DNA of 26,336 nucleotides from positions 1 through 26,336 of the IMG/VR virus record IMGVR_UViG_3300023173_000094; one strand, given 5' to 3'. Made by a program: the position numbers and the translations under genes. The stretch is from a virus (Duplodnaviria; Caudoviricetes). Within the stretch, counting starts at the first letter, position 1. Each line of letters starts with the position of its first letter. The notes beneath the pieces were generated by a model, which was not told the origin of the DNA, made no database searches, and saw only the letters and a list, made by a program, of their open reading frames with translations. Positions 1 to 26,336 of this stretch are shown piece by piece.

Positions 1-2
1 AT

Positions 3-140
3 TTTCTGCAACTGAAACACACAGCATTAATAGACACATATGACATTGTTCTCGATTATGTTCAGTATTATCTGCACAAAGATGTGACATATGGATTGGT
101 TGATGACTTTATATTCCCAAATGATCTCGACAACTTATAG
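3..140 (+). CDS. Hypothetical protein, 5' partial
   Basis: Frame 3 is open from the window edge (FLQLKHTALIDTYDIVLDYVQYYL...) to TAG at 138-140; the next ATG is at 142. Confidence 0.5.
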   Translation, partial: FLQLKHTALIDTYDIVLDYVQYYLHKDVTYGLVDDFIFPNDLDNL

Positions 141-141
141 A

Positions 142-288
142 ATGACCAAAAAAGAAAAAAGTAAATTATTGCAAAGCATATCAGCCGCAAATCTTGAAGC
201 ATATAACAACAATTATGAAGAGTGCATGAAGTGGCTTAGATGGGCAGCATTATTAATCAAAAAACACACAGAAAATGACAATCAATGA
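142..288 (+). CDS. Hypothetical protein (48 aa)
   Basis: ATG at 142 directly follows the upstream stop (MTKKEKSKLLQ...); preferred over the ORF-track start at 91. Confidence 0.55.
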   Translation: MTKKEKSKLLQSISAANLEAYNNNYEECMKWLRWAALLIKKHTENDNQ

Positions 289-445
289 AATGTATTCAGC
301 AAAAGAAATGCTTGAAGGAGAAATTCAAGACCTGATTGCAGAATTTATGATCAAAACTCATGTCAGATGCGGAGGTGTTACAATCAAGACAACAGAGTTC
401 AATGGCAAAGAAACTATTGTATCAGTTAATGTTTTAATAAAATGA
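275..445 (+). CDS. Hypothetical protein (56 aa, not in ORF track)
   Basis: MTINEMYSAKEMLEGEIQDLIAEF...VNVLIK*; its stop overlaps the next start (ATGA at 442-445). Confidence 0.6.
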   Translation: MTINEMYSAKEMLEGEIQDLIAEFMIKTHVRCGGVTIKTTEFNGKETIVSVNVLIK

Positions 446-969
446 GTAAAGTATTTGATTTATCAATGTTGAGGATCAATCCTCAAAACCCATTTCCATT
501 TTCTGGATCAGATGCAGATTGGAATGATTTTAAAAAGAAGTTAGACAGAGACCCTGAGTTTTTAGAAGCAAATAAAATAGCATATGACTCATCCAGAGAC
601 AACCTTCTTATAGCGGGAAACAAAAGGGTTCAAGCATTGCGTGAACTTGGATGGAAGTCAATACCATCAAAATATGTAATCGATTGCAAAGATTGGAGTG
701 AAGAGAAGCGAGAACGATATATCTACGCATCAAATTGGAATATAGGACAATGGTCAATTGAATATGCAGATGATGAAATGGCAGAGGAGTTTGGTATTGA
801 ATTTGATCAAGAAAATGACCGAAACGAGGAATACCAAGAACCTGAAGAACAAGAATATGATATAAATGCTAATTGGTTTTTAAATATTCGATTCACAAAT
901 GAAGATGAATGTCAAAAACATTATGAAGAATTTATTGAAAAGGGATTAGATGTTAAAATAGTACAATAA
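442..969 (+). CDS. ParB/Srx-like N-terminal domain protein
   Basis: NPQNP motif, LLIAGNKRVQALRELGW and N..IGQW motifs typical of phage ParB-N proteins; acidic linker; TAATG coupling to the next gene. Confidence 0.8.
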   Translation: MSKVFDLSMLRINPQNPFPFSGSDADWNDFKKKLDRDPEFLEANKIAYDSSRDNLLIAGNKRVQALRELGWKSIPSKYVIDCKDWSEEKRERYIYASNWNIGQWSIEYADDEMAEEFGIEFDQENDRNEEYQEPEEQEYDINANWFLNIRFTNEDECQKHYEEFIEKGLDVKIVQ

Positions 970-1673
970 TGAAATTGAACCATGAATATTTAGTTGAGTT
1001 ACAATCCGAAATACCAAATTCCTTTAGGACTAAAATGGCTTGTGATTCTTTGGATATTAATATTGAAGAAAAATCAAAACATAAGCTTTTGATTGAAGGA
1101 ATTAAAGTACCAAATGATTGGTCAATAGGACTTATTTTAGGTGCAAGTGGGTCTGGGAAAACAACACTTGCCAAAGAAATTTTTGGTGATGATTGTTTTG
1201 ATGATACAATCAATGAATCTAAACCTATAATTGATCAACTTCCTAAAGACTTAAAATACAATGATTGTGCAAATTTGTTGAGTGGAATAGGGTTAACTTC
1301 TGTTCCTTGTTGGGTTCGTCCAGTTTACACTTTATCGAATGGGCAAAAAGCAAGAGCAAAAGCGGTTTTGCAAATGACAAAAAACAAAGATATAAGTGTA
1401 ATTGATGAGTGGACTTCTGTTGTTGATAGGCAAGTGGCAAAAGTTATGTCTCATTGCGTTCAGAAATTTGCTCGAAGAAATAAAAAGAAAATTGTTTTGT
1501 GTAGTTGTCATTATGATATTTTGGAATGGTTAAACCCAGATTGGGTTATTGATTGCAATGATCAAAAATTCTATAACCGAGATTTAAAAAAAAAAGAGAA
1601 GAACAACTTGAGTTTACTATCAAAGAAATCAGTAAAGACTCATGGAGGTATTTTAGCAAGTATCATTATTTAA
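969..1673 (+). CDS. ABC-type ATPase (N-terminal part of a probable ATPase-GNAT fusion)
   Basis: Walker A GASGSGKT, signature LSNGQ, Walker B/D-loop VIDEWTSVVD, H-loop CSCH; no transmembrane partner nearby. Confidence 0.88.
   Translation: MKLNHEYLVELQSEIPNSFRTKMACDSLDINIEEKSKHKLLIEGIKVPNDWSIGLILGASGSGKTTLAKEIFGDDCFDDTINESKPIIDQLPKDLKYNDCANLLSGIGLTSVPCWVRPVYTLSNGQKARAKAVLQMTKNKDISVIDEWTSVVDRQVAKVMSHCVQKFARRNKKKIVLCSCHYDILEWLNPDWVIDCNDQKFYNRDLKKKEKNNLSLLSKKSVKTHGGILASIII
1583..1596 (+). other. Candidate -1 frameshift / transcriptional slippage site
   Basis: T_TTA_AAA in the ATPase frame (X XXY YYZ) overlapping an A10 run (1586-1595). The -1 frame opens after TAA at 1574-1576 and encodes the GNAT N-terminus with no ATG. 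Confidence 0.65.
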
Positions 1674-2107
1674 GCAAAAGATTGCCCGGAGGAAAATTGT
1701 ACTTATTTGGTTTATTCGATGGAGAAAAACAAATAGGGTTTCAATGTTTTGCAAACTATGTTCCAATAAAGAAAAACATGATTCCAATATATCATAGCAA
1801 TAGAACTGTAATCCATCCAGATTATCAGGGATTTGGATTGGGGTTAAAGTTGATAAATGCCACAAGTAAGTTCATGAAAGAAAATTATAAATACAGAATC
1901 ATGGCTAAATTTTCATCATTACCGATATATAAATCAATGAGTAAAAATTCTGATTGGAAATTATTGAAGGTATTGAGAACTAACGGTAAAATGAAAACTG
2001 GAGGCAATTATGGAAGGAATCGTGGGCATAAAGCAGGTAAATTTGGAGTAGGAGGATTTAGGGAAGGAGGAGTAAGAACATTTTCTTTTGAATATTTTGG
2101 GAAATAA
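1589..2107 (+). CDS. GNAT acetyltransferase, Mom-like (reached by -1 shift from the ATPase)
   Basis: The -1 frame reads REEQLEFTIKEISKDSWRYFSKYHYLSKRLPGG... then the acetyl-CoA-binding motif RTVIHPDYQGFGLG. The ORF-track TTG start at 1682 would cut off the WxxFxxYHYL motif. Confidence 0.78.
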   Translation, partial: KKREEQLEFTIKEISKDSWRYFSKYHYLSKRLPGGKLYLFGLFDGEKQIGFQCFANYVPIKKNMIPIYHSNRTVIHPDYQGFGLGLKLINATSKFMKENYKYRIMAKFSSLPIYKSMSKNSDWKLLKVLRTNGKMKTGGNYGRNRGHKAGKFGVGGFREGGVRTFSFEYFGK

Positions 2108-2180
2108 CTCAAATAAATTGACTAAAATGCTAATTGTCTTTAAGTTGTGTGTATTATTAATTATAAAATCATTTAACATA

Positions 2181-3176
2181 ATGGCACACAATTTGAATTT
2201 TAACGAACAAAAAAACACTTATTCATTTGCTACTGCAAAAGAAAAAGCATGGCATGGGTTAGGACAAGTCACAGAGGGATTAATGACAACTGCCGAAGCA
2301 TTGGAATTAGCAAATCTTGATTACAATGTATCAAAAACTCCGAATTATATTAAAACACAGGAAGGAGATTTTATTGAAAGCGGTTCATTCTCTACCATTA
2401 GAACAGACAGCAATGAAATACTTGGGAGCAAATTAGGTAAAAATTATACTGTACTTCAAAACAAGGAGGCATTTGAATTTTTTGATATCATAGTGGGAGA
2501 ATCTGAATCTATTATTGAAACAGCAGGATGCTTAAGTAATGGATCTACAGTATTTATAACTGCAAAAATGCCTGCTCACATAAAAGTCATGGACGATTGC
2601 ATTGATCAGTATTTATTAGTTTCTAATTCACATGATGGGACAAGTGCTGTTAATGTTCAATTCACTCCAGTAAGAGTAGTTTGTAACAACACGTTAAATG
2701 TTGCTTTAAGAAACTCGAAAAATAAAGTATCCATTTCTCACACAAGCAATGTTAAACAAAACTTAGCAGCAGCACAAAAAATTCTTGAAATACAAAATGC
2801 TTATAAAATAGAACTGGAAGATTGTTTTAATGCAATGCAGCAAAAAACAATGTCTGAGCAAGAATTTGATTTGTTTTTAGTCAACCTTTTAGGCGATGAA
2901 TCGCAACGTGCTAAGTATAATGATGGTTTTTCTCATCATGAAGCATTATCAAAATCAAAAAACAAGGTTATTGAAGAAATAAAAGATTATTACCACAATG
3001 GTATAGGACAAAACACTCCTGATGCTTTAAATAGTAATTATGGAGCTTTTAATGCCATAACAGGATATTTGCAAAATGTCAAAGAATATAAGTCGCCAGA
3101 GAAAAAATTTAAAAACATTATGAAAGGTACTGGTTCTCGATTGGTGCAAAATGCTTTTAACCTATTAAATGTTTAA
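2181..3176 (+). CDS. DUF932 family (phage/plasmid-like, TIGR03299-type) protein
   Basis: MAHNL start, AWHGLG, YTVLQN.EAF.FFD, ETAGCL..G, NSHDGT, TPVRVVCNNTL motifs; true start is likely ATG 2181. Confidence 0.88.
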   Translation: MAHNLNFNEQKNTYSFATAKEKAWHGLGQVTEGLMTTAEALELANLDYNVSKTPNYIKTQEGDFIESGSFSTIRTDSNEILGSKLGKNYTVLQNKEAFEFFDIIVGESESIIETAGCLSNGSTVFITAKMPAHIKVMDDCIDQYLLVSNSHDGTSAVNVQFTPVRVVCNNTLNVALRNSKNKVSISHTSNVKQNLAAAQKILEIQNAYKIELEDCFNAMQQKTMSEQEFDLFLVNLLGDESQRAKYNDGFSHHEALSKSKNKVIEEIKDYYHNGIGQNTPDALNSNYGAFNAITGYLQNVKEYKSPEKKFKNIMKGTGSRLVQNAFNLLNV

Positions 3177-3352
3177 TGATGAATTTTGAAATAGGCGAAA
3201 TAGTAAAGTGGCAACTCAATTCTAAAATAGAATGCAAGGGGATTTATAGAAGTCTCCTTGCTAACAATAAGTCAGAAGTGATATTAACTCAACACGGTGA
3301 AAGGTACACCAGACTTAAAGTAATTGTCAATAACAACATATTAAGCAGATGA
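3176..3352 (+). CDS. Hypothetical protein (58 aa, not in ORF track)
   Basis: MMNFEIGEIVKWQLNS...; TAATG overlap upstream and ATGA overlap downstream. Confidence 0.65.
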   Translation: MMNFEIGEIVKWQLNSKIECKGIYRSLLANNKSEVILTQHGERYTRLKVIVNNNILSR

Positions 3353-3639
3353 TTCATGTAATTTATGTAAAAAAAAAATGGTTTGATTTGATCGCTTCTG
3401 GGGAAAAGAAAGAAGAATATCGAGAATTGAAACCATATTGGCAAAAGCGATTGTTAAAATTTAAGAAAAGAGATTTATTGAAATTCAAAAATGGATATAA
3501 TAAAAATTCAGATTCATTAATTGTAGAATTTAAAGGATATACTATAAAAAAACCAAACTCATTATGGACTGAAATTGATAATATTTATAATGATTGCTAT
3601 GCAATACATTTGGGGGAAATAATATCATGGGATAAATAA
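3349..3639 (+). CDS. ASCH domain protein
   Basis: KKKWFDLIASGEKKEEYRE.KPYW..RL (GxKxxExR) and F.NGY motifs. Confidence 0.85.
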   Translation: MIHVIYVKKKWFDLIASGEKKEEYRELKPYWQKRLLKFKKRDLLKFKNGYNKNSDSLIVEFKGYTIKKPNSLWTEIDNIYNDCYAIHLGEIISWDK

Positions 3640-3674
3640 TGGGTTAATTTTTTTGCAAACGAAAAACAAACGTA

Positions 3675-4082
3675 ATGGGTGGAGGACGTGGAAATATAAC
3701 ACCAGAGGATAATACGAATGGGTTTCAAAAGAATCCTCAAAACATAAACAGAAAAGGGCGCAAACCATCATTAAAGAAGCAACTTGAAAAGGTAGCTCTA
3801 TCAGATGGGTGGTTGACGTTTGACAAGAAAGATGTCCAGATACTTGACAATAGCATTAAGGTCAAAGTCCCTAAAGAAGAAGCAATGGCATTGAAGATGT
3901 TTCAGATTGCAATGGGCAAAAACCCGAATGCTGCTATGAATGCCATCAAGTTATATTTGGAGACATTTGATGGCAAGGCGAATCAGAACATAAGGATTGA
4001 AGATAAAAGACCAAGCAAGGAAGACATTCTTGCAGAGATCAAAGAAATCGACAAACTGCTCAAAGAAAAGGATGGCAAATGA
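3675..4082 (+). CDS. Putative terminase small subunit
   Basis: FQKNPQNINRKGRKP N-terminal motif; helical body; overlaps the terminase large subunit start. Confidence 0.72.
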   Translation: MGGGRGNITPEDNTNGFQKNPQNINRKGRKPSLKKQLEKVALSDGWLTFDKKDVQILDNSIKVKVPKEEAMALKMFQIAMGKNPNAAMNAIKLYLETFDGKANQNIRIEDKRPSKEDILAEIKEIDKLLKEKDGK

Positions 4083-5553
4083 TCTGCTTGACAGAAAGCT
4101 GCAATTACTGAAATGGCTTCGCATTGATGAGTGCAGAGATGACTATTTCACATTTTTAAAGTATTTATTTCAGAATAAAGATGTAGTGTGGAACTGGCAT
4201 CATAAATATGCGTGTGGTGTCTTGCAAGAGTTTGTTGAAGGTAAGCACAGCAATCTGATGATCTTCATGCCTCCACAACATCAGAAGTCAACGATGTTGG
4301 TTGAATTTCTTGTTCCATATGCGCTTGGCATTAATCCAAATGAGCAGATCATTCTTACTATGTACAACCAAACCAAAGCAGCTGAATACAACAGAAAGAT
4401 TCAGCGCATTATGACAGATGAAAAGTATTCAGATATATTTCCAGAGACAAGATTGAACGATAGGAATGTGGTTACTGATGCGAGAGGTCAGTATGTGCGA
4501 AATTCAGAGAAGTTTGAAGTGGTAAACAATCAAGGCTTTCTGTATTCTGTTGGTGTAAGTGGTGGTATTGCAGGAACTCCAGCAAAGATGGCACTCATGG
4601 ATGATGTCATCAAGAACTATGAGGAGGCTTATTCACCTACATACAGAAATCGTGTTTACAATTGGTACACCGATGAACTTGAGTCGAGATTGCACAACGA
4701 TTCACGAGTGGCATTCACGATCACACGAAGACACATGGATGATCTTGCAGGGCGTTTGCTTGACAGAGATGGCACAGTTGAAGAGGGAGGCAAGTGGAAA
4801 GTTGTCACCATACCAGCAATAAAAGAAACGAACGAAAATGCTGATGATCCTCGCAAGATAGGAGAAGCATTGTTTCCGCATCTTCACTCGCTTGAAAGAC
4901 TTGAAGAAATAAGAGATAAGAATCCAAGAACATTTGCTTCATTATATCAGCAACGACCTGCACCGACAGAAGGCGCAATCATCAAGCGTGAGTGGTTTAA
5001 AAGCTATGATAAAAGGTCTGTAAACATCAATAATTTGCGATCTAAGACACGAATTTACATTGATGGTGCATATACATCAAACAAAGCGAATGATCCATCA
5101 GCAATCGTTGTATATGCGATGATAAATCGAAAGGTACATATATTGCGATCGTTTCAAGAGTGGCTTGAAGCACCAGAACTTTTGAAGCGTATACAAGAGA
5201 TCATTGCAACGTATGGCAATGAGAAATATACAAGAGTGATGTTTGAACCAAAGGCATCTGGAAAGACACTCAAGCAGATTCTTGCTTCTTCAGGTATTCT
5301 TGCCAAAGAAGATAAAGCACCCACAGAATCAAAGGTGACACGAGTTGAAGTCATCACACCATTCCTTGAACGTGGCGAGGTGTTATTGCCGAGCAATGAA
5401 GCTGATCAAACATGGGTCAACGCATTTATTGACGAGTGCATCACGTTTCCGAGTGGCAGAGATGATCAAGTCGATTGCTTGAGTGCTATCTGTCGCATTG
5501 AACTTGCAACTGCTCCAGCAATACAATGGAATCAATCAACTATGCGAATATGA
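4072..5553 (+). CDS. terL: Terminase large subunit
   Basis: WHH adenine-binding region, MPPQHQKST Walker A variant, MDD Walker B, TRRH..DL.G coupling motif, LYQQRP, nuclease acidic residues (IYID, FEPKASG, DDQVD). Start ATG 4072. Confidence 0.93.
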   Translation: MANDLLDRKLQLLKWLRIDECRDDYFTFLKYLFQNKDVVWNWHHKYACGVLQEFVEGKHSNLMIFMPPQHQKSTMLVEFLVPYALGINPNEQIILTMYNQTKAAEYNRKIQRIMTDEKYSDIFPETRLNDRNVVTDARGQYVRNSEKFEVVNNQGFLYSVGVSGGIAGTPAKMALMDDVIKNYEEAYSPTYRNRVYNWYTDELESRLHNDSRVAFTITRRHMDDLAGRLLDRDGTVEEGGKWKVVTIPAIKETNENADDPRKIGEALFPHLHSLERLEEIRDKNPRTFASLYQQRPAPTEGAIIKREWFKSYDKRSVNINNLRSKTRIYIDGAYTSNKANDPSAIVVYAMINRKVHILRSFQEWLEAPELLKRIQEIIATYGNEKYTRVMFEPKASGKTLKQILASSGILAKEDKAPTESKVTRVEVITPFLERGEVLLPSNEADQTWVNAFIDECITFPSGRDDQVDCLSAICRIELATAPAIQWNQSTMRI

Positions 5554-5738
5554 TCAAATTGTGCGCTTTATTCTTCATTATAAGCTGTTCAGCCTGTTAT
5601 CCTAAAACATACAAGGCAAAGCATCATGAGTTTGAGATCGTTGTTCTAAGAAAGCGAGGTGATCTTATTGAGGTTGATCACAATGGTGTCATCTATTGTC
5701 TTGACAAAAGAATCTTGAAAGATTTTCATCAGATATGA
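5550..5738 (+). CDS. Small putative lipoprotein (62 aa)
   Basis: ATGA overlap with the terL stop; MIKLCALFFIISC has a basic residue, hydrophobic stretch and IISC lipobox. Confidence 0.5.
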   Translation: MIKLCALFFIISCSACYPKTYKAKHHEFEIVVLRKRGDLIEVDHNGVIYCLDKRILKDFHQI

Positions 5739-5749
5739 TGCGATCTATT

Positions 5750-5795
5750 TTTTTTTATAAAAAAAGTATGAATTCTTTTTTTTTATAAAAAAAAA
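5750..5795. repeat. Two tandem A/T-only perfect palindromes (T7-AT-A7 and T9-AT-A9)
   Basis: 5750-5765 and 5776-5795; centres 28 bp apart with GAATTC between them. Confidence 0.85.
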
Positions 5796-5807
5796 CATAT
5801 ATGTTTG
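5776..5807 (+). promoter_or_regulatory. Bacteroidota primary-sigma-type promoter
   Basis: TATGTTTG at 5800-5807 matches the -7 consensus TAnnTTTG; TTTT 20 nt upstream sits at the -33 (TTTG) position; 36 nt before ATG 5844. Confidence 0.6.
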
Positions 5808-5843
5808 CTGATGTAATTGATTAACAACTAAAAAAACAAAGAC

Positions 5844-6050
5844 ATGAAAAATTTTACAATGAATCAGACAGAATTAATCGCCAGAATCGAGAAGCTCTCC
5901 AATTTAGACGTGACTAACATGCTACAATGTTCCAGTACTATGATTACAGATGCAAAGAGCAGAAGTCTCGCAAACACAATCCTCAGTCAAAGGATCATGG
6001 ACGAGGAGATAGATGAAATAGAATTGTTAATCGCAGAACAAGGGTCTTAA
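5844..6050 (+). CDS. Hypothetical protein (68 aa)
   Basis: ORF with an A-rich leader, first gene after the promoter. Confidence 0.65.
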   Translation: MKNFTMNQTELIARIEKLSNLDVTNMLQCSSTMITDAKSRSLANTILSQRIMDEEIDEIELLIAEQGS

Positions 6051-6061
6051 TAGAAAACACC

Positions 6062-6089
6062 TTGACCTGAGTAAGTCGGAAACTGCTCA
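6062..6089 (+). ncRNA. Predicted H-type RNA pseudoknot (intergenic)
   Basis: Stem 1 UUGAC(6062-66)/GUCGG(6075-79); stem 2 UGAGUA(6068-73)/UGCUCA(6084-89); loops C, A, AAAC. G-U pairs make it + strand specific. Confidence 0.5.
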
Positions 6090-6117
6090 CATTTTTAAAC
6101 TCTTAAAACAAACAGAC

Positions 6118-6318
6118 ATGAAATATTTAAAAGAAACACAGAGAACGCTACTGATAGAACTATTACAAGAAGAAATTAGGATGATAGATAAGTGGACGTT
6201 TCTTCTCGATGAAGCACAAGAAGATATGGTTGATTATTATGAGATCAAGTTACACATCTCAGAGAAAAATAAGGATATAATTATAGAAATGCTGGAAAGC
6301 AATTATATTAACAACTAA
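6118..6318 (+). CDS. Hypothetical acidic helical protein (66 aa)
   Basis: ORF with leader AAACAGAC-ATG resembling that of 5844. Confidence 0.65.
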   Translation: MKYLKETQRTLLIELLQEEIRMIDKWTFLLDEAQEDMVDYYEIKLHISEKNKDIIIEMLESNYINN

Positions 6319-6324
6319 AAAAAA

Positions 6325-6522
6325 ATGAAAAGAGATTTAAACGATTTTATTCAAGAGGTAATTGTACTAAGCGTTGAGGAGTTTAGGCGTAGGTACAACA
6401 TTACAAAGACAAATCCTGCTATTGGGTATGACATGAGGCAGGGAAAGGTAGACTGGTGTCAGCCTGATAGGGATAGGTTTTTGATACTGACAGAGAAGAC
6501 ACGAAACTATTATAACATTTAA
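6325..6522 (+). CDS. Small protein, possible excisionase/MerR-like winged-HTH DNA-binding protein
   Basis: LSVEEFRRRYNIT...AIGYDMRQGKV...RDRFLI resembles the short wHTH pattern. Confidence 0.45.
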   Translation: MKRDLNDFIQEVIVLSVEEFRRRYNITKTNPAIGYDMRQGKVDWCQPDRDRFLILTEKTRNYYNI

Positions 6523-6532
6523 AACTATAACA

Positions 6533-6814
6533 ATGAGAATAACAATTAAAGATATTGAAATGAGACTTCAGTATTTAAATGAATTAACTAAAAGCCCTTT
6601 GACTACTTACACGAAGGACAAAGACGGTAAGTTTACCGCTAATATTGGAAATTTCCATATTTATCGAGCATACGGTTCAACTGCGATACATAGAATATCA
6701 AATAAGGTTGGAGGAGTTGAAACAATTATAGCATTAGGAACTAAAAAGGAATGCTATAATGAATTAAATGCTTTAATAAAAGGAATCTGGATATCAGAGA
6801 AATTAAATAAGTAA
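6533..6814 (+). CDS. Hypothetical phage protein (93 aa)
   Basis: Clean ORF; RIT.K...LN..T..P...G.FHI..AYG...R..N..GG pattern; no function assigned. Confidence 0.7.
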   Translation: MRITIKDIEMRLQYLNELTKSPLTTYTKDKDGKFTANIGNFHIYRAYGSTAIHRISNKVGGVETIIALGTKKECYNELNALIKGIWISEKLNK

Positions 6815-6826
6815 TAAATAACAATA

Positions 6827-6863
6827 AAGTCATTGGAAAGAATCAATAAAGTTTTCATCATTG
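6827..6863 (+). promoter_or_regulatory. Putative phage late promoter, copy 1
   Basis: AAGTCATTG (6827-35), 20-nt spacer, CATCATTG (6856-63); intergenic, upstream of the portal. Confidence 0.6.
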
Positions 6864-6869
6864 CATGAT

Positions 6870-8804
6870 ATGGAAACGCTCAACGAACAAGAGATATTAG
6901 ATTTTGTATTTCAATCGCTGACTGTCAGTCAGTTTCATTCTCATTACGCTAAGACTGTTGAAATTGCTGATTACTGGAGGTCTATAATCTCTGGTGAAAA
7001 TCAAGAATCAATCATCTTGAAAAAAAGAGCAAATGACACAAATGCTCAGAAGGAAGAATCAGTCAGATTATTCAACACACACACACCATATCTTACAAAT
7101 CGTTTAAAGTCTGTTTTCAAGAAGGTGGACAAGACCAAGCGTGTCAACAAGGTACTTGCACCAATTGAACAAGAAAGCGTCTCAGATCAAGCGTGGGGGT
7201 CATTCTCGCAAAGATTAAGAATGTTCTATCAAGAGGAATCGCTTGATGATTATTTGAATACGAGATTGATTGATTATGCAACTACTGATCCGAACGCATA
7301 CTTGCTGATTGACTTTTTCCCTTTCGATAATGCAAGAGAGTTTCCTGTCACATATCCAATGATCTTTTCATCAAGAGATACAATCTTAAAAGGTTCTGAT
7401 CATCTTGGTTTGCAGTTCATTTGTTTCCGAAAGCCAATAAAGAGATCAGCAAACGCACCTGAGTCATATAAGCAGACTTTTGATTCATCAAAGACAGACA
7501 TACAGAAGCAGTTGTATGTGTATTATGTATATACACGCAACAACAGTTATGAGATCATTGTTGAAGATGTCGCAATGGTTTCAGAGTATGATGTGAGCAA
7601 TTCTGAACTGAGAACTGAAACATATGCGACAGCAGAAGGCAAGACAAATTCAGTATCATTTTACTATTCTTCAGGCGTTCACAATAGTGGCAATGTACCA
7701 GCCATATCTCTTGGGTATGTGAAAGACTTGTCAGCAGGGTATCAGATAAATGAAAGTATTTACAGACCAGCAAAGGAGGTGTTGAATGAGCATTGCGAGA
7801 AGAAGTCAAAACTTGACAATCAGATGGCATTGTTTGGCTTTATTCGTGCTTACTTTTACACGCAGCGTTGCAGTTACAGAGACTCTGATGGAAACTATTG
7901 CACCAATGGATATATAAATGATCATGTCTGTCCATCATGCGATGGAACAGCAGTTGTAAGTGGTGAGAAACAATCACGCATCAGTCGTAATGAGTTTGAG
8001 ATTACAGAGGTTGAGATTCCATTGCCGACAAGCGGTGACAATGGTGAGATTCTTGATCTTTCACGATTGGTTCACATGGTTGAGATTCCAGAAAATGTTT
8101 TCAAAATGTATCAAGATCAAGTTGATCATTTGGCAAAGTTAACATCACTTGCCTTGTTCAACACCAATATCTTTGACAAGTACAACAACGAAAGCGGAGC
8201 GGAAACAGCCACAGGCATCAGAGAACTTGTTCAAAGCAAGAACAATGTCATTCATGAGTATGCAGAGCATAAAGCGAAGATATGGCGTTTCATTGTCGAT
8301 CAGATGTTGCATTATTTTAATCTGAGGGGTAAGGTGAACAGAAACATGGTCTTTGATGAAGATTTAGTTCCTCTGAGTGACGAGCAGATCATATCGCTAA
8401 TAAGTCAAGGCAAGACTGCAAACGTTTCAATGGAATACATCAGAAATCTGGAGTCTGACTTGATGGCTATGAAGTACAAAGACAACGATGATGAGTTGCA
8501 ATGGTTCTCGCAGAAAAACAAGTGGAAGCCTTTCTTCAATAAGTCAGAAAACGAAGTGTTGTCAGCATTGTCGATGCTCCCGGTAGATCATAGCAAGAAG
8601 ATTTTGTGGCTATTTTTTGAGGATATATTCAATGAGATAAAAAGTCAAAGAATCTTGCAAGGCGTTGAAGGTGAATATCAGATGCCTTTCCATTACCTTA
8701 ATTATAATGAGCAGAAAGATGTCATCAGATATTATGTCGCAATCTATCGTGCGCAGCTTGAAAGCGAAGAAGTCATTGATTTAGATGATGATATTGATGA
8801 ATAA
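6870..8804 (+). CDS. Putative portal protein with internal Cys4 zinc-finger-like segment
   Basis: 644 aa; position between terminase and head-morphogenesis gene; AETAT motif before a long helix; C-x9-C-x9-CPSCDGT insert. ATG 6870 preferred to TTG 6861. Confidence 0.78.
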   Translation: METLNEQEILDFVFQSLTVSQFHSHYAKTVEIADYWRSIISGENQESIILKKRANDTNAQKEESVRLFNTHTPYLTNRLKSVFKKVDKTKRVNKVLAPIEQESVSDQAWGSFSQRLRMFYQEESLDDYLNTRLIDYATTDPNAYLLIDFFPFDNAREFPVTYPMIFSSRDTILKGSDHLGLQFICFRKPIKRSANAPESYKQTFDSSKTDIQKQLYVYYVYTRNNSYEIIVEDVAMVSEYDVSNSELRTETYATAEGKTNSVSFYYSSGVHNSGNVPAISLGYVKDLSAGYQINESIYRPAKEVLNEHCEKKSKLDNQMALFGFIRAYFYTQRCSYRDSDGNYCTNGYINDHVCPSCDGTAVVSGEKQSRISRNEFEITEVEIPLPTSGDNGEILDLSRLVHMVEIPENVFKMYQDQVDHLAKLTSLALFNTNIFDKYNNESGAETATGIRELVQSKNNVIHEYAEHKAKIWRFIVDQMLHYFNLRGKVNRNMVFDEDLVPLSDEQIISLISQGKTANVSMEYIRNLESDLMAMKYKDNDDELQWFSQKNKWKPFFNKSENEVLSALSMLPVDHSKKILWLFFEDIFNEIKSQRILQGVEGEYQMPFHYLNYNEQKDVIRYYVAIYRAQLESEEVIDLDDDIDE

Positions 8805-9694
8805 TGCGCAAGAAGTCACGAAAACGATCAGAATTAGTTGACTCTGTTGAGAAGAAGGCATTGCTTCTGTTTGAAAAGCTGGAGCGTGACTTTTATCGTT
8901 CTGTCATAAATGAATTTCGTGACCTTCTGACATTCAAAGACAACATTATTGTCAACTCTACAAAGAATCACGTTGCTCTTCATAAACTTGCTGAATTTCA
9001 AGAAAAGTTTAAGAAAACAAAGGTGATGCCAATCATCACATGGATCGCCAATCAGCTTATTAAAATCACCAAGACGAATGTCGAATACTTTGACAATTTC
9101 GATGTGAAGAAGATACAAGGCAAGGTGACGAAAGATAGCGTTGCAAAGTATGGCATCAAAAAGACTGGCAATGTTGTCAAGATAGCAAAGGGAAGTCTGC
9201 TGGATCAGTTGAGCAAGTTTGAAGAACCATATATGGCAATCAGAAATATAGGCACAAGAGCGATTGCTCAAGGAATGCCATTGAAAGAATTTCAGTCAGT
9301 TATAAAGAGTGAGATTTTACCAGAAGGCAAGTTTGGAAAGATAAAGAGTCACTTTCAGACGATAGCGCAAGACTTATTTGTTGAGCATGACAGAAATGTG
9401 AACAACGAATTTGCAGACAGACTTGGACTGATGGCATTCATCTACGAAGGAGGATTGATTGAAACATCAAGAGAATTTTGTCAAGAGAAGAATGGAAAAG
9501 TATTTACACGAGAAGAAGCAGAGCAATGGGCGTTTGAAGATTTTGATGGAAAGCCTTCTGGCGGTTATGATCCTCTTTCAAATATGGGAGGGTATAATTG
9601 CAGACATCATGCAGGGTGGATAGATGAGAAAGAAGCTATAAGGCGCAGACCAGATTTAGAACAATATTTCAAAGACAAAAAAGCCAACAGATGA
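8804..9694 (+). CDS. Head morphogenesis / minor capsid protein (SPP1 gp7 / Mu F-like)
   Basis: C-terminal Y.GG...SR.FC....GK.F and GGYNCRH motifs; TAATG coupling to the portal. Confidence 0.8.
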   Translation: MRKKSRKRSELVDSVEKKALLLFEKLERDFYRSVINEFRDLLTFKDNIIVNSTKNHVALHKLAEFQEKFKKTKVMPIITWIANQLIKITKTNVEYFDNFDVKKIQGKVTKDSVAKYGIKKTGNVVKIAKGSLLDQLSKFEEPYMAIRNIGTRAIAQGMPLKEFQSVIKSEILPEGKFGKIKSHFQTIAQDLFVEHDRNVNNEFADRLGLMAFIYEGGLIETSREFCQEKNGKVFTREEAEQWAFEDFDGKPSGGYDPLSNMGGYNCRHHAGWIDEKEAIRRRPDLEQYFKDKKANR

Positions 9695-9936
9695 TCGTTA
9701 GATTTACAAGCTATGACTATGAAAAATATATGGAAGATGACTATGATTGGAGAGACACAGAAACTTACATTTATGTCGACATGAGTGAGATACCAGCATT
9801 CTATCAAGTTGATGAGCAGTTCATGGTCATCAATATAATGGGTGCGGAATATCTTATTGACTGCCAAGTTTCACGATTTATTCAATATCTTGGAACTCCT
9901 ATGGTTTACGAAGCAAATAATATCACAGCGAATTGA
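9691..9936 (+). CDS. Hypothetical protein (81 aa)
   Basis: ATGA overlap upstream, TTGA overlap downstream. Confidence 0.7.
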   Translation: MIVRFTSYDYEKYMEDDYDWRDTETYIYVDMSEIPAFYQVDEQFMVINIMGAEYLIDCQVSRFIQYLGTPMVYEANNITAN

Positions 9937-11684
9937 AACACATCAACGAGGCATATCAGTTTTTTTTGACGTTTCCAGATACTGGATTGACTCAAGTATA
10001 TCCAGATATTGGCGAGTTATCATGGCAATGGGAGTATCATGATGATCAGCGTGTCTGGACACTTGAACTTGATACTGATCTTGTCTTTACTGACAACACA
10101 GGTCATGCTACATTTTCAAAACTGTCAGCATTTGAAGAAGATACAGTTGGCTGTTATGAGATACCTTTGACGATTAAGTATCGCAAGTCAGATCAGACAT
10201 GGCAGCAATGCTATGTTGGATATTTACCATATCGCAAAGGTTCGTGGGATTATTCAAGGGCAACGCTTGAAATAAAGCCTGTCAGCAATGATTCAATGAG
10301 ATGTGTGATAAACAACTGGAAGATTAAGAAGAACCTTTTCGATGTAGAGGCACGAAAGACTTTAAATTCTATTGTTGGAGAAATAGAAGAAAAGATTGTC
10401 AGCAGATATGATGTCATTCCTGATCCACCTCCGGGAGTTGGATGGGTCGCAATAAGAATTGATAAGATTACAGAATATGATGACAATCAATACACAGGAA
10501 ATCCTCTTTATATATTATATGTTGTCACTTATGCACGAGAATTTACTACATCTGTTCAGACCAGCGATGAGTGGACATTAATTGGTGGCACATATTATCG
10601 AGAACCTGCGATTGCGAACAAAAGGACATCGACATCATCTGTTCAAGTTGGTGGTTCTGGTGTCGCTGTTGAAGTCACAGAAACGACACAATGGGATATT
10701 ATTGACATAACTGCTGACAATGGCATTCCGTTGAAAGATGCGATTGAATATCTTGCTTCGCAATGTTCATTGTCTGTTATAAGCGAGTTCTTTTCTATTA
10801 ATTCGACAAGCGAAGAAATATATCTGAAAGAATATGAAGATGCAGCAGTTGATTTCAACAATGTTGTAATTTATCAAGCGAGTGATTTAATAATTCCAGA
10901 TGCCAATCAAAACGCAACCATTCTTGAACAGTCGTTTGAAACTTTGCTTGGTGACTTGATGACAAAACTTGATTTATATGTCTTTTATGACACGAGTCTT
11001 TCTGCACTACGAATAGAGCATTCAAGCTATCGAGCAAGAAGAAGGATGTTGAATCTTGAGCAGAGCGAATTTGCACATGATCTCAGAGGAAAACGATCCT
11101 ACGAATATAATGAAAGCGATTTCCCACAGATTGAGTTGTTTACTGATGGCTATGAAGATTCAGGCGTTGATTTTGCTGATGCAAGAATTGAATATGAGGC
11201 AATCTGTTCATCTAATGATTCACAAACGAAAGAAAATGAGTATAAGTGTGAGAACAGTATTTATGATCTTGCTGCCATATACAAGAAAGACGAGTTGCTT
11301 GAAGAAAAAGATATCAGAACAGCGATGGTAATTGTTGCGCTTGATTCAAGTAATAATGTAATCTATGACAAAGGTGAAATATCTGGCAATGTTATCGCTA
11401 ATGGTGTATTTGCGTGGGCAAATGTATTGCCAAAATATCATCTGAGAAACAGACCATTGCTTGAAGGAACTATCAATGGCAAGGTGACAGAGTTCTCACA
11501 GACCAAGCCAATAAGAAAGCAGAATGATTTGACTGTTTCGATGTCACGAACTGATTTCTTCACTAATTTCAAAGCCGAAGATAGAGTCAAAACGCAGTTT
11601 GGATGGGGTGAGCCACAGTCTGCTGAATATAATGAACCGACACAAGAACTTGACTTGAGTGTTGCTTTCAGAATAAAAAGATAA
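9933..11684 (+). CDS. Putative virion tail/baseplate structural protein (583 aa)
   Basis: Long acidic beta-rich ORF in the structural operon; TTG start overlaps the preceding TGA; function inferred from context only. Confidence 0.55.
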   Translation: MKHINEAYQFFLTFPDTGLTQVYPDIGELSWQWEYHDDQRVWTLELDTDLVFTDNTGHATFSKLSAFEEDTVGCYEIPLTIKYRKSDQTWQQCYVGYLPYRKGSWDYSRATLEIKPVSNDSMRCVINNWKIKKNLFDVEARKTLNSIVGEIEEKIVSRYDVIPDPPPGVGWVAIRIDKITEYDDNQYTGNPLYILYVVTYAREFTTSVQTSDEWTLIGGTYYREPAIANKRTSTSSVQVGGSGVAVEVTETTQWDIIDITADNGIPLKDAIEYLASQCSLSVISEFFSINSTSEEIYLKEYEDAAVDFNNVVIYQASDLIIPDANQNATILEQSFETLLGDLMTKLDLYVFYDTSLSALRIEHSSYRARRRMLNLEQSEFAHDLRGKRSYEYNESDFPQIELFTDGYEDSGVDFADARIEYEAICSSNDSQTKENEYKCENSIYDLAAIYKKDELLEEKDIRTAMVIVALDSSNNVIYDKGEISGNVIANGVFAWANVLPKYHLRNRPLLEGTINGKVTEFSQTKPIRKQNDLTVSMSRTDFFTNFKAEDRVKTQFGWGEPQSAEYNEPTQELDLSVAFRIKR

Positions 11685-11691
11685 ATAAACA

Positions 11692-11728
11692 AAGTCATTG
11701 TTCATGCCTTGATTTAGTCAAATAATTG
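11692..11728 (+). promoter_or_regulatory. Putative phage late promoter, copy 2
   Basis: AAGTCATTG (11692-700), 20-nt spacer, AATAATTG (11721-28); intergenic. Confidence 0.6.
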
Positions 11729-11736
11729 CATCTATT

Positions 11737-13527
11737 ATGCGAACAAAGTTTTCAGAATTATCAACGATACCATTCTACACCTCAAGACAAGAGCAGCATC
11801 TCTACACATTTGATAGCAATGTTCCTGTATTACTGTTTCCTGACTTTGGTTCGATTAAGTTTCAGCTTATATTCAAAAATGATCTTCAGACGTATCAAGG
11901 TGCTACAATAAAAAGCGACACAGCAACTTACGTTCCTGACTCTGTGTCATACAATAGCATCACACAAGATGTTGACAATGATGGCAATGATGAGTTCTTT
12001 CTTCAATTCGATGGCTTTACTTACGCAGCACCACCAACAGAAGATAAATATTGGATTGAACTCTTGATTAATGGAGTGACGTATTATTCAGAAGTATTTT
12101 TCATTTGTTCTGCCAAGTACAAAATTGAGTGGTATGATGACTGCTCATCAAAAGACTTTGGAAATTTTGATTCTGGATGGAAGAACATCTTGTATCTAAA
12201 TGACTTTTTTCCGACAGTCACAAACATTGAAGAACAGATTGAAGAACGTGCTGATGGTTATGGCAACAACAAGAAAATATACCAAAGATCAGAAATCGTT
12301 TACACAGCGCAAGTAAAAGGCTCAAACTTTCTGCGCCACGCATTTAATAACATCAAATATTATGACAATATAGAGTTGACACACATCGCCTCTTCACAAA
12401 CGTGGACAATTTATGATCTAAAAGGTGAAAGTGGCGGTGGAAATGGTGCTTATGCGCTTGATATAAGCTATAAAACGGAAGATTATGAGAAACTTGAATG
12501 TAACATCAGCGCATATGAGAACGCTCCATATACCGACCCTGATACGCCTTCTCCGGGTGATCTGACTTGCGGTGCTTTTGCTGTCACAATAGTTCAAACT
12601 GGCTTTCAGTTATCATATACGTTGTTAAATGATCCAGATGCAACAGTAGTTGAAGACATAACATGGACAAGAAATGGTCGATTTTTGGGCAAGGGATCAA
12701 CAGTAACGCTTGGTGATTTTGGAAATTATGGAGTTCGCATACAAAAGAAGAATTGCATTGTAACAGATTATTACAATTATCAAGACGTTTGCATCGCTAT
12801 GCAGACAAGCGTTAGCGTAAACAATGACATCATAAATGCCTCTACATCGAATGCACCATCTTCTGTCTCTTATGAAGTTTACAATCCATCTGGTTCTCTT
12901 GTCAGCAGTTCATTGCCATATACTGCTGTTGCTGATGGTGTGCATACAGTCAAAGTTGCTTCTGGTGATTGTGAAAAGATATACAATGTACCTGTGAACA
13001 TTACAGGATCAGTTGATTGCTCGTTTACTTTTGAACTGTCGAAAGATGCTTCAAATACTTTGAGTGTTGTAAACAATACAGCAGTCACTTATTCTGTCGA
13101 ATGGTTCAAGGTTATCAATGGGAATGAAGAGGTTTCTGTCGGCACAGGTGACACTCATGACATTGATGGTGAAGGCTTGTTCATTGCAAGAATGACATCT
13201 TCTGGCTGTTCATTAGATGTCCTTTATATTTACCTTGAGACTGCTGTCAATCAAGGTTTCACATTTCAACTGTATGAAAGGTCATTGAATTACTCAGGAT
13301 CAAATTATGATGTTGCGAACTTTACGCTTCCGCATCCAAGCATATTCACAGAAGATGAGATTGATGATCGTTTGAGGGTTGTTGTTAATGGAGTCACATA
13401 CGCATACAAAGGAACTACAACTGCGATCAATGAATACACTATTGACTTTGCAAATAATAGGATAACTCCTCATGTCGCATTTGCGACTGATGACATTCAG
13501 CTTTATAGAACATTTATCAAGAAGTAA
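11737..13527 (+). CDS. Putative virion structural protein with three Cys-bracketed Ig-like repeats (596 aa)
   Basis: Repeats end GNYGVRIQKKNC, GVHTVKVASGDC and GLFIARMTSSGC; T/S/V-rich beta composition. Confidence 0.6.
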   Translation: MRTKFSELSTIPFYTSRQEQHLYTFDSNVPVLLFPDFGSIKFQLIFKNDLQTYQGATIKSDTATYVPDSVSYNSITQDVDNDGNDEFFLQFDGFTYAAPPTEDKYWIELLINGVTYYSEVFFICSAKYKIEWYDDCSSKDFGNFDSGWKNILYLNDFFPTVTNIEEQIEERADGYGNNKKIYQRSEIVYTAQVKGSNFLRHAFNNIKYYDNIELTHIASSQTWTIYDLKGESGGGNGAYALDISYKTEDYEKLECNISAYENAPYTDPDTPSPGDLTCGAFAVTIVQTGFQLSYTLLNDPDATVVEDITWTRNGRFLGKGSTVTLGDFGNYGVRIQKKNCIVTDYYNYQDVCIAMQTSVSVNNDIINASTSNAPSSVSYEVYNPSGSLVSSSLPYTAVADGVHTVKVASGDCEKIYNVPVNITGSVDCSFTFELSKDASNTLSVVNNTAVTYSVEWFKVINGNEEVSVGTGDTHDIDGEGLFIARMTSSGCSLDVLYIYLETAVNQGFTFQLYERSLNYSGSNYDVANFTLPHPSIFTEDEIDDRLRVVVNGVTYAYKGTTTAINEYTIDFANNRITPHVAFATDDIQLYRTFIKK

Positions 13528-16500
13528 TGAGAATAATACTTTCAATATTATTTTGTTTTGCGTATTTATTAGGATTTTCTCAAGTCAAGAATAAACAGAT
13601 GGAGACAAGTGCTTCTCCAACTATGTTTTTGATGACCAAAAATGATGCTACACTTGGCAATGTCAGACAGTTTGTGACAGCTTCAGAGGCTGCTGATACA
13701 TTGAATGCAAATTTTAGCTTTAATAATATATACAACATTGATGGCACTCTGACAGGAACAAGATCATTGTCATTGGCAGGTTATGATCTTACGTTTCTGC
13801 AAAGTGGAATTGGTGACGTTGTCTTTTATGGCAATAATTCAGTATGGACAAACTATACAAACTCACATCAAGCAAAGATTGGATCGTATAATAGTGGAAC
13901 TTTTGTAGGTAGTGAATCGGCTTCACCTTTTGAGTTCATAATTGGAAATACTGCTCAAGCGATTATTGAAAGTGATGGTGATGCTTATTATTATAATGAT
14001 CTTGGGGTTGGTATTTCTCCTGTCTATGCTTTGGATGTAGTTGGAGAGTTCAGGTTGAATAATGCAACAGAGGGAATTGATAGAGTTCTCAGATCGGATG
14101 CAAATGGTCTTGCTTCATGGGTTGATCTTGGAACTCTTGGAGGTGGTACAGATGATCAAACATTGCAAGAGGTATTGACAAGCGGCAATGATGCTGGAGG
14201 CTTAGATGCTATGAATTTCGCAGAGGTAGAAGCCGATGAATTTATTGGCGATTTAAGGGGAGCAGTTCTGTTTAAAGCACAGGCAGGAGAAAATTTAGCA
14301 AAAGGACAAGTAGTTTATGTCTCAGGCATTTCAGGGAATACGACAATAGTCTCTAAGGCAGATGCTGATGATGCTGCTAAGATGCCGGGCTTTGGGGTAG
14401 TGGCAGCCTCAGCCAATTCAGGCAATCCTGTTGATATTTATACCTTTGGCACGTTATCAAATTTAAATACATTAGCATTTTCTTTAGGTGATATATTATA
14501 CATTTCAACGACTGCTGGTCAATTAACTGCAATTCCACCAACTGGGGAATCAGCGTTAATACAAAATATAGCAAAAGTAACGAGGGTAGATAATTCTGCG
14601 GGTTCGATAAAAATATCAGGCGCAGGAAGGACTAATGCTACCCCTAACTTAAATACAGGTAGACTATTCGTGGGTAATGCCTCGAATCAAGCGGTAGCAG
14701 ATGGGACAATTTACGTTGATATAGCGAATAGTAGGGTGGGTATTGGAACGTCAACTCCCGATGAGAAATTGGAAATCGAGGGTGGAGATATACATATAGA
14801 CCAATCAACCAATGCTTATTTAAGAATAGACAGAAGTGCAACAAACAGGAGGGCAGAATTGCAATTTGAAACAGCAGGTAGTGATAATTGGGTAATAGGT
14901 GCGGTTGATTCTGATGACCATAGCGGAGCAGGTGATGGCAGCGAGTTATTTATAGGTACGTCAAGCGGTGGCGGTGCAAAATTGTGGATAGAAAACAACG
15001 GAAACGTAGGGATTGGAACGTCATCACCAGACGCTACACTACGAATAGATAACTCCTCAGGAAGGGCGCTGAAGGTTACGGGTGGTTTTGGTACTGCAAA
15101 CCCAATAGCTGAATTTGTAAGGGATGATGTGGTTAATGATAAGGTCTATATTTCGGCAAATGGAAGTGAACCGCAAATATCTTTTTTACAAGCTGAAGGT
15201 GGTAGCGCAAATGATTGGTCAATAGGTACAGGGTATGAAGGTTCTTTTGAGATAGCAGACAACACATACTTAGGAACTAATACAAGGTTTGTAATTAATA
15301 ACACAGGAGACGTAGAGATAGCGACAGTAAACACAGACAACACAACAGATGATGTATTGGTGCATAGTTCAGACGGAACGGTATCAAAGAGAACATTAAC
15401 CTCAATAGGTGATGAAATTGACCTCAATTTAGGCGATGATAATTTGACATTAACTGGGTTTAGGACTGTCAATCTTTCAAATAATGACTTGCAATTCCAA
15501 ATGAATGGTACAGGTGTCGGACATGGTGGTTTTTGGTATCTTGATGCGAGTGCAAATTCTTTGAATAATTATTCAGCAGACAACGGTGCGGGTGGTAATT
15601 ATGGATTTTTCTCAATATCTAATCCAAGTTCGGGATTTGACCTTGTTGAACGATTTAATTTTTTTGGTGGTGATGGCACAAGTAATTATAACATTAGAAT
15701 CTTTGACCAAACATCTACAACTGGTGCGAAAGAGGTGCGTATATATAATGGAGCATTAAGATTGTATGACTCAGGTTCTGCCTCTGACATTTATTTAAAC
15801 CCTGATGGCAGTAGTTATATTGTCAATAATTTAGCCATTGGAAGCACCTCAACGCCGAATACTTTTTATGTTGATTCTCCAAGCAATATACCAATGCGAG
15901 TTGATGGAGGCAACAATTCCTTTATCACTTTTATAACTAACACTGAGGTTACGCCAAATCATGCAAGAATAGGCTTTGCTGCTGATGATATGGAAGTTTG
16001 GACAAATGGAGTCGAGAGATTTCATATAAGCGGAACAGGAAGCGTAGGCATAAATACATCATCACCCGCCAAGCAGCTTGAAATAGAAAACACAGGTGCT
16101 GCTGCTACAATGCTGATTCAGACAACAGATGACCAAAATGCCTATATTGAATACCAAAACAATTCGGGAGGCGGTGGACTGATTTATAGAACTGGGGTGA
16201 CAACTTTAGAGCATTGGGACATATCTTCTGATAGTCAGGTCATGCTGCGTTTGGATAGGGCAAATAATAGAGTTCAAGTGATAGACCAAGAATTGAGAGT
16301 ATCTTCTACTGGATCGGAGCATGTCTTTTTCAATACAGACAACTGGGGGATAAGAGACCAATTCGCAAATTTAAAATTGTACTTTGATGCCAGTTCGAGC
16401 AATCCACTTGGAACAACAATGACTACTTACAACAACGACCTATATTGGGTATTTGATAGTGCTACTGATGATTATCGTCTCCGCACAGGTTCATATGATA

Positions 16501-17255
16501 ATCTTAAATATGAAAAGACCACAGGAACTGTAGGAGAGTATTTTGAGTTAGGTTTTGATGAATTAAAGGTATATAGCGAGACTGACTTTTTCACTTTAAC
16601 AAAAGTAGACCACACAGGAGGATTTCCAGAGACTGCAAGTTTTGAATTTACAGATGGTGGTTACATACGAACAAGCACAGGAATAGAACATAAAGCCGAT
16701 TCAGATACGGAGATGTTTTTTTCTAATGATATTATTCGATTCTATGCTGGTGGCTATGATTTACTACATCTTGAAGAACGAGCGGGACTGGTAAATAGGG
16801 TTGTAATAAATGAAAATAGTACAGCTTGTGAATTTAGAGTAGAAAGCGACACAGATGCAAATGCAATATTTATGGATGGCACAAGCGGTGATATTGGTTT
16901 TGGTACGAATACGCCAAGTGCAGAACTTGATGTGGTAGGAGATACAGAGTTGAATGGTGATTTACTCATAACAGATGGCACAAGGATATTTAAGATAACA
17001 CAGAATGTAAATGGTACTCAAATAGGAGATGTTTCGGGTTCTGGTGGTAATGATTTAAACCTACAATCTAATTCAGTTACAAGAATAAATATTGAAGCAG
17101 AGGGAAGAATAAATATTAATGATGTATTGAATTTAAATCCATTGTCTACTGCTCCTAATTCTGGGACAGAGCAGGATGGAGACATTTATTTACACGACAC
17201 AGGCTCAGCATATGAATTAAGAGTTTGGAATGGTTCAAGTTGGCAGACATTATAA
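13527..17255 (+). CDS. Tail-fibre-like / adhesin protein with N-terminal signal peptide (1242 aa)
   Basis: Six G(N/S/D)VGIGTxxP-type fibre repeats; AGENLAKGQVVYVSG domain; N-terminus MRIILSILFCFAYLLGFS|Q. Confidence 0.75.
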   Translation: MRIILSILFCFAYLLGFSQVKNKQMETSASPTMFLMTKNDATLGNVRQFVTASEAADTLNANFSFNNIYNIDGTLTGTRSLSLAGYDLTFLQSGIGDVVFYGNNSVWTNYTNSHQAKIGSYNSGTFVGSESASPFEFIIGNTAQAIIESDGDAYYYNDLGVGISPVYALDVVGEFRLNNATEGIDRVLRSDANGLASWVDLGTLGGGTDDQTLQEVLTSGNDAGGLDAMNFAEVEADEFIGDLRGAVLFKAQAGENLAKGQVVYVSGISGNTTIVSKADADDAAKMPGFGVVAASANSGNPVDIYTFGTLSNLNTLAFSLGDILYISTTAGQLTAIPPTGESALIQNIAKVTRVDNSAGSIKISGAGRTNATPNLNTGRLFVGNASNQAVADGTIYVDIANSRVGIGTSTPDEKLEIEGGDIHIDQSTNAYLRIDRSATNRRAELQFETAGSDNWVIGAVDSDDHSGAGDGSELFIGTSSGGGAKLWIENNGNVGIGTSSPDATLRIDNSSGRALKVTGGFGTANPIAEFVRDDVVNDKVYISANGSEPQISFLQAEGGSANDWSIGTGYEGSFEIADNTYLGTNTRFVINNTGDVEIATVNTDNTTDDVLVHSSDGTVSKRTLTSIGDEIDLNLGDDNLTLTGFRTVNLSNNDLQFQMNGTGVGHGGFWYLDASANSLNNYSADNGAGGNYGFFSISNPSSGFDLVERFNFFGGDGTSNYNIRIFDQTSTTGAKEVRIYNGALRLYDSGSASDIYLNPDGSSYIVNNLAIGSTSTPNTFYVDSPSNIPMRVDGGNNSFITFITNTEVTPNHARIGFAADDMEVWTNGVERFHISGTGSVGINTSSPAKQLEIENTGAAATMLIQTTDDQNAYIEYQNNSGGGGLIYRTGVTTLEHWDISSDSQVMLRLDRANNRVQVIDQELRVSSTGSEHVFFNTDNWGIRDQFANLKLYFDASSSNPLGTTMTTYNNDLYWVFDSATDDYRLRTGSYDNLKYEKTTGTVGEYFELGFDELKVYSETDFFTLTKVDHTGGFPETASFEFTDGGYIRTSTGIEHKADSDTEMFFSNDIIRFYAGGYDLLHLEERAGLVNRVVINENSTACEFRVESDTDANAIFMDGTSGDIGFGTNTPSAELDVVGDTELNGDLLITDGTRIFKITQNVNGTQIGDVSGSGGNDLNLQSNSVTRINIEAEGRININDVLNLNPLSTAPNSGTEQDGDIYLHDTGSAYELRVWNGSSWQTL

Positions 17256-17264
17256 ACCAATAAT

Positions 17265-17489
17265 ATGATACGAGTAAAGACATCTTACGACAACAGACAA
17301 GGCTTCGTTAAACTTGATTTTAGCGCAGTAGACATATGTTCTGATGACAAAGTAGCGGAAGCACTTGAAATGCTATTAGAGACAGTTTCAGAGTCCTTTA
17401 TGGAGCAAATACAGACAATAAAGGGAAGTGGTAATTTCATATGTCCTGATGAAGAAATTAATTATGGAAATGATACAATAAAACAATAA
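17265..17489 (+). CDS. Hypothetical protein (74 aa)
   Basis: ORF directly after the fibre gene. Confidence 0.6.
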   Translation: MIRVKTSYDNRQGFVKLDFSAVDICSDDKVAEALEMLLETVSESFMEQIQTIKGSGNFICPDEEINYGNDTIKQ

Positions 17490-17494
17490 TTACA

Positions 17495-17890
17495 ATGAAA
17501 ACAATAATGACACTTATGGCATTTGCATTCTGCCTATCAATGAATGCACAACAGGATAGCACTATCATTCTTGAAGTGCCTATCAACGAAGCTATTAATT
17601 CTGAGAATTTTGCCAAGTACACGAGGTCTCAGCATTCTCACTTATACGAAGATGTAGCGGAAATGAAATTCACGAGGAGAGGAAAGGCGTTCTTACTATC
17701 TGAGGCTGATACGAATGTGGTTTGGAAACCTGCCTTTGATGTGTGTTCTACTTGCTTTGAATTAAAATACAGAAAGTATTTTATAAAGTTTTGGGACAAG
17801 GAGATACCAGTCATGGATAGCTTGGGCAATGTCATTGATTACAAGTTTAAATCAGGCTTTGAGATAGTGGCAAGACCGAAGAGGAAATGA
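17495..17890 (+). CDS. Secreted hypothetical protein (131 aa)
   Basis: Sec signal MKTIMTLMAFAFCLSMNA|QQDS; internal CSTC. Confidence 0.7.
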   Translation: MKTIMTLMAFAFCLSMNAQQDSTIILEVPINEAINSENFAKYTRSQHSHLYEDVAEMKFTRRGKAFLLSEADTNVVWKPAFDVCSTCFELKYRKYFIKFWDKEIPVMDSLGNVIDYKFKSGFEIVARPKRK

Positions 17891-17963
17891 TCAGTTAGTT
17901 ACGTTTAGCGTAATTAATAGCTTTTAAGAATAGCACCTTATAAAATATAAAAAGAAATCAAAC

Positions 17964-18212
17964 ATGACAGAAGAAATAGGACTGATCTCGCTGCTTTTGA
18001 CGTTCTCAGGAGGTGCTATTGCTTATATAAAAAAGATGCACGACAGAGCGATGAAATCGGCATTTGACAGCTTTGACAATGAAAGAAAACTATATGAAGA
18101 AAGAATTGCAGAACTGCGTGATGACAAAGAAAAGGCTGAAAAGTCTTTTGATGCAATTCGGCAAGAAACAATGAATTTCATTAATTCTGTTAATTATGTG
18201 CCGAGAAAGTAA
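17964..18212 (+). CDS. Single-TM coiled-coil protein (holin/spanin-like candidate)
   Basis: Hydrophobic IGLISLLLTFSGGAIAYI followed by a charged heptad helix. Confidence 0.5.
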   Translation: MTEEIGLISLLLTFSGGAIAYIKKMHDRAMKSAFDSFDNERKLYEERIAELRDDKEKAEKSFDAIRQETMNFINSVNYVPRK

Positions 18213-18339
18213 TAAGATCAAAAGATCGTTGAGCAAGATCATAAAAACACAAAGTGCTGAATTGACAAAAAGTTCAATTGTGGCTCTTGAGAAATTGAAG
18301 CAAGTGTGTCAGGTGGAAATGCAGACACAACAAGCGTAA
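18196..18339 (+). CDS. Hypothetical protein (47 aa, not in ORF track)
   Basis: MCRESNKIKRSLSKIIKTQSAEL...QQA*; overlaps the upstream gene end and fills otherwise empty space. Confidence 0.4.
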   Translation: MCRESNKIKRSLSKIIKTQSAELTKSSIVALEKLKQVCQVEMQTQQA

Positions 18340-18415
18340 ATTTTAAATAAGTTTTACAGATCAATTTTGACAATCAGAATGATCATTCATTCAATTGTTC
18401 CCAATTAAAACAAGT

Positions 18416-18452
18416 AAGTCATTGGAAGTTGTTTTATTGATTAAGATTTTTG
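18416..18452 (+). promoter_or_regulatory. Putative phage late promoter, copy 3
   Basis: AAGTCATTG (18416-24), 20-nt spacer, GATTTTTG (18445-52); intergenic, ahead of the operon containing the capsid gene. Confidence 0.6.
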
Positions 18453-18478
18453 ACAAATAATTAAAAAAATAAATAGTT

Positions 18479-19072
18479 ATGCCCGGTGGATTTTTTGCTT
18501 ACCCAAATTTAGCTTGTCCGACAAAACCTGCTGATTGTTCGACTACAACCATCGTGGTTGCTGATTCAAACAATTGCTTGGATTCGTGGGATATAAGAAA
18601 ATCAGAAATAAAGAGAGTTTTTCTTGCTCCTTTTGATGGAACGTCAACTGCGCCAATTGATGATGCAAATATGGAAGATTTGGCAACGTGGACAGGATTG
18701 ATCAGCAATTCAGAAACAGTATCAGCGTTCATTCGTGAGTTGTATGTTGTGGGTGATGTGCCTGTTCCTGAAAAAAATACTTTTGAATATAAGGGTCAGT
18801 CTATTATACAGACCAAGACATATACTGTCAATTTTGATTTGATAGATGTTAATGAAACAAACTACACACTATCAAGAGATTTTGACAACAACAAGCAATG
18901 CTGGTTGGCGTATGAGACTGATGGTGGTTCACTTTTTGGATGGTTGCATTGCAAAATTGATTCTGATCTTGAGTTGACAAGAGGTACAGAATCAGTTGAG
19001 ACGATCAAGTTTATTGCAACGACTGTTCAGACTTGTAAGCCTCCAAGATACGATTCACCATTCACATCATAA
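18479..19072 (+). CDS. Putative tail-tube-like structural protein (197 aa)
   Basis: Size, acidic beta-rich composition, Cys-rich N-terminus; first gene of a late operon. Inference only. Confidence 0.45.
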   Translation: MPGGFFAYPNLACPTKPADCSTTTIVVADSNNCLDSWDIRKSEIKRVFLAPFDGTSTAPIDDANMEDLATWTGLISNSETVSAFIRELYVVGDVPVPEKNTFEYKGQSIIQTKTYTVNFDLIDVNETNYTLSRDFDNNKQCWLAYETDGGSLFGWLHCKIDSDLELTRGTESVETIKFIATTVQTCKPPRYDSPFTS

Positions 19073-19082
19073 AAAGTAATCT

Positions 19083-19304
19083 ATGGCAAGGTATAAGAAT
19101 TTATTGACAGGAAAGGTAAGGGAATTGACTGCTGAACAATACAAGCGGTTGTTCCCTCTTTTGCATAATGGCAAAGTCTACGACAAAGCGGGATGGATAG
19201 AGATAAATGATGAGCCAAAGAAGAAAGAAAGCATTGAAATAATTGCGAACTCACAAAAGGAAGAAAAGCCTAAAGTGACAAGAAGCAGAAGAAAAAAAGA
19301 TTGA
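19083..19304 (+). CDS. Hypothetical protein with basic C-terminus (73 aa)
   Basis: Clean ORF ending KPKVTRSRRKKD. Confidence 0.7.
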   Translation: MARYKNLLTGKVRELTAEQYKRLFPLLHNGKVYDKAGWIEINDEPKKKESIEIIANSQKEEKPKVTRSRRKKD

Positions 19305-19306
19305 TC

Positions 19307-19504
19307 ATGGTTCTATTGATAAACAACAAAACGCTGAAAGAATATCCAATTTACGCTGTTGAAAAGAATGGTGTAAAGAGGAGTGCAGAAGAAGAAGCAA
19401 AGCGTATAATGATGCAATATCCGACTGTTTTCACGTTAAAAAAAGTGACAAACAAGAAGGCAAAAGACATCATTGAAGATGCAAAGGCATCTGAGGAAAA
19501 GTAA
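19307..19504 (+). CDS. Hypothetical protein (65 aa)
   Basis: ATG at 19307 (ORF track uses TTG 19301). Confidence 0.65.
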   Translation: MVLLINNKTLKEYPIYAVEKNGVKRSAEEEAKRIMMQYPTVFTLKKVTNKKAKDIIEDAKASEEK

Positions 19505-19520
19505 CAAAACACTTTAAAAT

Positions 19521-20477
19521 ATGGATAAGGCATTTTTGCCTCTATCGGAGGAGGTATTGGCTGCGACCTTCAATTTAAGCAGCGAGGAGTTCTCAACTTT
19601 TTTTGAGGAAAAAGATGGTGAAAAGTCACCAATAGATGAGCAGAAAATTCGATCTAAATTATTGAGCAAGATCGGTGAACGCATTGATGGTGTTGTTTCT
19701 GAGAAATCTTCATCAATTGAAAAGGAGGCTGAACAAAAGTGGAAGCGTTTGGCATTCAAAGAAATTGAAGATAGAGCGAAAGAAGAACTTGGAATTGATA
19801 TGCGATGGTCAGATCATGGACTGTCAAAGATCAAAGATAGTTTAACAAAGCAACAGAAGAAGTCAGAAGTTGTCGATGTAGCAAAGACTGAAGAGTTTCA
19901 AGCTATGGTCAAAAGCTACGAAGATAAAATAACAGAACTATCAAGCAATCATCAACAGGAGTTGGCTAATTATAAGAAGGAAACTGTGACAAGGTCATTA
20001 TCGGCTGAGTTGTTTTCTTTCTTTAAGGGCAAAGAAAATGAACTTGCTATTCCACCGAATGATGAAGTATTGAAAAAACAGATAAACATAATGATTGAGC
20101 GAGATTTGTTCAATGATCAGATGTCTGTTGATTATGTCGATGGTGTGCCTGTTATAATTGACAAAGATGGCAAACCTGCCATTGACAAGTCGAATGGGTA
20201 TAATCCATATGATTTCAATAATTACATTACATCGGTGGCAAAGGAAGGTTATTTTCCAGAACTCCAAACGCCAAAGATTTCATCTCCTAATCCTGCACAG
20301 GGAAAAGTCAAGGTGGAACTTGGAAGCGATAAATCGTTCAATATTCCAAAGTTTAAAGATTTTGAAGAATTGGGTCAATTTACTCAGAGCGTACAGTCAA
20401 ATAAAAACTATACAGCTGCTGAACAATCTGCCATCATCAATGAGGCAAACAAGCAAATTGAAAGCCTCGCAGTTTAA
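19521..20477 (+). CDS. Putative capsid scaffolding protein
   Basis: Highly charged K/E coiled-coil protein immediately upstream of the capsid gene. Confidence 0.68.
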   Translation: MDKAFLPLSEEVLAATFNLSSEEFSTFFEEKDGEKSPIDEQKIRSKLLSKIGERIDGVVSEKSSSIEKEAEQKWKRLAFKEIEDRAKEELGIDMRWSDHGLSKIKDSLTKQQKKSEVVDVAKTEEFQAMVKSYEDKITELSSNHQQELANYKKETVTRSLSAELFSFFKGKENELAIPPNDEVLKKQINIMIERDLFNDQMSVDYVDGVPVIIDKDGKPAIDKSNGYNPYDFNNYITSVAKEGYFPELQTPKISSPNPAQGKVKVELGSDKSFNIPKFKDFEELGQFTQSVQSNKNYTAAEQSAIINEANKQIESLAV

Positions 20478-20507
20478 ATTGATTACTAATTTTTTAAATA
20501 GATAGAT

Positions 20508-21590
20508 ATGGCTTATAGCGCAGGTGTTTTCACACCAACTGCTCTTCAAAAAGCAAGAGCAAAGGCATCGGAGATGTGGGCATCTGATGTCTGGAATAAA
20601 CAATGGAAACGACCAACAGGTGTTTTCAATTTCCTAACCAACAGACAAGCTGTTCGTGTCCGAAACACAGGAGTTCAGACACTTATTAATGGCAGATACT
20701 GTAATCAGCATGAAGTATGGTTTTTGAATGATGTCAATGATACATCTTCTGAAACTTATTCTGGAGATTCAGCAGATTGCACATTCACAGGAGCAGAACT
20801 GGGTTCTGATGCAAAGACTTATACAAGTTCTGATCTTGGTATTTTCAGAAGAACAGTAAATTCTGTCAAGTGTGTTCGTGAAGATGATTTTGATCTTCTC
20901 AGAGCGACAGCGATGATGAATATCAAGATGGACTTGGAAATGGAACTTGAAAAAGACCTTTTGACATTCATTACAGCGAATACAAAAGGAACTTTGACAG
21001 GTTTCTCTCCAACAACAGGAACATGGGATGAGACTAATGACAAGTGGGTAATCACCCCAGCACAAGCAACAGCAGAGTTCATCGCAGAGATTAAAAGAGA
21101 AGCGATCAAGTTCAGAATGATTGATCCTGTTCTCGTTTGCGGTAATGCTTATTTCTTAGAAAGAATGAAAGCTGATGCAGAGCCGGGTTCTGGATATCAG
21201 AACTACAATGCGTTGTTGACTGATCCGAATCTTCCGATAGTTCATAATATTGTTGATCTTGATACGATCTCAGGTGGAACGAAAATGTATCTTGTTGATG
21301 CTGCTTCGATTGGATTTATTCCAAGTCAGGAGAATCAAAATACATCGCCATTGAGCAATGTTGCTGATCTTTTCTTCTGGTACGAAGGTTCAATGAACTT
21401 GACATATAGTGATGGAGGTCAGATATTGCCTGTTCCTTTTGATTGGAGAATGAGAAAGGCTTGTACTGGTGCAAGTTCTTCTGCATTCGCTGAACATTAC
21501 GAAGGAAAGGCAGCAGGTGTTTTTGCTGAAGCACCACAACCAGAACAGACAATTTATCCGAACATTGTTGAGATTTCAATCGAAGCATAA
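20508..21590 (+). CDS. Putative major capsid protein
   Basis: 360 aa; follows the scaffold; long helix (MMNIKMDLEMELEKDLLTFI) and is followed by a strong terminator, the usual HK97-fold MCP context. Confidence 0.72.
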   Translation: MAYSAGVFTPTALQKARAKASEMWASDVWNKQWKRPTGVFNFLTNRQAVRVRNTGVQTLINGRYCNQHEVWFLNDVNDTSSETYSGDSADCTFTGAELGSDAKTYTSSDLGIFRRTVNSVKCVREDDFDLLRATAMMNIKMDLEMELEKDLLTFITANTKGTLTGFSPTTGTWDETNDKWVITPAQATAEFIAEIKREAIKFRMIDPVLVCGNAYFLERMKADAEPGSGYQNYNALLTDPNLPIVHNIVDLDTISGGTKMYLVDAASIGFIPSQENQNTSPLSNVADLFFWYEGSMNLTYSDGGQILPVPFDWRMRKACTGASSSAFAEHYEGKAAGVFAEAPQPEQTIYPNIVEISIEA

Positions 21591-21622
21591 TCAATAAAGT
21601 GTTGTCATAGAAGTGATGGTCG

Positions 21623-21655
21623 AGGAGATTGGTCTGGTGATCAGTCTCCTTTTTT
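21623..21655 (+). terminator. Rho-independent terminator
   Basis: AGGAGATTGGTC-TGGT-GATCAGTCTCCT 12-bp stem (2 G-U) followed by a T run. Confidence 0.85.
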
Positions 21656-21667
21656 AATTTATAGAAT

Positions 21668-22738
21668 ATGGATTGTTTAAAATATGTCATTGGTTTAAGT
21701 CAGGCTGACTGCAATTGTCTTGAAGATGTAACAGCAAAGCCTGTTGATTTTGCTACAATTAATCAATCATATAGTGGCTATTATGTTGACAATGATGAGT
21801 GGTCAATTCCATTGAATGATGACATCTTTGTTGACTGTCGTGGGTCTGGTATATGGCAAACTTTGGCTGATGCTCGTGATGAGGCAATCATTGACCTGAA
21901 TGCTCATTTGCTGACTGATATTTCAAAGTATCAAACGCCAAGATATGGAAATGTAAGAGCTACAATTGGTGAGCATCAAAAGTACAGAAGCAACATCAAC
22001 GGATTGACAAGAGATTATCTTGGCTTGAGAATAAGACCTTACCATCCAAGAGGTAATGTGTTGACTATTCGTTCAATAGGTCTTGCCATTGCTGAAGCTG
22101 GAACATATACCATTCAATTGGTGAATGAAGATGGAACTGTTCTTGAAAGCACTACTGTTTCTGGTGGAAGTAATACTATTACAAGTCAAAGTGTTACTTG
22201 GAAGTATAGGTTCACAAAGAATGAAACACTATATTTGCTTTATGACAGACAAGATGGTTTCCCTATCAATTCACAGCTTTATTGTCCATCATGCTCTGGA
22301 CACAGACCTTCATACACGCAACAAGTAGAGATCAAAGGAGTGACAACAAATGGCATAACAAATGATGACTTAGTTCGTGGCAGTACGAATGCTTATTCAT
22401 ATGGTTTGTTTGTTGATTTTACATATCAATGTGATTACCTTGAATGGCTTTGTGATATGTATGATGACTATTGGACATCAACATCATTTGGTCGATTATA
22501 TGCGAAGTTATATCAACTGTATGCTTCAATGAAATTCAACAATAAGATTATTAATAGCAATCGCATAAATTATTATACACTTGTGAAAGGTGATGATTTG
22601 ATTGCTAAGAATAACGAAATAATGGAGATTTTGAATGAGACAATGCCAGAGTTGGCTTCGCAGTTGCCGAATGACTTTGTTGATTGTTTCAGTTGTAGAA
22701 ATAGGCACAATATTCAGACAAGAACTTTAATAGTATAA
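21668..22738 (+). CDS. Putative Cys-rich virion protein (head-tail connector candidate)
   Basis: 356 aa, 10 Cys including CNC, CPSC and CFSC; directly after the capsid gene. Confidence 0.5.
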   Translation: MDCLKYVIGLSQADCNCLEDVTAKPVDFATINQSYSGYYVDNDEWSIPLNDDIFVDCRGSGIWQTLADARDEAIIDLNAHLLTDISKYQTPRYGNVRATIGEHQKYRSNINGLTRDYLGLRIRPYHPRGNVLTIRSIGLAIAEAGTYTIQLVNEDGTVLESTTVSGGSNTITSQSVTWKYRFTKNETLYLLYDRQDGFPINSQLYCPSCSGHRPSYTQQVEIKGVTTNGITNDDLVRGSTNAYSYGLFVDFTYQCDYLEWLCDMYDDYWTSTSFGRLYAKLYQLYASMKFNNKIINSNRINYYTLVKGDDLIAKNNEIMEILNETMPELASQLPNDFVDCFSCRNRHNIQTRTLIV

Positions 22739-22748
22739 TCAAGAAAAT

Positions 22749-23042
22749 ATGAAACGAGAAATTGTAGATTCTTTCATCAGGGCAGCCATTCAGATACTTT
22801 CGGCTGCTGCTGTATTTCTTCACTTGCCAATTATTGAAAAACTTTTGGCTGCTTTCAATTTGGCATCTCAAAACATGAATGAAGTGTATAATGCGATCAC
22901 AGTCATAATAGCGACAGCAATTGGTGTATATTCCATATTTGTTGAACCAAGCAAGGTATTGACAGAAAGTGGAACTAATAAGATAAACGCTCTGAAGCCT
23001 TCTCTTGACCGATTTAAGGCACGAGAAGAAGCAAAAAAGTAA
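22749..23042 (+). CDS. Putative holin
   Basis: Two hydrophobic segments, basic C-terminus, immediately upstream of the endolysin. Confidence 0.65.
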   Translation: MKREIVDSFIRAAIQILSAAAVFLHLPIIEKLLAAFNLASQNMNEVYNAITVIIATAIGVYSIFVEPSKVLTESGTNKINALKPSLDRFKAREEAKK

Positions 23043-23053
23043 TATGGGTCAGC

Positions 23054-23575
23054 ATGACATTTGACAAAGCTGTTGACCATATAATGACTCTTGAAGGAGG
23101 CTATGTTGACCATGCTGTTGATAAAGGTGGAAGAACGAAGTATGGCATTACTGAAGCGAGATATCCAGATGAGGACATCGAGGGATTGACAAAAGATAGA
23201 GCAAAGATGCTTTATCTTGAAGATTTTTGGTTGAAGTATTCTATCAATGATCTTCCTGATCTTTATCGTTTATTAATCATGGATATGTATGTCAATCATT
23301 CTCCAAGAGGTGTTGCATTGATTGTGCAGCGTTCTATAAATTCAAAGGCTGGTCGTGATGTACTTTCTGTTGATGGCATCTTTGGTGAAAAGACGAAACG
23401 AGCGTTGATGTCATATAGACCTGAGTTGTTTCGCATCATGGCTTTCAGAGTGGACTATTATCACAGGATCATCAAAAACGATCCATCTCAAAAAGTCTTT
23501 TATGTTGGATGGATCAATCGTTGTTTAAAATTATATGCAGAAATCTATGAACTTGACGAGACAAGACTTAGTTGA
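23054..23575 (+). CDS. Endolysin, glycoside hydrolase family 108 with peptidoglycan-binding C-terminus
   Basis: EGGYVDH..D.GG.TKYGI catalytic motif, VDGIFG.KT, F..GWINR. Confidence 0.92.
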   Translation: MTFDKAVDHIMTLEGGYVDHAVDKGGRTKYGITEARYPDEDIEGLTKDRAKMLYLEDFWLKYSINDLPDLYRLLIMDMYVNHSPRGVALIVQRSINSKAGRDVLSVDGIFGEKTKRALMSYRPELFRIMAFRVDYYHRIIKNDPSQKVFYVGWINRCLKLYAEIYELDETRLS

Positions 23576-23894
23576 CACGCTTTACATAATAGATCACAGA
23601 AAGAACTCAAATAAAATACAGACTTGTAATTTTATTGACATCGTGACTATTATTCTGACCTTTTCTTTAAAGGAATTTTTTATTGATCAAAAACTTGTGC
23701 TTCCCAAATTCTGGAATCTTTTCAAGTGGTTCAGAATTGCTAAATTCTTTATTGATGCAATCAAGCTGATCGTTTTTTGTGTAAAAGGCAAGAAGGTCAC
23801 GATCAATGAATTGAGTGATCCTTTCCGGGATGCTTTAAATCAAAGAGAATTTGAACAATCTGGCACAATTGACAGACTTAAAATCCATCATTAA
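23547..23894 (+). CDS. Hypothetical protein, partly hydrophobic/amphipathic
   Basis: Overlaps the endolysin end (start 23547 or 23535); TAATG coupling to the next gene. Confidence 0.6.
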   Translation: MNLTRQDLVDTLYIIDHRKNSNKIQTCNFIDIVTIILTFSLKEFFIDQKLVLPKFWNLFKWFRIAKFFIDAIKLIVFCVKGKKVTINELSDPFRDALNQREFEQSGTIDRLKIHH

Positions 23895-24538
23895 TGAAAG
23901 TTCTTGTAATCGGAGACCTTCACGAGCCATTCTGTCTTGAAGGGTATCTTTCGTTTTGTAAGAAGATGTACAAAAAGCATAAATGCAACAAAGTAGTGTT
24001 TATAGGAGACATCATTGACTCACATTATTCATCTTATCACGAAACTGATCCAGACGGAATGTCGGCAGGTGATGAATTGACACTTGCAAAGAAGAAGATA
24101 AAAAAGTGGTACAAGACATTTCCAAAAGCTGATGTAGTCATTGGCAATCACGACAGAATAGTGATGCGCAAAGCATTTTCTGGTGGTATTCCCAAGATAT
24201 GGATCAAAGATTTTACTGATGTTTTAGAAGTGGCATCGTGGAACTTTGTTGACAGAGTTGTTTATGATGATGTTCAGTATCTTCATGGCGAGGGTGGAAC
24301 TGCGAGAACGAAATGCAAGGCAGACATGATGTCAACAGTTCAAGGTCATCTGCACACTCAATGTTACACAGAATGGTATGTAGGCGCAAAGTTTAAAGTC
24401 TTTGGTTGTCAAGTAGGCTGTGGCATTGATCATGACTCTTATGCAATGGCATATGCAAAGCGTGGCAAAAAACCTGCCATCGGTTGTGCTGTAATTATAG
24501 ATGGAAAGACTTGCATCAATGAATTGATGTGTTTGTAA
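23894..24538 (+). CDS. Calcineurin-like metallophosphoesterase
   Basis: GDLH, GDIID, GNHD, HG and GHLH motifs all present. Confidence 0.92.
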   Translation: MKVLVIGDLHEPFCLEGYLSFCKKMYKKHKCNKVVFIGDIIDSHYSSYHETDPDGMSAGDELTLAKKKIKKWYKTFPKADVVIGNHDRIVMRKAFSGGIPKIWIKDFTDVLEVASWNFVDRVVYDDVQYLHGEGGTARTKCKADMMSTVQGHLHTQCYTEWYVGAKFKVFGCQVGCGIDHDSYAMAYAKRGKKPAIGCAVIIDGKTCINELMCL

Positions 24539-24563
24539 ATATCAATTTTGCTATCTTAGAACC

Positions 24564-24598
24564 AGAGGTGAGATCGGTTGATCTTGCCTCTTTTTTTT
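24564..24598 (+). terminator. Rho-independent terminator ending the late region
   Basis: AGAGGTGAGATC-GGTT-GATCTTGCCTCT stem followed by a T run, at the point where the two strands' operons converge. Confidence 0.85.
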
Positions 24599-24791
24599 AT
24601 GTCTGATTGTATTTTTGCAATGTTTTCAGCAATAAATCTTCAGAGACCATGCCTTCAAATTTCATGCCTTGTCGATTTTTACAAGAGCAAATCCAACTCT
24701 GAATCGAGTTGTTGTGCTTCTTTGCTTCGTGTTTTCTTTTGACTTTATAAGTTATTGTTGGTGTTTTGATAGTCATTTTTTCTGTTATCAT
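24597..24791 (-). CDS. Hypothetical protein (64 aa)
   Basis: ATG one base after the NinG-like stop. Confidence 0.6.
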   Translation of the reverse strand: MITEKMTIKTPTITYKVKRKHEAKKHNNSIQSWICSCKNRQGMKFEGMVSEDLLLKTLQKYNQT

Positions 24792-24792
24792 G

Positions 24793-25413
24793 TCAATCTT
24801 CTTTGTATATGTTCAAATAATCGTTGATATAATCTCTTGTCATTTCTTCTCCATCATTTAATCTGTTCAGTATCTCGTTTGCTCTTTTGAGGGCAGCCAT
24901 TTTCTCTGGCTTTGTCAGTTTCAGAACAGGATAATCTCTGCGCAGTTGTTCTAATTCTTCACGCTTCTCTTTGCCATAGCGCAGTTCTATTCCTTCGATC
25001 ATCAGTTGATCATCGGTCTGTGATCTGTTTGAGTAGCTGCCTTGTTTGTGTATATTCCAAAGATTATAGCGAAGAGCAGGACATCTGCCTACACCATAAA
25101 CGTGACCAGCTTCAAATCTGCTGTTCTCATCAAATGGTTTTGCAAGGCAAGGCTGATCTTTGTCAAGCAATACAGCTATTTTATTTATTTTTTTCTGGAG
25201 TTGATCTTGCGACTGTTTCGGTTTTATGCCGAGTTCTTTTTTGTACTGTTCTTTTTTCTTCTTCCAAGCCTTCTTTTTTTCCTTTTCCAATACTTGTTTG
25301 ATGTAAATGTCTTGACATTTTTCGCTGCACCATTTTATGAAGTGCTGTGCTTTCATGAATCGTTCATAATAATCACCACAGACTCTACACTTGTATTTTT
25401 TCTTTTTGTCCAT
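24793..25413 (-). CDS. NinG/Rap-like recombination endonuclease
   Basis: N-terminal CRVC...CSEKC, K-rich helix, LD..QPC, AGH, LRY...NIHKQ...N. Confidence 0.8.
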   Translation of the reverse strand: MDKKKKYKCRVCGDYYERFMKAQHFIKWCSEKCQDIYIKQVLEKEKKKAWKKKKEQYKKELGIKPKQSQDQLQKKINKIAVLLDKDQPCLAKPFDENSRFEAGHVYGVGRCPALRYNLWNIHKQGSYSNRSQTDDQLMIEGIELRYGKEKREELEQLRRDYPVLKLTKPEKMAALKRANEILNRLNDGEEMTRDYINDYLNIYKED

Positions 25414-25416
25414 AGT

Positions 25417-25449
25417 AAAAAAGAAGAGCCAGATCGTGCTGACTCTTCT
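25417..25449 (-). terminator. Rho-independent terminator after ssb
   Basis: Minus strand AGAAGAGTCAG-CACGAT-CTGGCTCTTCT followed by a T run. Confidence 0.75.
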
Positions 25450-25461
25450 GCTTTGGTTGGT

Positions 25462-25839
25462 TTAGAAAGGAAGGTCGTTCATCTTACCATCTGGACCGAC
25501 AGAGACAAGTTCAGGCATCGTGTTTTCATTCTTCTTTCCAAGAACTTGCACTCGTGATGCGATGACCTCTGTTGTGTATCTGTCATTGCCTTCTTTGTCT
25601 TGCCATTTCCTTGTGGTGATCTTGCCTTCAATAAATACTTGGCTTCCTTTCTGAATAAAGTCTGGAAGGTTTCGCCAATACACAATGTTGTGCCATTCTG
25701 TTGATTCTTGCCATTCTCCATTCTTGTCTTTATAGCTTGAAGAAGTAGCTAATGAAAAGTTTGAGACTGTCTGATCACCGACATCTCTTTTTTCGACATC
25801 TTTTCCGATGTTGCCAATTAAAATGATCTTATTGTACAT
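25462..25839 (-). CDS. ssb: Single-stranded DNA-binding protein
   Basis: NKIILIGNIGKD, FSLATS, TEWHNIV.W, KG.QVFIEGKI.TRKW.DKEG.DRYTTEV; C-terminal DLPF. Confidence 0.96.
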   Translation of the reverse strand: MYNKIILIGNIGKDVEKRDVGDQTVSNFSLATSSSYKDKNGEWQESTEWHNIVYWRNLPDFIQKGSQVFIEGKITTRKWQDKEGNDRYTTEVIASRVQVLGKKNENTMPELVSVGPDGKMNDLPF

Positions 25840-25863
25840 AATTATGATTTTGATTAAAATTAA

Positions 25864-26334
25864 TTAAAATATGTCAAAAGGACTTTCATCTGGTTCAACT
25901 AATTCATCATATACAGTAAACTTTCTATTGTTAAATGATCTTTTCCATCTGCCTGTTTCTCCATGTCTGTTTTTTGCAAGTATCAATTCTGTGTACTGAT
26001 CCTGAGATTCGTGGTTGTAATAATTGTCTCTGTACACGAAATAAATCTGATCAGCGTCTTGTTCTATCGCTCCAGAATCACGAAGGTCTGAAAGCATTGG
26101 TCTTTTGTCCGATCTTTGCTCTAAGGCACGAGACAACTGTGACAGACAGATTGTGCAGACATTACAGTCAGATTGTTTCGATGCCAATTTCAGCTTTCTT
26201 GTCATCACGCTTACTTGTTCTGTTCTTGATAATCGTACATCACCGGGATCAATCAGTTGTAGATAATCAATGAAGACCATTTGTATTCCGTATTTACGCT
26301 TCATGAAACGCATTGAAGCGATGATGTCATCTAT
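25864..26334 (-). CDS. dnaB: Replicative DNA helicase DnaB-like, C-terminal part (5' partial)
   Basis: IDYLQL, LSQLSR, RPMLSDLRDSGAIEQDAD, AKNRHGETG; the frame is open to the window edge. Confidence 0.95.
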   Translation of the reverse strand: MDDIIASMRFMKRKYGIQMVFIDYLQLIDPGDVRLSRTEQVSVMTRKLKLASKQSDCNVCTICLSQLSRALEQRSDKRPMLSDLRDSGAIEQDADQIYFVYRDNYYNHESQDQYTELILAKNRHGETGRWKRSFNNRKFTVYDELVEPDESPFDIF

Positions 26335-26336
26335 TT

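Follow-up and report, generated by a model that had tools for sequence, protein, structure and literature searches.

A conserved A10 junction between a phage ABC ATPase and a GNAT acyltransferase is a likely recoding site within a probable family-wide two-product system

The frame break between an ABC-type ATPase gene and a GNAT acyltransferase domain in this phage DNA is likely a real and conserved recoding site. Comparative evidence places it within a two-product system that appears to span the family. The window, by which we mean the whole 26,336-nt stretch analysed, is a linear phage record of ~26 kb, ~69% complete, and its sequence is present in salt-marsh runs; its host probably belongs to the Bacteroidota. 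A run of ten A's (A10) marks the conserved junction, at which polymerase slippage probably yields mostly a 234-aa ATPase with an I-I-I tail and, as a minority product, a 379-aa fusion. For the family as a whole, there is good reason to think that recoding is obligatory and that each split or intact gene gives an I-x-I-tailed ATPase plus an ATPase-acyltransferase. At least four signals, swapped independently of one another, would bring this about, and an SD-stimulated +1 shift at CUU and a sense codon would be the commonest. The features on which the argument draws are as follows.

442..969, + strand: ParB-like gene whose small C-terminal domain is conserved; first of the module, overlapping the ATPase start (PHROG ParB-like, E 8e-5 to 1e-4)
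969..1673, + strand: ABC-type ATPase ORF of 234 aa with a disordered tail at its end, the putative default product (PF00005 above cut-off; phrog_11143 positions 3-199)
1577..2107, + strand: acyltransferase domain of the GNAT type, read in the −1 frame (reaches cut-off for PF13673 and PF00583; phrog_11143 positions 197-321; alignment to relatives)
1583..1589, + strand: T_TTA_AAA heptamer, in the right phase, not conserved
1586..1595, + strand: A10, the candidate slip site, where an extra A in RNA (or a −1 ribosome shift) would join the frames
1596..1673, + strand: dual-coded stretch; the 0 frame gives the tail, and the −1 frame gives the first GNAT strand, a helix and Y-H-Y-L
1609..1642, + strand: weak hairpin, not significant and not conserved
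4072..5553, + strand: terminase large subunit, packaging context (PF03237, PF17289, phrog_38)

The layout of the junction largely agrees with a preliminary description of this DNA, which had proposed a 234-aa ABC ATPase followed by a GNAT domain in the −1 frame. Both are present. The ATPase ORF (969-1673) contains A10 at 1586-1595 and carries what we take to be the Walker A (GASGSGKTT), signature (LSNGQ), Walker B (VIDE) and H-loop (CHYD) motifs. The −1 frame opens at 1577, as had been stated: its last stop lies at 1574-1576, it is open from 1577 to 2104 and it stops at 2105-2107, encoding EQLEFTIKEISKDSWRYFSKYHYLS and HPDYQGFGLG on the way. The claim that no ATG precedes the YHYL motif also held: ATG, GTG and TTG are all absent from the −1 frame ahead of HYL, and the first TTG is at 1682. 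A one-base shift in A10 gives 209 + 170 = 379 aa, matching the fusion size of ~379 aa put forward earlier. The dual-coded stretch closes with I-I-I-TAA in the 0 frame (1662-1673) and with Y-H-Y-L in the −1 frame (1661-1672). Other elements of the description have to be revised. The 0-frame tail had been read as filler, but throughout the family selection acts on the I-I-I-stop with which it ends. The hairpin at 1609-1642, offered as a signal, is at chance level (−5.0 kcal/mol, z −1.06; z −0.25 for the 60 nt downstream), and the T_TTA_AAA slippery site, although present in phase, is shared only with one other locus (L004) among the A-run split junctions compared. We rejected both as conserved signals. 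The term 'Mom-like' for the acetyltransferase describes a resemblance only, as the Pfam Mom profile scores 17.8 bits against a cut-off of 27.1.

The two halves belong to a recognizable module. The single 357-position profile phrog_11143 is matched by both once the frames are joined (E 2e-61 and 2e-13), with the ABC domain followed by the GNAT domain, a ParB-like gene upstream and packaging genes near. Profile matches give the order ParB-like, ABC ATPase, GNAT, upstream of the terminase. A ParB-related ORF lies directly upstream of the ATPase in 141 of 175 loci, and the phage records LE3, SL25, P335, Pmp13 and NHagos have a similar neighbourhood of module and packaging genes. A structure model gives ATPase residues 206-234 a pLDDT below 50, and prediction of a complex between the short ATPase and the ParB-like protein scored 0.00. 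Among the matches listed, NCBIfam gave no family above cut-off, and Foldseek and PDB sequence searches with a fused relative returned ABC domains only and no GNAT; a promoter and terminator scan was at chance level. In the Porphyromonas, phiE255 and Komp_PAO1_1 phages (L191, L196 and L201), a small ORF stands upstream instead of the ParB gene, and the GNAT domain has a formyltransferase after it; the window has no adjacent formyltransferase.

To place the junction in its family, at least 380 homologous loci were collected, including 20 GenBank phage records; 13 loci were dropped before counting for want of an anchor or because of truncation, and 175 distinct junctions were kept. The preliminary description had allowed that the homologues might all be in-frame fusions. 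They are not: 139 junctions are fused, 34 are split by −1 at the corresponding linker and 2 are split by +1, and 6 of the 20 GenBank phage records are split by −1 in the linker; Lactococcus P335 is of the split type, and Gordonia NHagos and Rhodococcus Jace are of the fused type. The split −1 junctions comprise 16 A-run loci (15 A10, 1 A9), 4 T-run loci and 14 short-T or other loci, and the fused ones comprise 38 T-run loci (37 T10), 2 A10 loci, 88 CTT/GTT cassettes and 11 others. The A-run −1 loci are spread over the three codon phases (8/4/3), and none has seven or eight A's. Among all 19 A-run loci, no A11 locus is fused, and the two fused A-run loci are both A10. A lone A10 is not rare in the window (P of at least one, 0.47 in block shuffles); what goes beyond chance is its place rather than its occurrence, because long A/T runs are concentrated in the linker: the linkers (11,025 bases) contain 62 runs of at least nine, and the remaining 181,598 bases of the 175 genes contain 14.

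Among protein records, the best 119 homologues comprise 71 fused, 46 short and 2 other proteins; all 46 short ones end in III or ITI, with FF at the junction in 34 and KK in 12, and short and fused proteins can be 92% alike. The T9-type class rests mostly on these protein records, and a locus scan with a T9-type short protein led to one locus. A quick tree built from 129 ATPase domains requires 6 changes of the A-run −1 label, 5 of them forced by strong branches; the tree is unrooted, and we therefore claim no order of events. One of its A-run −1 rows (L228) is placed in the short-T clade and carries both signals. T-run lengths differ inside one clade (T9, T10, T11 and T12). Three loci with off-length tracts beside fused sisters, L170 (A12, +1 split), L181 (T11, +1 split) and L083 (T12, −1 split), are either recent slips or assembly errors.

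Most fused genes carry either T10 or a cassette that resembles those of prfB and Ty1, namely an SD-like sequence, three bases, CUU and a sense codon. In 88 fused relatives, GGAGG or AGGGG stands 3 bases before CUU (76) or GUU (12), and the codon in the A site is CGG (27), CAA (20), TGG (12), AGG (12), TGT (7), CAG (5) or another (5); a UGA stop occupies this A site in 0 of the 88. Because the CTT class was originally picked by codon, it was re-tested from amino-acid motifs alone. In cassettes selected in this way, Leu is CTT in 70 of 75 (13.5 expected) and Arg-Arg is CGG/AGG-AGG in 35 of 35 (1.0 expected). Pairing of the cassette with the anti-SD reaches −7.7 kcal/mol, versus −2.2 in synonymous shuffles. 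A short-T clade from Firmicutes, which includes Lactococcus P335 and Streptococcus phages, instead has U_UUU and a stem-loop, with z below −2 in 9 of 12 short-T loci (mean z −2.8) versus 0 of 12 A-run loci. The T10 class comprises four lineages at 70% identity, in which TTT already makes up 82% of Phe codons, and 11 fused genes have no recognisable signal. In four linkers (L084, L141, L153 and L172), an SD-like sequence is followed by ATG or GTG at the CTT position with the +1 frame still open, which could represent a variant cassette or an internal start.

The principal new finding concerns fused genes that look intact. The default ending of split genes lies in what corresponds to the +1 frame of the fused ones. 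Over the 28 codons before the Leu of HYL, a stretch chosen after data inspection, this +1 frame contains 0 stops, whereas synonymous codon use predicts 133 (n = 139 fused genes). The deficit persists after dereplication (0 versus 40.7 in 53 representatives at 70% identity; 0 versus 18.1 in 23 at 60%) and within subsets (0 versus 68 in the CTT class, 0 versus 51 in the T-run class and 0 versus 9.6 in 14 GenBank phage records). As controls, the −1 frame holds 373 stops versus 344 expected, and seven control windows and the flanking bins are near expectation. The open stretch then ends at a common point: 136 of 139 fused genes have a +1-frame stop at the HYL Leu, versus 58 expected, and 3 have none. 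Ser following this Leu is encoded by AGY in 84 cases and by TCN in 3. The last Tyr codon is TAT in 138 of 139 (88 expected), even where the genes prefer TAC elsewhere, and the third-last codon is NNT in 137 of 139 (83.5 expected), with the middle codon free (81 versus 82). Judged by these codon counts, synonymous choices in the GNAT frame hold the last and third-last residues of the tail at Ile, a protein-type I-x-I end, and tails end in III or ITI in 161 of 175 junctions. We think it unlikely that a DNA-level, promoter-like motif underlies the TAT bias, because the frame upstream stays open and each of the three stop codons occurs. Every identified shift site falls inside the open +1 stretch. 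A +1 frame open up to the HYL Leu in all 139 fused genes, taken with the shift signals, suggests that two products are likely family-wide, an ATPase with a tail and an ATPase-GNAT protein made through four interchangeable signals.

For the window, we propose that host RNA polymerase slips at A10 and adds an A in part of the transcripts. Unshifted transcripts would give the majority product, a 234-aa ABC ATPase with a disordered I-I-I tail, and transcripts with the added A would give the minority 379-aa ATPase-GNAT fusion, whose predicted activity is the acylation of phage DNA. Since ABC domains function in pairs, the short and long proteins might form an ABC dimer with fewer acyltransferase heads, as do gamma and tau in dnaX. 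The hydrophobic end of the disordered tail may bind a partner or a tail-specific protease. Relatives would arrive at the same pair by other routes, including T9/T10 slippage in either direction, a −1 shift at U_UUU with a stem-loop, and a +1 shift at SD-NNN-CUU and a sense codon from an intact gene. We infer that both proteins are made at once, by transcriptional slippage, and that they act jointly; the short protein presumably has a function, since its frame and its end are conserved whichever form is the default.

That the products of 234 and ~379 aa put forward in the preliminary description arise through a conserved programmed shift is strongly supported by this comparison. Bacterial polymerase slippage is efficient from 9 A or T (PMC5009743, PMC3711429), and a conserved run of at least nine A or T does lie at the frame junction. 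Its length is conserved at A10 in any phase and without downstream structure, which favours polymerase slippage over a −1 ribosomal shift. We regard as doubtful, though worth entertaining, that the same two products come from a −1 ribosomal slip on the window's T_TTA_AAA or A_AAA_AAA. Each heptamer stands in phase for such a slip, an in-frame A_AAA_AAA being contained in every A10. In IS elements, only one other −1 heptamer rivals A_AAA_AAA in frequency (PMC4066793), ribosomes are reported to slide on A runs (PMC4363877), and the family's own short-T and CUU clades look ribosomal. However, T_TTA is kept in just two A-run junctions among those compared, the window has no significant hairpin (z −0.25 to −1.06) and weak upstream SD pairing (−3.0), and the 16 A-run −1 loci include no A7 or A8 while showing a length of ten in all three phases.

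Transcriptional slippage at A10 must also be weighed against readings in which the DNA itself differs. The preliminary description had named A-tract length switching beside two-product recoding; of the two, recoding is favoured and switching is less likely. Phase variation, in which replication slippage within the phage population would alternate the acyltransferase between an on state (A11) and an off state (A10), is improbable, being weakened by the lack of any fused A11 locus among the 19 A-run loci, where both fused members are A10. Neither the selection that acts on the tail frame and on its I-x-I end nor the cassettes without long runs (88 CUU, 14 short-T) would be accounted for by an off state. 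In favour of phase variation, tract lengths differ among relatives (A9, A10 and A12; T9 to T12), short and fused proteins that are 92% alike would also be expected from DNA-level switching, phase variation is known for DNA-modification genes (PMC3711429) and rare variants are hidden in contigs. It is more improbable still that the gene is broken, that the break is an assembly error or that two separate genes are present, with the GNAT part restarting at TTG 1682. Homopolymers are error-prone, but A10 appears in four assemblies, the break is shared by 34 distinct loci, and, apart from the break, the GNAT frame is intact and shares 45-78% identity with most of the relatives listed. The GNAT part is often called as a 130-150-aa ORF in databases, and GenBank annotates two genes in P335, Vinitor-27, Javan141 and MismyG. 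A restart at TTG 1682 would nevertheless lose core parts of the domain, because the overlap encodes its first strand and helix, as judged from a structure model (pLDDT 88) of one fused relative, and an H and a Y that are invariant in 68 fused proteins.

The length of the run is not an assembly slip. Contigs of two DNA runs, possibly the source samples, read A10 rather than A11 at depths of 33 and 74, and both other IMG/VR copies also read A10; these four DNA assemblies show A10 only, with the qualification that contigs drop rare variants. Six RNA runs were examined, and three of the four RNA contigs covering the run have A10 and one has A11. The A11 contig has a depth of 4.3 and just 29 letters on one side, and single contigs with an added A also occur at control runs in ordinary genes, an A7 (2209) and an A6 (3102), for which reason we do not count it as support. 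A second A10 in the window, at 3369-3378, lies in frame in a 96-aa gene (phrog_625) and would serve well as a control site; the other two frames run into stops shortly beyond it, and A10 is the reading of one RNA contig there.

The ABC-GNAT system itself is predicted in print, as a fusion that would acylate a DNA base (PMC7824862), and the published system has the same two domains, a ParB-like neighbour and proximity to the terminase. Our locus set includes its published example (QAX98348.1 and phage pT24). The available text of PMC7824862 presents one fused protein, with recoding or a short product unmentioned. No paper on recoding in the ABC-GNAT family was found in a search of open-access literature, and two supplements of PMC3711429 had no match for the family; we consider the recoding signals in fused ABC-GNAT genes to be new here. 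One parallel is dnaX, a P-loop ATPase with or without a C-terminal extension and with an A10 run: Thermus uses transcriptional slippage at A9, a two-ORF A10 dnaX exists and E. coli uses −1 programmed ribosomal frameshifting, such that mechanisms and default direction are interchangeable across species (PMC3711429, PMC5009743). However, dnaX is a host replisome gene, its gamma product stops at once, and a +1 cassette is unmentioned in the portions of these sources at hand (PMC3711429, PMC5009743). The phage family, unlike gamma, has a 25-30-residue tail with a selected I-x-I end. The tssM gene of Citrobacter rodentium and Yersinia pseudotuberculosis is also similar in its poly-A slippage, its need for both short and long products and its use of either default, but it concerns a secretion-system membrane protein, two species and a single mechanism (PMC4256274).

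The spacing of SD 3 nt before CUU in the fused relatives, as distinct from the window's own site, recalls prfB (SD, CUU, UGA) and the CUU_AGG_C of Ty1 (PMC3711429, PMC2377451, PMC5009743), and 12 of the 88 cassettes have AGG next, as in Ty1 (PMC2377451, PMC5009743). In contrast to prfB, the A site would hold a slow sense codon rather than UGA, and the shift would shorten the product. The chelatase gene chlD likewise gives an ATPase and a longer subunit from one gene, with split and fused forms coexisting (PMC9227772, PMC3711429); it encodes a cellular AAA+ protein, however, and the accessible part of PMC9227772 leaves a hidden short product in fused chlD unmentioned. Mom of phage Mu (PF25680) shares the GNAT fold and an N-terminal HY motif, in which H58 and Y59 are putative active-site residues, and has an HTH-like insertion, R111, S124 and D149, and a Gly-tRNA donor; unlike the window fusion, it has no ATPase (PMC13219725).

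If recoding is indeed obligatory in the family, the +1 shift at CUU and a sense codon would tie the subunit ratio of an enzyme to host tRNA supply, and, tail chaperones and Ig-like extensions apart, no phage recoding would be more widespread than that of this family. The family likely adds a widespread case outside tail assembly, and one invisible to annotation, in which ordinary-looking intact ORFs carry a hidden second product. In a single linker, polymerase slippage and both −1 and +1 ribosomal signals would form a natural series leading to one output, so that the reasons why genes exchange recoding mechanisms could be tested directly; the family would also supply natural bacterial SD-stimulated +1 sites at sense codons. 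Reconstitution of the predicted DNA-acylation system would probably need two proteins rather than one, and codon optimisation or mis-annotation would deprive a construct of one of the two.

Several minor observations concern gene annotation. In Pseudoalteromonas phage SL25 (L192), the stretch at ~870-2900 is unannotated in GenBank but holds a fused ABC-GNAT gene that is intact and has a prfB-like cassette. In Tenacibaculum phage pT24 (L188), an in-frame TGA lies inside the GNAT domain, 21 codons past the HYL Leu, and GenBank gives two ORFs; this could be a broken gene, readthrough or a sequencing error. Elsewhere in the window, an intergenic cluster of T9, T9 and A9 follows the terminase region at 5748-5795, with short inverted repeats that are possibly terminators, and the tail region at 13527-17255 encodes a repetitive fibre-like protein of 1242 aa.
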